Under the pieces are notes generated by a model. That model was not told where the DNA came from and made no database searches. It saw nothing but the letters and a program-made list of their open reading frames with translations. The position numbers and the translations under genes are program-made. This document shows, in pieces, positions 1 through 64,000 of a stretch of 64,000 nucleotides of DNA; the first letter of the stretch is position 1, and the number at the start of each line of letters is the position of its first letter. The stretch is from a virus: IMG/VR virus record IMGVR_UViG_3300017987_000063, positions 26,972 through 90,971 of that record, one strand, 5' to 3'.

Positions 1-112
1 CCTCTTTTTCAGTTTCACCCTCATTTTTAATGCTGGTGCTAACCGAAACTGTGGCAGGGCCTCCATCGCCGGGCTTCTTTACTTTTTCCTGTTTTTCTTT
101 CGCCACTTTCAT
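1..112 (-). CDS. N-terminal part of a hypothetical protein, truncated by the window edge
   Basis: ATG overlaps the stop of 109..588 and follows GGAGG. The frame (MKVAKEKQEK...) stays open to the window edge. Confidence 0.5.
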   Translation of the reverse strand, partial: MKVAKEKQEKVKKPGDGGPATVSVSTSIKNEGETEKE

Positions 113-588
113 CCTCCTCGTATGCCGTTTGGCATTTTATCAAATTCAGCTTTTACAAGCTGCGGGAACGCCGAACTTTTCCATTGGACGTTCCCCTGTT
201 GAGTAAGCGAGACCTTGCGAGCGGTAAGAATAACGTCCACTTGGTCTTCCGTCCACAGCCGGTTCTCGCCATCATCCCGGTAAGTCGCCTCCGGTATGAT
301 GCCGCGAGCCAGCCACACACGCAGTGTCCCTATTTTAATGCCAAGCATTTTCGCAAGGGTTCCATTGCTGTAAACCTTGACCTGCCGACCATTTATGGAA
401 ATATACTTTATCGGCATCGGGCCTCCAGCGCGTCCCCCGCTTGTTGCCGTTTTCGGCTTGGTACGCTCTCGCCACTTGCGTCCCGCCTCAAGCATGCGCT
501 CTCGGTAAGCCTTATCTTCCCGATAACGCCTGCGCCGCTCGGAATTAAGCCGCTCTTTATTCTCATCGTACCACTTTTTCCATCCCAC
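109..588 (-). CDS. MerR-like helix-turn-helix DNA-binding protein
   Basis: YSNGTLAKMLGIKIGTLRVWLARGIIP...NRLWTEDQV matches the MerR/excisionase winged-HTH pattern. It has a GGAGG RBS and its own promoter. Confidence 0.7.
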   Translation of the reverse strand: MGWKKWYDENKERLNSERRRRYREDKAYRERMLEAGRKWRERTKPKTATSGGRAGGPMPIKYISINGRQVKVYSNGTLAKMLGIKIGTLRVWLARGIIPEATYRDDGENRLWTEDQVDVILTARKVSLTQQGNVQWKSSAFPQLVKAEFDKMPNGIRGG

Positions 589-608
589 AGAATCACCTCC
601 TGACTATT

Positions 609-637
609 AGAATAGCATATATATTTAAAAATGTCAA
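609..637 (-). promoter_or_regulatory. sigma70-type promoter, conserved-spacer family
   Basis: TTGACA-17 bp (TTTTTAAATATATATGC)-TATTCT. Confidence 0.75.
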
Positions 638-3222
638 GTCCCTTGCCCTGTTTTTTGCAATTTGGCATAAATAAGTTTCCTGTTAAGCTGCCAGTCTTCG
701 CAAACCGGAAGTTCGGTATCCAGTATATCGGTAACCACAGGCTCCTTTTTCTCCGCATAATCCCTCAGAATCCTTCCCACTGGTTGCTCCACGTCCACCG
801 CCGGAGTCGCCATGAGCAGGGTATCCAGCCTCGGAATATCCAGCCCTTCTTTCGCCATCTGGTATGTCGCCAGCACAATGTGCGCCTCATTCTCGCTAAA
901 CTCCATCATGGTCGCGCTTTCCCCGCCGATGTATCGCCCGACCTTGAGCCAGTCATGCGCCGCCAGCATTTGCTCCAGAATTCCGACCTGCTCGCGCCGC
1001 TCCGTCAACACCAGCACGCTCCGGCCTGCCTTTGCCGCGTTTACAAGCTCTCCGGCGATCATGCGGTTCCTGCTTTCGCGCTTGGCTATGTCGGTAATCA
1101 AAGCAGACCTGCGCTTCTTGTTATACTCCCACAGGCCGGTATTTTTATTCTTGGAGCCATACTTTCGCAGGGTATAAGGGCCGTTAAACCGGATATAACG
1201 AATCTTCGGAGCCAGATACCGGACACCAGACTCGGCGAGAATCGGCCCAATGTGGGCATAAAGCAGGGGCATCATTCCATCCTTCCGGCGAGGGGTAGCC
1301 GTAACCCCCACCCTGTACGTTGAAGGAAACATGGTTATCACCTTCTGCCACTCCGCCGCGCCGTACCGGTGACAATTATGGGCAACTACGCCATTCCCTA
1401 CAAAGTTATGATTCCCCTCAACTGTCAAATCATAAACGTCCCTGCATCCTGCAGGGGTAATGGATTGAATCTGTTTTATACCGCATTTCGGGGATGATAA
1501 AAAGGGCGATTTTTCCGATGAAAATGGCGGACATTCCGGTTCGCATGCTAATATTCCAATGCCTTCCCGTCCAGCGGACTTCGGAAATAATGCCTTTTTC
1601 CTCCAGCCACGCCCTAATAAGCTGATTTTCTTGTTTTGAATACCCCTCAGTATGTAAAGTAACTTGCCCATTTTGAGCGGAGCCATCGTCCATAAACCAC
1701 CAAGCCATTCCTTCATCTGATATATTATTGAGCCATTGTTCAGTAACCCGCTTTTTCCCTGTTTTTCTGCAAATTTCCCAAATTTCTTCCAGAACTGGTT
1801 GCGTTGCAGATACCGCCCGTATAAGCGGCCCTCCCCACCCCCCATTTTCCACCTGTTTAACTTTGAAAGCAAGGCATGATAATTTCTTTGCCTTATAAAA
1901 TACCCAAGCCGCCTGTCGGATACTGTGCTGAAACAGTAATCGAGGCCCCCGCGCTGTCCTGTGGGGTCTATTAATACACCCATCTCCCAACAAGGTACCG
2001 AGAATAAGCCCTTTAATGCCCTTAATATCTTTGCACTCAATGACACCTCGCCGGTTATGCCCCAATTTATATTCAGGCCAGTCAATCTTTTTACACCGCT
2101 TCTTTTTATAATATTCCCAATCCAATTCAATACGCTCGCCGCACCCGCATTTACAATATGGGGCAGTTGCTTTCCATATTTCAATCCTTTCCACCCAGTC
2201 AACCCTTCTCCGTAAATCTCTCGTGTGTCCCTGTAACCGCCTTCGCTCCCTACCCCGCGCATCAAATTTGAACAGTGTTTTTCCACATCCGCAGGCGCAC
2301 TCAATAAGAACATTTTCGGCTTTAGCTCTCGCGCCTCTCGCCATCCATCTACTGTCAACACTCGATGCTCCGGCGTACATATCACGCTCGTCCCGTCCGT
2401 AAACTGGATTTTCAGGGTCTGCCGCTTTCCTCTCGGTAACCATGCCAATATTCTCCTATACTCAAAGGTAGATCGTGTTTCATTGAATGATAGCACTAAA
2501 GAGGCTTTTTCGCAACTAGCTATTGGCATACTCCCTTGTTCGGTTATAACCCTCGTATCCCCTGCCACGCACTCGTCAAAGATAACAGTCCCGAACTCCC
2601 TGAATAACTGCTCCGGATAGGCTTCCCTCCCCCGCTCGACCAGCGATTGAATCATGGCCACCGCGACCTTAACATCGCTTCCCCACTCGCACCTGTCCTG
2701 CTGGATAAGCCCTATTTCCTCCCGCGCAAGCCCGCAAAAGCTCTGAAAAGTTTCAACCCACTGGTTGTATAAAAATTCTTTATGCACCAGAACGACCGGT
2801 TTCCTGCCAAGTTTCGCCGCAATATCCGCTCCCACTACTGTTTTACCGAAGCCCGGCGGAGCGCAAAGGATGCCTCCATGACACCCGCTGCCTATTCCTT
2901 CATGAAGCTCCCGCAGGAAACTGTCCCGCACCTTGACCTGCGCCCCCCTGTGCTTCCACGCGCTTGCCTTTAGCTCGTCAAAGGTAAATCCAGCCGCCGC
3001 CCCAATAACCGTCTTATCCTGCACCCTATCCTTCGTGGTGTTCGCCAGTAAATCATATCCGAACACGCGGGGCAGACACAAATAGCCGTTCTCCTCCTGC
3101 CATCCGTAGACCTCGGTTTGCTCTTGGGTCATGTAATCGGTAATGGTGAACGTAAGACGGGGTTTGATTATGCTTTCGATAAACCAGCCTTTCGGTCGCC
3201 GCAAGCGCAGCCATTCGGCCAT
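634..3222 (-). CDS. SF2 (DExH, UvsW/ResIII-like) helicase containing an intein
   Basis: Motifs APPGFGKT, DE|CH, TATP and EGLDIPRLD...QPVGRILR. The likely start is MAEWLR after GGAAGGAG; the ORF track runs to 3429. Confidence 0.9.
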   Translation of the reverse strand: MAEWLRLRRPKGWFIESIIKPRLTFTITDYMTQEQTEVYGWQEENGYLCLPRVFGYDLLANTTKDRVQDKTVIGAAAGFTFDELKASAWKHRGAQVKVRDSFLRELHEGIGSGCHGGILCAPPGFGKTVVGADIAAKLGRKPVVLVHKEFLYNQWVETFQSFCGLAREEIGLIQQDRCEWGSDVKVAVAMIQSLVERGREAYPEQLFREFGTVIFDECVAGDTRVITEQGSMPIASCEKASLVLSFNETRSTFEYRRILAWLPRGKRQTLKIQFTDGTSVICTPEHRVLTVDGWREARELKPKMFLLSAPADVEKHCSNLMRGVGSEGGYRDTREIYGEGLTGWKGLKYGKQLPHIVNAGAASVLNWIGNIIKRSGVKRLTGLNINWGITGEVSLSAKILRALKGLFSVPCWEMGVLIDPTGQRGGLDYCFSTVSDRRLGYFIRQRNYHALLSKLNRWKMGGGEGRLYGRYLQRNQFWKKFGKFAEKQGKSGLLNNGSIIYQMKEWLGGLWTMAPLKMGKLLYILRGIQNKKISLLGRGWRKKALFPKSAGREGIGILACEPECPPFSSEKSPFLSSPKCGIKQIQSITPAGCRDVYDLTVEGNHNFVGNGVVAHNCHRYGAAEWQKVITMFPSTYRVGVTATPRRKDGMMPLLYAHIGPILAESGVRYLAPKIRYIRFNGPYTLRKYGSKNKNTGLWEYNKKRRSALITDIAKRESRNRMIAGELVNAAKAGRSVLVLTERREQVGILEQMLAAHDWLKVGRYIGGESATMMEFSENEAHIVLATYQMAKEGLDIPRLDTLLMATPAVDVEQPVGRILRDYAEKKEPVVTDILDTELPVCEDWQLNRKLIYAKLQKTGQGT
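1375..2571 (-). mobile_element. Intein (399 aa) in the helicase DECH motif
   Basis: Begins CVAGDT, has block B TPEHRVLT, and ends VYDLTVEGNHNFVGNGVVAHN followed by Cys +1. Splicing restores FDECHR. Confidence 0.92.
1430..2443 (-). CDS. LAGLIDADG homing endonuclease in an alternative frame nested within the helicase intein
   Basis: ILGTLLGDG and WWFMDDGS motifs, LHTEGYSKQE, and N-terminal CxCGCG repeats. AGGAG lies 9 nt upstream of the ATG at 2443. Confidence 0.85.
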   Translation of the reverse strand: MVTERKAADPENPVYGRDERDMYAGASSVDSRWMARGARAKAENVLIECACGCGKTLFKFDARGRERRRLQGHTRDLRRRVDWVERIEIWKATAPYCKCGCGERIELDWEYYKKKRCKKIDWPEYKLGHNRRGVIECKDIKGIKGLILGTLLGDGCINRPHRTARGPRLLFQHSIRQAAWVFYKAKKLSCLAFKVKQVENGGWGGPLIRAVSATQPVLEEIWEICRKTGKKRVTEQWLNNISDEGMAWWFMDDGSAQNGQVTLHTEGYSKQENQLIRAWLEEKGIISEVRWTGRHWNISMRTGMSAIFIGKIALFIIPEMRYKTDSIHYPCRMQGRL

Positions 3223-3299
3223 CTTGTTATCAGTCGCTCCTTCCAGCCCGCGCCGCGCAAGCTCTGCATCGCGCCCGACCAGTCCCCCGTAGCCTTTTC

Positions 3300-6206
3300 T
3301 TATGCTTTTGCCTCTTTCCATGTCACTCCATGCCCTACATCCGCAATCAGGGGCAATTTCAAGGTAACGCATGTCTCCATAATACCCTTTAATTCCCTTG
3401 CCACTATCTCCGCTTTGTCCTCCGGGCACTCCACCAGAATTTCATCATGCACCTGTAAAATCTGTCTCGCGCCCCATTTGGATTGTTTTTTAAAGAAATT
3501 GCGCTGTGCAATCTTGACCATATCCGCCGCGCTGTTATGCACTACCAGCCCATTTGCCATAAATCTGCTCGTAGGACTGTTTAAGGCATCATACATCCGT
3601 ATTTTCTCGCCTGTAAAAATCACCCTTTTAACCCTGTTACAATTTCCTTGTATATTTCCATATTTAGCTAGACCGGACTGCCCTTGTACTGCCATCCTAT
3701 TTTTCGAAGGGTTCAAAAATCCAATCCTTTTTATAAAATCAAGATTGAATTTTGTGGATACCTGCACCACTGTCCTGTCATCTGGATAGTGTCGGACGCG
3801 GGAGCGAATCCCGAAAAGTAACAACGCCTGCTGCACGTCCCTTGCCCACTTTTCTTTATATTTATGCTTTCCAAAAACCAGAGTAATAGCCTTTCCCGAT
3901 ACCCCCCCATCACCATCAAAAAGTCCTCTTAAATAGCCGGAAATAGCCTCATAAGATGTTAAAACATTCCACGGAATCCCCCTCTTAACCCCCAATAACA
4001 AAGCATCTCGCGCCAGCATAGCGGAATCTACATACAGCCAGTAAATATTCTGTTTTCCCTTCCTTTTATGTGTCCACTCTCTGACTTTTCCGAATGGTGT
4101 CAGGGCTTTTTTTAGCTTGTTTAAAAGTCCTCTCTCATGCTCCGCTACCAGCCAGCCGACCGCTTTTTCGGGGGAAATTGTACCATCCGAAGCCAACCTG
4201 CCCAAAAGCATCCCTAAAGTAACATCGTCTTTAATTAAAGAAAAAGAAAGCTGTTTATCGTTTGCTACCCCTTTAATCGCTTTCCAATGTGTTTTTCGCG
4301 GGTTTATAGGCCACCTTTTTTCAAATTTAAAACCAACCTCCACGCCATTGCCCGTTAAAAGCCTCTCTACCGCCTTAAACTCTTTTGGAGTTTTCCACAA
4401 TTTATGCCCCGCCTCATTTACAGTTAAAAAACAATGGTCTGGACTACAGATTATTTTATTCCCATCGTAAAAATCCACGATTACCTTATCCTTTAGGCCA
4501 GAATCTACTACCTCCACAGGCACATACTTGTTTCCATCCCACAATTCAATATTTTTTCCCGCCTGCCTTTCCATGCAAGTCATACCTATACCCCTTGCAA
4601 AAATACGAGTATCGCCCCCCAAACATCCCTGAATTATACTGTTAATGGCCTGCCGCTGCTCCGCCCATTTTCGCTTTCCTTTTAACTTGAGCCAGTCGGG
4701 GAACCTGCGCCTCCGGCCTGTAACCGTGGAAACATACTGCTGCTTATCGAGAATCATCGCCACCCGATCATGGAACCTTTTTACTCCTTTGTAAGCGGTA
4801 AAATAGCGGTTCCGCATCTCCACAGCCTTCTCATCCGTCACATCCGGCGGTTGGCGACTCTTGAGCCTGTAAGTGTTTAACTGGCGAGCCAGCGTCGGCC
4901 CGCTCATCCCGTAAATGAGCCCGAAGTTTACTGTTTTACCCTGCTGTCTGGTACACCCACAAAAGTCCCCTGTCCGCTGGTGTACGTCCTCACCCTTGAG
5001 ATAGGCTTCCATCAGCAGCGGGTCTTGCGACCAGTGCGCCATCAGTCGTAGCTCCAACTGGCTGAAATCCGCGCACACAAACTTATGCCCCTGCTTGGCC
5101 TTAAACAGTACCCGCAAAAGCTCGCGCTCAATATTCTGCATATTAGGGTCTTTACTCGCGAGCCGCCCGCTAACTGTCCCTGTGTGCAGGAAGGTAGAGC
5201 GTATCCGACCATCGTTTACCGCCGCCCACTCCTTCAACGGCAGCAGGAAACTGTTAATCATGTGGCTCTTACCGCGCCACTCAATAATCTCCCAAAATAA
5301 AGGGTCGTCAAACTGAAAAGCCAGCAGAACGTTCGCCGCCGTAGACCACTCGCCGGACGCGGTCTGCTTCATCCAATCCTTCGGCTTAAATTTAAGGTCG
5401 TCAAAAAGTATCTTGCTCAACTGCTGCGTCGAGCCTATATTAAACGCTTTCCCCGCCTTTTTATAAATCTCTGTCTCGTGTGCCTTGATTTGGGCCTGAA
5501 GGTCGTCAATCATGGCATCCGCCGCCGGAACGTCCAGCATAACACCCGCAAGCTCCATATCGGCAAGCACCCAAACATACTCCATTTCAAGGGTATTAAA
5601 AACTTTCCACAGCTTTTGCTCAACCAGCGCAGGGTAGTATTTATCCCATAACAGGAGAGGAGCCCGCACGTCCTCGCAGGCATATTCCAGCATTTTTTCG
5701 CTGCTGTCCTCAAAAAGATTCCCCGCGCTCGCCTTTTCATACCCCACCATATTAAGGTCAAGATGGTCTTTCGCGCAGGGCTTCAGGCCATGTCGCTTCC
5801 GGTTCTCGTCCAGCAGCCAGTCCGCTATCATGGTATCCCGCAACACCCACCCGATGTTAATCCCCTCAAACCCATGCTCCAGTTTTAACCGCTTGTTATG
5901 AATAACCAGACACTCAATATCAAACTTTAAATTATGCCCCACAACCGCCCTGTCGCAGGCGAATACCTCTTTAAGGGTAGTCATAGCCTCCAGCAGGGAA
6001 AAAGGCCCGTGTGCGGGTTTTAGGGCTACATAATACTGGTCTTCCTCTACCCCGAAGGCGAAGCTTGCAAGCTCGTTCCTGAAGGGGTCGAGTTTAGCCG
6101 CCTTATTAGGCCCCTCGCACTCCACGTCGAAGCTAAAAATATCGGCTTTAAGGAGCCGCTCCTTTAACTGGAGCAGCCCCTCTGCCGTTGTTACGTTATG
6201 TTTCAT
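3300..6206 (-). CDS. polA: Family A DNA polymerase (3'-5' exonuclease plus polymerase) containing an intein
   Basis: Exonuclease motifs FDVE and GHNLKFD, SGRLASKDPNMQN, motif A ADFSQLELR, motif B KTVNFGLIYG, motif C QVHDE. Confidence 0.95.
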   Translation of the reverse strand: MKHNVTTAEGLLQLKERLLKADIFSFDVECEGPNKAAKLDPFRNELASFAFGVEEDQYYVALKPAHGPFSLLEAMTTLKEVFACDRAVVGHNLKFDIECLVIHNKRLKLEHGFEGINIGWVLRDTMIADWLLDENRKRHGLKPCAKDHLDLNMVGYEKASAGNLFEDSSEKMLEYACEDVRAPLLLWDKYYPALVEQKLWKVFNTLEMEYVWVLADMELAGVMLDVPAADAMIDDLQAQIKAHETEIYKKAGKAFNIGSTQQLSKILFDDLKFKPKDWMKQTASGEWSTAANVLLAFQFDDPLFWEIIEWRGKSHMINSFLLPLKEWAAVNDGRIRSTFLHTGTVSGRLASKDPNMQNIERELLRVLFKAKQGHKFVCADFSQLELRLMAHWSQDPLLMEAYLKGEDVHQRTGDFCGCTRQQGKTVNFGLIYGMSGPTLARQLNTYRLKSRQPPDVTDEKAVEMRNRYFTAYKGVKRFHDRVAMILDKQQYVSTVTGRRRRFPDWLKLKGKRKWAEQRQAINSIIQGCLGGDTRIFARGIGMTCMERQAGKNIELWDGNKYVPVEVVDSGLKDKVIVDFYDGNKIICSPDHCFLTVNEAGHKLWKTPKEFKAVERLLTGNGVEVGFKFEKRWPINPRKTHWKAIKGVANDKQLSFSLIKDDVTLGMLLGRLASDGTISPEKAVGWLVAEHERGLLNKLKKALTPFGKVREWTHKRKGKQNIYWLYVDSAMLARDALLLGVKRGIPWNVLTSYEAISGYLRGLFDGDGGVSGKAITLVFGKHKYKEKWARDVQQALLLFGIRSRVRHYPDDRTVVQVSTKFNLDFIKRIGFLNPSKNRMAVQGQSGLAKYGNIQGNCNRVKRVIFTGEKIRMYDALNSPTSRFMANGLVVHNSAADMVKIAQRNFFKKQSKWGARQILQVHDEILVECPEDKAEIVARELKGIMETCVTLKLPLIADVGHGVTWKEAKA
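3534..4625 (-). mobile_element. Intein (364 aa) with in-frame LAGLIDADG endonuclease in PolA
   Basis: IIQG|CLGGDT...GLVVHN|SAAD, with LGRLASDG and LRGLFDGDG motifs. Confidence 0.92.
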
Positions 6207-6595
6207 GCGTTCAGTAGTTTTGCTACCTCAGAGAGCAGCGACTTGTCTATCGCAATGAACTGCATCGCCGGTTCGCTCTGTACGTTAATGGTAAGCACTT
6301 TATGCTTCGTTAGAGCCTCAACCACCGTTCGCATATCCTTGACGTTGATATAACCCTCACTCAACGCGCCACCAATTGATTTAACGGGAACTCGCGCTCC
6401 ACCAATTCCGGTCGGCGGAGTTATTTCTGTGCGACTGTAGTCTTTGGTTTTTCCATTTTCTTCCATTGGATACATCCTTTCAGTAATCCACTTGTCCGGA
6501 ATCGCCTGCCCCGGCATCGCCACTGCCTTTACCCTCTTTATCCCAAGGGTCTCCCTCGCCGACTCCGAGAGCCGCCATATCGCGCTCGACCTCAA
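6203..6595 (-). CDS. Hypothetical protein; true start probably internal (MEENGK)
   Basis: Fills the gap between SSB and polA, and its stop overlaps the polA start. Confidence 0.55.
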   Translation of the reverse strand: MRSSAIWRLSESARETLGIKRVKAVAMPGQAIPDKWITERMYPMEENGKTKDYSRTEITPPTGIGGARVPVKSIGGALSEGYINVKDMRTVVEALTKHKVLTINVQSEPAMQFIAIDKSLLSEVAKLLNA

Positions 6596-7142
6596 ACGCT
6601 TCCAGCGGCTTGAACATTTTCATAAAATCGAAGGGCTCCACATCCTTGAGCGTCGCTATATCGAATTTACCTTCGAAATCGAAGCTGCCGCCCACGCGAG
6701 CGGTCTTTTCGTCCGCCCTGTAAGCCTCATACTTGAGCCCCTTCAGACTGCCCCGCTTTTCCTGCTGGTCTCGCAACCACTTGAGCGTCCTGCTCTTGGC
6801 CGCGAATATCCGCTTGGAACCGGTGGCATGCTCGACCCCGTTTTTATCGGTATAAGGAGTCAAATCCTGAATGGTAATCATGCCGACATAATAGGGCTTG
6901 TTCCCTATTTTGCACAGCGGGCAACCCTGCCGAAGACAGGTAAAATAATTGCCCCAAGAGCCATTCGCGTAAAGATGATGCTCGTAGAAGCAGAGCGGTT
7001 CAGACTCAAGAAAAACTATCATCCTTTTTTCGCCTTCCTTGAGCCAGAAGCGAGGCTGGAATTTACCCTTTTCCTTATCCATCGCCTCATCCAAGCCGTT
7101 GTAACCGGTATCAAACCAGTCTTTTCCCTTGCCATTTCCCAT
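6480..7142 (-). CDS. Phage single-stranded DNA-binding protein (gp32-like, zinc-binding)
   Basis: PRFWLKEGE start, H..H/CxxxxCPLC motif, acidic C-terminal tail ending in DY, and position next to polA. Confidence 0.7.
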   Translation of the reverse strand: MGNGKGKDWFDTGYNGLDEAMDKEKGKFQPRFWLKEGEKRMIVFLESEPLCFYEHHLYANGSWGNYFTCLRQGCPLCKIGNKPYYVGMITIQDLTPYTDKNGVEHATGSKRIFAAKSRTLKWLRDQQEKRGSLKGLKYEAYRADEKTARVGGSFDFEGKFDIATLKDVEPFDFMKMFKPLEAFEVERDMAALGVGEGDPWDKEGKGSGDAGAGDSGQVDY

Positions 7143-7318
7143 CGTGTACCTCCTTGACCTTTCGGTCGTAAAATTTAGACCTTACGGTCTTTAATACTCG
7201 CCGGGTATCGGGAGCGCACCTGCGGGCCACCCCGTCCCTTAACACCCGGCGACCTACTCATTTGCACGACGAGGACTGGACAGGTACTTTCCGTGCAGGC
7301 CGGTGCCGCCTGTATAGA

Positions 7319-7347
7319 ATAATAACTCATATTTTCTTAAATGTCAA
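7319..7347 (-). promoter_or_regulatory. sigma70-type promoter for the SSB-polA operon
   Basis: TTGACA-17 bp-TATTAT followed by a ~170 nt structured leader. Confidence 0.65.
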
Positions 7348-7724
7348 GCCCCCTCCTGAAATAAATTCATCTGTTTATCAAGAAAATCGCCCTGCTTGAA
7401 TGCCTCATCATAAAACACCTTGCGGTCAACACTATTCCCGTTCGGATGCACAAATTCCTCCCCCCTGCAAGCCTCTTCATAATCATCGTGGCTGCTTCCA
7501 CAATCCATGCACTCCCAATGGTGGACGTGTTTACATTCCAGCTTAAAATATTCCCCGCCGTATGTCCATGCGGCCACCTCCATATCTGTCTCACCGCAAT
7601 CGGGACAGTCCACCATCCCTTCAAGCTCCGAAATAATGGCCTGTATGTCCTTCGGAATATCGCCATTATCCTGCGGTCTTTTTATGGTGCCCTTTTCAAT
7701 CAATCGCCATCTTTCCTTGTCCAT
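7344..7724 (-). CDS. Hypothetical Cys-rich (zinc-ribbon) protein
   Basis: CPDC and CMDC pairs, with a GGAGG RBS. Confidence 0.6.
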   Translation of the reverse strand: MDKERWRLIEKGTIKRPQDNGDIPKDIQAIISELEGMVDCPDCGETDMEVAAWTYGGEYFKLECKHVHHWECMDCGSSHDDYEEACRGEEFVHPNGNSVDRKVFYDEAFKQGDFLDKQMNLFQEGA

Positions 7725-9771
7725 GTCCTTCCTCCTTTGCTTTAAGCGTCCAGTAATTTACTCGATGCTTCGCCACTTCGAGATATTTTATGTATTTTTC
7801 CAGCCCGATATAATTCACGCCCTCCAGCACCGCCGCTATAAGCGTAGTGCCTGTCCCTGTAAAAGGGTCTATAACCAGTCCCCCCGGCGGGGTAATCATC
7901 CGCACCAGATACCGCATAAGCTCGATGGGCTTCACTGTGGGATGCGGGTTCCGCAGACACCGCTCCTCCCTACCGCCCACCATGTGGGTCTCGCTTTTAA
8001 GATTTTTACATACTGTGCAGGGAAGATTCCCAATCAGCCCTGCCTCGCGCTCGTCCCTGCGGGCTTTCGGGATATAAAAGTACCGGCTTCGCTCGCCGAT
8101 TAAACCGATGGGACAGTCAGGATGGCACACCCAGTCTTCAACCATCTCCATGCCATCCTCATCCGCAAATCCCTTCACCGGCACGTCGCCCAGCGGATTT
8201 TCCTTCCTATCCGAATCGCCGAGACTGAAAGATGTGCCCCCGCGCCCTGTAGGATAACCCTTATGCCCCGGTATTTTCTTGGTGCCCTGATATTTACATT
8301 CGGGATGGTGCGCCATTATCACGTTTGAAGGCCACCGGCCTAAATCTGCGGACTTGTCCAGCGTATAAATCAACCGACCTTCCGGCTTGTTTACATGCCT
8401 GTCTCCAAGCATCGCCCCGTGCGCCATTAACCCCTCCATCTCGCTGCGGGCATAGCTCGCCACCGTATGCTTGGCAATATCCCTATCTTCCTCATTCGCC
8501 CACGGAACCCTGCAGCCGTCCACGTTTATGCCCCCCGTGCCCCATACTATCACGTTCAGGAATAGCGGCCCCGACAAAGGCTTCCGCGCCAGCGTTATAG
8601 GAGTAACCTTAATGGGTCTTGCATCTCGAAGCGTGATAACATTCCGACCCGCAATAGATTCGCTTTGGATTGTTACTTCTAAATTCTGCCCCGCAAAATT
8701 TACAAGTGTGGTGAGTATGCTTCCCGCGATTTTTTCTATAACACTCGCGTCCGCAAAAAGTCTCTGGATGTTTGGAAACTTCAAGCCTTTTCCGTTGAAA
8801 TACTTTTCCGCATTCAACGCATTTGCACTCGACCCATTTGCTGGGGACTCTTCGGCAAGGATGATACCGCGATATATGGTCTCCCGGAGACAGTAGCTCA
8901 AGGTTCTCAACTCTGTTATCAGCCCTATCTCCGTTAATATGGTGGACTTCCTCAAATCGTGATAAAGAGCGGCCAAGATACCGTTCCATAACGAGACGAT
9001 GTTCAAGCCTATTGATGCCCCCTCCTGTAACCTGAATATATCCATCTTTTCGGACTTTATGGGTAACCCTTCCAAAAATTTTTCGACGGCACTCCATAGA
9101 GCAAAATCTGACCCTGCTTCTTCGCAATCTGTTTGGCTTGACTTTAAAATTTTGTCCACAAATTTCGCATGTAACAACAGGCATAATAGCGCCTCCATGA
9201 GATACGTTATATGTGCTATTATAGCATAAGGGGGAACAACTGTCAAGCCTTTAGTAGCCCATGTTATTGGCTCAACTGCGGGCTTCAACTGTGTGCCCCA
9301 ACCATCCCACCGCGCCGCTAAGTCCGTGCCGGCCGCCGTAACGTCAAGCTCGACCTGTGGCCTGTCCCCGCTGAACAATGTCCCTTTTTCGCTTTTTCCG
9401 AACGCAGTTCCAGCCACTTTGCGCTCCGCGCCCAGTCCCTTATCAATGGCCTTGCCTATATCTTCGCTCTTGGGATACCCCTCGCCGTAAACCCACACCA
9501 GCATATCCCGCACCTCAAATCCGGCCTCCCGTATCCGCCCCATAACTAAATCCGTCGTCCTCGCCCCGCTGAAGGCCATCAGGTGCGCTCCCGGCTTCAA
9601 CACCCGGTAAACCTCTCGCCAAATATCCACCGCCGGACAGTCGTCATCCCACACCTTGTTGGTTATGGAAAAGCCGTAAGGCGGGTCGCACACGCAGGCA
9701 TCCACCGAGTTCGATGGTATTTCCGCCAGTTTCAGCTTGCTATCGCCGAGAATTATCTTGTTCAAGTCCAT
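7696..9771 (-). CDS. N6-adenine/N4-cytosine DNA methyltransferase with a ~220 aa in-frame insertion
   Basis: DPPY catalytic motif, HPTVKP, and DPFTGTGTT SAM-binding motif (beta-class order). Confidence 0.9.
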   Translation of the reverse strand: MDLNKIILGDSKLKLAEIPSNSVDACVCDPPYGFSITNKVWDDDCPAVDIWREVYRVLKPGAHLMAFSGARTTDLVMGRIREAGFEVRDMLVWVYGEGYPKSEDIGKAIDKGLGAERKVAGTAFGKSEKGTLFSGDRPQVELDVTAAGTDLAARWDGWGTQLKPAVEPITWATKGLTVVPPYAIIAHITYLMEALLCLLLHAKFVDKILKSSQTDCEEAGSDFALWSAVEKFLEGLPIKSEKMDIFRLQEGASIGLNIVSLWNGILAALYHDLRKSTILTEIGLITELRTLSYCLRETIYRGIILAEESPANGSSANALNAEKYFNGKGLKFPNIQRLFADASVIEKIAGSILTTLVNFAGQNLEVTIQSESIAGRNVITLRDARPIKVTPITLARKPLSGPLFLNVIVWGTGGINVDGCRVPWANEEDRDIAKHTVASYARSEMEGLMAHGAMLGDRHVNKPEGRLIYTLDKSADLGRWPSNVIMAHHPECKYQGTKKIPGHKGYPTGRGGTSFSLGDSDRKENPLGDVPVKGFADEDGMEMVEDWVCHPDCPIGLIGERSRYFYIPKARRDEREAGLIGNLPCTVCKNLKSETHMVGGREERCLRNPHPTVKPIELMRYLVRMITPPGGLVIDPFTGTGTTLIAAVLEGVNYIGLEKYIKYLEVAKHRVNYWTLKAKEEGHGQGKMAID
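8609..9184 (-). CDS. HNH homing endonuclease with zinc-finger repeats, nested out of frame in the methylase
   Basis: EHRLVME...EVHHINGDRADNRVENLEL, three CxxC...FCSxEC-type repeats, and a GGAGG RBS. Confidence 0.88.
   Translation of the reverse strand: MPVVTCEICGQNFKVKPNRLRRSRVRFCSMECRRKIFGRVTHKVRKDGYIQVTGGGINRLEHRLVMERYLGRSLSRFEEVHHINGDRADNRVENLELLSPGDHISRYHPCRRVPSKWVECKCVECGKVFQRKRLEVSKHPETFCGRECYRKNRGKHTHHTCKFCGAEFRSNNPKRIYCGSECYHASRCKTH
9218..9246 (-). promoter_or_regulatory. Perfect-consensus sigma70 promoter inside the methylase insertion, upstream of the HNH
   Basis: TTGACA-GTTGTTCCCCCTTATGC (17 bp)-TATAAT with an extended -10 TG. Confidence 0.8.
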
Positions 9772-9961
9772 AAATACAATCCACCGTATCTGGCTCCAGA
9801 GACTCGCCACTTAACCATAAGGTTGCCACGCCGTGTTTGCAATTGTTACACCGCGTCCAACCAGTCACGCCGTATTGCGGACACTCGACCTTACCCCCTT
9901 TAATCTTTCGGGCTACACCAGCCGCCGGAGTTAAGTCTTGTTCAGTATCAGACATTGGCAC
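9740..9961 (-). CDS. Small Cys-rich hypothetical protein
   Basis: Tiles between neighbouring genes; GAGAGG RBS. Confidence 0.5.
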   Translation of the reverse strand: MPMSDTEQDLTPAAGVARKIKGGKVECPQYGVTGWTRCNNCKHGVATLWLSGESLEPDTVDCIYGLEQDNSRR

Positions 9962-10434
9962 CTCTCAAAGAAAATTAGCGGTATTCCGCCCCCGCACCGT
10001 AAATGCTTGACCAAGCTTCTGCCCCTGCAGTAAAGCCGGACAGGGCTTCTCAGCTTATTTGCCCTTCTTTTTGCCACATCCACGCAGCCCTGCGAGGGCA
10101 GTGTAGCCGTACACCGCACCGCCGGAGGCTGTGGAAACTGGCACCGCTTGATAAAATCAATCACAAACTCATCATCCGTCTTATGCTCACTCGGCATCCC
10201 GAAAAAGGCTTCCATCGTTTGCATCCAATGTTTGCTCCCAAGATAGGGCAATGCCTTGTCTGCCTTTATAATGCTTTTACAGTCCACTGTCAAAATAGCG
10301 GTATTATCAAGTTGGATTTTTACTGTATAGCCATTTCCCACATGGTTGATATTATAAATTCTGCCAAGCATCCCGGCGCACTTTCCCTCTGTTATCTTAA
10401 CCCTGTCCCCTATTTTCCAGACTTCACGCTCCAT
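9931..10434 (-). CDS. Hypothetical protein with an N-terminal KOW-like motif
   Basis: KIGDRVKITEGKCAGMLGRI. Confidence 0.6.
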   Translation of the reverse strand: MEREVWKIGDRVKITEGKCAGMLGRIYNINHVGNGYTVKIQLDNTAILTVDCKSIIKADKALPYLGSKHWMQTMEAFFGMPSEHKTDDEFVIDFIKRCQFPQPPAVRCTATLPSQGCVDVAKRRANKLRSPVRLYCRGRSLVKHLRCGGGIPLIFFERCQCLILNKT

Positions 10435-10720
10435 CTTGAACCTCGGCTACCACATTCTCCAATCTTCGCTTTAATTTCGCCCCCTCGCCGGACAGTTTAT
10501 CCAGCGGGATCGGCATAACCGAATCCCATGCAAGGGCAAAATATTCTGACATTGCCTTCCGCGCTTCCTGCGGGGTAGCTCCGCGTCCTAATATCGGCCA
10601 GTCCGCCATCTGGCACACCCATTGACCGGCCTCACGCTTAAACTCCAGCAGGATGGCCTGTTTAAATACCCATAAGCGGCTTTTATGCCGCAGGGCCACT
10701 ATTTTCTTATCCTGCTCCAC
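10424..10720 (-). CDS. Hypothetical protein with a possible HicB-like fold
   Basis: ILGRGATPQEARKAM resembles the HicB G.T.EEA pattern. Confidence 0.45.
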   Translation of the reverse strand: MEQDKKIVALRHKSRLWVFKQAILLEFKREAGQWVCQMADWPILGRGATPQEARKAMSEYFALAWDSVMPIPLDKLSGEGAKLKRRLENVVAEVQDGA

Positions 10721-10884
10721 CTTTGATTTATTTTACCGGGCGGCATGGTTACCTATTTCAGAAGGCTTTCACTCCAATCAATGTTACTTCATCCCGTATC
10801 ACCGGGGTAGCCTCGCATTGAAATTCAGTGAATCGGGCCGCGACCATACCTTGTTTATTCCTGTAGGAACCCGGTTTATACTCT

Positions 10885-10900
10885 GCGCAATCACTTGCGC
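10885..10900. repeat. 16-bp quasi-palindrome GCGCAATCACTTGCGC, copy 1
   Basis: Exact copy immediately after the stop of the 10902..11069 ORF. Confidence 0.85.
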
Positions 10901-10901
10901 T

Positions 10902-11069
10902 TTACAGTTCGGTCTCCACCAGCCCCTCAAGGCTCTTTAACACCGCCTCAATGGGGAGGTTAAGGCAGGCGAAGTCTTCGCCGCGCCGTAAGTTCACCGG
11001 CATCCGAGGCCCCTCATAGCTGAAGGTGCCGTCCATCTCAAGTTCCATATAGCTTATTGTCCACTCCAT
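10902..11069 (-). CDS. 55 aa hypothetical protein (not in the ORF track)
   Basis: MEWTISYMELEMDG...ETEL*, preceded by a promoter and GGAGGACAGG. Confidence 0.65.
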   Translation of the reverse strand: MEWTISYMELEMDGTFSYEGPRMPVNLRRGEDFACLNLPIEAVLKSLEGLVETEL

Positions 11070-11099
11070 TTTCCTGTCCTCCTTTATCCTTTTACTATT

Positions 11100-11127
11100 A
11101 TTATAGCATATATATTTAAAATGTCAA
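11100..11127 (-). promoter_or_regulatory. sigma70-type promoter, conserved-spacer family
   Basis: TTGACA-TTTTAAATATATATGC (16 bp)-TATAAT. Confidence 0.8.
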
Positions 11128-12060
11128 TACCTCTGGCCGGAAAAAGTGCGCTTTTTCCAATATTTCTCGCGCCTCTTCCATCGAACACTCGGCAGGGTCT
11201 TTACGGGGGTACAGATATGCCGCTTCTTCCACCGGAATGCGCCTGTAAAGGGCTTTTCCTATGCGCCCCGCTGCTTCCTTACCCGGCCCATCGTTATCAA
11301 GGAATAACACCACTGGGCAGCCCCATTCAACCAGTTTTTGCTCCTTCTGCACCGTAAGAGAGGAGCCCATGAGCCCTAAAATATCAAACTCAGGCAGTTT
11401 CCACTGCCACAGCTTTAAAACGTCCATAAGCCCCTCAACCAGCACAATCTTAGGCTTTCCTTCTAGTTTCCATTCCCCATAAAAATGAAGCCGCTTTTTC
11501 AGCCCAAGCAGTCCCTTATAGCGGGGTCGGGTCTTACTTGGTTTCAAGAGCCTGCCCTCCGCGCCCACGAGCTTGCCGCTTTCGTCCCGCACCGGAAATA
11601 CCACTCGTCCATCGGACTCGGCGATTCTGATACCCCATTCTTTAGCCGTATCAAAGTAAACCCCCCGGTTCAGGATATAATTCGGCACCGCCTTCCGATA
11701 ACCGGACAGAATCTCCTCCTCAAGTTCGGGGTCTGTGACTGATGGAGCGGCGACACTGCCCGGCCCCATGCGCTCGTTAAGCTCCACAAACTCCATAAGC
11801 TCCGGCAGTGACTTCTTACCGAACCACTCCAGCTTTCGCACCATCGTTCGCAGGTTCCGACCTTTATGCCCGCATGTAAAGCAGTTAAATGGGCTGGCAC
11901 CCCCTTCCACGGCCTTAATTCCCATCGAGGGATGCCTGTCCTCTCCATCTTCATGCGTCCACCGGGCAAGTGGGCACTCCATCGTGTACTCAGGCTCCGA
12001 TGCCCGTACCCGCTTCGCACCGATTAACTCTAGGAATGTTTCAATATCCGATGCTTTCAT
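11116..12060 (-). CDS. DNA primase (zinc finger plus TOPRIM)
   Basis: CP..H/CFTCG zinc-binding domain, VVFPVRD..G, VEGLMD, FLDND. Confidence 0.9.
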   Translation of the reverse strand: MKASDIETFLELIGAKRVRASEPEYTMECPLARWTHEDGEDRHPSMGIKAVEGGASPFNCFTCGHKGRNLRTMVRKLEWFGKKSLPELMEFVELNERMGPGSVAAPSVTDPELEEEILSGYRKAVPNYILNRGVYFDTAKEWGIRIAESDGRVVFPVRDESGKLVGAEGRLLKPSKTRPRYKGLLGLKKRLHFYGEWKLEGKPKIVLVEGLMDVLKLWQWKLPEFDILGLMGSSLTVQKEQKLVEWGCPVVLFLDNDGPGKEAAGRIGKALYRRIPVEEAAYLYPRKDPAECSMEEAREILEKAHFFRPEVLTF

Positions 12061-12109
12061 GTTTACCTCAATGTTTCACGTGAAACAATTGGAAAAAAGC
12101 CGTTTAAAA

Positions 12110-12445
12110 TCAAGACCTTCCGAGAATAAAACCCGCAATTGCGACAGGCTTTAAACCCACGCGCAGCATATTTTTAATCACCGCGATGGCATCCGTACTT
12201 AGACCCGTAGGATCTTCCCGCCAATCATGATTCCGGATCGCCGTACAGGTGTCTGCGCAGGCCCGCGCACCCCACTGGACGTTATGGTTGAGGAAGCCAT
12301 CTATCCACTCCTCAAGATGCCGGGCGACCCGCTCGGCTGCGACTTTAAGCTTATTTTGTCCCTTCGTGAGACCCACAGTTACATCCTCCTTCCTTCTCGA
12401 CAAATACGTCCGCCATGCCCAGCGACGCCACACCGTCACCCGCAT
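12110..12445 (-). CDS. Hypothetical protein; true start probably the internal GTG (VGLTKG)
   Basis: GGAGG lies before the internal GTG, and the ORF tiles upstream of the primase. Confidence 0.5.
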   Translation of the reverse strand: MRVTVWRRWAWRTYLSRRKEDVTVGLTKGQNKLKVAAERVARHLEEWIDGFLNHNVQWGARACADTCTAIRNHDWREDPTGLSTDAIAVIKNMLRVGLKPVAIAGFILGRS

Positions 12446-12752
12446 CCTCCTCCAGCAGGGTAAGGAAGATAAAGAGATAGTTTATCATGTCCACCACCCT
12501 GCCTTCCACCGGCTCGCTGCGTACCTCTCTATCGTTGAGCCATGTTAAAAGGGCATCGAAGTGTTTCAGGAAGTAAACCGCCCACACGTCAATCGGGTCA
12601 ATATTCCGGCCTTCCAGCCGCTTTGCGCCCTCCTTAAAGTTGTTATTCGCGTCCTTACCCTGCGTATAATCATGGCCTTTGGTCTCCAGCAGGGGAACGC
12701 ACTTCTGCATGAAAGTCTCCTTGATTTTTTCAAGCCGTGTCTTCGCGTCCAT
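12351..12752 (-). CDS. MazG-like / nucleotide-modification-associated (Nmad1/DUF1599-like) protein
   Basis: KGHDY...NF...KH...E..EGRVVDMINY pattern. Confidence 0.65.
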   Translation of the reverse strand: MDAKTRLEKIKETFMQKCVPLLETKGHDYTQGKDANNNFKEGAKRLEGRNIDPIDVWAVYFLKHFDALLTWLNDREVRSEPVEGRVVDMINYLFIFLTLLEEDAGDGVASLGMADVFVEKEGGCNCGSHEGTK

Positions 12753-12972
12753 GTCTACTCCTTTCCATTAAATTTTCCCGCATAGCCCCAATATGCGCCT
12801 TTTGCCCGCAATAGGGGCACCGAATATTCCACCTGTCCGCCCTATGTTCAAACTCAGTCCCGCACGTGCAGGCTATCTTGAGCATATTAACCTGCGGAGT
12901 CCAGCGGGCATCCAGTATCTTCATTTGACCCATAATCGGTAACCTCAAATTTGGTATTGGGGCAATAGGCAT
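12730..12972 (-). CDS. Small zinc-ribbon protein
   Basis: CTCG and CPYCG. Confidence 0.55.
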   Translation of the reverse strand: MPIAPIPNLRLPIMGQMKILDARWTPQVNMLKIACTCGTEFEHRADRWNIRCPYCGQKAHIGAMRENLMERSRHGREDTA

Positions 12973-13061
12973 GTAAAGCCACCGCCACGTTATCCTTGTT
13001 TAGCCAGAACTCCTCGTCTGGCCAATCCCATTTTATTTTTATCACTATTTTAGGCATGTTC

Positions 13062-13325
13062 TCACCTCCTTATGTTTTTCAAATAAGCCCTGCACCGCAA
13101 AAAAGGGCATCCATTCACGTCAAACTCTCCGGTAAACTCCAGCGCGGTCTCTATTGGCTTGGGACACTGGCCATTTTTATTGAAAATGCAATCCAGCATC
13201 GGGCAACGGGCAGTGGGCCGCCTACTCGTCTCGATTAAAATATCGCTGAAGCACTGTTCGCAATAAGCCGCCCCCTCTACCAGCTTATCCCCGCAGTTGT
13301 TACAGTTACCTTCTATTTCTCGCAT
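13062..13325 (-). CDS. Cys-rich hypothetical protein
   Basis: CNNC and CEQC, with a GGAGG RBS. Confidence 0.55.
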   Translation of the reverse strand: MREIEGNCNNCGDKLVEGAAYCEQCFSDILIETSRRPTARCPMLDCIFNKNGQCPKPIETALEFTGEFDVNGCPFLRCRAYLKNIRR

Positions 13326-13602
13326 CGTGTGCCTCCTGTATTCCTATGACATTCTTAACCCAATTTTTAAATCCATCCAGCCCTTTCACGAATATATCTT
13401 CCTGCTCAAATATAACCCCCTCAATATACTCCAGCTTTACGTCAAAATATCCGCGAGGATTCGGAGGATGTTTTACCCTCCAGTAAATCAAGCGGTCGCG
13501 TTCGTCCCAAAATTCCTCGCAGTCCAGATTCTCCAGCATGTAATCAATGGCTTCCCGTATCTCCGGCTCAATAATCAAGGGGCTCTTCCTCGCCGATTTC
13601 AA
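13306..13602 (-). CDS. Hypothetical protein
   Basis: Tiles downstream of dnaB. Confidence 0.5.
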   Translation of the reverse strand: MKSARKSPLIIEPEIREAIDYMLENLDCEEFWDERDRLIYWRVKHPPNPRGYFDVKLEYIEGVIFEQEDIFVKGLDGFKNWVKNVIGIQEAHDARNRR

Positions 13603-16138
13603 TATCGTCCGGCACCCCTTTTACAAGGCTGTCCCCCTCCCTGCCGACCAGCCCTGTCTCGGTAAAGTCATTATCCATAAAATTCCAGTTTAACAGGAAC
13701 TCCACAAGCTCGTCCTCCCTGTTTTTAAGCAGCCGAACCAGCATAGTCTTATCCGTCAAGTGGTCTTGATTGCGGAACAGGGCGAGGATAACATCCGCGT
13801 TCTGTGGCAGCCTGTCGCTCAACCCGACGTTCTCCATCCCCGCCCGCAGGCTTTTAAGGTTGACCTGCTTATTGAACTGGGCAGTAATCGCCACCGGAAC
13901 ATGCTGCCTGTGCGCCATCAGGGTAATATCATCCGCGATATTCGTAACCCGCTCCCACATTGAAGTGGCCTTTTTCCAATCCATAAACAGGTAAACACCA
14001 TCCACGAACACAATATCCGGCTTCGTAGCATTCACCACCCGCTCCACGTCCGGCACCGTGCTTACATCCTCTGCACCGATCATGTGTAGTCCGCCCTTAC
14101 CGGCCAGTAAATCCAGCGCATCCCATAATTTTTTCTCGTCAAAGGCTCCGAGCGTTCCCTTCCTTAGCCTGTGGTGTGGGACACCCGCTAAAATGGCATA
14201 AAACCGGCGAATCATGGCTATCTTGCTCATTTCCATCGTCACAATCAGCACTTTTTTACCCATCTGCCATGCCGCCCACGCCAGAAACAGCAGGAAAAAG
14301 GTGTTGTGGGCGACCAGACCATTGGCGACAAAATTATGAGTTTCCAACACCGTAAAATCGAACACTCTTCTTTCACCCACATTCTGTACCTTTTCCACCC
14401 GATCCCATATTATGTCAGGACTGCTCAACCATTCAAATTCGTGGAGTAGCCCCTTATTAGCTCTTATCAAGCCTTGAAACATTCTCCGGCTAACCCTTCC
14501 CGAATTGTGCTTATTCAAAAACTCGCGAGCCCCCCACCGCCGGGGGTTTGTTAGCCCCAAGCACTTTGCGGCCTTTGTAAATAGCCCCTCTCTGTCCGCT
14601 GGCCGAACCCCCTTATGTTTGCGGTTTACTTTAGCTATTGTAATGATTCTTTCCCTTATCTCTTTGCTTACTGGAACAGCATCAATATTTGGATTGCAAC
14701 TGGGATTTAGTTTCGCCAACGCCGTACTTTTCGGGCCGGGAATGTCGGTAAATACAGTTTTAAATGCCTCCCGCGACGTACTGTCAACGATAAACTCCCA
14801 TGACTTGAATTTCCGGCCATTACAGCGGCTTATTTTCACTCGTTTCCTGCCGCTGATCCCGAAACGCATTAACAGCTTTTGAATATCGTCAATCATTCCC
14901 TCCGATCCCAGTCCAATGCCTATGCAGCCGCGCTTATCGATATAACCATCTCCAGCCCATAACACCTCAATAAAGCGGATCAAAGTTTTATATGGAAGCC
15001 GGAACACCCCTACCGGCACTCTTTTTTCGGTCGCCTTCTCGTGCCCCAGTCCATATTTTTTCAATAATTTCGCCCTGATATTCCCTTTAATACCATAGTC
15101 ATATTTGCCATGCTTCCGCTTATGTATCTCACATCCGATTGCGGATGCCGCCTTTTTCACAACGCTTAAAAAAGCGGCACATCCGCTTGTAATGGTGACA
15201 CTGCTCCCTGTATAACCGCCTTCGGATAATAGGGCCGCTAATAATTCAACCTCGCCAATAGGCTGATTCACCGGCATCTCTGGCTCCGGCACCATCTTGG
15301 CTGCCGCTATATAATCTTCCTGCTGCAACTCCGATGCCTTGGCCCAGCCTCGCTGTGTCAAAAAGGGATGCTCCGGCGTTACTGTAATGCGCCGACCAGA
15401 ACGTGTTTCAACCTCGACACACGCCTTAATTCCGGTATCCAGATGGGCGAATGGTTTAACAGATTTAAACCGCCCTCCTGCTTTTTCAAAAGTTAGCAGC
15501 TTACGTTGCTCGTGAACAGCGTCCTTCGCGCTCGGCCACTCCCCCGTTAAAGGGTCATAGATAGGTGTATCTTCGGCAACGCATTTCCCCGTACCCGGTC
15601 GGGCAACTATCAGGATGGTTTCCCCCTCATGCCAGCCGTAAGTAGCCTCGTTTAAAGTCCCCCACGGAGTAATGATGCCGTCCGGCCCGCCGATTTTCTT
15701 GATAAGCTCGTACCTGTCCCGCTGGAGTTTTACCGTAGATTTTGCCATAACGTCCAGCACGATCTCCGAAGTCGCCCCGATCCTCGCCGCCGCCGTCCCG
15801 GTATCCGTCAGCCCGCGCCGTGCCGCCGCGAAGTCCCCCCTGCGGATTGCTGCCTCAACGCTTCCAATACCCTCCAGCATAACGCTTCGGGTCTCGCGCT
15901 CCAGCATTTTATCAACGTAGTACTCCAGAGGCTCAAGAGCTTCCTCAACCTCAAACGAGTAATCCGTCTTTAGCGCGGTCTCCGTGGGCATGGTGCCGTA
16001 TTTCTTCCGGTGTTCAAGGATGTGTTCAAGAGTTCTTCGATGGTCTTTGAAGAAGTCCGGCGATACCCCGCGCTCACTCAGGAGTTCAAGCCGGGGATCG
16101 GCCAGCAGTCTCGTTATTATCTGCCGTTCAAGCCCCAT
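13568..16138 (-). CDS. dnaB: Replicative DnaB-like helicase containing an intein
   Basis: Walker A ARPGTGK|T, TMEM, FVDG, AQFN, ADVILAL and KNRE. Confidence 0.92.
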   Translation of the reverse strand: MGLERQIITRLLADPRLELLSERGVSPDFFKDHRRTLEHILEHRKKYGTMPTETALKTDYSFEVEEALEPLEYYVDKMLERETRSVMLEGIGSVEAAIRRGDFAAARRGLTDTGTAAARIGATSEIVLDVMAKSTVKLQRDRYELIKKIGGPDGIITPWGTLNEATYGWHEGETILIVARPGTGKCVAEDTPIYDPLTGEWPSAKDAVHEQRKLLTFEKAGGRFKSVKPFAHLDTGIKACVEVETRSGRRITVTPEHPFLTQRGWAKASELQQEDYIAAAKMVPEPEMPVNQPIGEVELLAALLSEGGYTGSSVTITSGCAAFLSVVKKAASAIGCEIHKRKHGKYDYGIKGNIRAKLLKKYGLGHEKATEKRVPVGVFRLPYKTLIRFIEVLWAGDGYIDKRGCIGIGLGSEGMIDDIQKLLMRFGISGRKRVKISRCNGRKFKSWEFIVDSTSREAFKTVFTDIPGPKSTALAKLNPSCNPNIDAVPVSKEIRERIITIAKVNRKHKGVRPADREGLFTKAAKCLGLTNPRRWGAREFLNKHNSGRVSRRMFQGLIRANKGLLHEFEWLSSPDIIWDRVEKVQNVGERRVFDFTVLETHNFVANGLVAHNTFFLLFLAWAAWQMGKKVLIVTMEMSKIAMIRRFYAILAGVPHHRLRKGTLGAFDEKKLWDALDLLAGKGGLHMIGAEDVSTVPDVERVVNATKPDIVFVDGVYLFMDWKKATSMWERVTNIADDITLMAHRQHVPVAITAQFNKQVNLKSLRAGMENVGLSDRLPQNADVILALFRNQDHLTDKTMLVRLLKNREDELVEFLLNWNFMDNDFTETGLVGREGDSLVKGVPDDIEIGEEEPLDY
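14303..15583 (-). mobile_element. Intein (427 aa) with LAGLIDADG endonuclease in the DnaB P-loop
   Basis: GK|CVAEDT...TPEHPFLT...LAALLSEG...LWAGDG...GLVAHN|T. Confidence 0.92.
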
Positions 16139-16727
16139 TCTCCGCTCCTATCGTAGCCGTTTTGCGCCACTGAACGCCTTTAAGCTCCAGCATTACCGCG
16201 CTTTCCATTAAAAGCGCCATGAAAGACTGGCTGTAACCCGCTTTTAAAAGGCCGGAAGGCGCGACATTCGTGGTTATCAAGGTAATCTGTAGGTTCTGCG
16301 CCCGCGCCCTTATAATTTCCTCAACTGTGGCCTCTGTAAAGCCGGACGCGGCCTTGTATTCCTTGCCGAGGTCGTCTATTACCAGAACGTCCACATCTAA
16401 AGCCCTGTCGTACCACGTGCCGCCCTCATCAAACTCCCGCTTGGCGATAATCATATCCCGAAGCTCCCCCGCCCTGACAAATAAAGCCGTGTAGCCCCTG
16501 CGCCGGTACTCTTTGGCGATGGCTATAGCCGCCGAGGTCTTTCCGGTTCCATTATCCCCCCACAGCACAATTCCTAATCCATCCCCATAATTATCGCGCT
16601 CAAGATACTCGATCAAGGTCTTCTTGTGTGTGGCTGTATCGGGAATTTGGGAAATGGAAACACCGTAGAACCTGCGGCCTACATGCATCCGCTCATAATC
16701 AGCTTGCTGGAGCTTCCGCCTTTTCAT
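16128..16727 (-). CDS. DnaC/IstB-like AAA+ helicase loader
   Basis: GDNGTGKT, LVIDDLGKE and ITTN. Confidence 0.88.
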   Translation of the reverse strand: MKRRKLQQADYERMHVGRRFYGVSISQIPDTATHKKTLIEYLERDNYGDGLGIVLWGDNGTGKTSAAIAIAKEYRRRGYTALFVRAGELRDMIIAKREFDEGGTWYDRALDVDVLVIDDLGKEYKAASGFTEATVEEIIRARAQNLQITLITTNVAPSGLLKAGYSQSFMALLMESAVMLELKGVQWRKTATIGAENGA

Positions 16728-17718
16728 CCTGTCCTGCTCCTCGTTCCCATCCAAGTATCTTCATAAGGTCTTCCACTGTCTCTCCAGCCGTGGCGGGGTC
16801 ATATTCCCGCGCCGCTCGTGGGTCACGCTTTTCCGGTATATCCCCCTTCTCCCTGTAGTATTTTATAGTCTCCCGGAAGCCAAGTATAATCCCAGGAGTA
16901 GGGTATAAGGCGCTCACGCCGATGGCTTTATACAGTTTATGCCAGCACTCAAAGGTAAAAGTTATCAATAAAACCGCCTCAACCGGCCCCATAATGTCGT
17001 AAAACTTATTCAACTGCCCTGCCTCCTTGCCGGTAAGACCGCCGCTAACATCCGCAGTTAACTCTCTCTGCTTGGCATACAAGGCCCGAATATCCGCCTT
17101 TGTGTAGTCATGAATCTCTTTTATTACTGGTTCTCTAGGAGACTTAACCCTCTTTGCCTTTTTACCCTGTCTTTTAACTCTTGCCGCCGTTGCCCTATTT
17201 TTACCCCGCTGGAGAGCTTGCGCAAGTGATTGCGCCTTCCCATCGGCGTGCGCCCGTAAGGGCGTCTCGCTATGTTCTTCATCTTTGTTTGTTTTTATTA
17301 AAGATTTATCTTTAATATCTTGTATTATTATGTCACGCACCTGCGATGGAACGTATTCCTTATCCTGCGATGGAATACGTTCCATTATCTCTGATGGAAT
17401 AAAGGCGGGTAATTTATGGTCTATAAGCCCCGTTTCCTGTGTTAATCCCAGCCCTCTTCTGGTGGTTGAAATTATACCCATTTCCCTGAGTTTGCGGTAT
17501 GCTCTATCAATAGTAGGCACAGATAACCCTAACCTATCTGCCAGAGTTTTATGGCCAACAATGCACTTGGATTTTTTGCCATAGCAATAGGTCGTAAGAG
17601 CTACATAGACTTGGCAGGTAGTAGGGTCAAGCGAAAAAATAACGTCTGGATGGACTTTTGCAAATCGCTTTAGTGTTCGCTCGTTATCTTTTTTTGCATC
17701 CTTTTTTTGCTTTTTCAT
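16699..17718 (-). CDS. Phage replication initiator with an N-terminal winged HTH
   Basis: GHKTLADRLGLSVPTIDRAYRKLREMGII. Lies directly upstream of the loader and helicase and contains internal iteron-like repeats. Confidence 0.75.
   Translation of the reverse strand: MKKQKKDAKKDNERTLKRFAKVHPDVIFSLDPTTCQVYVALTTYCYGKKSKCIVGHKTLADRLGLSVPTIDRAYRKLREMGIISTTRRGLGLTQETGLIDHKLPAFIPSEIMERIPSQDKEYVPSQVRDIIIQDIKDKSLIKTNKDEEHSETPLRAHADGKAQSLAQALQRGKNRATAARVKRQGKKAKRVKSPREPVIKEIHDYTKADIRALYAKQRELTADVSGGLTGKEAGQLNKFYDIMGPVEAVLLITFTFECWHKLYKAIGVSALYPTPGIILGFRETIKYYREKGDIPEKRDPRAAREYDPATAGETVEDLMKILGWERGAGQDEKAEAPAS
17220..17235. repeat. 16-bp quasi-palindrome, copy 2 (inverted orientation)
   Basis: GCGCAAGTGATTGCGC on the plus strand, inside the initiator gene. 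Confidence 0.85.
17284..17400. other. Putative replication origin: iteron-like repeats next to an AT-rich tract
   Basis: CCTGCGATGGAA at 17340 and 17364 and CTCTGATGGAA at 17389, adjacent to AT-rich 17284-17330. Confidence 0.5.
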
Positions 17719-18155
17719 TTATTTTTCCCCCGCTTCCTCGCTGGAGGGGTCTCCTCTTCCTGCTCCTCTACGGCTTTTTGCAATACATAAGGAGGCGCCC
17801 CTTCACGAATTAAAAGGCGCAAATAATCCGCGTCGGTCTCTGCCTGCAAAATCAGACCTTCTTTTATAAGCGTCCGCTCAAATTCTGCAATAACATTGCC
17901 TGTAATGTAGCGGTAGCCATTTACCTCTTTAAAAAGTTTAGCCCATGCCCTTCCAAGTTCCAGCCGTATTCCTTCATCTTCACAACCTCGTGCAGCATCG
18001 TAAAGAGGGTCGAGCGCGAAGGCATCCGCAAATTCCCTAAAAACCGGATCGTCATTTCCTTTTTTGTGTAGTCTGAAGATTATCGAAAGCTCGTTCTTCC
18101 GCCATTCTAGCTCAACTTTAATTGGGATAATATCGGTAAGCGTATCTGTAGGCAT
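17715..18155 (-). CDS. Hypothetical protein
   Basis: AAGGAGG RBS; its stop overlaps the initiator start. Confidence 0.7.
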   Translation of the reverse strand: MPTDTLTDIIPIKVELEWRKNELSIIFRLHKKGNDDPVFREFADAFALDPLYDAARGCEDEGIRLELGRAWAKLFKEVNGYRYITGNVIAEFERTLIKEGLILQAETDADYLRLLIREGAPPYVLQKAVEEQEEETPPARKRGKNK

Positions 18156-18275
18156 ACAACCTCCTTCTCCTTAAATAATGAAGCCCGCCGAGGGCAGCAA
18201 AATGATGGGTAGAAAAGGTGCGCTACACTCCCGGCGGGCTTTTGATTTTCTTTATGTATCCACCCATCGTTCGGA

Positions 18276-18304
18276 AGCATAGCATCCCGTGCCGCGCATG
18301 TCAA
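18276..18304 (-). promoter_or_regulatory. sigma70-type promoter for the replication operon
   Basis: TTGACA-17 bp-TATGCT with an extended -10 TG. Confidence 0.6.
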
Positions 18305-18312
18305 GTAAAAAA

Positions 18313-18597
18313 TCAGCAATGGGGGCAATTTTCCTCATCAGTATCGAAAAGAAGCATATCCATAAGCATTTCTTCCTTAGCTTCCAGATAGGTCTTTCGC
18401 TGCATTTTATTGGGATACAGGCTATCAACCACCTTTTTTGCCGCCTGTTTTAAAGGGCACTTGTCGCTGTTTACGTCCGGACATTTATCACAACCTTCCG
18501 GCCCCGCGCACCCGCTGAAGTCAATTAGGTCTTTCATTAAGCCTCTCCTTCCACCAGTTTCATGGCTCTGGTAACCAGCGGCTTTCCAACCACCCAC
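18313..18597 (-). CDS. Small Cys-rich protein; likely start MKDLIDF
   Basis: GGAGAGG RBS before the internal ATG at the upstream gene's stop. Confidence 0.55.
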   Translation of the reverse strand: MGGWKAAGYQSHETGGRRGLMKDLIDFSGCAGPEGCDKCPDVNSDKCPLKQAAKKVVDSLYPNKMQRKTYLEAKEEMLMDMLLFDTDEENCPHC

Positions 18598-19208
18598 CCG
18601 CAGGGCATTGTATGCGCGAAGGCTTTGCCGCGCCTGTACGCCTTGTCTGCATGGGTAATGGCTTTCGCTATACGCTCGGCCTCGGCTATACAGTCTTCAC
18701 AGCCCACCAGCGGGTCGCCGCAGTTTGACCCTTTCGTGGCTCCGAGCTTCCAGCATTTACGCATCCCGAAGTTTTTAGCCCTCATTTCATCCTTGCCCTC
18801 CGGAACCCCGTTCGTCCCGAAGAATTTATCCAGCTTCTCAAGATTCGGTAATCCTATCATTGTCCTGTCCTCCTTTTTAGTTTCGGCCTCATAAAAGACC
18901 TTGTTATAAATCTCGTAAACCTTATCCTCCGCCGCTGTCTGCCCGTATCCTACTATATACCGGCCTATGGTTATGGCGAAGCCTATTATCCTTTCCCTTA
19001 CCGCCGTATCGTCCACCTCGCGGAACCCTTTGCCGGTGGCCATTCTGAACATGGTCATAAAGTATTTTTTTAACGCCCGTGCGAAGGTAACCCCTTCTTC
19101 ACAGTCCTTTTTCAGCAGGATGGCCATGTTACGCACCCGCCTGTTACCCTCTGGAGTAAACATGCTCCACTCGGTCGGTACGTTTATTTTCTTATGTATT
19201 GCTCTCAT
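18537..19208 (-). CDS. Hypothetical protein, apparently a fusion of two modules with an internal start at 18860
   Basis: GGGGGACAGG leader at the start and a second GGAGGACAGGACAATG in frame internally. Confidence 0.7.
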   Translation of the reverse strand: MRAIHKKINVPTEWSMFTPEGNRRVRNMAILLKKDCEEGVTFARALKKYFMTMFRMATGKGFREVDDTAVRERIIGFAITIGRYIVGYGQTAAEDKVYEIYNKVFYEAETKKEDRTMIGLPNLEKLDKFFGTNGVPEGKDEMRAKNFGMRKCWKLGATKGSNCGDPLVGCEDCIAEAERIAKAITHADKAYRRGKAFAHTMPCGWVVGKPLVTRAMKLVEGEA

Positions 19209-19230
19209 GTCCTGTCCCCCTTATACTATT

Positions 19231-19258
19231 ATTATAGCATATATTTTTATAATGTCAA
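19231..19258 (-). promoter_or_regulatory. sigma70-type promoter, conserved-spacer family
   Basis: TTGACA-TTATAAAAATATATGC (16 bp)-TATAAT. Confidence 0.8.
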
Positions 19259-19336
19259 GTCTTTTCATAGCACTTTCGCCAGAAAAATGCAAGACCAGCG
19301 AAAAAATTTTTCGTGGGTCGGTTTTTGCGGTATCCG

Positions 19337-19373
19337 AAAAAAGTAATGCCCCTCTTGGACATTGAGGGGCATT
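19337..19373 (-). terminator. Intrinsic terminator
   Basis: AATGCCCCTC/GAGGGGCATT stem followed by a T-run on the minus strand. Confidence 0.7.
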
Positions 19374-19400
19374 TTAAGGAGGGGGTATAAAAACGAGCCG

Positions 19401-19619
19401 TTATTTTATGGCTCTGAGAGAAGCCTGCTCACGCGGAATATCCGTCTGCAGCCGACCAAGTCGGTTACAGTGAATTACTTGGAAGCCATCCCGCTCGGCG
19501 CAAGAATACTGTGGGCCTTCCCAATGGCGCGGAATGGCCTTGTAACAACCAGCCGGAGCGATTTGAGCGCACGGCCCTGCACAAGTCTTCATACATCCTC
19601 GCATCATTTTAACCGGCAT
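19401..19619 (-). CDS. 72 aa Cys-rich protein in its own transcription unit
   Basis: AGGAGG RBS, promoter TTGACA-17-TATATT at 19638-19666, and a downstream terminator. Confidence 0.6.
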   Translation of the reverse strand: MPVKMMRGCMKTCAGPCAQIAPAGCYKAIPRHWEGPQYSCAERDGFQVIHCNRLGRLQTDIPREQASLRAIK

Positions 19620-19698
19620 TTCTGCCTCCTGATTAAAAATATAACATACATCCCGCCACTTGTCAACCCCCGATGCGCCTTGTGACGGGTCGCGGTGC

Positions 19699-20079
19699 CT
19701 AGTGGAGTCCATCTGCCTTCTCCTCCTTCATTTGCAGATAGGCCGCCGCAATCTCTGTCATGTGCGCCGCCGAAAAGCCTATTAGGTACATGGCAATCTC
19801 CCGCGAATTGCAGCCATGCTTCCACAAGGGCATCAGGTAGGGAATATTCGCCCGCGCCTCGTCCATTTCCATCATGCGCTCAATCAGCTTGGCATAAGTC
19901 ATCCACGGTTCCTCTCCCGTATGCTCAAACTGCTTTTTCAGTTGGGACATGGCTCCGAGAACACGTTTAGTCAGTTTTTCGCTCATTGGCATCATCCTTA
20001 AAGCTGTCGGGCAGGCACAAATTGCACTCTCCTTCGCCTCGCATGATTTTAATGGCCTCTTCCCCGTGCTTCTCGGCAA
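19699..20079 (-). CDS. Hypothetical protein; likely start at MPMSEK
   Basis: Tiles with neighbouring genes. Confidence 0.55.
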   Translation of the reverse strand: MPRSTGKRPLKSCEAKESAICACPTALRMMPMSEKLTKRVLGAMSQLKKQFEHTGEEPWMTYAKLIERMMEMDEARANIPYLMPLWKHGCNSREIAMYLIGFSAAHMTEIAAAYLQMKEEKADGLH

Positions 20080-20479
20080 TAATCCTGTCCACCTCTTTCA
20101 TATCGTTCCAGAACTTATCGCGCACCTCGTCCGTAACCCTGCCAACGAAGTCCTTCTTCTCCACAGACCATATCAATGGCCCGCATAAAACGTGTGCATC
20201 CGGATGAATTGCGTGGATAAGCTCCAGACGCTTTTCCTCCCAGTCCGCGTTGACCACCTTCATTTCCTTGCGGACATGCTCCAGCAGCACCGGTATTGCG
20301 CCTCGCTCAAACACATCCTGCGTGGCATCCATGATTTTTTTCCGCACATCGGTCAACTGTGCGTCACGCTCCGTCGTAAGCGTCCCAGCGAAGCTCCCAT
20401 TGCGCCTGTACTGTTCCAGCCCATCCAGCACCAGCCCAAACTCCTCCGCGTCAAGCTCCAGTATTACAAGATCGCTCAT
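19967..20479 (-). CDS. Hypothetical protein
   Basis: AAGGAGG RBS and a protein-like composition. Confidence 0.7.
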   Translation of the reverse strand: MSDLVILELDAEEFGLVLDGLEQYRRNGSFAGTLTTERDAQLTDVRKKIMDATQDVFERGAIPVLLEHVRKEMKVVNADWEEKRLELIHAIHPDAHVLCGPLIWSVEKKDFVGRVTDEVRDKFWNDMKEVDRIIAEKHGEEAIKIMRGEGECNLCLPDSFKDDANERKTD

Positions 20480-20497
20480 GTTGCCTCCTTTTTAGGG

Positions 20498-20563
20498 TGG
20501 GGGGCTTGCAGGGAATCTCACCCTGACACCGGGTAGCTATGCCGGTATTGGCCACAAGCCCCC
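20498..20563 (-). ncRNA. tRNA-like three-way-junction element lacking a D-arm
   Basis: GGGGGCUUG/CAAGCCCCC closing stem, AUACCGG/CCGGUGU arm, and CAGGG-UGAGAUU-CCCUG T-arm-like hairpin. Confidence 0.4.
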
Positions 20564-20658
20564 ATAAAATTTAAAGCGTCCGGTCTCTCACCGAATCGGT
20601 CATGGCCACTCCCGTTTTTACCGGCCTGTCCGGTATCTGCTCTCGCGCAGCCACTTCG

Positions 20659-20898
20659 TTATTTTTTATTCCACGTTGAAGCAATTTCCTCAAGCTGTCC
20701 CTCAACGCTCTGGATTGTAGCCCATTTGCCTTTGGGGAACCACGCATCTGCATCGGGCAGGGCTTTCATAAGCTGAAGAATCCATGACATTCTTTCAGGC
20801 TGCTCCTCCACCGCAAAAGGCTCCCCGAATGCAAGCTCCAGCCCTTTTGCGGCCTTCTCCGATAATGTTACTGTGGTCTTCATACTGCATCCTCTCAA
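20659..20898 (-). CDS. Hypothetical protein
   Basis: Tiles in the minus-strand operon. Confidence 0.55.
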   Translation of the reverse strand: MRGCSMKTTVTLSEKAAKGLELAFGEPFAVEEQPERMSWILQLMKALPDADAWFPKGKWATIQSVEGQLEEIASTWNKK

Positions 20899-21098
20899 TA
20901 AGGCGGAACATCCGTCAAGTCCGCCCGCTTCTCCACGTTCGGCTTCCGGTAAGGCTTGTAAACGGCCTCGTTGTCAGATACAGGGAACCGCAGGTCATAA
21001 TACCGCCCCTCAATCGGGGCATCCTCGCACATCTCCACATCGTGGTCGGTAAAGCGGATAATTACCGCCTGGCGCCGGGCTTGGTCTCTTGTCCGCAT
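20895..21098 (-). CDS. Hypothetical protein; start may be slightly upstream, near 21116
   Basis: Preceded by the variant leader ACAGGACAGGAGC. Confidence 0.55.
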   Translation of the reverse strand: MRTRDQARRQAVIIRFTDHDVEMCEDAPIEGRYYDLRFPVSDNEAVYKPYRKPNVEKRADLTDVPPY

Positions 21099-21133
21099 AT
21101 TTCACATTTATTCATGTTTAGCTCCTGTCCTGT

Positions 21134-21176
21134 AAAAAAGTCAGGCGAGGGTGGGAGGACAGGCCACACCCCCGCC
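21134..21176 (-). terminator. Intrinsic terminator whose loop is antisense to the GGAGGACAGG start motif
   Basis: GGCGGGGGUG/CACCCUCGCC stem, loop UGGCCUGUCCUCC, then a U6 tract. Confidence 0.7.
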
Positions 21177-21181
21177 CTCAA

Positions 21182-21490
21182 TTATGCGGTCATATCAGCC
21201 GCGATTCTCGCAAGCTGTCCCGCATACTTCTTAATCTTTTTCCGTATAAGCTCGCCCTGCTTCGGGGTAACAAACCCCTTGTCCATATACCACTGGGCGA
21301 TGCTGGTAAGCACCGGCGCGTCGTGGCCGGTAAAGCCGACACCATTATTGTGGCGCGTGTCGCCCGCTGCCTGCTCGTCTGCGGTCTGCCGGTGGTACAA
21401 GGCCACCAGAGCATTTGCGAGCCTTTTGTGCGGGGCTGTGGCTATCCAGCCAGCCATTTTTGCCTTCTGTGCCTTCTGTTCTTTAGTCAT
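21182..21490 (-). CDS. Phage hypothetical protein
   Basis: Starts MTKEQK after GGAGGACAGGACA; contains LYHRQTADEQ...NGVGFTGHDA. Confidence 0.7.
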   Translation of the reverse strand: MTKEQKAQKAKMAGWIATAPHKRLANALVALYHRQTADEQAAGDTRHNNGVGFTGHDAPVLTSIAQWYMDKGFVTPKQGELIRKKIKKYAGQLARIAADMTA

Positions 21491-21650
21491 TGTCCTGTCC
21501 TCCATGCCCATCGTCAAGGGCTTGCGCGGCCTGTTCAAGCTCGCGCTTTGCGGTTTCAACGTAACTCCATTCGCCTTCGGTCAAGGCATCGTTTAAATGG
21601 TCTAATGCCTCGTTGACCTTGTTGGCTATAAAATCGTAATCGCGTTTCAT
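21483..21650 (-). CDS. 55 aa hypothetical protein (not in the ORF track)
   Basis: MKRDYDFIANKVNEAL..., with a GGGAG RBS, downstream of a promoter. Confidence 0.55.
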   Translation of the reverse strand: MKRDYDFIANKVNEALDHLNDALTEGEWSYVETAKRELEQAAQALDDGHGGQDND

Positions 21651-21727
21651 TATATGGTCTCCCGTGGTGCTTCGGGGAGTCCGAAGGTATCGCTGTTCAC
21701 CCCCGGCCTGATGTCCACATGATTATT

Positions 21728-21755
21728 ATTATAGCATATATATTTAAAACGTCAA
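21728..21755 (-). promoter_or_regulatory. sigma70-type promoter, conserved-spacer family
   Basis: TTGACG-TTTTAAATATATATGC (16 bp)-TATAAT. Confidence 0.78.
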
Positions 21756-21769
21756 TACCTCTGGCCGGT

Positions 21770-22048
21770 TTATTTCGCCTTTTTCGGCTTTTTCTTCAGG
21801 CCAATCTCGATTATTGTCTGAATAATGATGGCCACCACCACCGGCCATATCAGGGTCAAGGCCATAATCATGCGTGGCCTGTCCGGTTCATCTTCCGGCA
21901 GATAAATTGCCAGTAAAAAACCGGTAATAATAGCCCCCCACAGGTATATGGTCATGGCCATCATTTTTCCACCTCGATTCTGATTTTGCGGATAGTAAAA
22001 CCTTCGCTTTGTAATAGCTTCCAGTGATTTTTGCCCGGCCCTTGCCAT
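21770..22048 (-). CDS. Small two-TM membrane protein; likely start MMAMTIY
   Basis: Two hydrophobic segments and a Lys-rich tail. Confidence 0.6.
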   Translation of the reverse strand: MARAGQKSLEAITKRRFYYPQNQNRGGKMMAMTIYLWGAIITGFLLAIYLPEDEPDRPRMIMALTLIWPVVVAIIIQTIIEIGLKKKPKKAK

Positions 22049-22161
22049 CCGCTAAACTCCTTATTGGTTTCTTCAATTGCGTCTTTTCTTTTTTGCCGAA
22101 TTGAGGCTATAATTATTCTGCCTTTGGGAGTAAATCCCGCCCATACGATGATTGGTTTCAT
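21961..22161 (-). CDS. Hypothetical protein
   Basis: ATGA-type overlaps on both sides. Confidence 0.55.
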   Translation of the reverse strand: MKPIIVWAGFTPKGRIIIASIRQKRKDAIEETNKEFSGWQGPGKNHWKLLQSEGFTIRKIRIEVEK

Positions 22162-22424
22162 TTTTTCGGCCCTTCCAGCTTGATAAGCCCCGCCTCGGTA
22201 GCCCTTCGGTAAAGCTCACCGGTATCGCACCATGCCTCCTGCGCCTTTACCTCGTCGGGGAAGACTGTCCTCAGCCGCTCCTTGTTAATCCTGTCCGCTG
22301 CGCCGATGGCGTTAAACAGGTGGGTCGAAAAGCTCCCCGCCTTGTTTTTCTGGTAATCCAGATAAAGCATCTCGGCTTCGGTAAACTTGATTCCTTTGAT
22401 TTCCGGCATTTTATCCTCCCGCAA
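22158..22424 (-). CDS. Hypothetical protein; likely start MPEIK
   Basis: GGAGG RBS; GSFSTHLFNAIGAADRINKERL. Confidence 0.65.
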   Translation of the reverse strand: MREDKMPEIKGIKFTEAEMLYLDYQKNKAGSFSTHLFNAIGAADRINKERLRTVFPDEVKAQEAWCDTGELYRRATEAGLIKLEGPKK

Positions 22425-22434
22425 TCACTTGCGC
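22419..22434. repeat. 16-bp quasi-palindrome, copy 3
   Basis: CCGCAATCACTTGCGC overlapping a stop codon and abutting the next RBS. Confidence 0.85.
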
Positions 22435-22862
22435 TTTGGTAACTCGGCCTCAATACCCTTTTCGGCCTGTTCTTCAAAGCCCTTGATAAGCTCGTCCATG
22501 CTGCCATCCGGAAGCTCGAATTCGTCCCCGAATATCTTGTCCAAGCCCATCTTTTTCATGGTCTTAAAGGTCTCGGCCAGTTCCGCACCCTGTGCCTTGA
22601 CCGCCTCATTAAACTGCTCCTTCGTTATATTCAGGTCTATCTTTTCCATCTCCTTTTTCTCCCTTCTGTTCATCTCCCGCTTTATTGCCCTGCCATTCGG
22701 ACAGATGCAGGGCCTCTGGTCGGTATAGACGCGCCCTGTCCGCGCATTAACCACCTTCAGGTCAACCATGCCGGAGTTATCGCATAGCCCGCATTTATTG
22801 AATTTCGGTAAAAAGCTATCATCCATTTCCACCATAAACTCCCACCATAATGCTTTTGCCAT
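22425..22862 (-). CDS. Hypothetical zinc-finger protein
   Basis: CGLCDNSG...CICPNG, with an AGGAGG RBS. Confidence 0.65.
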   Translation of the reverse strand: MAKALWWEFMVEMDDSFLPKFNKCGLCDNSGMVDLKVVNARTGRVYTDQRPCICPNGRAIKREMNRREKKEMEKIDLNITKEQFNEAVKAQGAELAETFKTMKKMGLDKIFGDEFELPDGSMDELIKGFEEQAEKGIEAELPKRK

Positions 22863-22871
22863 GTCAACCTC

Positions 22872-23300
22872 CTAACTGTAGTCAACCTCAATGGGCTCCC
22901 CGCGCAGGGTAAACTCACCGCGCTCCAGCGTAGCCGCACCGGATATTACACCGATGGCCACCGCGTCCCAGTCGCCCATAAAGGCTCCAGCCGCCGACAC
23001 GCCTCCATGCGTATCGTCAAACTCCCCGCTCTGGCCATAGGTTTCAATCATCCTGTCCGTGCAGTGTAGTGCCCTGCCTTCGGGGAAGATTATCTTGTTA
23101 TGGTAATGGCCTATCTCCCGCTCCTCTACGATGCAGTCGCGCCGGGAGATAACCCGCGTCCGTACCCATTTGCGTCCTTCTTCCATGTTATGCCGCCATC
23201 CCTTCCGCCCGCGCCAAGTCCTTCCGTATGGCTTCCGCGATAGCCAATTCAGCGGCAGCCGCCTCAGCGTAACCGCGCAGCCAGCACATGGCCATGTCAA
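22872..23300 (-). CDS. Hypothetical protein; likely start MEEGRK
   Basis: Tiles after 23188..23412. Confidence 0.55.
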   Translation of the reverse strand: MTWPCAGCAVTLRRLPLNWLSRKPYGRTWRGRKGWRHNMEEGRKWVRTRVISRRDCIVEEREIGHYHNKIIFPEGRALHCTDRMIETYGQSGEFDDTHGGVSAAGAFMGDWDAVAIGVISGAATLERGEFTLRGEPIEVDYS

Positions 23301-23412
23301 AATCTCTGCCTTTGAAGGGATTATCGGTTATAAAGTATTCGCGGTCGAAGGCTTCCTTACCCTCAAAGTAAGCCGCCCTGCCTTCCTCGGTAATAATAGC
23401 GGTATTTTCCAT
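23188..23412 (-). CDS. Small hypothetical protein
   Basis: GGAGGACAGG leader; G..A....NPF....W..GY pattern shared with 26664..26888. Confidence 0.65.
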   Translation of the reverse strand: MENTAIITEEGRAAYFEGKEAFDREYFITDNPFKGRDFDMAMCWLRGYAEAAAAELAIAEAIRKDLARAEGMAA

Positions 23413-23464
23413 TATCCTGTCCTCCTGTTATGTTTTTATGGAAGGGGCTTGCGCCCCCGCCTTG

Positions 23465-23737
23465 TTATTCGTTATGGGCATCCATCCAGTTGCTCACCGC
23501 AAGCTGGTGTTTGCAGGGTATTCCGAACCTTTTTGCATGGGTCTCATGGTCTTTGCAGGTGCAGCGGGTCGCACCCTCGTCGTCCATGTGGATGCTGTAA
23601 AATGTGTCTTCGGCGGAGCCTTTAGCGATAAACTCGCGCTCGCTGGCTCTCTCAATTTCAACCTCTGCCGCCCTGTCCATGCGGGCAAGGTACATCTCCA
23701 TCCTGCGTCCGTATTGTGTTAGTGCCATCTTTGTCAT
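23465..23737 (-). CDS. SWIM zinc-finger protein
   Basis: CTCKD...PCKH, with a GGAGGACAGG leader. Confidence 0.75.
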   Translation of the reverse strand: MTKMALTQYGRRMEMYLARMDRAAEVEIERASEREFIAKGSAEDTFYSIHMDDEGATRCTCKDHETHAKRFGIPCKHQLAVSNWMDAHNE

Positions 23738-23793
23738 TGTCCTGTCCTCCTGCTTTTTTATTTTCGGGCTTTATCTCGCCCCTTATGATTATT

Positions 23794-23821
23794 ATTATAG
23801 CATATATATTTATAATGTCAA
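23794..23821 (-). promoter_or_regulatory. sigma70-type promoter, conserved-spacer family
   Basis: TTGACA-TTATAAATATATATGC (16 bp)-TATAAT. Confidence 0.8.
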
Positions 23822-24210
23822 TAGGTTTCGGAAAGAATATTCGCTTTTTCAGCAGATTCTTCATCCCGTACCCATTTTCCACCCTTTTTCACCTCGATCT
23901 TCAGGTTCTCCGCCCTCATAGCCCGCTCCGTAGCCTTTTCCACCTCGGCCTCAACCTGAACGACCTGTCCGGTCTTGATTTTTAGCCACCTCTGAAACTC
24001 CTTGCTTTGCGCCATGCGCTTAAACGCCAGCTTCTTGTTCTGCCTTTGATACCGCTCATCCTGTGCCGTGCCCACCGCTCCGCTTGGAGGATGGGTACAC
24101 CGAACGGCAGTGTCTCGCTTATTCCTGTTCTGCCCACCCGCGCCGCTCCCCCTGAAATAATCCCACTTACAATCGGCAGCGGTCACCGAAAAGAGTAATT
24201 TACGGCTCAT
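23818..24210 (-). CDS. Class I release-factor-like (RF-1 domain, GGQ) peptidyl-tRNA hydrolase
   Basis: RGSGAGGQNRNKRDTAVRCTHPPSG...DERYQRQNKKLA; no codon-recognition domain. Confidence 0.88.
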   Translation of the reverse strand: MSRKLLFSVTAADCKWDYFRGSGAGGQNRNKRDTAVRCTHPPSGAVGTAQDERYQRQNKKLAFKRMAQSKEFQRWLKIKTGQVVQVEAEVEKATERAMRAENLKIEVKKGGKWVRDEESAEKANILSETY

Positions 24211-24316
24211 TATTCACCTCGCATTGATTTTCTCCGCTCCTCCAGCCTTTTTCCCCATCGCTCCAGCATATCCCCAAAGTTCCACAGCCATCTGGCTAAA
24301 ATCCGTCTTATCGTGT

Positions 24317-24991
24317 TCATCCCGTACTCCTTCCTCTGCTTAATAATGCCTTCGCCATAGGCAGTAACTCCTTCCATTCATCGCCATACATCTTGGCGGG
24401 GTCTGGCTCTTCCCCGAACCGTACCCTGTCCAGCCTGTCCGCATTTGCAAAGCATATATCCAGTGTTCCGGCCTGAATACCCTCCCCCGGCTGTAGAAAA
24501 TCGTGCTTATTTATCGCCTCAGCCACGTATTCTATCCAGCGGGGGTCATACCCCCTGCGGGACGCAAACGCCCGCCACGTGGCCGCTCCTGCCGCCCCGT
24601 GCCCCTTTTCGGAGCCCTCTCCTTCCCTCATACAGTCATGGAAGAAGGCAGCCGTGGTCACGCCATACCGGATTATCTCCACATCGCGGAATATTTCGCC
24701 CTGCGGATACCGGTGGTTCTCGCACCACAATCCAGCCATAGCCCGCCCCAATATGGCCACCCTTACCCAATGAGCATAACCATGTAGCGGGGAATCCCAT
24801 TGCTGAAAAGCCCCCTCAATGGTCTCTCGCTCATGAGCGGTCAAGTGGAGCCACCTGTTAAAGTGAAACTCCACTTTTTGCCGGTGGTCTTCAACCTCAA
24901 ATCCGCTTAACACGATCCCCACCCTCCTATCAGCCAGAAGCTCTCCTCTGGAGTATCGGCTATTATTGGGATGGCCACCGCATATTCCCAC
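24317..24991 (-). CDS. HD-domain phosphohydrolase (start probably ~24914)
   Basis: HGYAHWVRV...FFHDC...HG...HD...ADRLD. Confidence 0.8.
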   Translation of the reverse strand: MGICGGHPNNSRYSRGELLADRRVGIVLSGFEVEDHRQKVEFHFNRWLHLTAHERETIEGAFQQWDSPLHGYAHWVRVAILGRAMAGLWCENHRYPQGEIFRDVEIIRYGVTTAAFFHDCMREGEGSEKGHGAAGAATWRAFASRRGYDPRWIEYVAEAINKHDFLQPGEGIQAGTLDICFANADRLDRVRFGEEPDPAKMYGDEWKELLPMAKALLSRGRSTG

Positions 24992-25218
24992 TTTCGCGCA
25001 TTCCTCATGCAGAATTTTCGCGCATCTTTCAAGCCATCTTCGCGGTAAAACGCCAGCCCTCTAATAACGACATTGTCCATCGTATCGAAGCCGCCGCCGT
25101 AACCATCGGGGTCATATTTTTCAATGGCATCCCGCTGCTGCTGGAGTTTAAAGATTTTCTTGACCTGCTCTGGAGAGCAGTGCCCTGCCACCCTCATTTC
25201 AATAAAGATTGCGCCCAT
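24907..25218 (-). CDS. Hypothetical protein
   Basis: Starts MGAIFIE after GAGGAG. Confidence 0.6.
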   Translation of the reverse strand: MGAIFIEMRVAGHCSPEQVKKIFKLQQQRDAIEKYDPDGYGGGFDTMDNVVIRGLAFYREDGLKDARKFCMRNARKWEYAVAIPIIADTPEESFWLIGGWGSC

Positions 25219-25219
25219 C

Positions 25220-25387
25220 TTATAACTCCTCAAGCTGCCTGTCAATCCGCTCGATCTGGTCGTCCATGCACCGGCGGAAGATTTCCCTGCCCTGCTCGGA
25301 GCAGAGCGGTAAAATATGGTCGCGCTCTTCAATGTACTCCTCGCGGAGCCTTCGGAGCCTTTTCCTGATTAATTCTTTGCCTTCCAT
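25220..25387 (-). CDS. 55 aa hypothetical protein (not in the ORF track)
   Basis: MEGKELIRKRLRRLREEY..., with a GGAGGACAGG leader. Confidence 0.6.
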   Translation of the reverse strand: MEGKELIRKRLRRLREEYIEERDHILPLCSEQGREIFRRCMDDQIERIDRQLEEL

Positions 25388-25397
25388 CCTGTCCTCC

Positions 25398-25532
25398 TTA
25401 ATACCAGTATTTCTGTAAGTTTTTAATTTCCTCGTCGTCCTGATGCTCTTGAGCGTACCTCATACCCTCAATAAAAGCCTCAAGGTTAATTTCGCCATCC
25501 TCGTACTGTGTCATCTCCTGTTTTTCGTTCAT
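25398..25532 (-). CDS. 44 aa acidic hypothetical protein (not in the ORF track)
   Basis: MNEKQEMTQYEDGE..., with a promoter and GGGGGACAGGACA leader. Confidence 0.6.
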   Translation of the reverse strand: MNEKQEMTQYEDGEINLEAFIEGMRYAQEHQDDEEIKNLQKYWY

Positions 25533-25555
25533 TGTCCTGTCCCCCTTTAACTATA

Positions 25556-25583
25556 ATTATAGCATATATATTTAAAATGTCAA
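25556..25583 (-). promoter_or_regulatory. sigma70-type promoter, conserved-spacer family
   Basis: TTGACA-TTTTAAATATATATGC (16 bp)-TATAAT. Confidence 0.8.
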
Positions 25584-25624
25584 GCATTTTCCAAAGGAAT
25601 TTGTGGAAAAAGCGAAGATTCAGA

Positions 25625-25707
25625 TAGCGGGGCGCGAATATTGACGTATTTTCCGCCCGGCTGCTGTTGAGCACTCCGCAGTCCGCCAAGAACTGCTTTA
25701 CCCCGCT
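25625..25707 (-). ncRNA. Degenerate tRNA-like element
   Basis: Acceptor stem AGCGGGG/CCCCGCU-A identical to the tRNA at 27013-27084 and a GCAGU/ACUGC arm. The other arms are non-canonical. Confidence 0.4.
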
Positions 25708-25709
25708 TT

Positions 25710-26385
25710 AACTTATACACAGGCAGGGTTGCGGAAGCGGCCCCGCGCCATCTCTACGTCCTCTGGTTGAGGCCCTCAATGTTACGCTTGCGTCCAGCCC
25801 GTTCGCCGGTTACCACTCGGCATACTCAACTGGACTGATTTTTCAGTGGTGGGGTTTGGCTACCTCTCGGCGACCTTTTCAGGTGTCCACGTCAACACAT
25901 GTCCGGTGTGCGTTCTTACACCGCCCCCGCCGGGCTCCACGCCAAGCAGGGGAAGGATTTTCACCTTACCTCCAGACTCTATGGCTCTGCGACCGCCATC
26001 CTGTCCACGTCTATAAGGGCTTACTGCCTCCACCGCCGTTCCGCTCCCATTTTTCAGGCTGTTTGCCGCAACCCTGTCTGTGTATAAATCTTATACGCTC
26101 AAGCGGGGGAGCGACCTTTCGGTCGCGTCCTGTGCCCGCTGGCTTACTCCACTGGCGGGAATGTCAACACCCGCATTTTCAATATGTTCCGGTTACATCA
26201 CAGCGGATTCACCCGCTTCAGCCTATAAAGTAACCGGTAAAAGGTGGGCAGCTTCAGGTGAGGCCCCGGTCGTCTATAGGTGCCTCTCAGATTCCGTTTG
26301 ACTTGTAATGCGTAACTTATAGCCGGGTATCCGACCGCCCGGCCTCCTTATGCCTCTGTGGGCATCTGGCATACGCCTCCCCCTT
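25710..26385 (-). ncRNA. Large structured ncRNA candidate (GOLLD/ROOL-like); ends approximate
   Basis: No credible minus-strand ORF over ~800 bp. A 22-bp long-range inverted repeat spans 25713-25734/26066-26087, with many nested hairpins such as GCGACC-GAAA-GGUCGC. A tRNA lies nearby. Confidence 0.6.
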
Positions 26386-26414
26386 TTTACCGATATTATT
26401 CAGATATTCAATTT

Positions 26415-26651
26415 TCAATGATCGTATAATTTGCTCTCGTACTCGTCAATCCATTCGTTGTATTTTTTATACCCGCCGATGGCCTCCGCCAGTGCGTCTA
26501 GTGTGTGGTGGAGCCCTGCATCGCGGGTCGTGCTCAATTCGTACATCAGCCTCTTGGCCATCTCCGCGTCCAGCTTTATGGTAACATCCGCGAAGTCTCC
26601 GATTTGGCTGGTGGTAACCTCAATGCCTTTTTCCTTTAACAGTCTTTTCAT
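26415..26651 (-). CDS. Hypothetical protein
   Basis: GGAGGACAGG leader. Confidence 0.7.
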   Translation of the reverse strand: MKRLLKEKGIEVTTSQIGDFADVTIKLDAEMAKRLMYELSTTRDAGLHHTLDALAEAIGGYKKYNEWIDEYESKLYDH

Positions 26652-26663
26652 GTCCTGTCCTCC

Positions 26664-26888
26664 TTAATAATCTTCCGGCTGCATGCCTTCAAAATCTTCA
26701 AGTTCCTGTTGGGCTAAAATGCTGTCCATTCCAGCCTCGGCCTCATCCTTCAGGGCTTGCTCAAAGCCCGCATCCCATAATCCCGCCCGCGTTCCATCAT
26801 CGTAAGGGTTATCTTCGGCCTCAAGGCCCTCAAGAGCCGCGTCATAACCTTCACTGTAAATGTCCTCATGGTCTTGTCCGTATCTCAT
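26664..26888 (-). CDS. Acidic small hypothetical protein
   Basis: GGAGGACAGG leader; GYDAA...NPY....WDAGF. Confidence 0.7.
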   Translation of the reverse strand: MRYGQDHEDIYSEGYDAALEGLEAEDNPYDDGTRAGLWDAGFEQALKDEAEAGMDSILAQQELEDFEGMQPEDY

Positions 26889-26937
26889 TGTCCTGTCCTC
26901 CTTGTTTTATTGGGCTTTTCTCGCCATCTTATATATA

Positions 26938-26965
26938 ATAATAGCATATATTTTTAAATTGTCAA
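26938..26965 (-). promoter_or_regulatory. sigma70-type promoter, conserved-spacer family
   Basis: TTGACA-ATTTAAAAATATATGC (16 bp)-TATTAT. Confidence 0.75.
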
Positions 26966-27012
26966 TACCTTTCCAGAATTATTTGCCGAAAAATTGCAGA
27001 TTCTTGGGGAAA

Positions 27013-27084
27013 TAGCGGGGGCAGGAGTTGAACCCACGATAGCCGGAATATGAATCCGGTGCCTTACCACTTGGCTACCCCGCT
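27013..27084 (-). tRNA. tRNA with anticodon CAU (Met or Ile2); CCA not encoded
   Basis: Full cloverleaf: AGCGGGG/CCCCGCU, D-arm GCC-AAGUGGUAA-GGC, CCGGA-UUCAUAU-UCCGG, and T-loop UUCAACU. Confidence 0.9.
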
Positions 27085-27089
27085 AAATC

Positions 27090-27118
27090 AAACGCCCCCG
27101 GTGGCGACGAGGGCGTTT
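27090..27118 (-). terminator. Hairpin after the last lysis-region gene (possible terminator)
   Basis: AAACGCCC/GGGCGTTT stem. Confidence 0.5.
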
Positions 27119-27159
27119 GTGAAAGGAGGATTCTTCCGGCAGTAAGCCAAGAAAAACCA

Positions 27160-27696
27160 CTAGAATTTAAGTATATCAAATCCGATGGCGAAATGCAAGC
27201 CCCGTTCGATAGGCTCATCCGGTGTCCAGCCGCAGCCCATCGTAAGGGTTAAAATCTCCGGTATAAGCTCCGTGCCTGTACCGATGATAATAACAGTCGC
27301 CCCCGCGCTCAACTCCACAAAGTCAGGCGCAATCACTTGCGCCCATTTTATCCATGTCCTGTTCGCGGGATTCTGGATTTGGGGAAAAAGGCGATACCGC
27401 GCTCCAATTGTAGGGGTAATAAGCGAATCTTCCCCAATAACCACTACGAAACCTCCTGTAATCTGTGGAAAGTACGTTGCCAGTTTCGCGCCGGGGTCAT
27501 CGGTTATCAGGTTGCCTTCGTCGTCGTAACGGAGCGGCGGTGCGCCTGCTTCCTCCGCGATAACCTCCGCCTCACTGTCATCCTGTCCAAACGCGCCATA
27601 AGGCAGTAAGAAAAGAATTGAGGTCATTAGGGTCAGGAGGATGCTTAATCTTTTCCCATGCCCGAAGGTACTGGACAAGTCGGTAAACTTTCGCAA
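27160..27696 (-). CDS. Exported protein, possibly a small outer-membrane beta-barrel
   Basis: Signal-peptide-like N-terminus, amphipathic strands and a C-terminal Phe. Confidence 0.55.
   Translation of the reverse strand: MRKFTDLSSTFGHGKRLSILLTLMTSILFLLPYGAFGQDDSEAEVIAEEAGAPPLRYDDEGNLITDDPGAKLATYFPQITGGFVVVIGEDSLITPTIGARYRLFPQIQNPANRTWIKWAQVIAPDFVELSAGATVIIIGTGTELIPEILTLTMGCGWTPDEPIERGLHFAIGFDILKF
27327..27342. repeat. 16-bp quasi-palindrome, copy 4
   Basis: Exact copy within a CDS, encoding AQVIA. Confidence 0.85.
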
Positions 27697-27831
27697 AGGC
27701 TTTTCTCCTATCTCGCTTCTGGAACCACTGGACGGCGGCCTGATTTACCAGCAGGGTCGCCGTTTCCAGCTTGGTTCCTTTAAGCCCTCCGGCCTTGCCG
27801 AGCATGTAAGCATACTGGGTAAGGCCGATAA

Positions 27832-28392
27832 TTACTTTTTTGGCGGCACCGAAGGGGTTTTTGTGGCCTTATTTCGCTCCTTAGACAACTGGGCGGCATG
27901 CTCCACCGCGCCGGTAAGCATGGAATCCACGTCCTGAACGCCTGCCTGTCCGAGCGCGAGCAGGGATGCGGGGCCGAGCATCTTCTTCATCTGCGTCAAC
28001 GCAAGACCCTTCAACTGGGTAATTTCGTCCTTTGTGAGCTTGCCATCGGCCTTAGCCGCCTTCATATCCTTGACATAAGCCTCATAAAGGTTCTCGGCCA
28101 CCCACCAAGCCGCCGTGTTGACGTTATCCAGTATCGAGGCCACCGCCTCATTCTGGACTTTGGCCTTTATCATACCGGAAACCGCCACCTTGCCCTTGAT
28201 AAACAGGGCGGAGATGATGGAACCGAAGATACCAGCCACTGCGACCACGATGGTTACGATGGTATCCAGTGTCGGGTCAACCGGTACATCCGTCGCGGGC
28301 GGCAGGGGAACCTCTGCGGTCTGTCCCAGCGCAATGGCTACCAGTCCCAGCACGAGCAGGGCGGAAAGCCCCAGCAAAATGTTCCGCTTCAT
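27832..28392 (-). CDS. Putative holin-like membrane protein
   Basis: Signal and TM segments plus the KAAKADGKLTKDE...IE.AV-like pattern, in the lysis cassette. Confidence 0.55.
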   Translation of the reverse strand: MKRNILLGLSALLVLGLVAIALGQTAEVPLPPATDVPVDPTLDTIVTIVVAVAGIFGSIISALFIKGKVAVSGMIKAKVQNEAVASILDNVNTAAWWVAENLYEAYVKDMKAAKADGKLTKDEITQLKGLALTQMKKMLGPASLLALGQAGVQDVDSMLTGAVEHAAQLSKERNKATKTPSVPPKK

Positions 28393-28826
28393 TACTCACC
28401 TCCCGTATAGGGCAGCGCAAGTATCGCCGTGCGTATTTTCATCTGCTCTTTTACGGGCAGCTTGGCATAAATGTCCATAAATAGCTGGGCTGTTGGAAGC
28501 TCTCCCGGCGATTCCTCGTCACCTTTTTCAATAGATTGAATCCACCACTCGGCCAGTAATGGAAGGGCCTGTGTAGCAGCGGTTTTAATGCACTCAGCAT
28601 TTTCATCGTAGTATTTGCACTGCTCCTCTGTCCACTTGCCGGTCTTGCATTGATTCCTTGCGGCGGTATCAAGGTAAGGCCAGCCGGTCTGGATACCTAT
28701 AGTCGCCACCTGAAAGCCAATTTCAATGGCTTGCTTCTGGTCGCACTGGGTCGCGCCGATTGTGACACCGCCTATGCCGAGGCATATTGCCAAGACAACC
28801 ACGATTCGCATCATTTTCGCTCTCAT
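28392..28826 (-). CDS. Putative lipoprotein in the lysis cassette
   Basis: Hydrophobic signal ending GATQC. Confidence 0.55.
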   Translation of the reverse strand: MRAKMMRIVVVLAICLGIGGVTIGATQCDQKQAIEIGFQVATIGIQTGWPYLDTAARNQCKTGKWTEEQCKYYDENAECIKTAATQALPLLAEWWIQSIEKGDEESPGELPTAQLFMDIYAKLPVKEQMKIRTAILALPYTGGE

Positions 28827-28935
28827 CGGTTCCTCCTAAGTTTTTAGTGTCCACCCGCAATGCGGGCATATTATAAGCCCCCACGGATCGAAGATAAAAT
28901 ACCTTCCACACTGGGGACAGAGTCGCCACCATACA

Positions 28936-29976
28936 TCATGTGGTGCGTTCCTTATCACCGGATTCCTGTATGTCTCCGCTGGCCGTGCCATCGAAATCCG
29001 CATCCATAAGCAAGGCGGGGGCTATTATAAACCATTTTATCGAGCTTTGGGTAATGTTCCTACTCCGGCGGCCACCGGAATTGGAGATATTGCCCTCGCG
29101 GAGTTCCAGCTTAGATGGCAGACCATTTCGCTTGATTACCCGCGCCACGCTGCCGGTATGCCCCCGTGTGCCGCCGTAGTTCATTATCATCGCCGAGCCG
29201 ACGGGCAGCGCGACGTTGCCGTTGACCACGTCCTCCTTGTTGACCACCCAGCCGATCATCTTTTTCTTGGGGTCAATTTTATTGTGCAGCGGGCTGCGGG
29301 GCTGCTTTTTCGCCCATGTGTAGTTGGCATAGCACAGGCCAATGCGCCCGCCGGAGTTTATGTAAGACCCTTTTCCGGCGGTCAAGCCGCTGGCCTCCCA
29401 CTCTATGCCGCATCTGGAATAGCAGCACCACGCGGGGCCTTGTGCCTTTTTAGCGGGGTTGTACCGTATCCACCAGTCAATGCCCCCGTGATCCGCTCCC
29501 GGCCATAAGGGGGGCAGATAGGGGCCGCGATTGGAGCCGTTGGGTATCTCTTTAAGCCCCTGTATGATATAATGCTCCCACACGGCTATTATGGCCGCGC
29601 CGAGGGCTGTTTTTTCCCTCTGTACCGTAGCGGGCACGCCTTGATTCTGTTTTTCAGGCTCCGAGTTTTTCAAAGCCCACCAGACATCCAAGTCCACCAC
29701 GCCGGGCTTCGTTATCTCGTCCAGTGGTATTTTTCGCGGGCCTATAAGCTGGACTTGGGCGAGCTTAACTGCCTCCTCTGTCCACGTCCCGAAGTCGCCA
29801 TCTATCCAGAATTTCTTGGCCTTCGGGTCTTCGGGCGTGCGAATGTTATTCCTTTTCGCAACGCTGGACGACCAGAATGGGTTATCGGGGCCGACACAGC
29901 CAAGTCCCCACAGGAGTCCCTGTAGAGCCTCGACATCCGCGCCCTGATCCCCTTTCATCAGAATTTTTTCTGGCAT
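28936..29976 (-). CDS. Endolysin with a peptidoglycan-binding domain and a CHAP-like amidase
   Basis: GDQGADVEALQ...DGDFG.WTEEAVK, plus SNRGP...AWC...GHTG...EGN. Confidence 0.8.
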   Translation of the reverse strand: MPEKILMKGDQGADVEALQGLLWGLGCVGPDNPFWSSSVAKRNNIRTPEDPKAKKFWIDGDFGTWTEEAVKLAQVQLIGPRKIPLDEITKPGVVDLDVWWALKNSEPEKQNQGVPATVQREKTALGAAIIAVWEHYIIQGLKEIPNGSNRGPYLPPLWPGADHGGIDWWIRYNPAKKAQGPAWCCYSRCGIEWEASGLTAGKGSYINSGGRIGLCYANYTWAKKQPRSPLHNKIDPKKKMIGWVVNKEDVVNGNVALPVGSAMIMNYGGTRGHTGSVARVIKRNGLPSKLELREGNISNSGGRRSRNITQSSIKWFIIAPALLMDADFDGTASGDIQESGDKERTT

Positions 29977-29988
29977 AAAACCTCCTTT

Positions 29989-30198
29989 TTAAGCCAGCAA
30001 GTCGGTTATTTCCGAGTAGTCTGCCGGATTTATAGTGTTCACCCCATCCACTTCGATGGGCGTGCAGGGATCGTCCAAAATTTTATATAGATGAACCGCG
30101 CCCGTAACAGGGTCGGGGTCATCTTGGCCGTTCGGAGCCCCATAAACTTGCCAAGCCAGCAGCACCTGTCCTGCATCCGAATGCGCATAATTAATCAT
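29989..30198 (-). CDS. Hypothetical protein
   Basis: AGGAGG RBS. Confidence 0.6.
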   Translation of the reverse strand: MINYAHSDAGQVLLAWQVYGAPNGQDDPDPVTGAVHLYKILDDPCTPIEVDGVNTINPADYSEITDLLA

Positions 30199-30212
30199 TT
30201 TATCCTCCTTCT

Positions 30213-30824
30213 TTAAAGGGCCATCGCGGGCAATTTAAGGGCAGTTAATCTGTGTCCGCTCGCCCAAAACGACAACTCGAATGTTCTTGTGCCTGCAGCA
30301 CCTGCGGGCGTGAGGAATGCCTGAAGTCTGTCTCCCGGTAAAAGCATTATTCCTCCATACTTTAGATATTCGGTAGGAGTGGCTCCCACCCAATTCCAGC
30401 CGCTTGATTCATTCCAGTCGCCTGAAACATTATCAGCGGGGGTGCCTTTAGTGTGTTCGAACAAGTGAGTAGCGTATTTCCAATTTGCCGCAGGAATATA
30501 GACAGGCGATAAACCGGTCGTCCGGTAGACCTCTATTTTTGCCGTTCCCGCAGTAGCCCCTACCTGAAAGACCGTTTTTACATCGGTAACTATTACCACC
30601 TCGTTTGCCGGAACCACAGGACTTAAATTCCACAAAAGGCCATTATTTGTGATGGTCTGATAGGTATCGTGAAACTCCGAAATGCTTACTACCGGACTGT
30701 CCTGTCTATCTTTTATGTCCTGCAGCAAAGTTTCAAGAGCACCTGTGTTGGTCTCAATAGCGGTCAATAAGGCAAGAAACTCCTCGTCCCCGCCAATAAC
30801 CTTCGGTAAATAGTTTTTAACCAT
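30213..30824 (-). CDS. Putative virion / tail-fibre-associated protein
   Basis: Position at the end of the tail module; beta-rich. Confidence 0.55.
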   Translation of the reverse strand: MVKNYLPKVIGGDEEFLALLTAIETNTGALETLLQDIKDRQDSPVVSISEFHDTYQTITNNGLLWNLSPVVPANEVVIVTDVKTVFQVGATAGTAKIEVYRTTGLSPVYIPAANWKYATHLFEHTKGTPADNVSGDWNESSGWNWVGATPTEYLKYGGIMLLPGDRLQAFLTPAGAAGTRTFELSFWASGHRLTALKLPAMAL

Positions 30825-30836
30825 CTCTATTCTCCT

Positions 30837-31556
30837 TTAGGCCACCAGACTGTCAATGGCCTGCGTAAACTTGGAAATCTCGCGGGGATAGTCTCCAAAG
30901 TCCGCAAGGTTCCCCGCGCCGGACGTAAAGCCCAAGAGAGCGGATACATCGTTGCTGGCAGGGGTAATTATCTCCACGCTGCCGGGGCCTGTGGCGTTTT
31001 TAGAGCGTATTCCAAGCTGCCTGCTATCCCCCACCTGCGCCGCAAAAGCCTCGGCAAGCGTATTAAACGCGACCAGTGAATTCAGATAATCCACAATCCC
31101 CGGCCCCACAGCATCCTCCTGTACCAGTCTTCCAGCCGTAGGGGTAAGGTCAATATCAACCAACGGCAAACCATCAATCTGAAACTTCACGTTGGCCGGA
31201 GAGCTTGGGAAAGTCACCGGATAGCTTGTCCCCGCCGAAATAAGCTCTGCCATTGTATCGTAAGCATGAAGGCCGGGATTCCACGGAGAATCTGACCCCA
31301 GCGTCAATATCCGGCGCATACCCCGTACCATCCAAAGGCCATAATTCACCGCCGAAAGCATGTTTTTAAAAAAGTACGGAATATGGTTGATATTCGTCAA
31401 TGGAGAGGCCACCGGAAAGCCGAAAGACTGCCGAACAGACTCCTCAAAATTCGGTATTTGGCCTTGTGGCACAGCCCATACCGCCTTAATGTCATAAGGC
31501 GCGGCTGCTGCCCATTCTACCACCACAAGTTGGTCAAGTTTTGGTCTGATTATCAT
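30837..31556 (-). CDS. Putative virion protein
   Basis: C-terminal beta domain resembling the capsid insertion. Confidence 0.55.
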   Translation of the reverse strand: MIIRPKLDQLVVVEWAAAAPYDIKAVWAVPQGQIPNFEESVRQSFGFPVASPLTNINHIPYFFKNMLSAVNYGLWMVRGMRRILTLGSDSPWNPGLHAYDTMAELISAGTSYPVTFPSSPANVKFQIDGLPLVDIDLTPTAGRLVQEDAVGPGIVDYLNSLVAFNTLAEAFAAQVGDSRQLGIRSKNATGPGSVEIITPASNDVSALLGFTSGAGNLADFGDYPREISKFTQAIDSLVA

Positions 31557-32005
31557 AACTGCACCTCCACGCCGGAGACCCTTGCTCCTATGTAATTATC
31601 GAACGTAACGTCTGCCGAGGTAATCCATGCCCAAGTAAGGATAAGCTCTTCGCCCGGCTCCAGCACGAGAGACGATTTTTCTCCTCCGCTGAAGTTGGGG
31701 AAGTAAATACCATCCGGTTCATCCGTCCCCGTAGCCTCGCTCCTTACCAATCCCATGCCGTTTGATACCGATAAAATAAGGTCATTTTTAGTCACACTGG
31801 CAGGGGGACTTCCTTGCTGGACTTCCTCTGCACCGGGATAATTCGGCAGCCAGTTTACCCTGACATCCTTGATTATCGCTCTTTTATCGGCGGGAGCTTG
31901 ATACAGAACCACCTGCTGTTTTAAGCTCCGATGGTTTGCCGTACCATCATTCGCCAGCATAATAATATGCTGGGCTAAAACGCGCTCTTCAATTGCTCTT
32001 GCCAT
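31553..32005 (-). CDS. Putative tail-fibre-associated protein
   Basis: LVLEPGEEL...VSGVEV pattern and position. Confidence 0.55.
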   Translation of the reverse strand: MARAIEERVLAQHIIMLANDGTANHRSLKQQVVLYQAPADKRAIIKDVRVNWLPNYPGAEEVQQGSPPASVTKNDLILSVSNGMGLVRSEATGTDEPDGIYFPNFSGGEKSSLVLEPGEELILTWAWITSADVTFDNYIGARVSGVEVQL

Positions 32006-32017
32006 ATCTGCCTCCTG

Positions 32018-33286
32018 TTAATCGTTCATCCATATAAGGACGCGCAGCCCAAAGGCTTCCACCACACCCGCATTAAGGCGGGCAATAGCATCCCTATGGG
32101 ATTCGTCATCCTGTACTGCTGAAACCCCCGACACCACCTCGCTTGGCCCTGCGGAATAGGTTAAATTTCCATAGCGGGCATCGTGATCCGCCACCGCTGC
32201 CGATGGAGGGGTAATTGTATCCGGCATATTGGATAGCTTATCGTGCGGGATGGTCAACTCAACCGCATCAGGATTAAGCGTACCATCGGGCATGATAACT
32301 CCATCCGTCACCGGTAAGCCGGTATAAGGGTCATACGTCCGATAAATCCGCTCCTCCAGCGAGGACATAAGCCCACGAGCGATCTCAATTTCAGGGCTGG
32401 AGCCAAACCACGGGTCTCGCAGGTCGGTTACCATAGCCGCCGAAATGTTGGGGTCGCCATCATCCCTATCAATCTGCGCGAGCGGCACTATGTAATGGAG
32501 GTTGCCCTGCGTGTCCACATAATCGGCGGGAATAGAGCCATCTTCAATAACCCTCACCCACTGAATGACCTTTAACCGCCGAGCAGACTCTATACCGGTT
32601 CCCACAGGATGAAGCAGGTCGGGGTCTTCCGTGGCATTCCACTCCATAACGTGAACGTCCAAGTAGGCATAATCTGTCCTATCGCTGCCCACCGGGGTCG
32701 TAAGCCCTATCCTGTAGTAATCGCCCACCGCCGCGACTGTGGTATGGTCTCCTGCTGTGGTAATGCTGGTCGCCGTGTTGGAGATAATCGTAAACCCTGT
32801 TGCGCTGTCCACATTCGGGTAAAGTGTCCGGCCCACAAGCTCGTTGACCTGCCACTTGCCGTTAATATCCGTCAAGGTAAGCGCATCGAGGCCAGTAGAC
32901 TTGTGGAAAATCTCGTCCTTGAACTGCGCTGCTACCGGCGGGGTCGGAGCAAACTCCCTGTCGGCGGTAAGGATAACATGCAGACCATCCGCCCAACCAT
33001 GAGCATAAGTTTCAGGGTCACCGACCGATGCCGCCAGCCCATCTATGTTAAAATTATTGGGCAGCCCCGCGCCTATTATCTGGAAGGATGTGCTGAAAAA
33101 CTTTCGGCCTGTAGCCCTCTGAAGAGCACGTTGAAGCTGATGGAATAGCGTCTCAGCGGCATCGTTGGCATCGCGGTCAATGGCCTCCTTGCCTTGCTGC
33201 TGGAGCTTGCCTAGATACCGCTTTCGCTCGTCGAAAATGTTACCGCTGTAATAACCATTCCTGTCCGCGCCGTGTTGGTTGCTCAT
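32018..33286 (-). CDS. Tail fibre attachment protein (DUF6519-like N-terminus)
   Basis: FDERKRY....QQGK...D.D.N and RTDYAYLDV..E....DPDL motifs. Confidence 0.65.
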   Translation of the reverse strand: MSNQHGADRNGYYSGNIFDERKRYLGKLQQQGKEAIDRDANDAAETLFHQLQRALQRATGRKFFSTSFQIIGAGLPNNFNIDGLAASVGDPETYAHGWADGLHVILTADREFAPTPPVAAQFKDEIFHKSTGLDALTLTDINGKWQVNELVGRTLYPNVDSATGFTIISNTATSITTAGDHTTVAAVGDYYRIGLTTPVGSDRTDYAYLDVHVMEWNATEDPDLLHPVGTGIESARRLKVIQWVRVIEDGSIPADYVDTQGNLHYIVPLAQIDRDDGDPNISAAMVTDLRDPWFGSSPEIEIARGLMSSLEERIYRTYDPYTGLPVTDGVIMPDGTLNPDAVELTIPHDKLSNMPDTITPPSAAVADHDARYGNLTYSAGPSEVVSGVSAVQDDESHRDAIARLNAGVVEAFGLRVLIWMND

Positions 33287-33498
33287 TGAAACCTCCTATT
33301 ATCCGCGTCTGCCTTTTCCTCCACCGCGTCCACCGCCTCTTCCTCCGCCGGGGCCTCCACGGGAGCATCCGCCGGTATTACGACCACCCCTTCTGCCGCC
33401 AACCATACCAACGCCCCTGCCTCTGCCATCTCTTGGTCTTGCCTGTCCTCTCGGATTCCTTGTTGCAGTAGCCATTTTTTAACTCCTTCCGCAATCAC
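33283..33498 (-). CDS. Small acidic hypothetical protein
   Basis: Tiles in the tail operon. Confidence 0.5.
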   Translation of the reverse strand: MIAEGVKKWLLQQGIREDRQDQEMAEAGALVWLAAEGVVVIPADAPVEAPAEEEAVDAVEEKADADNRRFQ

Positions 33499-33504
33499 TT
33501 GCGT
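33489..33504. repeat. 16-bp quasi-palindrome, copy 5
   Basis: CCGCAATCACTTGCGT directly after the stop at 33505-33507. Confidence 0.8.
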
Positions 33505-35034
33505 TTAAGTAGGATATACCTGTCGCCATGCCGCGCCATCCTTTCCGAAAATGTACCAGAATACTGTCATCGGGACGAAATCCTTGAAATATTCTTCAAT
33601 TAACGCAAGCATATCCGCTGTTATATTAGTATAAGGTGTGTTGAACCAAAAACCAATCGTGCGCGGTGTCCACTGCGCCCAAAGGGTAAAATCCATATAT
33701 CTCTCATAAGGGTCTGTCGGGGTATTAAGGAACTTCCACGGAGGAACCTGCGCCAGCCCCGCTGTAATATCAATATAAGTGCTGTTGACCACGTTGTAGC
33801 GCAGTAAGTTTTTTCTAAACTCCGTCACGATAGGCACCAGTCCTACAATGGCGGTGGCAAAGTCAATGGAACCCTGCAAAGTCCCGCGAATCTGGTATAA
33901 GAATATCGCGTTACGAATTAAAAACCGCTGGCGGGCGATGCTTAGGCTTGGAATAAGCCGCAGGCCGACATACTGCGCCAGCAGCGGCAGATGGTTAACG
34001 CGGACATTGTCCACATCGTAAAACGTCCCGAAATACTCAATAAGCTCCCGAATAGAGCCGAATTCCAGCCCAAAGAGCTTTAAAAACCGGTAAAGCTGGC
34101 CATGCGCATCCGTATCCTCGTCCCAGTTATACTGCTCATCCAGCGGGCCGACCAAAGGCTCAAGCAGCTTTTGAAGCGTGCCCACGTCCTTATTCCGGTA
34201 AAGCTCTGCCAGCCGATGCCAGAGCCTTAAATGGTAATCGCCGCCGTCCAGCGCGGTCTCGAATATCTTGGAAAAATCATCAGAGTAATCATTACCTGCG
34301 GCCACCACGAAGGCATGATAATAGTAGGTCTGTCCACCATCCACCGCTAAATCAGAGAAGTAATACCCCGTGCCGCTGTAAACCTCAATTCCATCCGTTA
34401 TGAGTGCAGGGTAATCCAGAACGGCCCTCCGCACCTTTATTTCATAGTCAATAAGAATTTGAAAATAGCAATCCTTCGTATTATCCTCGTGCCAGACAAG
34501 AGCCCCATCCCTGTATAGTAAAACTCCAACATCTGCGCCCACATCCACCGAGGACACCGCACCCACGTAAGCGGGATTGGTAATTGTGCCAAGCCCCTCC
34601 ATGATAAAGGCATAGTCAGTGCCGGGGGTCAAGCTCACCGATGGCGAAAAGGTAAAGACAAACTCAGGAACATTTGCCCATGGAGTAATGGCGGGCAATA
34701 GACTTAACCAGTATGCTTCGTTCGTGGCATCGGCCAGCTTAACAGTAGGGACACCCGCTACCACTGTCCAGACCGAAAGATGCATTCTATTGTCCGGCAA
34801 AATCGTCCCATAACCAGCCTTTAATTTAACCGCCACAGCGTTAATATCTACGGAATCAAACACCTGAAACTTTTGCCCCAGCCGGTCTATTACCCCCGTT
34901 ATAGGAAATTGGTAATCCATATCCGCGATAAGCTGCTTCAAATAGGCATTATCATAGGAATCCCACTGGAGCAGTAATTGCGGGCCTTCATAACCTCGCT
35001 TAATCTGGAGGTTCTGTATGGCTTGGACAGTCAC
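33505..35034 (-). CDS. Baseplate wedge / P2 gpI-like tail protein
   Basis: LPLLAQYVGL...QRFLIRNAIFLYQIRGT; follows gpJ. Confidence 0.75.
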   Translation of the reverse strand: MTVQAIQNLQIKRGYEGPQLLLQWDSYDNAYLKQLIADMDYQFPITGVIDRLGQKFQVFDSVDINAVAVKLKAGYGTILPDNRMHLSVWTVVAGVPTVKLADATNEAYWLSLLPAITPWANVPEFVFTFSPSVSLTPGTDYAFIMEGLGTITNPAYVGAVSSVDVGADVGVLLYRDGALVWHEDNTKDCYFQILIDYEIKVRRAVLDYPALITDGIEVYSGTGYYFSDLAVDGGQTYYYHAFVVAAGNDYSDDFSKIFETALDGGDYHLRLWHRLAELYRNKDVGTLQKLLEPLVGPLDEQYNWDEDTDAHGQLYRFLKLFGLEFGSIRELIEYFGTFYDVDNVRVNHLPLLAQYVGLRLIPSLSIARQRFLIRNAIFLYQIRGTLQGSIDFATAIVGLVPIVTEFRKNLLRYNVVNSTYIDITAGLAQVPPWKFLNTPTDPYERYMDFTLWAQWTPRTIGFWFNTPYTNITADMLALIEEYFKDFVPMTVFWYIFGKDGAAWRQVYPT

Positions 35035-36722
35035 TACACGCCTCCAATATAAGTCAGGGTAACGGTTCCTCTTACCCCTACCTCAGTCGGCAGCACATCC
35101 ACGCTTCCCAGCAGATCGCTCACCCTGAACTGGGCTATATCGCCCAGCGACATGGGAGATGTTCCAGAATTAAGCGTAAAAGATACCTCCCCGCCATCCG
35201 AGGCATACGGGGTATCCAGCGTTCCGGTCGCCGCCTGCAGGCCCGAAACCGATCCACGCACATTAAAATCAGTCGGATTGATAAAGCGAACTTCCCATGT
35301 TTCCGCGATGGTCGTACTGGAAATCCCTATCGGGCCGAAATATGCATCCCCTGTCTTTACCCGCCAATCCACTCGCGGCACCATTGTGAGCTTGGAAAGC
35401 TCCACAAAATCCACGCCCCGCACATTCTCCATCATGGCAAAAACATCGCCAATCCTTATATCGCCACGCGGGTTATCCTCTTCCCCGAAAGGTCGCAGAG
35501 CGGGATCAAAGTAATTTTCCACCGCATCTTCCACAGCCACAACCACCGCCGATTGAAGATACTGCGATAAAACATGCACCTCAGCCGTCAAGTCAACGGT
35601 CACCTCATTGGCCGAGAACACTTCCACGCCATCGCTGGCCATGCGGAAGGTATCAAGCTGGCTCAAAACATAGGCAAGGAGCGCAGGAGAGGCCGTTCCG
35701 CCGCCTGTAGGCACGATATAGATGTGGATTAAGGCTATGCCCGCAAGTATCGCCTGTGCCTTTTCTACGCCCGCGATGGCCTCTGTTAAACCTTGATAAT
35801 CGTCCAGCGTAACCGCCCGCTTCAGGGACTTTAACTCCAACGGGCCTCTTGCCTTAGCCGTCCGAATATCCTCCCTGTCCTCGCCCCCTGTCGCCCGCAC
35901 GGGGTTGGTAACCTGTACCGGCGGGGAAATGGTGTCCAGCACCACGCGGATAGCCCCGATGCCCACGTTTCCTGAAACCCCGCCTCCCACGCGCCCATTA
36001 AAAGTCAGAGTCGCACCGGAAGCGGGTATTTTACCATTGATTCCATCCCCGAATTCTATGGTAATCAGGTCATCCTCGTCCCGCGTTACCGCAAAAACCT
36101 CATCGGAAGGCCCCGCAAGAGCCAGAGATTCCACCGCCGTCCATTCGGTAATATCTACCAGCACGCTCCAACTGTCGTCAATTACAGGGGTTAAAGCTAT
36201 CGGAAATTTCTGAAACTGTGTCCCATCGCTCGTTCCCATCGCCTCGGTCTTTGTCTCCCCTTGTGTAGCCGCAACTTCCGGCGACGTAAGCTGGCCGGTC
36301 GGAATATCAACATCCTCATCCGTCTCGAACACAATCTGTGCCCCTGCCCCTGCTGTGGCTATTCTAGTCCCTTCTGGAATGGTCAAATCGTACCCCAAAG
36401 GCGAAGAAATGGAGAATATCACGTTTACCCGCGCAGGTTGTGCGCTTTTTAGCCGAATTCCTATTAACTGGAGCAGCAGCCTAACCGCCCTGCGGCTTAA
36501 TGCCGTCTCCAAATAACACTCATTGGCCTGCCTGTCAATATACCAATGGAGTACGTCCGCCATGCCCGCAAAAAGCTCTATCAATACGATGCCGAAATCA
36601 TCGGGATTGTGGTCTGTCCACTCGTCAATATAAAACTGTATCCGGCTTATAATATCATCCCGAATGCTCTCATAATCGCGGGTATCATAAGCCAAGACTG
36701 GGGTTACAAAGTCTTCAGCCAT
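35034..36722 (-). CDS. Baseplate J-like wedge protein
   Basis: YDTRDYESI...WTDHNPDDFG...ATGGEDRE...RAVTLDDY. Confidence 0.9.
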   Translation of the reverse strand: MAEDFVTPVLAYDTRDYESIRDDIISRIQFYIDEWTDHNPDDFGIVLIELFAGMADVLHWYIDRQANECYLETALSRRAVRLLLQLIGIRLKSAQPARVNVIFSISSPLGYDLTIPEGTRIATAGAGAQIVFETDEDVDIPTGQLTSPEVAATQGETKTEAMGTSDGTQFQKFPIALTPVIDDSWSVLVDITEWTAVESLALAGPSDEVFAVTRDEDDLITIEFGDGINGKIPASGATLTFNGRVGGGVSGNVGIGAIRVVLDTISPPVQVTNPVRATGGEDREDIRTAKARGPLELKSLKRAVTLDDYQGLTEAIAGVEKAQAILAGIALIHIYIVPTGGGTASPALLAYVLSQLDTFRMASDGVEVFSANEVTVDLTAEVHVLSQYLQSAVVVAVEDAVENYFDPALRPFGEEDNPRGDIRIGDVFAMMENVRGVDFVELSKLTMVPRVDWRVKTGDAYFGPIGISSTTIAETWEVRFINPTDFNVRGSVSGLQAATGTLDTPYASDGGEVSFTLNSGTSPMSLGDIAQFRVSDLLGSVDVLPTEVGVRGTVTLTYIGGV

Positions 36723-37189
36723 TATTCGCCTCCTGTAACTGGAATCACGGCTACTCCTTCATTTACATAAAAAGGAAATACCTCGCTGCCCTGCTCATAA
36801 GTTGCCCGAATAAGGTAATCGGCAATAATCCTAACGACACCCTTATAAACATCCGCATTTATATCTACATTCAGCAACTCCACGCGAGGTTCCCAGTCCT
36901 CTATTCCCGCGCCCACATAATAACTTAAAAGGGCAAGCAGGGTATCGTCCAGCGGATCAAATATCAGATCATGCAGTCTGGTTCCAAACTCAGGCCGGAA
37001 AAACCGCTCGCCAAGTGCTGTAAGAACAAGCTGCTGAAGGGCTCCCGAAATATGCCGCCTTTGCCCCTCTTGAGAGGTCGTGCCATCCAACTGGTCGGAC
37101 GTATTGGCTACTCCACCGGTATTAGCGTTAATCTGGAAGGGAAACTTCCAGCCAACGCCCAAGTAATCCTTGTTATTCAGATTTGCCAT
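36722..37189 (-). CDS. gp25/GPW-like baseplate wedge protein
   Basis: LGVGWKFPF...T..GER..RPEFG...WEPRV. Confidence 0.9.
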   Translation of the reverse strand: MANLNNKDYLGVGWKFPFQINANTGGVANTSDQLDGTTSQEGQRRHISGALQQLVLTALGERFFRPEFGTRLHDLIFDPLDDTLLALLSYYVGAGIEDWEPRVELLNVDINADVYKGVVRIIADYLIRATYEQGSEVFPFYVNEGVAVIPVTGGE

Positions 37190-37550
37190 AAGCGTTTACC
37201 ATTAAATCGTTGGCCAGTTTACGGGTCGCCGTGATAGCCTCAAGCTCCCTGTCCAGTTCCTGCCGCTTCTGTTTCAGCTTCTCCAACCCAAGCTCGGTCA
37301 ATGCCGCCTCAAGTTCTACCTTGCGCTTCCGCATAAGTTCGCGGAGAAGTAATCCAGCAGGCTCTCCATTAAGGGATGCCATATATGTTACCACATCGGT
37401 CAATTTTTCCCTTATCCGTCGCTCATCGCCCTCACGTCTGGTCACCTGTTTATCCACGTCCGAAAGAGCTTGTAACACGCGCCGCTCCATCTCTGGACTG
37501 GCCTCCTCCAGCATATCCGCCAATATTTTCTGTAAAACATCTTCCATCAT
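37173..37550 (-). CDS. Coiled-coil hypothetical protein
   Basis: Tiles in the baseplate operon. Confidence 0.65.
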   Translation of the reverse strand: MMEDVLQKILADMLEEASPEMERRVLQALSDVDKQVTRREGDERRIREKLTDVVTYMASLNGEPAGLLLRELMRKRKVELEAALTELGLEKLKQKRQELDRELEAITATRKLANDLMVNAYGKSE

Positions 37551-38515
37551 GCTAAAACTCCAAATATTCGCTCGAATTCGCTTACCCCCGGGCCGCCCGC
37601 TAAAAACACCGCGCCTGCCACATAATAAGTATCATCGAAGCCGGGCCTGTTTATAGACTCGTTCAAAGCTGTTTTAAATCCATCTACACCGCCAACCACG
37701 CCACTGTAAAGGGTATACACGTCTGAAATATCGAACAGGCTGTCCAGCGCGGTCGCTATATCTTCCAGAGCATCGGCGGTATCCTGCAGGTCGTCCACCT
37801 TGTTATTAATGGCTTCAACCATCGCGTCAATAAAATCCGAAATCTGCTGGCCGGGAAATAGCTTGGTCACCATATTTTCCAGATTTTTAAGGGCATTGTC
37901 CAGCCCCGGAAATACGTTTCCAACAGTCTTTTTGCTCCAGTCCGGTTTCCGGCCATAACATGTTCGCGCCAGAACTGGTGGAGGCTCATCCTTCTCAGGA
38001 TCGGTCTGCCATTTCAACTTCTTGAACTCGGTAATATCCACCAACGCCCCGAATTTTTCAAGAAATGTCGTAAATAAGTCGGCCAGATTGGGGGCTCCTG
38101 CCACAATAACCACGCCCGCTACATTTGCCCCGCTACTAAAAACCGGCCTATCTGTGTCTACAATATCGTCAAAAGATAAAACTACCTTATCGAGAAACTG
38201 CTGTAACCCATTTGGCTCCCTGTAAGAAGGCACTACCGGAAGCAAGTATGCCCCCGCCGTCCGTAGATCACCAATAAAATCGGTCACCGCATCCACGAAG
38301 CTTTGAATAATTGCGATAACGGGATCGGAAAAAGCTATGATAAAAGCCGAAAGGGTATCAATTATGGTGGCAGCCGTGTCCAGTATTTCGGCCACCGCCG
38401 ATACCAATCCAGCGGCTTCGCTCGCTAAATCCTTAACCTCGCTTGGAACCAGCTTATCGAGGTTCTGTTTTTTCCAACTCACGGGCGACATTTTTCTTAA
38501 TTTCCTCGGCGGCAA
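37547..38515 (-). CDS. Helical baseplate-region protein with an internal duplication
   Basis: Two similar halves ending VAGVVIVAGAP and VAGAVFLAGGP. Confidence 0.65.
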   Translation of the reverse strand: MPPRKLRKMSPVSWKKQNLDKLVPSEVKDLASEAAGLVSAVAEILDTAATIIDTLSAFIIAFSDPVIAIIQSFVDAVTDFIGDLRTAGAYLLPVVPSYREPNGLQQFLDKVVLSFDDIVDTDRPVFSSGANVAGVVIVAGAPNLADLFTTFLEKFGALVDITEFKKLKWQTDPEKDEPPPVLARTCYGRKPDWSKKTVGNVFPGLDNALKNLENMVTKLFPGQQISDFIDAMVEAINNKVDDLQDTADALEDIATALDSLFDISDVYTLYSGVVGGVDGFKTALNESINRPGFDDTYYVAGAVFLAGGPGVSEFERIFGVLA

Positions 38516-38569
38516 ACTTTCGCTTTTCCGCCTCTTTTCTCAACTCTTTAGCTATCTCGCGAGCCATCT

Positions 38570-38585
38570 GCGCAATCACTTGCGC
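38570..38585. repeat. 16-bp quasi-palindrome, copy 6
   Basis: Exact copy inside a small unlisted ORF starting at 38630, encoding AQVIA. Confidence 0.85.
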
Positions 38586-38626
38586 TCTCTTGGCTAATGG
38601 GGTCTTATTTAAGGGCACCCAGTCGC

Positions 38627-39778
38627 TCATATCGCAAACACGCTCCTTGATGTATGAATACCGGGTATCATTGGAGCAAGCGGAGGCCCCGTAACTCCTG
38701 AAGCGGGGTCGCTGTGCACATGGGTATTATAAAGCAGCGAAAAGGCCAGCCCAAGAATAACAGGCTCAAAGGCCAATTTACTGCCTAACTGAACGATTAA
38801 ACCCTCCAACGTAACAGAGCCTGCCAAAGCCTTCAATAGGATATTTCCAAGCAGAACTGTTATCTCTTTCCCGTAACTGGCCAGCCCCGCATTTCCGATA
38901 AGCTCCTGCGACCGCTCCACTATCATAATATCCTGCCTGCTGGCCGCCACAAGCTGCCACGGGCCTACTATTTTCTGCGATAGGCCGCCCCGAACTTCCT
39001 GATTATACTCCCCGCCAATGCGCTCCTCTTTTGCCCCCGCATAATCGCTTATCACCACAGGCCCTTGATAATTTTCCTGCACCGTATCCTTCAAGGTAAT
39101 AAGGGTCTTACCTGTAACAGTCGCCTGCACATCCTTGCGCCATTCATATTCCGCAGAATCGTCCACGGACTGAACTTGCTTGCGGTGGACGTGCTTAATA
39201 TCATCCCCCTCAACCAGTACGGACTGATTCTGCGCCGAAATTCGTATGCTCCCATCGTCCACTATCTCGATAACAGTACCGGACTTGTGGTACACCATGA
39301 GCCGCTCATTGCCATCGGTATCGTCAATCTCCAAGCGGTGTCCGCTCGCAGATTCGTAAACCTTATTCTGGCCGTATGCCGCATTAAAGGCCGATGGTGG
39401 GTCTTGAATCACCCTGCCGGAAGGCAAACTCGCCGTATCCGTCCCCCTCGGCATCAGCACGGACTCATCGGTATCGTCTCCACGCGCCAGCTTGGACGCG
39501 GGCTTTAGCCCTGTAGCCGCGCTTGGCAGACATCCTACCCACACTGGCCTGTTTACCTCGCCATTTTCAAACTCAACCCATACCATCGCGCCGATTTCCG
39601 GTATGCGGGTCGATTTAGGATCAACAAAGCAGGGCAAAGCCCAGTTAGACTCAAGGTCTCCCAGCACTTCCGGAATTTTGACCTTCAGTCTGCCCTGCTG
39701 CAAGGGATCATCCCGCCGAGTAACCTCGCCACGCCATTTCCCTATGAAGCGGGTAGTATCTCCATCCACATATTTCAA
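38627..39778 (-). CDS. Baseplate spike (gp5/gpV/VgrG-like OB fold plus beta helix)
   Basis: DDPLQQGRLKVKIP...WALPC...PEIGAMVWVEFENG, SGH..EIDD, and a C-terminal HxH. Confidence 0.88.
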   Translation of the reverse strand: MKYVDGDTTRFIGKWRGEVTRRDDPLQQGRLKVKIPEVLGDLESNWALPCFVDPKSTRIPEIGAMVWVEFENGEVNRPVWVGCLPSAATGLKPASKLARGDDTDESVLMPRGTDTASLPSGRVIQDPPSAFNAAYGQNKVYESASGHRLEIDDTDGNERLMVYHKSGTVIEIVDDGSIRISAQNQSVLVEGDDIKHVHRKQVQSVDDSAEYEWRKDVQATVTGKTLITLKDTVQENYQGPVVISDYAGAKEERIGGEYNQEVRGGLSQKIVGPWQLVAASRQDIMIVERSQELIGNAGLASYGKEITVLLGNILLKALAGSVTLEGLIVQLGSKLAFEPVILGLAFSLLYNTHVHSDPASGVTGPPLAPMIPGIHTSRSVFAI

Positions 39779-41151
39779 TTAACCGTGCCCTCCCACTCTC
39801 CTGTGCGGGAGTTAAACTGATAAACATTATCCAAAGGCAAATTCTGTGGCACCTGTATATCCTTAATCTTAACCGGCTTTCCTGTATACCGAGCCTTCGC
39901 TGAAAAACTCGTAAAATACCCCTGTTCTGAAAATTCATGGGTTACTTCGTCCAGCAGATAAATCATACTGTAAAGGGAGCCGACCCCCCGAACCTCTATT
40001 GTCCTGCCCCGCCGTAAATATGGAATGCCATAGCACTTACCAGACACCTCAACCGTCTCCTTGCCAACACGCTCCATCGCGGTAAGGAGTTCCTGTGTCT
40101 CGGCGGGTATAGCTGTAAGCACCTTACCCACGAAAAGCTCCTCCGGTCTGGCATATTCTCCTGTTAAGGGGTTTACTGCCCACGGAAGCTCGCTTTGCTC
40201 TTGTGGCTCTCCTCCACGCTGTTGAATACTTTGTTCGGCTACGCGCTCTGGCGGGGTCTGGCTCTCTTCGGGGTCTTTTTTATACCCTTCGCCCTGATTG
40301 GTATCCACATTTTCCGCCTTTTTCTTGCGGCCTTTTTTCGTCTTTTCTGTGGCAGCCTGAAACTCCAATAGAGTGCCTTGCAAAGGGTCTTCCGGCCTGT
40401 ACTCCAGCACTATCGGGCCTCTGAAGTCTCGCGGAGGATGAAAGTGCAGGGTATTATTTTCGATATAAAAATCATATCCGTATAACTTAGCCAGCCGCTT
40501 TAGAAAATTTCCCTCCGATTCGCCTGCCCGAATCAACTCCGGATAAACGAAGGCGGTGTCCGCAACCTCTGCCTGCAAGCCGTAACGGGCTGCTATGAGG
40601 GTGGCTATATCGCTTGCCCGCGAACCATCATATCGCTCTGCTCCATCGCTTTGAGCAAAGGTAATCAGTTTGGTCTGCGCTTTTAAGGTCAACACGGAGC
40701 CTTCCGGCCTCCACTGGTGTTCAGCCTCCTTGATAAGATACTCCCCAAAATCCTGTACCGTAGAATTTGCATAGCCCAATACCGCTCTAACATAAGACCC
40801 CGGCTGTAAAAGCTCGCTGTCCACAAGCATATCATCAGGGTCAAAAAGGTTGATATCACATTCCGAGTCCTGTTTGGTCGCCTCGCTTATGTTTATGCTT
40901 GCCAAAACAGGCGATAAATCCAACTCGTCGAACGATGATACCGTACCGCTGCTTTGACCGGTTGTTGGCCTGCGTAAAAGAACTCCGCAAACCGGCGAAG
41001 CCAATATGCTTGGAGCAAATGTTAGCCCCTCTGGTGGATTTTCTTCCTGCGTATTCTGCCCACGCCTTCGTCCTCTGCCTTGTGGTTCATAACCAAAAAG
41101 CACCCAATTCATATCTTTTCTTATAGAATTCGATGTTTTTTTCGGAGCCAT
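39775..41151 (-). CDS. Baseplate hub (P2 gpD / gp27-like)
   Basis: ESEGNFLKRLAKLYGYDFYIENNTLHF and Y...EVTHEF...GY.T. Confidence 0.85.
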   Translation of the reverse strand: MAPKKTSNSIRKDMNWVLFGYEPQGRGRRRGQNTQEENPPEGLTFAPSILASPVCGVLLRRPTTGQSSGTVSSFDELDLSPVLASINISEATKQDSECDINLFDPDDMLVDSELLQPGSYVRAVLGYANSTVQDFGEYLIKEAEHQWRPEGSVLTLKAQTKLITFAQSDGAERYDGSRASDIATLIAARYGLQAEVADTAFVYPELIRAGESEGNFLKRLAKLYGYDFYIENNTLHFHPPRDFRGPIVLEYRPEDPLQGTLLEFQAATEKTKKGRKKKAENVDTNQGEGYKKDPEESQTPPERVAEQSIQQRGGEPQEQSELPWAVNPLTGEYARPEELFVGKVLTAIPAETQELLTAMERVGKETVEVSGKCYGIPYLRRGRTIEVRGVGSLYSMIYLLDEVTHEFSEQGYFTSFSAKARYTGKPVKIKDIQVPQNLPLDNVYQFNSRTGEWEGTVN

Positions 41152-41462
41152 TATCCTATCTCGTTAAAAACCTCAGTCAAGGGCATAATCAACTGCTGCC
41201 CCGGTATCAAATCATCAGGAAAATCCGTCAAGTCATTGACATCCGCAATCAACCACCATTTGCGGGCATTACCTCCAAACCTATTGGCCAACTCGTCCAG
41301 CCTGTCCCCTTCTTGAACGGTGTGAATATTAAAGCGGTCGTTCAAGTCCTCACGGGTAAACTTGCGCCGGGTATAGACAAAACGCCGTACCCGCCCATTC
41401 TCGTCCTCTAAACCAAGCATTCTGCCCTCTTGTGCATATCTCGAACCTATAAAAATAGCCAT
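41151..41462 (-). CDS. LysM / tail X-like baseplate protein
   Basis: HTVQEGDRLDELA.RF.G....WWLIADVN. Confidence 0.85.
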   Translation of the reverse strand: MAIFIGSRYAQEGRMLGLEDENGRVRRFVYTRRKFTREDLNDRFNIHTVQEGDRLDELANRFGGNARKWWLIADVNDLTDFPDDLIPGQQLIMPLTEVFNEIG

Positions 41463-42019
41463 TATGCTAATACTCCCGGCCTGAATTTTTTAAGTGTTAC
41501 CTCGGCAGTTGCCCTGATAGCCTCATGGGTTACCGGTTTAAAAAACATTCGCTCCACCTTGACGCTGCTGATAATACAAATCAAGCCCGGCTTCCGACCA
41601 TCGAACTTTATGTTTCCCCACAAAAAGAGCATGATTGGAGGCGCGGCCTTAAAAGAGAACTGGTTTACCCGTACCGGCACAGGCTCGCACGACCTCTGAA
41701 GGAACCGTATGGAATCCTCCACCGACATTGGGGGAATCCTATTACCGACCTTATATTCATCGAAGAAAAGCTCAAGCTCTATTTCCCGCACGCCGCCAGC
41801 CACAAACTGGTACACCGGATCGAGACCGCCAGGAATTGAAATTTCAGCCCATTCCACCTCCCGCGAATCATTCCACGAGCCGGGATTATAATGAAAAACA
41901 AGCTGTTCGCCTGCATTTGGCCCCGTTAATGCCACCAATCTAGCTCGCTGAGGGGTGTTTTTTACCGGCGGAATATAATTAGCTTTATCCGCCCCATCTC
42001 CACTATAGTTTTTCATCAT
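41462..42019 (-). CDS. Tail tube initiator (CIS tube-like)
   Basis: FHYNP...PG...P.YQFVAG...LFFD...PP...F.WG...RATAEVTL. Confidence 0.8.
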   Translation of the reverse strand: MMKNYSGDGADKANYIPPVKNTPQRARLVALTGPNAGEQLVFHYNPGSWNDSREVEWAEISIPGGLDPVYQFVAGGVREIELELFFDEYKVGNRIPPMSVEDSIRFLQRSCEPVPVRVNQFSFKAAPPIMLFLWGNIKFDGRKPGLICIISSVKVERMFFKPVTHEAIRATAEVTLKKFRPGVLA

Positions 42020-44937
42020 GACCCTTGATTAGATATAGCCCGCTCGACCATGTTCTGAACTTTCGTCTGAACTGCGCTCCATATCTGGTTACCATCGAGA
42101 TACAGTTTACTGGTAAGCTGCATGGTATTTTGAAGGTTAATATTGGACGTAACCTGTGTGGGGCCTCCTCCGCCCCTTTCCGATGCCACTGGCCCCGCCT
42201 GTCCCGGTGAAGCCGTTGCCGCCGCTGCGGGAGCCCTTCCGCCCCTGCCCGTAAACATACTTACAAACATGCCGCCCGCCAAATCCATTTGTTTTAAAGC
42301 CACTCCACCGGCAGTGGCAAGGGGAGCCATTTGATTGGCCAGTGCCGCCTTGCCTATATCGGCAAGATTTTTAATCGCCTCCTGTGCGTTTTTAGGTGTT
42401 TTTTCTATCTTTTTAGCGGGCTTCATCAGGGCTTCAAGGAAAGTATTCAGCCGCTTAAAAGGGTCTCTCTCATTCTTTTTTTCGACCGCTGTTAAGGCAT
42501 CCTGCCACCGCTGTGTTTCAACCACCATTTGGGTCAACGGCTTAATGGTTTGCTGCATCGCTGCGGCCTGTTGCTTGGCAGCATCTGCCTCCATATACAT
42601 GCCATCCGCCGCCTCTCGCGCAATCGGGCCTGTGCGTTTTAACTCTTTATTGGACTTTTTTTCAGACTTAAAAACATCATTCCAAATTCCTTTAATATCT
42701 CCACCCTTTTCGAGCAGCCAACTAAGCACCGGAATATCCGAAAAAGTGTCTGAGATAAGCGTTTTTAAATTACCCAGCAGGGTCGCCACCTGATTATATA
42801 AATACTGAAATGCGGCTATAATAGGCCCCACGACGCTCATAACAGGCTCTTTTATAGACTCCCATACTGACAATGCCTTTGCTTTAATAGCCTCTAAAAA
42901 TGGCGTAACTCGTTCTTTAAGGGTTGAAAAGGCACTGCTTCCCCACCCCGCTATTTTCGAGAACATATTTTTATAAACGCCGCCAATATAAACCGCAGTA
43001 GATTTAAACCATCCCCCGATTGAAACCGCCAGCGATTTTAGCCTGCCTCCAAGCGAAGCAAATGCTCCTTTTATCCTATCGGCAACGGCAGAGGCTATCC
43101 CACCCATCCACTTAAAAGCCGCCGCCACGCCTTTGATTGCGCCCATAAAAAGACCGCCCAAAAGGTAGTTTGCGACTCGTGCTATAACAATTCCAACTTT
43201 AATAATTGTCGAGGCTATTTTTGCCACAAATCCTATGACTTTGGCGATAGCAATAGCAGCCTTGAAAAAAGGTGTAAGTATGTACTGAAAAATAGCCGCC
43301 GCAATCTTTGCGCTGGTTCCAATTATACCTGTACCCATACCTCCTGCCGCTCCGACAAGGCTAGATAGGGCACCATATATTGTCCTAACAAGCTCTATCA
43401 CCGGAGAAAGAGCCTCTTTTATAGCGTTAAATTGGGCTATTATAAAGTCTCCAAGACCAGCCCTCCAGATAGCCCGCAATGCAAAAAACCCCGCCACAAG
43501 CAACCCGATTACCAACACCACCGGCCATAAGGCTGCCCATAATGCTGTTAAAACGGCAGTAAAAAACGCCCCTGCGCCACCTGCTACACCAAACGCAACG
43601 GCCATTGCCCCTATAGAAATTGCGGCTCCTATAGCTAAAGCACCCAAAATTAAAAGACCTCCCACCACGATAAGAAGCACGGAAGCGAATAACATCATAT
43701 ATGCAATAATCTTTTTCGTTGTTGGAGACAGATTTACGAGCCACTCTCCTACTTTTGCGCCGATATCTAGCAGTCTTTTAAACAAGGGCAGCAGTTTATC
43801 CCCAAGCTGTATGGCAAACGTCTTTATAGTGCCGGAGAAGGTAGCCCATCGGGAGCCTAACGTGCCCATCTGTTTTTCAAATCCGGATTGAACTGCCGTG
43901 CCTTCCTCCCATAACTGATTGCCCATATTAAGAACATCCGTCAACTTAGTGCCTGTCGCGGTGGTCTTTTTCATCTCGTCCCTGAAACCACTGGCCACCG
44001 CCTGCGCGAAAGTACCGGAAATTCCAAACGCCTGCATTGTCTGCGTCCACTGTTCGTTCGTCTGCTGGGCAGCCGACCCCATAAATTTCAGGAAAAGCTC
44101 CTGCGCCATTTGCGCTTTTTCCGCTCCCGCAGGCAGGTTCTGCATCGTGGTTATCTGCTGCTCGGTAACACCGGTCATGGCGGCCATAGCCTTTTTATTC
44201 TTTAACAAGGCCATAAACACCAGATTCATGTTGGTGCCCGCCCGCTCCGAGCTTATACCCGCATTCCGCATAACCGCCGCGAAAGCTGCTGTCTGCTGAA
44301 CATTAAACCCAAACTGCCGCGCACCCACTTGCGCCCGCAGGGTAATATCTGAAATCTCGGTTGCCGTGCCAACTGAAACCATATCAAGGCGGGATAATAC
44401 AGATGCCAGCCTGTTCGCGTCTTTCATATTAACTCCGAACACGTTAGACAGGGTCGCAAAAGACTGGGCCGCTCCCTCAACAGAGAAATCCGTCTGCTGC
44501 GCCATCATAACGGCAGCTTTGCCAATCTTTATCATGGCTTCTTCGCCTTCAATACCGAATTTGGCCGCTATAATAGACGCATCCGCAAGCTCTTGCGCTG
44601 AAATAGGAAGAGGGGCAGCCGCCTTAAATATGGCCTCCTTCAAATCCCCAAGCTGGTCGGTTGTCTTACCGGTAAGAATGGCCATTTGAGCCATAGAGCC
44701 TTCAAATGTTGCAGCCTGCTTAACACCATAGGCCAAAACGCCCCCTATAGCCACGCCTGCGCCCACAAAAGCCTTACCTGTAGTCATCATGGCCTGCTGC
44801 GCCATCATCGCCTTAGACTGCATCGTGGTGGCTCTTCCGGCCACCTCTTTTATGGCACCGCTTATACCCCGCAGTCCGGCGGAGGCCGCATCTTCCAAGA
44901 TAAACCGGAGACCAAATACTGCTGAACCTGCTGGCAT
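42016..44937 (-). CDS. Tail tape measure protein (TP901-like core)
   Basis: Ala/Gly-rich helical protein with GISSERAGT, a TM region and Trp-spaced repeats. Confidence 0.9.
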   Translation of the reverse strand: MPAGSAVFGLRFILEDAASAGLRGISGAIKEVAGRATTMQSKAMMAQQAMMTTGKAFVGAGVAIGGVLAYGVKQAATFEGSMAQMAILTGKTTDQLGDLKEAIFKAAAPLPISAQELADASIIAAKFGIEGEEAMIKIGKAAVMMAQQTDFSVEGAAQSFATLSNVFGVNMKDANRLASVLSRLDMVSVGTATEISDITLRAQVGARQFGFNVQQTAAFAAVMRNAGISSERAGTNMNLVFMALLKNKKAMAAMTGVTEQQITTMQNLPAGAEKAQMAQELFLKFMGSAAQQTNEQWTQTMQAFGISGTFAQAVASGFRDEMKKTTATGTKLTDVLNMGNQLWEEGTAVQSGFEKQMGTLGSRWATFSGTIKTFAIQLGDKLLPLFKRLLDIGAKVGEWLVNLSPTTKKIIAYMMLFASVLLIVVGGLLILGALAIGAAISIGAMAVAFGVAGGAGAFFTAVLTALWAALWPVVLVIGLLVAGFFALRAIWRAGLGDFIIAQFNAIKEALSPVIELVRTIYGALSSLVGAAGGMGTGIIGTSAKIAAAIFQYILTPFFKAAIAIAKVIGFVAKIASTIIKVGIVIARVANYLLGGLFMGAIKGVAAAFKWMGGIASAVADRIKGAFASLGGRLKSLAVSIGGWFKSTAVYIGGVYKNMFSKIAGWGSSAFSTLKERVTPFLEAIKAKALSVWESIKEPVMSVVGPIIAAFQYLYNQVATLLGNLKTLISDTFSDIPVLSWLLEKGGDIKGIWNDVFKSEKKSNKELKRTGPIAREAADGMYMEADAAKQQAAAMQQTIKPLTQMVVETQRWQDALTAVEKKNERDPFKRLNTFLEALMKPAKKIEKTPKNAQEAIKNLADIGKAALANQMAPLATAGGVALKQMDLAGGMFVSMFTGRGGRAPAAAATASPGQAGPVASERGGGGPTQVTSNINLQNTMQLTSKLYLDGNQIWSAVQTKVQNMVERAISNQGS

Positions 44938-44943
44938 TCGTTT

Positions 44944-45183
44944 TTACCTTTTACGCTTTGATCGAGAACGCGCTCTGGCGGCTGCCGCTTCGTCTCGTCT
45001 TCGCTGTTCTTCTAGCACGTCCCATGTCATCCAATAAAATTTTTCAAGCTCTACAAGGGGCATCCAGAGCATATCGTCCCATTGCCAACCCAGTTGATTG
45101 GCTAAAAGCCACATCATTCTGTCAACCGAGTCGTCTCCTCTCTCTCCCTTTTCCGCCGCTCCTGCGCCCCCCGGAAGAAAAAA
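44944..45183 (-). CDS. -1 frameshift extension of the tail assembly chaperone (G-T type)
   Basis: Slippery T TTT TTC at 45177-45183; the -1 frame encodes LANQLGWQWDDMLWMP. Confidence 0.65.
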   Translation of the reverse strand, partial: FFLPGGAGAAEKGERGDDSVDRMMWLLANQLGWQWDDMLWMPLVELEKFYWMTWDVLEEQRRRDEAAAARARSRSKRKR

Positions 45184-45995
45184 CTCAGTATGTCCAAAGA
45201 GACAACCGTCTCGCTTCCGCAAGCCTCGCAACTCATGGTGGGCATTAAATCCGGCCCGCGCCGATATTCTACTGTTGCATCGTCAAATGCCTCTAACACG
45301 GGCAGGGGCAGGTCTTCTACCTGATAAAACGTAAGGGGCGGCCCATTATTAAAACTCATCATCATCTGGCTTATTAAGAAGTTAAACCCCTCCGCTATGT
45401 TTCCCGATTTTCGGCGGGCAAGTTTTTCCTGCATTTCACCATCTGGCCACATAAGCGTACATTCCACAATCCGTAGCTCTGGCCTGCTGAACTTGAATAC
45501 TCGCCGTCCATCTCGAATACTTCGCTGCTCTTCTTCGGTCATTTCCTTAATCGGCAGCGAGTTAATATCCACCTCAATATCAAGCTCCACGCCGCAAGTT
45601 GGACACCGTGTTCGCGCCAATAGCTTATCGCCATGAGTAATCTGGCTCAATTTAAGGAGAATAAAATCCCTATCTCCGACCAGTAATTTCCGAATCTCGC
45701 CAGTCGCAATTGGCCGATAATCTGGGCCGATACCGATCAACCGCTGTTTTATAAGCTCGGTAGTCATGGCTGCCTGATTCTGCTGAAATTTAGGCTCAAA
45801 AAGCAGCTTCCTGTCGCGCCCTGTAAGCGGGGTCAACTTAATATCCTTTAACACCGTGCCATCTTCAAGCAAAAGGCCGCAAGGAAGCACAAAACTGTAC
45901 TCCAGTGCGGCCTTCTGTGAGGAGGGAGGTGCCTTATCAACACCAACTGCGGGGCTTTGTCTTTCCGTACCCTCTACTTTTTTATTTTCGTCCAC
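45114..45995 (-). CDS. Tail assembly chaperone / baseplate hub assembly protein
   Basis: LPCG...LTGRD...LLVGDRDFILL...CPTCG...CEACG; sits between the tube and tape measure genes. Confidence 0.75.
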   Translation of the reverse strand: MDENKKVEGTERQSPAVGVDKAPPSSQKAALEYSFVLPCGLLLEDGTVLKDIKLTPLTGRDRKLLFEPKFQQNQAAMTTELIKQRLIGIGPDYRPIATGEIRKLLVGDRDFILLKLSQITHGDKLLARTRCPTCGVELDIEVDINSLPIKEMTEEEQRSIRDGRRVFKFSRPELRIVECTLMWPDGEMQEKLARRKSGNIAEGFNFLISQMMMSFNNGPPLTFYQVEDLPLPVLEAFDDATVEYRRGPDLMPTMSCEACGSETVVSLDILSFFFRGAQERRKREREETTRLTE

Positions 45996-46061
45996 TTGAA
46001 CCTCCTCGCCCGTAGCCGCTTAATAGATCAAGCCTTTACGGGCAATTCAAAGGGTTATTTG

Positions 46062-46286
46062 TTACGACGTAACGCCGACCTCCTCGGTGGTGTCATCCGA
46101 CATCTCCGAGACCATATCCGGTATGGTTAAGCCGAGCGCGGCTGTGGTGTTTATAACGTCCACCGCCCCCTTCAGCGTCAATATATCCCGCGTCACCGCG
46201 TTCAATAGCTGCTTCAGATTCGGGTCTGAAGACGCAGGGGTAAGATGCGCTCCACCGCTACCCATATCCTTCGGAACTTTCGCCAT
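46062..46286 (-). CDS. Hypothetical protein
   Basis: AAGGAGG RBS. Confidence 0.6.
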   Translation of the reverse strand: MAKVPKDMGSGGAHLTPASSDPNLKQLLNAVTRDILTLKGAVDVINTTAALGLTIPDMVSEMSDDTTEEVGVTS

Positions 46287-46317
46287 TTTTGCCTCCTTAT
46301 AGATTTTTTACAGGCTC

Positions 46318-46860
46318 TTATCTGCCCGCTACTTGGTCAAGAACGTCTTTGAGAGAGCCAGAAGAACTGGAATTCCGCACCAGAACGTGACCTTCGTTTG
46401 CAAGCTCGACCCGCTCCAACACGACATCCGAAGAACTCGCATCGAAAGAGTCAATCTCATAAACCGCAGGCCAGCATTCGTAGATATGCCATGCCTTCAC
46501 CTCGTTCCCGCTGTAATCCTTCAGGACGACCTCCAGATCGGCGCGGAACTGGTCTTCCGGCAGCCCCTGTCCAGCATGAACGGGAACGGCCACCTGATCG
46601 CGCCATTTCTGCAAGGCATTGTCCACGGATAAACCGCGCTCAAGGACGATATTGTCATAGTTGCTTATGCCGGGCAGTTTTCGGACTTGACCTCCATCCA
46701 ATCCCTCGCGATATTCCACCACCTCGGTCTCCGACCGTATGCCGGAAACGGTGCGGAAGCCTGCAAGGGTCACTCCACCCAGCGTCCTCACCTCGAAGCG
46801 GAATCCCCTGTACGGGTCAACCCGCTTTCCTGTTACCGTGAAACTGGATTCGTTCGCCAT
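46318..46860 (-). CDS. Tail tube protein (T4 gp19-like)
   Basis: DPYRGFRFEV...AGF..VSG...EVVEYREG...KLPG...LERG. Confidence 0.92.
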   Translation of the reverse strand: MANESSFTVTGKRVDPYRGFRFEVRTLGGVTLAGFRTVSGIRSETEVVEYREGLDGGQVRKLPGISNYDNIVLERGLSVDNALQKWRDQVAVPVHAGQGLPEDQFRADLEVVLKDYSGNEVKAWHIYECWPAVYEIDSFDASSSDVVLERVELANEGHVLVRNSSSSGSLKDVLDQVAGR

Positions 46861-46872
46861 TGTTACCTCCTC

Positions 46873-48858
46873 TTATAGCTCCGCAGTGCTTCCGCCGCCG
46901 CTGAACAGGGCGAACTCGAAGATGATTTGCTCGGCAGGCGGAGCAGGCCGGACACCGACCACACCCTTTACCTTACCGGCATTTACCACACTGTCGGGGT
47001 TCGTTTCCCTGTCAACCTTGACATAAGCCGCCTGCTGGAAATTCGTAGATGGGAAAAGCTGACCGCCCAGCCATAACCGGCGCAGGAATTGATTTATGGC
47101 CCCCGCAATTTCGTTCCAGAGGCTTTCCGAAATAGGTTCAAACACGAACCTTTCGGCATACTCCTGCACGCTTTCCTTGACATAGTTAAGGAACCTGCGG
47201 GTAGACACGAACTGCCTGCCATCCCGCAGGCCGGTAAGTGTCCGCGCCCCATAAACCCGTATCTGCCTGCCGGGGAATATGCGAATAAGGTTAATTCCCA
47301 ACTCGTTGACCTGCTCTTGGTCAAGCCGTGAAAAGTTTGCAACGAGTCCGATAACCTCATCCCCCATAAGCTCATTGGCCGGGGCCTTGTTTACTCCGCG
47401 AGTATTCGATACATCCGCATAAATTCCCGCTATCCTGCCAGAGGGAGGTAGCTGTAGCGTTTGATCGGCTATTTCGGGGTCTTGTTCAATTTCCCACGGG
47501 GCATATAAGGCAGCATAGCTACTGTCAACGCCCAGTGTGTTCAATCGAAAGTCCTTTAACTCCTCGATACTGTCTGCCGCCTGTGGCGCATCCATTATCG
47601 CAATAGAATCTCCCCTGTCCACCACATACTCATTCAGTCCTTTAAGAACTGCCGCTGTGGTAACGCCGGGAATCGCTATCATGGATATGGCATCGACCAC
47701 GTCAAACATTTTTAACCCGTGAATATTTGGAACCAGCGTATTTGTGCCGAGATAATCGGCATCCGTGGGGGCCACACCATCCAATCCGCCAGATGGAACC
47801 AGAATGTCAGACGTTGGGTAAATCGATGCCCTAAAAGCTCCTGCCGCGTGACCGGCATCCGCCGCGTCAACGTAAATCGAGGGATTGGTCTCCCCTGTCA
47901 GGCGGTTATCCACATAATCCGCCTTGTTCTCTGTTTCAAGGGACAGATATTCATGAACTTCAACCACGTTTCCGCCTTCTACCACGGACAAGTTAAAGGC
48001 CAGAGTCGTGCAGAAGGCATCTACCGCAACGGTGGTAGCCGCGCCCGCAATATCCGTGTTTAGCTCGGTAATCTGCACGTTGTAGCCATTTACGGCGGTT
48101 ACCCGTGCCTCTACCAGAACATGCGAAGCCAGCGTTCCGCTGTAAAACACTATCAAATCCCCAATTTTCAGAGATGAAGTGTTATTCAACACCAGCATTC
48201 CGCTTCCTTGCGTATAGGCAGCGCGAAGAGTTGTCCGCGCCCTGTGTTTCGAAGTGGTCGTAACAACCGTTCCGGCGGCAAATCCGGCCACTACCACGAT
48301 GGCGGTATGCAGGCGAAGCTTCTTGGTGGCAACGTCCACCGCGACCACATAGAAATACTCCTGTACCGAGCCATCATCCACCTTGATATAATCTCCCGGC
48401 TGGAATCCGCCCACCGATGTTACGGTAAGCTCGTCCGTACCCGATGCTGCGCCTGCCGTAAGTGTGGTGCTCTGGCTGGGCACAAAAATCTCTATGTTGT
48501 TAGCCCATTCTCCTTTCCAGCGAGCGGTCACATTCAGGGTGGGATTGCTATCCTCAAATCCATCAATATCGCCGCTTGCCTTAGCCGCTCCTGCGCCGAC
48601 CACCCTGCCAACATAAAGGAATCTTCCGCCTCTCAAGAAGAAGTCTCTAGCCGCATAAGCCAGAAAATTCCCCTCAAAAAAGCTTCCATAGAGCCGCGTA
48701 AATTCAGGGAAACTGGTCGCCAAAAGAGACAGATCGTCCGGCCCTCTTTCGGCTATTCCCACAAAACCTGCAACCTCGGCGGAAACTCCTTCGATGGCAG
48801 GGGGAACTTGACGTTCAAACACGTCCACGCCCGGCGCATTTATTATCCTATTCGCCAT
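46873..48858 (-). CDS. Contractile tail sheath protein
   Basis: APGVDVFE...GFVGIAERGP, AALYAPW, PPSG, KAPANE and GARTL. Confidence 0.95.
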   Translation of the reverse strand: MANRIINAPGVDVFERQVPPAIEGVSAEVAGFVGIAERGPDDLSLLATSFPEFTRLYGSFFEGNFLAYAARDFFLRGGRFLYVGRVVGAGAAKASGDIDGFEDSNPTLNVTARWKGEWANNIEIFVPSQSTTLTAGAASGTDELTVTSVGGFQPGDYIKVDDGSVQEYFYVVAVDVATKKLRLHTAIVVVAGFAAGTVVTTTSKHRARTTLRAAYTQGSGMLVLNNTSSLKIGDLIVFYSGTLASHVLVEARVTAVNGYNVQITELNTDIAGAATTVAVDAFCTTLAFNLSVVEGGNVVEVHEYLSLETENKADYVDNRLTGETNPSIYVDAADAGHAAGAFRASIYPTSDILVPSGGLDGVAPTDADYLGTNTLVPNIHGLKMFDVVDAISMIAIPGVTTAAVLKGLNEYVVDRGDSIAIMDAPQAADSIEELKDFRLNTLGVDSSYAALYAPWEIEQDPEIADQTLQLPPSGRIAGIYADVSNTRGVNKAPANELMGDEVIGLVANFSRLDQEQVNELGINLIRIFPGRQIRVYGARTLTGLRDGRQFVSTRRFLNYVKESVQEYAERFVFEPISESLWNEIAGAINQFLRRLWLGGQLFPSTNFQQAAYVKVDRETNPDSVVNAGKVKGVVGVRPAPPAEQIIFEFALFSGGGSTAEL

Positions 48859-49156
48859 TCTTTACCTCCTTCTTTGTGCCCTTCTTGCTCGTGCTTTTTT
48901 TCTCATCCTCCATGATATCCGCTAGAGGAATCTCCGCAGGAGCGGGCGAAGGAGCACTCGCTTTACCTTTTACTTGAATTATCGCGATCCTTCCATCCCG
49001 TACCAGCTTAACAGGCTCCCCGCGAGTAGCCACGTCATCCGGATAAGTCTCTTCGGATTCTCCTTTTGCCTTTAGATATAAAGACTTAAACCGGCCATCC
49101 GCGAGCAGCAGGTTCAGCGATACAGGATATTTGGTCGTATTTTTAAACCGAATCAT
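48848..49156 (-). CDS. Hypothetical virion-associated protein
   Basis: Tiles upstream of the sheath gene. Confidence 0.6.
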   Translation of the reverse strand: MIRFKNTTKYPVSLNLLLADGRFKSLYLKAKGESEETYPDDVATRGEPVKLVRDGRIAIIQVKGKASAPSPAPAEIPLADIMEDEKKSTSKKGTKKEVKNGE

Positions 49157-49166
49157 CAGTTTCCTC

Positions 49167-50432
49167 CTATGTCATCATCGGCGGATTCTCTATTATATTA
49201 CCAGATATCACGCCGATTTCAATACTCGTAGCGATAGGCCGCTGAATATACGGGCTTCGCCACGCTTTACCCTGTACCTGAAATTCAACCAGAGCTTCAT
49301 GCCATCCCTCTCTCTCGTCTGAACTTAGCTCAAAATAATTATACTCGACGATGGGAAACTCCTGTGCCGTAGCCAGTGAGACGATAGGGTTACCCAAACT
49401 CCGGCCTTTCACTCGAAACAGGTCATGCACCGCATCCACCATAGCCCTCATTTGCTGCTCGTACTTAGCCACCGAGTAAATCCGCACCGTCATTAACTCG
49501 GTCTGCGGCCATTCCCTGATTCTCGCTATTCCAAGTGCCTCATTTATCAGAACTTCCTTTGAGCCTATCTGACTTTCAGGAAGGTCATCCTCGCTGGTGT
49601 CAATGCGTACCGTATACAGGGGCATATTGGCTTTAACATATTCTTCGTCCGCGTGCATTGATACCTTTTCAATTCGCCCGCGCCATTCAATGTCCAGCAC
49701 ATCGCCCACTGTAAGGCCGCCCGTGTTAATCATTATATAAGCATCCCCGAAAGGCCCGGTGGCCAGATTTGTCTGCCTGCCGGGATCGGTGGTAATATTC
49801 CAAACGCCAATCACTTCGCTCACGGGAAAGGAGTGTAAAACCGGAAGCTGGCCTCCTACCGGTATAGCCTTGAGTGTCTGCTCGTACTGTACGAGAGGCC
49901 GAGCCTGTTTTAACAGGCGGATCAACGTTTGGGCAATATCAGTGGCAGGGTTATACCGGTATTCCAGTCCAAGCTCCACCATTCCAATCCACGGAGTGCC
50001 AAGTCTGTCCGGTGTCGCCTGTAGTTTTAACCGGAATCGTACCTGCGGGGTCGCACTTGCGCCTCCTCCCCTGAAGAAAAACGGCAAGCCGGAATTTAGC
50101 TGGCCAATACTATTCCAGTTTCCATCGTTGACCCAGTTAGCCCCATCCCACCGATACCATGTAGTGCCTCCATCATTTGATAGTTGGACAAGAACCGCCG
50201 AACCTGTTGGGGCATATCCTACCCCGCGCAGCGAAAATAATTCCTGTAGGCCCGTTATAACCTTATTCGGAAAAATAACCTCACCCTCCGGCTCCACCAA
50301 GTCGGTGTTTAAAGGCGAAGGCTCCCCATTGGCATCCCTTCGGATAAGCTTCAACACGTTATTCACGACCACAATCTTGGTCGGGTCAAACACGAGATCG
50401 GCCTCGCGGGGTATGTACCACAAACTCGGCAT
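49167..50432 (-). CDS. Putative tail terminator / neck protein
   Basis: Position between the head-closure genes and the sheath. Confidence 0.55.
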   Translation of the reverse strand: MPSLWYIPREADLVFDPTKIVVVNNVLKLIRRDANGEPSPLNTDLVEPEGEVIFPNKVITGLQELFSLRGVGYAPTGSAVLVQLSNDGGTTWYRWDGANWVNDGNWNSIGQLNSGLPFFFRGGGASATPQVRFRLKLQATPDRLGTPWIGMVELGLEYRYNPATDIAQTLIRLLKQARPLVQYEQTLKAIPVGGQLPVLHSFPVSEVIGVWNITTDPGRQTNLATGPFGDAYIMINTGGLTVGDVLDIEWRGRIEKVSMHADEEYVKANMPLYTVRIDTSEDDLPESQIGSKEVLINEALGIARIREWPQTELMTVRIYSVAKYEQQMRAMVDAVHDLFRVKGRSLGNPIVSLATAQEFPIVEYNYFELSSDEREGWHEALVEFQVQGKAWRSPYIQRPIATSIEIGVISGNIIENPPMMT

Positions 50433-50905
50433 TATCCTCCAAGCTCCCACCAAATTAACACGCCAATTTTGCTATCCGTCCCGATGCGTTGTAACTCCGG
50501 CTCGGTTTCCCTCACAGTCGGGGCAACCACTGGCCTCGGCGGTATGGTAGACGTGCCTTTTTCCTGATAGGCCATAAGGGTCGCCACATTGAGCTTGCGG
50601 TGTCCCCTGTCGGGATGAAGTCCAGCCGTGTAATCACATGAGCCGTGCCTGCGAACCTCAACGAGCGATGCCAGCAGGCCGGTCTCCACCAACTTCGTTC
50701 CGGAACCTTTACGGGCTACCGTGCCGGCGGCCAATGCGGGGCCTTCTGCCGCGCCAGATAAAATTGCATCCTCTAAATTTCGCGCCATAACATCGGCCAT
50801 ATCCGATAACACGCCATCGCCGACCTTTTTCAAAGCCCGCGCCATGTTACCGGGGTTGGTTACCCGCATAGCCTTAGCCCAGTCTCCTATCTTTTTAACA
50901 ATCAT
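50432..50905 (-). CDS. Tail completion / virion morphogenesis protein
   Basis: LAAGTVARKGS...LVETG...YQEKGTSTIPPRP. Confidence 0.75.
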   Translation of the reverse strand: MIVKKIGDWAKAMRVTNPGNMARALKKVGDGVLSDMADVMARNLEDAILSGAAEGPALAAGTVARKGSGTKLVETGLLASLVEVRRHGSCDYTAGLHPDRGHRKLNVATLMAYQEKGTSTIPPRPVVAPTVRETEPELQRIGTDSKIGVLIWWELGG

Positions 50906-51105
50906 TTCTCGCTCGTGCTTCCCTTATCGTCATACTTTTTCATAAAACTTGGCAGTTCTACTTCAACACCTGATTCCTCGGCTACACTCTGGAGATATTC
51001 GAAGAATTTACGGTGTGCTTCCCTGTTTGTCTCAAGAGCCTGCTTTAGCAGGTCTCCATTATCTTTAGGGCTTCTTTTTTTCTTCCGTTTTTCCAGCATT
51101 TTCAT
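50902..51105 (-). CDS. Hypothetical protein
   Basis: Overlaps neighbouring genes in tiling fashion. Confidence 0.5.
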   Translation of the reverse strand: MKMLEKRKKKRSPKDNGDLLKQALETNREAHRKFFEYLQSVAEESGVEVELPSFMKKYDDKGSTSEK

Positions 51106-51355
51106 TGCGTAGATAGCCCATTATGGTCTGGTTCATAAGTTGCACGACTCCCACCAGTTGACTTTGGGTTACCTGTAAGCCGGTTAAAGCCACCGAGTTA
51201 TTCTGTAACGCCTCAATCAAGGCCATCCGCTCTTGATCCCTGCTCTTTAGCAGGTCTTTAAGCACCGACCTTATAAATGCCGTACCAATTAAAATACTCA
51301 AGCCGAGCAGCCCCAGTGCGCCAAATTGCAGCCATTCTGTGGGAGATATGCCCAT
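51065..51355 (-). CDS. Single-TM coiled-coil protein (holin-like)
   Basis: WLQFGALGLLGLSILIG followed by a coiled coil. Confidence 0.55.
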   Translation of the reverse strand: MGISPTEWLQFGALGLLGLSILIGTAFIRSVLKDLLKSRDQERMALIEALQNNSVALTGLQVTQSQLVGVVQLMNQTIMGYLRNENAGKTEEKKKP

Positions 51356-51369
51356 AGTTTAGCCTCCGG

Positions 51370-51612
51370 TTACACCTTCTCCGTTCTCAATTGCCCATTA
51401 TTTTCGATATACACCATCCATTTCGAGCCATCCGGCGAAGTCATAATAACATTCTGCGGATACTCGTCCAGCCGCTCCACCTTACGAATAGGGTGCGCGG
51501 GATTATTCGGGCATTGTGTTGGTTTCAGTTTACTTTCCACCTGTCCGCCTGCACAGACAGTGCAGAACACATACCAGACCTTTACTTTATCTTTTTTATC
51601 GGGTTTGGCCAT
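51370..51612 (-). CDS. Small zinc-binding hypothetical protein
   Basis: CTVC...CPNNPAH and SPDGSKW. Confidence 0.6.
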   Translation of the reverse strand: MAKPDKKDKVKVWYVFCTVCAGGQVESKLKPTQCPNNPAHPIRKVERLDEYPQNVIMTSPDGSKWMVYIENNGQLRTEKV

Positions 51613-51622
51613 TTTTTACCTC

Positions 51623-51838
51623 TTATGGGTCAAGCGGAGGAAGCGCGGCTATTATGCCATCCAGAATTGTCTTGTTCCCCGCATCCAAATCGGTCTCAAA
51701 ATAAACGTGGAGAAGCTCCAAAGCCTCTTCCCATGTTGCGCCCTGTTGCGATTTATTGGTCATCGCACTGCCGTCAATATCGCTCCACAGGTCATCGAGA
51801 TAGGGCTGCACCATCTTGGTGTAGTCATAAACTGCCAT
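51623..51838 (-). CDS. Hypothetical protein
   Basis: Tiles in the operon. Confidence 0.55.
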   Translation of the reverse strand: MAVYDYTKMVQPYLDDLWSDIDGSAMTNKSQQGATWEEALELLHVYFETDLDAGNKTILDGIIAALPPLDP

Positions 51839-51839
51839 T

Positions 51840-53537
51840 TTATCCTACCCTCATTATTTCTGCGCGGGCTCGCCGCATACTTACGCTCTGGCCCGGTACA
51901 GATGTGCCAAACTCCAATATAATGACATCAGTGCCCGCTCCAAGTCCATCGGGTACTATAAATTCTTTGAACACCGTGACTCGTCGGTAATCCGCGCCAT
52001 TATATTGGGAATTGAAGTAAAATTCCCCGTAAATATCTCCCGTGCGGCTATTACGTATTCTGGCCAAGCAAGCGCGAGGCGGACTTGTTGCATCCCCACG
52101 CCCTTCCGTGGTAACGCTACACATATAACGACCGGGATAAGCATGGTCAACACTTGTGGTAAGCATCGTTGCACCATAAGCTGCTAAGGTTGTGGCAACA
52201 ACTGGCTCCTGCTCCTGATAATCCTGCTGGTAAGGCACCGTGCGCTGAGTTAAATACAAGGTCTGCCCGCTGATATTGGTTACCTTCTGCTCGTTATAAG
52301 TCGTATTATGGAAGAAGATTTCTACTGTGCCCAATCCAGCCACAAAATAGACATCAACGTTCGAATATGCCTGTGGATATTCTTCTCCCAGCACCGTGTT
52401 ATACAGGTTCAACCAGTTATTTTGGGCAGATGTAAACTGCTCGTCCAATATCAACGAGTTTTTGGCAATCAACCGGCAACTTTCTATGCTGAGTGCGCCA
52501 CCGGGATACCGAAGAGCGCTTGCCGATGTAGTACCCTGTAAATTCCTTATCTGAAGGTTGTTTATATGCGGGTCTGGCCAAGCAGTATCGTCTATCCAAA
52601 CGCCGCATGTTGGAACATCGGCAACATTCGGAGCGCCCAGCAGCATATAAACATCGTTTGCGTAACGCAAAAGCTCCTGTAATGTGCTGGGATCTATTCC
52701 AGATTTTCCTGCCGCTGGGATGCCAAGCAGGGTATTTGCCGTTCCGGAACCCGTGACGATAACCTCGTTATTGCTATCATTGCAGCCAATCTGGACATAG
52801 CCTGTTCCACCAATATTTGTTCCCACTTCAACGGCCTTAATATTCCCTGTGGCCGCCGCATTTATCCTCGCCGCAACCAATGCCGCCGTAGTATCTCCTG
52901 CTTGGAAAGTTACGGTAAAAGGCGTTCCGGCAGGGCCTTGCTGGATTATCAAAGTCTCTCCGCCCACAATGGCAAAAGGCTCTGGAATACCGGAGTAAAC
53001 GCTCACGCTGTCCCGTACCCACCAGCCTAGTTTTACAGTACCCGCCCCAATTCCGTAAAGTCCCAGTCCATCTAAACCTCCGATCCCGCTTTGAATGAGA
53101 AAATCCGTATTTCCCGCTCCTGTATACCCCAATCCGGTCGAACGAATACCATCGCCCTTGAGCCACACCCAGTCGGGAATAACAAGTTTATCAACGGCAA
53201 AATCCTCTTGCGCGAGCCATAGAACATAGCGTTTAGTGGGAGAAGGGGCTTCAGGATCGCCAATAGCAATCAAGTTATTCAGATAAGTGATGGCAGCCTG
53301 TATAGTGTTAAACTGGTCTTTAAATCCGCGATACCCGCTGCCGACCCATAAAATCCTGTTAAAATATGGAGTATCGCCCCAAATAACGCCGCCCACACCA
53401 TCTGGCTGGAGGCGTTTATCGGGGTTTGACTCTACCGTGGTCAAGCCTTCAACCGTACCCCCGCCGCCACCCCCTGTCCCCAAGAGAACGCCATCGAGGA
53501 TAACTTTAAAGGCATCATAATCTATGGCATTGCTCAT
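51840..53537 (-). CDS. Virion structural protein (possible head/neck fibre with a beta-helix-like region)
   Basis: FNTIQAAI...IPDWVWLKGDG beta-helix start and an inserted domain resembling the capsid insertion. Confidence 0.6.
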   Translation of the reverse strand: MSNAIDYDAFKVILDGVLLGTGGGGGGTVEGLTTVESNPDKRLQPDGVGGVIWGDTPYFNRILWVGSGYRGFKDQFNTIQAAITYLNNLIAIGDPEAPSPTKRYVLWLAQEDFAVDKLVIPDWVWLKGDGIRSTGLGYTGAGNTDFLIQSGIGGLDGLGLYGIGAGTVKLGWWVRDSVSVYSGIPEPFAIVGGETLIIQQGPAGTPFTVTFQAGDTTAALVAARINAAATGNIKAVEVGTNIGGTGYVQIGCNDSNNEVIVTGSGTANTLLGIPAAGKSGIDPSTLQELLRYANDVYMLLGAPNVADVPTCGVWIDDTAWPDPHINNLQIRNLQGTTSASALRYPGGALSIESCRLIAKNSLILDEQFTSAQNNWLNLYNTVLGEEYPQAYSNVDVYFVAGLGTVEIFFHNTTYNEQKVTNISGQTLYLTQRTVPYQQDYQEQEPVVATTLAAYGATMLTTSVDHAYPGRYMCSVTTEGRGDATSPPRACLARIRNSRTGDIYGEFYFNSQYNGADYRRVTVFKEFIVPDGLGAGTDVIILEFGTSVPGQSVSMRRARAEIMRVG

Positions 53538-53875
53538 CCTTTCAAGTCCTCCTCAACCACTTCCGCCCGCATTGCGGACGTTGCGCCAGTGGTTATGATT
53601 TCCAGATGCTCGGTAACGTCCAGCGGTATGGTTCCCAATACCAGAATGGACAGGTTTGTGTTGCCGGTGAGCCGTAAAACGTCAAGCCGCATATTATCTT
53701 CGCTCACTATTTGAATAGCCACGTTCTTGGCTTCCGCCCCGACGTACATGCCTATTCGGACGATTTTCGTTCCCGTGCGGTCATCTGTTGGGTTATCGAA
53801 AAAACGGCCTTTCCCCGCTGAACCGTCAAACTGCTGTCCTGCCGCTATTGTCTGAATATGCTGTTCAAATGCCAT
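53534..53875 (-). CDS. Hypothetical virion protein
   Basis: GAGAGG RBS. Confidence 0.6.
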   Translation of the reverse strand: MAFEQHIQTIAAGQQFDGSAGKGRFFDNPTDDRTGTKIVRIGMYVGAEAKNVAIQIVSEDNMRLDVLRLTGNTNLSILVLGTIPLDVTEHLEIITTGATSAMRAEVVEEDLKG

Positions 53876-53888
53876 AATTACCTCTCAC

Positions 53889-53904
53889 GCGCAATCACTT
53901 GCGC
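53889..53904. repeat. 16-bp quasi-palindrome, copy 7
   Basis: Exact copy filling the gap between a stop codon and the next RBS. Confidence 0.85.
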
Positions 53905-53905
53905 C

Positions 53906-54340
53906 TTATGTAGCCTCCGCATACTTATCAGAATCCCGCTTAAACACCACAAAAACTATGTGTGGCTCGCCTCTCAGGTGTCCCTGCGGTCTTACCTCCT
54001 CAACGCGAAAATCAGCGGCCACGCCGCCAATAGAGGCTATTCTGTCCCCTATTTTAAAGCTGGTAAGGGTCAACCCTTGCGATTCCAGATATTCCTTCGT
54101 AAAAACCAGCCTTCCATCGGCATCGGGCACGTCGCCCGCCCAGTTTGGATTTGCCTCGTCCTTTTTCTTGTATGCGACCTGCGCTTCCAGTGCAAGCTCC
54201 GTAAACGTCTTTTCCAGCCCCCCGATAGGCTCCTCAAAGTCGGGGTCAACGTCCGGCTCTGTTAAATCCAGTATCCGCATAATTACCGGCACAGGATTGT
54301 ACCGGCGCGGGTATGGAGGAGGTAAAAACGAGAGAGCCAT
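53906..54340 (-). CDS. Head closure (stopper) protein
   Basis: Size and position after the adaptor; KIGDRI...FRVEEVRP. Confidence 0.6.
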   Translation of the reverse strand: MALSFLPPPYPRRYNPVPVIMRILDLTEPDVDPDFEEPIGGLEKTFTELALEAQVAYKKKDEANPNWAGDVPDADGRLVFTKEYLESQGLTLTSFKIGDRIASIGGVAADFRVEEVRPQGHLRGEPHIVFVVFKRDSDKYAEAT

Positions 54341-55338
54341 TATACAAACCCCACATAAGGCGGCTGGGAATAGCGGGCTAGAATTAAATCAAGCTGGACA
54401 TCCCCTGTTATTACTCCCAGCCCCCCGCCTGCCGCCTGTGCGCGGGAAGCAGAACTCTCAAGCTGGTAAGAATATCCATCCGTCCGCTCCATGATAATCC
54501 GGTTCGGATCTATCCCGCCCCCGCCGCCGCTTCCGCTGGCATACTGGAGAACCAATGCCTCTACCAGCCGCCGAATATCCACCGGAATCTGCCCGTAAAC
54601 CTTAACGTCCGCGCCCGCCGCTATAGGCAGGCCGCCTCTGTAGGTTACGGCATCCACTGTTACCTTGTTATTAAGAGCATCCACTGCCTGAACAATAAGT
54701 TGTAAAATATCCGCAGGAGCAGACACACTGGCGGGGGACACAATAACGTCCAAGACATCGTCCACGCCAATCCAGCCAGTGGCGTTTGATAACTCGGTAA
54801 GCTCTATCTCGGTATCCCCTTCACTTATATCCGCCGCTGTGGTAGTCTCGAAGTGCTTATCTCCGAACCCCTCCAGCCATCCGAAGGCTCCATTAACCAC
54901 CACATTACCCCTGCCACGCGGGAACCATCCTCCGACAAGCTGTAAAACCCTGTTATCATGGGTCAACTGGTAGTCTGAATCGGCAATCATACTGCTTCCG
55001 CTTGTCCCAAATGGAAATCGGCGCGGGGCTGCCCTGAATGAGCCTGAAGGCCCCAATACCCTCTCCATGCCGGTAAGCTCTCCGGTTGTTTTATCGTAAT
55101 CAATCTCTACTGAATCAAGCTGTAAAATAGGAACGAGGTCGGGACGGTGCGTGAGGGGGTCTCCCTTACCATTCCACCGCCCGACCTCATATCTTGGAGC
55201 AAAAAACTGCCCTGTCTGCGCCTCCACGAAGGAGCTTGCCGCAGCTATCAGTCGCAAAAGGTCGGCATCAGGAACCGCAACTGCTGTGATTCCCAATGCC
55301 CTCATTCTTGCGATGGTAGTATACAGGGCACGGGGCAC
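54340..55338 (-). CDS. Head-tail adaptor protein
   Basis: YTT...LIAAASSFVEAQTGQFF...IPVDIR...ERTDGYSY...ILARY. Confidence 0.7.
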   Translation of the reverse strand: MPRALYTTIARMRALGITAVAVPDADLLRLIAAASSFVEAQTGQFFAPRYEVGRWNGKGDPLTHRPDLVPILQLDSVEIDYDKTTGELTGMERVLGPSGSFRAAPRRFPFGTSGSSMIADSDYQLTHDNRVLQLVGGWFPRGRGNVVVNGAFGWLEGFGDKHFETTTAADISEGDTEIELTELSNATGWIGVDDVLDVIVSPASVSAPADILQLIVQAVDALNNKVTVDAVTYRGGLPIAAGADVKVYGQIPVDIRRLVEALVLQYASGSGGGGGIDPNRIIMERTDGYSYQLESSASRAQAAGGGLGVITGDVQLDLILARYSQPPYVGFV

Positions 55339-55347
55339 TGTTTACTC

Positions 55348-55818
55348 CTATTCGGCAACGCAGGCTTTCGAGCCGACGTGCCTTTTTATTCCCGCCTCCG
55401 TACCAAGTTCCTTTCCGCAAAGGATACACTTGTACGGTGGCCCGCCAGCCGCAAGCGTGCGCTCCACGGCCTGCTCTTGTGTAAGCTCTACCACAGCCTC
55501 TTTTGCGGGAGGCTGGGGGGTTGTGCTTGCAATAACGGCCCTGTCTGCCTGCCGAGCCGCAAGAGCGCGTTTGGCCTCATCGATTGCCGAAAGAGTGCGG
55601 CTGGAAAGGGGCTTTGTACCGGTGAAAACTTCCACCAGCGGCTTGCCTTTATCGTCGCACTCCACCAAATCTCTGGGGCGGGATCGGAATTGACCTGCGT
55701 CCCTTTCATCTTTCACAGGCGTGGGCCGGCCCTTTACGAACAAGTAATGCCTGCCCGACAATCCTATTACTCGCAAGGAACGGGAATTGACCAGATCGAA
55801 ATACGCTATCGCGCTCAT
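55348..55818 (-). CDS. Capsid-adjacent protein with a C2H2-like zinc finger
   Basis: YKCILCGKELGTEAGIKRH. Confidence 0.65.
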   Translation of the reverse strand: MSAIAYFDLVNSRSLRVIGLSGRHYLFVKGRPTPVKDERDAGQFRSRPRDLVECDDKGKPLVEVFTGTKPLSSRTLSAIDEAKRALAARQADRAVIASTTPQPPAKEAVVELTQEQAVERTLAAGGPPYKCILCGKELGTEAGIKRHVGSKACVAE

Positions 55819-55863
55819 GACATCCTCCTTAGATTAAGAATTTTTGGGCAGAAGCCCGCTCAA

Positions 55864-57171
55864 CTAGAGCGGGCGACGCCTTATGTTCTTACCCTTGACG
55901 ATGCCATCGAGATTTTCAATCGCGGCAGCGACCTCGTTGTAAATCACGACCTCAATGCGGTCATAATCCTTCTCGAATTCGCTGTAAACGCGGGTGGCAT
56001 CCAGCATACCCCAAATCCAGTTCATGGGATTGCCGAGCCATATAAAGGTTCCCTCGTTCACGGTGCCGGAGCCGGCCGCCGAACCGGTATAAACCGCAGC
56101 GGTAAAGCCGATGGTGGTATTGGCGTTTCCAGCGTTAATCGTGAAGGTTGCGCCCGCGCCAGTATCCGTTGTAATCAACTGAACCTGTCCGAGGCCATTA
56201 TCCGATGCGACCACGTTGGTGATCGGGCCGGGAGCAGCCGCAGCCAGAGCCAGATTGATTTCACGCGCCACACGTACAGGCTCAAGCACGCCCTGCGGCA
56301 GCGTAACCGTAGCGGTATTCGCGCCCACAGTAATGCTCAAGGTGTCATTAGTGCCGGTGATTATCTCGAAGGGGCCGAATTCCACGCCAACGTGCCGCGC
56401 CGGTGTAGCAGTAGCTACCGAAACCGGCAGGTTGGAGGGTATCAGCGGAACGACCAGAGCGGGGATGCCAAGCGGCATGTTGCTGTTACCGCGCAGAGCT
56501 TCATCGCCCATCGCCGTTTCCCTGTCGCCGATATAATCCAGCCAGTCAATGTTGGCCACACGGCTCATCATCCAGCGCAGGTCGGGGTCTTGGAGATACT
56601 GCTCCGGCATGGTGCGTATCATTTCCGCAAAAAGGCCCTTGTTTACCGTGTTCGCGCCCGCGTCCAGTACGTGTGCGCCTTCGGTCAAGAGTCCCCAGCC
56701 ATCGAGTACCTTTAAGAGTTCCTGCAGCGGAGTCGTGCCTACAATACTGGTGTCGCCCTGAATGGCCAGAAGTTCCATATCGGTGGCTATCCGTTTAGTA
56801 ACCATCTCCAGCACGGTGCTCTCTATATCCTCGAACTCGATGTTCACCTGCATCGCCTCGGTGGTAATGTAGTAGAACGTCTTTACCTTGCTGGTGATTA
56901 GCTCCACCTGATTGAACTTAGGCCCAATCGGGTTGGACGAAGCATCGGTGTTCTCGCCAATACCCCGCGTAATGGGTTCGCCGAGATGGATTTTATCGAT
57001 TTGATACCGCTTTGTCGGCATATCAATAAAACGAACGGCGGCCAACATGACCGCAAATTCCTTTACCAGCCTGACAAATTCAGCCTGCTGGGTGGGGTTA
57101 ATCTGCCCACCGGCGAAAAAGTCGCTGGATTCTAGCGCCTTCTGAAGAAGGACTTCGTTGGGGTTACCCAT
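55864..57171 (-). CDS. Major capsid protein (HK97 fold) with an inserted ~125 aa domain
   Basis: GGQINPTQQAEF...EDIE...IATDMELLAIQGD...DGW; follows the protease gene. Confidence 0.88.
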   Translation of the reverse strand: MGNPNEVLLQKALESSDFFAGGQINPTQQAEFVRLVKEFAVMLAAVRFIDMPTKRYQIDKIHLGEPITRGIGENTDASSNPIGPKFNQVELITSKVKTFYYITTEAMQVNIEFEDIESTVLEMVTKRIATDMELLAIQGDTSIVGTTPLQELLKVLDGWGLLTEGAHVLDAGANTVNKGLFAEMIRTMPEQYLQDPDLRWMMSRVANIDWLDYIGDRETAMGDEALRGNSNMPLGIPALVVPLIPSNLPVSVATATPARHVGVEFGPFEIITGTNDTLSITVGANTATVTLPQGVLEPVRVAREINLALAAAAPGPITNVVASDNGLGQVQLITTDTGAGATFTINAGNANTTIGFTAAVYTGSAAGSGTVNEGTFIWLGNPMNWIWGMLDATRVYSEFEKDYDRIEVVIYNEVAAAIENLDGIVKGKNIRRRPL

Positions 57172-57204
57172 CTTTCAAACCTCCTGATTTTACTTTTTTA
57201 CCCC

Positions 57205-60200
57205 TTACTCTGAAGGGGGTGGTTCCGTTTTTGCTGTGGTTTCGATTTCCGCCTGTCGCTTCATCCGCGCAACGCCGACCGAGGGAATGACACCTGTCCA
57301 GATGCCGCGCCGCTTGGTCTCCGAGCCGGGGCCTTCCTGCCCATCCTTGCTCTTTTTAATGCCGGATACGTTTTCCACCGCCTCAAGGCGAGTGCCGATG
57401 CCTTTTACCAGTCCGACAAGCTCTTCGAGGCTTTTCTTGACCTCTCCATCTTGCTCATCGGCAGGCGGGGCATCCTCCTCATCATCCGTTTTTTTACCTT
57501 CATCGGTCTCAGGCGGGGTCTCCGGAGCTTCCTCTTCCTTTTTGGCCTCGTCCTTGCCCTTCGGCTCTTCGGCTTCCTCTTTTTTCAGGAGCGGGGCAAG
57601 TTGTTCGAGCACCAGCTTGGCGGCCTTTTCCGCGATTTTATCGCCGTCCACCGCAGGCTGGGAAGGCTCTTCTGGAGCTTCCTCTTCGATTTTCAGACCG
57701 ACTTTGGCGGCCAGTTTGACCACCGATTCCTTCAGCATGGAAATGTCCGCGCCTTCCTCCATCTGCTCCAGAACATCGGAAGCCGTCTGGAGTAGTGTGG
57801 CTCCGCGCTCAACCTTTTCCATTTTCGGATCGGGGGCTTTAAAGCCGAGTGCGTGGGCTATCTTGGCCATTATGCCGACCGTAGCCTTTTCCTCGGCGGT
57901 TTTTTCGGGTGTTTCCTCCTTATGCTCCTCAGTCTTGGCGGCAGGCTCTTCCGCCGGGGGAGTCTCAGGAGCAGGAGAGGCCTTCGGCTCTTCCGTAGCC
58001 GCATCCGCGCCCTTTAATTGCTCTTTTTCCAATTTGATTTCCTCCTTGAGATATTCGTCGAGCCATGCCATGTCCTCTCCCTGCTGTTTAAAGAATTCCT
58101 TAAACCATGCAAGGTATTCGGTGTCAAGCTCGCCAACTTTCAACTCTTTTGCGGCCTCTTTCCGCAGCGGGGGCGGAGTCATCTCAAACTGCTCGCGGGC
58201 ATGTCGCGCCAGATGGTTGTAAACCCCCTGCCGCTCGCCTGCGGGAAGCTGGGTTCCTCCCCGCGCTCCGTTAACTGCCGCAATAGCCGCAATCACGCCC
58301 CTTCGGAACGTCCTCATCTGGCCATTTTCCAGTTTGTGGTGCGGCAACTTATACGCAGCCCTTACACGCGGTGGGCCTGCTTCGCCCTCACGCGCCATCG
58401 CGGGGTCGAAATAAGCATGCGCCTCTCGGTACATGCCCCATGCCTGCGCAGAGTCCTCGCCACCATTCGCGTTAATAATGGCGGTGCCTTCCGCTGGAGT
58501 AAAGCTCCACGTTGTAGACTGGGACACTGGATAAGCCCTGTAACCAACCACGGTCTTGTCCAGATCGTCCAGCAAGTCGGGGTTAATGTCGCTTTTTTCG
58601 GCGGGGTTGTACTCGGCCAAGGCAGTATAAAGCAGGCGGTTGCCGATTTTACCGTACCCCCTGCCAACTACTACCCTTTTGACGCCTCCTCCCGCTACAA
58701 TCCCTTGTGCGGTAGTCATAGCAGTAAGCCGGTTCACCGGCCCCAACTGTTTTAGCCGAGACGTCCCATCCTTGCTCTCCAGAAGCAGGCCATAGGTCTG
58801 TTTTACGTCGCCAAGTTTGGCCTCTTCGGGATTTTTCTGGAAGGTCTCCACGCTACCATCGGGAAGGGATGCGAAGAGGAGTGCGCCGGGGTCTTTCCTT
58901 GTAACTTCATTCGGCATAATCAGTATCTCCTCGTTCAGTTTTGCGAGTTCGCCTTCAAGATCGAAGGTATGATAATGCGCCCCTGCCACAGACTCTTCCC
59001 GGTTGCCACGATTCCATCGTGGGTATGGCCACTCCGTAGTGCGCCGCTCACCCGGTTCAACCCTGTGAGAATGGTTCATATCCTCGCTGGTTTTTCCCCG
59101 TATCACATCTCCTTGATTATCTATTTCAAGGTGCAGTTCGTGGCTGTGATCCTCAGCCGAAGCGGTGCGGAACTTCAGCTTGCGGATACCCAGCACCACG
59201 AGATTCGGGTCTCCCGGATACCACACCTCATCAACAGCCTGCTTTTCAACGTCAAGTGCCTTTTCCACGGACATCCTGCGTTCCAACTCGGACACGGCCT
59301 TCGGCTGAAGTATCTGTAACTCCATAACCGATGGCACCGGCCAAATATTGGAATAGGCTGAACTGCCGGGGAGCGGGCGACCTTTGGCCACAAAGGGGAA
59401 GGGACCTCCGATAAGTTTCCCATTATCGTCAAACTCCCTGTCTCCTTTGCCCGCCATCTGCGAAGGTAGAGCAGTCACATAAACAGCAGCATATTTCCCT
59501 GTAGGGTCAAGCCCAACGTTGGGCAGGCTGGTATCCTCTGCGCCAATAAAAGTCCCGAACACAGGCAACTTACCATTTTGCCCCAACTTCTCGGTATTCG
59601 GGACACCGGCTTCCTTCATGTAGTCTCGTAACCGCTCAATCTCATCCGCGTCCGTAACCGCCGGAAGCTCTATTTTCTCGCCCGGCAGCTTGTCGGCCAA
59701 GCCTTCCACAGTGACGTTCATGAGATAAGCGTTATATCCTTTGCGCCGCATTTCCACAAAGGTCGGCAATTCCTTGAGAGTGCGCTGGCGGAGGGGGGCA
59801 GCATCCTCGTCATCCGTCTCCTCACGCGGGCCTCCGCCCATCATAATAAGGCCGGGAAGGAATTTTTCGACCTCTCCTTCCGGTAGCTCCAGTTCCTTCC
59901 ATACCTCGTCCGGTATGTCCAGCGATTTCATTATCGCCGACCTGAAGCCGCCGGTGCGGTCGTTCATTGCCCGGTGCGCACGGGTCGTGGTAACGTGTTC
60001 AAGGTCTAAATCGTCAAGGTAACGCTTGTCCCCGACCTTAAACAAAGCTCGCGGGTTACTGCGGTTCGGCTTGCCGCCGATGGAAAGCTGCTTGTCGCAT
60101 GTGCCCCCCGTTGTAAGCTCCCATAAATCCTGCGCCTGCGGGTACTTTTTATCCAGCATGAAGTCCAGTTCAAGCGCAACTGATTGCGGGCCATTATGCC

Positions 60201-60450
60201 CCTTCAGTATGCGCCCATCCACGGCTTTGCCGAATTCAAAGCTATCTTTATGGGAATTTAGGAGAGGAACACCGGTAGTCTTGACCTTGCGAAGCATGCG
60301 CTCCATGCACCGCTCGGTCACAACGTCATTGATAACATCCGCCCCATTATCGGTGGCTATGGCGGAGACTATCCACTTTCCATCGTCTGTCTCGCGGGCC
60401 TTCACCACGTCCATTTCAAATTCGAACCGGTGATCTGCGAAACGTTCCAT
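57205..60450 (-). CDS. Prohead protease fused to extra domains and a C-terminal scaffold
   Basis: N-terminal IAT...D...DVV, H, LSIGG and LEHVTTT protease motifs; acidic coiled-coil C-terminus. Confidence 0.8.
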   Translation of the reverse strand: MERFADHRFEFEMDVVKARETDDGKWIVSAIATDNGADVINDVVTERCMERMLRKVKTTGVPLLNSHKDSFEFGKAVDGRILKGHNGPQSVALELDFMLDKKYPQAQDLWELTTGGTCDKQLSIGGKPNRSNPRALFKVGDKRYLDDLDLEHVTTTRAHRAMNDRTGGFRSAIMKSLDIPDEVWKELELPEGEVEKFLPGLIMMGGGPREETDDEDAAPLRQRTLKELPTFVEMRRKGYNAYLMNVTVEGLADKLPGEKIELPAVTDADEIERLRDYMKEAGVPNTEKLGQNGKLPVFGTFIGAEDTSLPNVGLDPTGKYAAVYVTALPSQMAGKGDREFDDNGKLIGGPFPFVAKGRPLPGSSAYSNIWPVPSVMELQILQPKAVSELERRMSVEKALDVEKQAVDEVWYPGDPNLVVLGIRKLKFRTASAEDHSHELHLEIDNQGDVIRGKTSEDMNHSHRVEPGERRTTEWPYPRWNRGNREESVAGAHYHTFDLEGELAKLNEEILIMPNEVTRKDPGALLFASLPDGSVETFQKNPEEAKLGDVKQTYGLLLESKDGTSRLKQLGPVNRLTAMTTAQGIVAGGGVKRVVVGRGYGKIGNRLLYTALAEYNPAEKSDINPDLLDDLDKTVVGYRAYPVSQSTTWSFTPAEGTAIINANGGEDSAQAWGMYREAHAYFDPAMAREGEAGPPRVRAAYKLPHHKLENGQMRTFRRGVIAAIAAVNGARGGTQLPAGERQGVYNHLARHAREQFEMTPPPLRKEAAKELKVGELDTEYLAWFKEFFKQQGEDMAWLDEYLKEEIKLEKEQLKGADAATEEPKASPAPETPPAEEPAAKTEEHKEETPEKTAEEKATVGIMAKIAHALGFKAPDPKMEKVERGATLLQTASDVLEQMEEGADISMLKESVVKLAAKVGLKIEEEAPEEPSQPAVDGDKIAEKAAKLVLEQLAPLLKKEEAEEPKGKDEAKKEEEAPETPPETDEGKKTDDEEDAPPADEQDGEVKKSLEELVGLVKGIGTRLEAVENVSGIKKSKDGQEGPGSETKRRGIWTGVIPSVGVARMKRQAEIETTAKTEPPPSE

Positions 60451-60469
60451 AATTTTCTCCCAAATTAAA

Positions 60470-60503
60470 AGCCGCGCATAGGCTTTTTATGCCTTGCGCG
60501 GCT
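60470..60503. promoter_or_regulatory. Hairpin upstream of the protease gene
   Basis: AGCCGCGCA/TGCGCGGCT inverted repeat. Confidence 0.4.
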
Positions 60504-60782
60504 CTCAGTGATACCATTTTGGCCATTTCTGGCCTTTAGCTCAACGAGATACCGCTGCTTATTTTCGGTTCTTTCGGAAGAACCGCACCGCCCCATTTTC
60601 TATGGGACGCGGGCTCGCGGGCACGGCTATCACATCGCCGTGCTGGATAACTCCATCCTGAATTTTGAAACGAATAACCGCGTCCCCGTGGAAACCTTTG
60701 CCGCATTCGCGGCTCATGGTGCCCACTGCTTTTTCTACGAGGCGGTCATTAGGGTTCCTGCTCAGGGCTTATCCTCTCGCTG

Positions 60783-60977
60783 TTATTTCTTGGACTTTGC
60801 ACGCCCGCCGCTGCGGGTCTGGTTCCATGCGCCGAGGTTCGGCATCTTTTCGCTGGAGCGGGTAGCGGGGCTCCTCATCGGGTCGTTCTGCTGTGATCCG
60901 GTCGGAACTACGTCTGTGCGCCTTCCGGCTACAGGGGTCGCTCTCGGTGCCATCGGTGCAGCTTGGTTTTTCGCCAT
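60783..60977 (-). CDS. Small basic hypothetical protein
   Basis: AGGAGG RBS. Confidence 0.55.
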   Translation of the reverse strand: MAKNQAAPMAPRATPVAGRRTDVVPTGSQQNDPMRSPATRSSEKMPNLGAWNQTRSGGRAKSKK

Positions 60978-61061
60978 TTTTACTTTCCTCCTTGTTAAAA
61001 GTCCGGACTTATTAGATTTTTTCGATCTATGTTATAATTTTAGACTATGGTTTTTGGGTTG

Positions 61062-63764
61062 TCAAGCCCCTGCCTTATTTTCAGCCTCTAAAAGCAAATT
61101 TTCAAGACGATTTATAGCCGAAAAAAGTCCTTGAATGTCCTTTTTCGTCAAATTTATGTGCTGCGCTGGAGGCTGGCCGCCATTTCCGCCGCCTGCATTC
61201 TGTCCTTCTTCCTCCTCCAGCGTTATCATCTGTCCATCCGCGCCTTCCATAAAGCCCGCGTTAATAATGGATATTGGAGTATTACCAAACACGCCTCGGA
61301 ATCTATCCTTGTTTAACAGGTCGCGAATATCGTTCGGGGTAACCCCTCCAGCCGCTGCCAGAACCGAATAGGCCGCCGCATCCTGATTTAAGTCGGTGGT
61401 CTTTGGTCTCTTAAACCTGAATTTGGTATACTTCGAGTTCATTGCCTTCATGATGGTGGCGTTGATTCGGTACTCGTAACGGAGCGTTTCAGGCTCGAAG
61501 ACCTGCTCCAGCGTGACCTGCTTCATTGTCAAGGCCACTGCCCTGTTGACATCATCGCTGGTGCCGAGAAAAATCTTGCCAATGCCGAATGCTTCCCGCA
61601 CCTCCTCGTTATTTGCCGCCGTGTACCGGCTAAAACTCGCGTCATCCCCTACTCCTACCGTGAGGGGCATAAGCTGAATGCTCGTTTTATTCTCTTTTTC
61701 AATCGCGCCCTGCTTAGGCACCGCCTGAAGAACCATGACGCGCCCGTAGTTGGTCGGGCCTTTGCCTTTAGCGTTGACGAAATTCTCAATCATCTCCACC
61801 GATTGTGCGGAAAGCTGGCCGCCATTTACGATAATGGCCAGCCGGGGGGTATTATGCGTCAAAATGTAGTTATTGGTAATATAGAGATTATCGGACGAAT
61901 CTACTCGAATACACATGGTTTCCGCCCCTTGTTTTACTAGTTCTGCTCCCACCATTGTCCGCATCCGTGGTGTTTCCTTCGGGCGATAAACAAGGGCTTT
62001 TCTGGTAATTCTGGCAGGGGCAATCCACTCAGGAAGTTGCCTTATGTTTATATCGATAGTATTCCTACCTGTGACATGATGGATATGTGTTATTCCCCCT
62101 AGTGAACCAACCAAATCTGCCACCCCCGCAATTAACCGCTCGGAAACAGAAGTAAACCGCACGAAAGTATCCCCGATAAAGCCATCGGTATCCACCAAGC
62201 CTTGTAATAAGGCTATACGGTCATTTACCGATGCTTTGAGATATTCTTCAGGTACGAATTTCGTTTGTGCCTTACATCCTGCCAAACCCAACATTCGCAA
62301 AGCAGCAATAAGTAAATTATTTTTACCCTTGCCTTGCATAGCGGTTAATCGGAACTCAGAACATTGCGAAGGTGTCCTGTCTCGCCTTTTTACCTGTATT
62401 GATTCTGGCAGAATACCGGAATTTAGCAGTTGCTCAAATTCATCCGCATCCTGTTTATTGCAGGAAAATCCTATACCGTTCTTTAATTCGCCCCCACCAC
62501 AAATATCTCCATTCCCAAGGAGAAGACCTAATAAATAAGGGTTAATAGGCGGAGGGGGAGCGGGGTCAAATTCAACGGGGTCTGTGAGAGGAATAGACCA
62601 TTTTGCGGTTCCGCATTCATAATGGAAGCCATCTGCAATAATGGCCTCCAAACTCATGATTCTATCTCTACCCTGCAGTCTATCATAACTGTTTGCCACT
62701 CTCCACACATGGTCTAGAGTGCATTCCATTGTCGCTCCATCCTTAAATCGCACTCGGTATATATCCTTTTTCTCTGCCTGTGGATAGATACCAATAACTT
62801 TGTGCGCTTTTCCATCCGAACCTATCACTTCCGCTCCTATTGCCAAATCCCCCATAGTCTGCCATCCGGTGGGGGTCAAAATTCTTGCACTTTTTTCTTG
62901 GCATGCATCGTTCTCGAAAAACGACACATTCCGGATGTGGGCGAGGCGTGTGCCCGCTATCGCAGGGGCCGCCGCCGCATGCCGGGGCACTCCGTAAAAG
63001 GAACTTCGCGGGGTGTAGAGCTTAAACTGGATTATTTCATTCGCCCTGTCCTCTGGAGCCACCGCGCCTCCCGGCAAACGGCCATCCCGCGTCCAGACTT
63101 TTTCATCCCCAAACTGCTTGAAAAACACCGCCCCATCTGGAAGACTTTGGTTCCCCGCCTTATCCGTCACTAAAAATTGCGCCTGCTGTCTGCCCTTGCT
63201 GTCCCGTGTCATGCTCAATGGGAAGGCGGCTGGATTCCGTATCTGAACAAAGCCGGAACCATCGGCCATTACCCTGATAGTGTGTGCGGGCACATGGTAA
63301 AGCCCATCCGGAACGCCTGCATTATTACGGGAGACTTCCAAGTATCCCACGCCGCTGGATTCCTCGTCCACCTTTATCTTCTTCATAAGCTCCGAAAGCG
63401 GGTCTTCCTCATTTGGGGTCTCAAATAAAGGCCGGATGCGCTCGCGCTCCGCGTCAATGGCATCCTGATACTCCTGAATATACCGCTCCTCGTCCACAAC
63501 CGGGGTAAGCAGGTATCCCAGCCCTACAGTATTCAAGGCCATAGATTCAATAGTGCGTTTGAGGCGGGTGTTCTGCTCCAGCAATAATGCCCATATTAGC
63601 GGGTCATATAAGGGTTTAACTATTACCCCCTCAATGGCCGCCGTGTCAAAGGCATCCGGCGGTAACTGTGCGCTTTCCTTTTCCAGCCCATAAGTGCCGA
63701 CTTTAAGGATAAGCTCTTCGTCCTCGCTCAATATCTTCCGACTTCTGTTTTTACGTCTTGTCAT
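61062..63764 (-). CDS. Portal protein (PBSX/HK97-like) containing an intein
   Basis: GVGYLEVSRN...LYHVPAHTIR, YTP.SSFYGVP, FFEN.A|TP and TPNDIR. Confidence 0.9.
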   Translation of the reverse strand: MTRRKNRSRKILSEDEELILKVGTYGLEKESAQLPPDAFDTAAIEGVIVKPLYDPLIWALLLEQNTRLKRTIESMALNTVGLGYLLTPVVDEERYIQEYQDAIDAERERIRPLFETPNEEDPLSELMKKIKVDEESSGVGYLEVSRNNAGVPDGLYHVPAHTIRVMADGSGFVQIRNPAAFPLSMTRDSKGRQQAQFLVTDKAGNQSLPDGAVFFKQFGDEKVWTRDGRLPGGAVAPEDRANEIIQFKLYTPRSSFYGVPRHAAAAPAIAGTRLAHIRNVSFFENDACQEKSARILTPTGWQTMGDLAIGAEVIGSDGKAHKVIGIYPQAEKKDIYRVRFKDGATMECTLDHVWRVANSYDRLQGRDRIMSLEAIIADGFHYECGTAKWSIPLTDPVEFDPAPPPPINPYLLGLLLGNGDICGGGELKNGIGFSCNKQDADEFEQLLNSGILPESIQVKRRDRTPSQCSEFRLTAMQGKGKNNLLIAALRMLGLAGCKAQTKFVPEEYLKASVNDRIALLQGLVDTDGFIGDTFVRFTSVSERLIAGVADLVGSLGGITHIHHVTGRNTIDINIRQLPEWIAPARITRKALVYRPKETPRMRTMVGAELVKQGAETMCIRVDSSDNLYITNNYILTHNTPRLAIIVNGGQLSAQSVEMIENFVNAKGKGPTNYGRVMVLQAVPKQGAIEKENKTSIQLMPLTVGVGDDASFSRYTAANNEEVREAFGIGKIFLGTSDDVNRAVALTMKQVTLEQVFEPETLRYEYRINATIMKAMNSKYTKFRFKRPKTTDLNQDAAAYSVLAAAGGVTPNDIRDLLNKDRFRGVFGNTPISIINAGFMEGADGQMITLEEEEGQNAGGGNGGQPPAQHINLTKKDIQGLFSAINRLENLLLEAENKAGA
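61851..62903 (-). mobile_element. Intein (351 aa) with LAGLIDADG endonuclease in the portal
   Basis: NDA|CQEKSA...TLDHVW...LGLLLGNG...LQGLVDTDG...YILTHN|TP. Confidence 0.92.
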
Positions 63765-63997
63765 CGCAATCTCCCTAAAATAGAGTCGCCTTTCGGATTC
63801 TCGCATTTGTTGCACCGATTCCGCGCCTCTGGTTTGGTCGTTTTAAACGGCTTTCCGCACGACTTACACACCTTTATAAATACACCTTTTAACGCCTTAC
63901 CGCAAGACCAGCAGTAATTGTGGTGCGGTTCAACTTCCACTTTACAGAATGGACACTCATGCAGCCCCTCATCTTTAGGTTCATCCGGCCTCCGCAT
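63761..63997 (-). CDS. Zinc-ribbon protein
   Basis: Four CxxC pairs; its stop overlaps the portal start. Confidence 0.6.
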   Translation of the reverse strand: MRRPDEPKDEGLHECPFCKVEVEPHHNYCWSCGKALKGVFIKVCKSCGKPFKTTKPEARNRCNKCENPKGDSILGRLR

Positions 63998-64000
63998 TCC

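Follow-up and report, generated by a model that had tools for sequence, protein, structure and literature searches.

A candidate modular RNA locus near a tRNA gene in an uncultivated myovirus-like phage

Genomic setting of the locus

The window analyzed here is a stretch of 64,000 nucleotides that corresponds to bases 26972-90971 of a 90,971-base IMG/VR record, the completeness of which is estimated to be 63%. The record encodes a tail sheath, baseplate, tape measure, portal/terminase, family A DNA polymerase, and DnaB-like helicase. These genes indicate that the source is an uncultivated, myovirus-like phage of sediment and seawater; DNA identical to the RNA stretch described below is present in sediment and seawater metagenomes from several studies. 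Essentially every long open reading frame (ORF) of the window is located on the minus strand. The rest of the record includes genes for methylases, ParB, RecA, RuvC, and CobT/MoxR-like and DRAT-like proteins, as well as a LAGLIDADG domain, and contains no RNA ligase and no Ro-like gene. Upstream of the window, the DRAT-like ADP-ribosyltransferase gene is positioned at L245:9786-10673 (minus strand; a weak match of 27 bits), and a pair of CobT-VWA and MoxR/CbbQ-type AAA genes occupies L245:17883-19901 and L246:419-1255 (both minus strand). A second tRNA gene of the record, a 71-nucleotide tRNA-Ser(UGA) called by ARAGORN, is also outside the window, at record bases 16657-16727 (minus strand).

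The RNA locus is preceded, at a distance of 0.6 kb, by a tRNA-Met gene, and two protein genes are located in between (Table 1). The product of the first of them is a borderline candidate for a relative of ribosome modulation factor (RMF), and from the known occurrence of RMF the host may be a gammaproteobacterium. The second gene, directly upstream of the RNA locus, encodes a 78-aa protein, the sole match of which among 5.8 billion protein clusters is the protein itself. The neighborhood also includes a stand-alone, ArfB-like RF-1/GGQ domain protein and an HD-domain protein. The RMF-like, RF-1-domain, and HD-domain proteins have no tblastn match in the four closest relatives of the phage (G001-G004), and the syntenic place in the closest relative (60% capsid identity) is densely coding. 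The segment from approximately 23.7 to 28.9 kb is apparently an accessory insertion that is specific to this phage (window positions).

A 24-nt motif, composed of a perfect TTGACA, an A/T-rich spacer, and the extended -10 sequence TGCTATAAT, occurs six times in the window, whereas zero copies are expected by chance. It is therefore taken to be the early promoter of the phage. Blocks of small early genes are preceded by the six copies. DNA contigs from other sources have only this motif in common (loose ends at 25555 and 25591). According to the promoter and terminator scan, the RNA locus lacks a strong promoter or terminator of its own, and the transcript carrying the two small ORFs together with the RNA likely starts at the promoter copy in front of them. 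The next copy, which bounds the locus on its other side, is predicted to drive a 44-aa ORF at 25532-25398 (minus strand). The locus ends with a weak A/U hairpin, which is unconvincing as a terminator; the scan found no terminator on the minus strand.

Table 1. Features of the RNA locus and its surroundings, in window positions.
Feature	Position	Strand	Evidence
tRNA-Met(CAU) gene, upstream of the RNA locus	27012-27085	minus	Rfam tRNA, 64.7 bits; ARAGORN
Early-promoter copy (TTGACA, 16 nt, TATTAT, with TG)	26938-26965	minus	promoter scan, 11/12
74-aa ORF, RMF-like	26664-26888	minus	Pfam PF04957, 27.1 bits versus cut-off of 27.9, E = 4.5e-6
78-aa ORFan, directly upstream of the RNA locus	26415-26651	minus	no Pfam match
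D0: 14-nt imperfect closing stem (26392-26379 with 26248-26235) around ~130 nt	26235-26392	minus	inverted repeat I7; pair probability 0.77-0.97
D1: 17/20 closing stem (26228-26209 with 26110-26091), four-way junction	26091-26228	minus	inverted repeat I2; z = -5.0, -4.6
D2: 22-25-bp closing helix (26090-26066 with 25734-25710)	25710-26090	minus	inverted repeat I1; pair probabilities 0.98-1.0
tRNA-like 3' module	25626-25707	minus	alignment to tRNA-Met; fold z = -2.1
Weak A/U hairpin at the end of the locus	25584-25613	minus	fold -7.1 kcal/mol, z = -1.7
Next early-promoter copy, bounding the RNA locus	25556-25583	minus	12/12 match; 24-nt motif
HD-domain protein gene	24317-24991	minus	domain match
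Stand-alone RF-1/GGQ domain protein, 130 aa, ArfB-like	23818-24210	minus	E = 1e-18
24-nt promoter-like motif, six copies	11104-11127, 19235-19258, 21732-21755, 23798-23821, 25560-25583, 26942-26965	minus	

A gap in the coding strand

The region had been noticed as the largest gap without a credible minus-strand ORF in a densely coding genome. The gap is larger than first claimed, with a length of 831 nt (26414-25584), and is the sole one of such size on the coding strand. It is limited by the stop codon of the 78-aa ORF (26415) and the promoter copy at 25583. No long minus-strand ORF is present in the gap, either under genetic code 11 or when TAG, TGA, or TAA is treated as a sense codon, and codon-usage scores are about zero or negative in all frames. 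The stretch 26414-25584 is non-coding.

It is most improbable that the gap encodes one or two very small proteins, namely a 57-aa ORF with a GTG start (26033-25860, minus strand), which is its one ORF of note, and/or a 32-aa ORF starting from the ATG at 26368. The codon score of the 57-aa ORF, 0.285, is inside the range of real small genes; however, a natural variant of the sequence carries a one-nucleotide insertion within it. The 32-aa ORF has a GGGGGAGG run 3 nt ahead of its ATG, but this spacer is much shorter than that at the real starts of the phage (GGAGGACAGGAC before ATG), and its codon score of -0.18 is the lowest. The two ORFs together would account for at most a third of the gap.

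Predicted modules of the RNA

Read as a minus-strand RNA, the locus most likely consists of four abutting modules, each of which is closed by its own stem: D0, D1, D2, and a tRNA-like module, in the 5' to 3' direction of the model. The linkers between the modules are 6, 0, and 2 nt long, and therefore the closing helices can stack on each other. This anatomy looks less like the single large RNA that had been envisaged than like a string of separately closed, possibly cleavable units. The modules have no significant self-similarity that would identify them as internal duplicates.

D0 is the weakest of the modules, with a z-score of -1.9. Approximately one stem such as that closing D0 is expected by chance (an estimate), and the module is insignificant alone. 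By contrast, the pair probabilities in D1 are 0.95-1.0, and the module includes a perfect 6-bp hairpin, GCGACC-GAAA-GGUCGC, at 26126-26111. The nested stems that the initial annotation listed upstream of the long inverted repeat hold in part. The set AGCGGG..GCGACC-GAAA-GGUCGC..CCCGCU corresponds to D1 (26218-26101), whereas the stem CCGGUUAC/GUAACCGG with its AGCGG/CCGCU competes with the D1 closing stem, which is preferred by the ensemble with a pair probability of 0.99. Therefore, the listed stems cannot all coexist. In addition, segment 26108-26092 can pair with 25717-25701 (inverted repeat I3) in place of its D1 partner. Because of these two competing pairings, alternative folds of the RNA are possible.

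D2 is bounded by the inverted repeat that the initial annotation described as 21/22 bp long. Its arms, 25713-25734 and 26066-26087, are 22 nt long, 95% complementary, and 331 nt apart; the number of arm pairs of such quality expected by chance in 831 nt is estimated to be ~1e-6. The closing helix contains one A.C mismatch on the minus strand, which is a G.U pair on the plus strand. Past the closing helix, the module continues with an 8-bp helix (26048-26041 with 25740-25733) and an interior of several hairpins, with GAAA and GAGA loops and a recurring UGAAAA. The short hairpins previously listed for this interior are present on the minus strand: AAGG-UGAAAAU-CCUU at 25967-25953, CGGUGU/ACACCG at 25923-25904, and ACCU-GAAA-AGGU at 25884-25873.

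As an intergenic segment of 375 bp between 22-bp inverted repeats, D2 is built like an invertible switch, and the repeats are equally good as DNA, with the single arm mismatch giving no preference for a minus-strand RNA. The region could thus function at the level of DNA, with D2 as an invertible segment or the region as a replication origin or packaging site. We consider this very unlikely. The 91-kb record, which is 63% complete, lacks Resolvase and Phage_integrase domains and hence a serine or tyrosine recombinase, and neither strand of D2 contains an internal promoter-like site. In two runs, DNA contigs connect the interior of the segment with its exterior in the reference orientation only, with no strand-changing joint. 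Furthermore, the region lacks iterons, is not AT-rich, and does not contain a turn in the cumulative GC skew.

Several short sequences of the predicted minus-strand RNA have been evaluated individually. The hexamer UAUAAG is positioned right after the 3' strand of three stems of the locus (26095-26090, 25717-25712, and 26321-26316); it occurs three times in 830 nt, compared with ~0.3 expected, and also follows the long stem of a structured element in the related phage G003. The hexamer may serve as a processing signal or simply belong to the palindromic stem ends. Mimicry of the sarcin-ricin loop by GCC-GAGA-GGU was rejected, as this site lacks the bulged-G motif, and mimicry of anticodon loops by the UGAAAA loops was rejected because of their inconsistent loop registers.

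Stability of the fold

The 519 nt of D1 and D2 (25710-26228) fold with z-scores of -6.3 on the minus strand and -4.7 on the plus strand. For the whole 861 nt, the values are -5.4 and -4.1, and for the whole of D2 -5.3 and -4.2. In 21 coding windows of the same length and strand that served as controls, the mean z-score is -0.44 with a standard deviation of 1.45 and a minimum of -3.1. With -6.3 against this minimum, the locus is a clear outlier in folding. The long-range helices have pair probabilities of 0.9-1.0. However, without its closing stems, the interior of D2 has z-scores of -1.96 on the minus strand (3 of 100 shuffled sequences are as good) and -0.4 on the plus strand, and the interior of D1 has a z-score of -2.0. 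Since the interiors reach only about -2 once the closing stems are removed, the exceptional score originates mainly from the nested long-range helices. The earlier description of the region as highly structured is thus justified by comparison with coding controls, whereas the signal resides mainly in the long closing helices. The interiors of the modules are only modestly stable relative to shuffled sequence, though strand-specifically.

The minus strand is supported by the position of all genes and all six promoter copies. As the initial annotation proposed from the GAAA loops, GNRA tetraloops (GAAA and GAGA) are found solely on this transcribed strand. Two motifs are enriched and located mostly in loops: CUGAA occurs 7 times compared with 0.9 expected, and UGAAAA 5 times compared with 0.7 expected.

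RNase III cuts the processing stalks of rRNA operons and the early RNA of phage T7. The D2 helix resembles these stalks in that 22-25 bp are formed by sequences flanking a folded RNA within a longer transcript. It differs from them in enclosing a 330-nt RNA that is neither rRNA nor mRNA, and cleavage is only predicted here. The first of two serious alternatives is that the early transcript contains a structured spacer acting in cis, the stems of which would provide only RNase III or other processing and stability sites to separate or protect the neighboring mRNAs, as in T7, without any RNA acting in trans. Such a spacer would be consistent with the position of the locus between two promoter copies in an operon-like early region and its lack of a promoter or terminator of its own, with a folding signal mostly in the long closing helices, and with the failure to find a homolog, as expected of a fast-evolving spacer. 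However, the processing sites known from phages consist of one hairpin with a length of tens of nucleotides, whereas this locus occupies 830 nt of a compact genome. Moreover, the module interiors have GNRA loops and enriched motifs, and a tRNA-derived module has been kept at the 3' end. We regard the cis-acting spacer as unlikely.

Relationship to tRNA

In the reading of the locus as a modular RNA, the 3'-terminal module is related to tRNA. It matches tRNA-Met in the 7-bp acceptor stem, the UA at positions 8-9, and the discriminator A, and folds as an acceptor stem with three aberrant arms. Its 5' sequence AGCGGGGUA and 3' sequence CCCCGCUA, which are 9-nt strings, are identical to those of the tRNA-Met 1.3 kb upstream. 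Nevertheless, every detector rejects the module as a true tRNA with a cloverleaf of D, anticodon, and T arms: it has no match to Rfam tRNA (RF00005) at E-values up to 10, and ARAGORN makes no call even at relaxed thresholds.

The tRNA-like sequence is not restricted to the 3' module. In the closing stem of D1, the inner 6 bp (AGCGGG/CCCGCU) are those of the tRNA-Met acceptor stem, and a long hairpin abuts the 3' strand of this closing stem, as a T arm would. The sequence CCCCGCU occurs three times in 1.65 kb, compared with 0.2 per kb genome-wide. From the shared acceptor strings and the recurring AGCGGG/CCCGCU, we infer that some of the locus is derived from tRNA genes that were duplicated. 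The parts with this origin may still use tRNA-end processing.

Elements that resemble tRNA are known from the 3' ends of other RNAs, for example, mascRNA of MALAT1. As in those cases, the module of the phage places a mimic of an acceptor stem right after a larger RNA, where RNase P would make the 3' end. Unlike them, it contains neither a T-loop nor a recognizable T arm.

Comparison with known RNA families

The family of the RNA could not be assigned by eye in the initial annotation, and no Rfam 15 family matches it. A cmscan of the whole window against 4227 Rfam 15 families at gathering scores reported the real tRNA only, and a scan of the region in four pieces with E-values up to 10 yielded chance-level matches only. 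The weak matches to RAGATH-5 (17 bits), skipping-rope (16.5 bits), and tsr31 (20 bits) were dismissed as chance. Group I and group II introns, RNase P RNA, tmRNA, OLE, and HEARO have no Rfam match, and ARAGORN makes no tmRNA call. An intron is also disfavored because the flanking ORFs are complete genes and not split exons.

GOLLD and ROOL rank with the largest RNAs for which no function is known. The similarity to them in size and proximity to a tRNA gene, suggested at the outset, holds for the 831-nt gap in a phage record with tRNA-Met 0.6 kb upstream. GOLLD, which was tested as part of the all-family Rfam 15 scans, has no match either in the window at gathering scores or in the pieces of the region at E-values up to 10. 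The locus is like GOLLD in its size of ~0.8 kb, phage carrier, tRNA neighborhood, multi-domain organization, and many A-rich loops. By contrast, the conserved 3' half of GOLLD is unrecognizable in the locus, and two protein genes separate the tRNA from the RNA. Assembly into cages is a feature on the side of GOLLD. GOLLD and ROOL are often located near phage or prophage tRNA genes, and tRNAs are sometimes found inside GOLLD RNA (10.1101/2024.12.08.627333). The marine GOLLD env-38 is downstream of a Met-tRNA (10.1101/2024.12.08.627333).

The model of ROOL (RF03087) has no match at E-values up to 10 in the 91-kb record, in a search without a positive control (it also has no match in 14 control genomes), which therefore counts for little by itself; the scans with all families concur. 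The locus and ROOL are alike as large, ornate RNAs carried by phages or prophages near tRNA islands. However, ROOL forms one pseudoknotted fold, whereas the locus is predicted to be a chain of separately closed modules.

Contigs from RNA and DNA libraries

Four metatranscriptome runs from one sediment study contain approximately a quarter of the sequence words of the stretch. In a comparison with 10 kb of the window, two of these runs provided contigs of 295 nt (25745-26038) and 244 nt (25771-26011) that are ~98% identical to it, and one run also yielded a piece of the HD gene. These contigs, which show neither ends nor strand and give no ranking of genes, are a weak hint of transcription and no proof. 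They are positioned inside D2 only, short of its closing stems, which would fit the excision of D2. This position is not counted as evidence, given the low depth of the contigs, their origin in one study, and the choice of the runs by this very stretch.

The ~98% variant has the same three differences in both runs, all of which are in the hairpin 25999-25981 (minus strand). C25995 is changed to U, which keeps the top pair as U.G instead of C-G, one base is inserted in the loop, and A25988 in the loop is changed to G. These changes are as a constrained helix would allow, but they represent a single event.

DNA contigs from runs X6 and X7, one in each, join position 25613 to 28433. They skip 2819 bases, which contain the RNA, two ORFs, the tRNA, and two membrane-protein genes. 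Since the shorter side of the joint comprises no more than 21 letters, the joint is most likely a repeat artefact, caused by the repeated promoter, rather than a deletion variant.

Search for relatives

No homolog of the RNA was found by BLAST, two covariance models, and six DNA-pattern scans, in searches that left out records very close to this genome (strain variants). Blastn provided no match among PLSDB plasmids or INPHARED phages, the latter giving junk only at E-values up to 10. Searches for IMG/VR loci with the 78-aa, HD, sheath, and capsid-like proteins singly gave nothing useful. Alignment of the capsid-like protein, which belongs to a clade of relatives with 40-61% identity, retrieved 64 IMG/VR records. 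The RNA is absent from 41 related records according to both BLAST and a covariance model of D1 (R1), and a model of the D2 core (R2) found no homolog in 65 related records. The single R2 match (15 bits, record G038) was rejected because of broken pairs and deleted stems.

The pattern scans, which covered collections of viruses, metagenomes, and genomes, were similarly negative. The doubled GACGTGGACA gave 21 junk matches; the 20-mer from the D2 core 0 matches in metagenomes; a purine/pyrimidine hybrid of the junction 1 junk match; and a second hybrid pattern 1 junk match. The doubled CTGAAAAAT gave at least 115 junk matches, and 0 of the 80 loci screened among those listed matched R2. The inverted-repeat arm was searched in 185,579 species genomes and had 1 chance match with no further similarity.

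The closest related phage, G003, has its own 681-nt ORF-free stretch at another genome position, bases 30291-30971 (plus strand; L115:10291-10971). The stretch includes an internal consensus TTGACA-17-TATAAT promoter and a ~20-bp long-range stem followed by CUAUAAGG, folds with a z-score of -5.2, and has no Rfam match. It was rejected as a relative of the RNA locus because it is not homologous.

The second serious alternative is that the region is a remnant without function, for instance, a tRNA array in decay, the remains of a gene, or a recently inserted miniature inverted-repeat element, and that its inverted repeats are historical accidents. The absence of the region from relatives would be consistent with a remnant, as would the acceptor-stem strings recurring three times and the broken tRNA that constitutes the 3' module. 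The 22-bp arms resemble terminal inverted repeats, and their palindromic TTATA...TATAA ends permit a TA target duplication, with no longer direct repeat abutting the arms; the phage is also full of mobile elements, as seen from the LAGLIDADG domain. However, the 91-kb record contains no second copy of any part of the RNA, and the lone match of the arm in the species genomes is due to chance. The near-perfect 22-bp helix, the abutting 17/20 helix, and the strand-specific GNRA loops are unlike random decay, and the changes in the variant spare the helix. A remnant is quite unlikely.

Proposed function and implications

The best explanation of the observations as a whole is a minus-strand non-coding RNA locus that is transcribed early, folds into modules, and acts in trans, to which we assign a probability of roughly one half. 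We hold with moderate confidence that it is plausible for the locus to be a new phage RNA locus that is similar to GOLLD and ROOL but unrelated to them. It is a candidate for a new family within the large phage RNAs located next to tRNA genes. As an orphan for which no homolog was retrieved, it is for now a candidate rather than a discovery.

In the proposed mechanism, the RMF-like gene, the 78-aa gene, and the locus would be co-transcribed at an early stage of infection, starting from the promoter at 26965. The RNA would fold into the consecutive modules D0, D1, and D2 and end in the tRNA-derived module. RNase III of the host would cut the 22-25-bp helix of D2 in the manner of rRNA stalks and T7 early RNA (the 91-kb record, 63% complete, has no RNase III gene), and RNase P and RNase Z would cut at the acceptor-like stems. 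The cuts would release at least one stable folded RNA of ~140-380 nt. The released RNAs would act in trans on the translation or RNA-processing machinery of the host, as a scaffold or decoy, which parallels what is proposed, yet to be demonstrated, for GOLLD and ROOL. Action on translation or RNA-processing factors is suggested by the neighbors of the locus, which are a tRNA, the RMF-like protein, the stand-alone RF-1 domain, and the HD protein.

A bolder extension of this mechanism, which we put forward tentatively and consider possible but doubtful, is that the locus founds a new class of large phage RNAs that are linked to tRNA, modular, and excised from an early transcript, and that, in the manner of GOLLD and ROOL, build a higher-order RNA particle or decoy directed against the translation or RNA-repair machinery of the host. 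The assembly of a particle could use self-complementary ACCGGU strings, three of which are found in loops or linkers, at about 26238-26233, 26193-26189, and 25811-25806.

Unrelated examples of large phage RNAs help to sort the essential from the incidental among their shared features: tRNA linkage, closed modules, A-rich loops, and neighbors that resemble translation factors. To these, the locus described here adds a clear tRNA-derived 3' module and the reuse of an acceptor-stem sequence to close another domain, which suggest that RNAs of this kind can originate from tRNA gene duplicates and make use of the enzymes that process tRNA.
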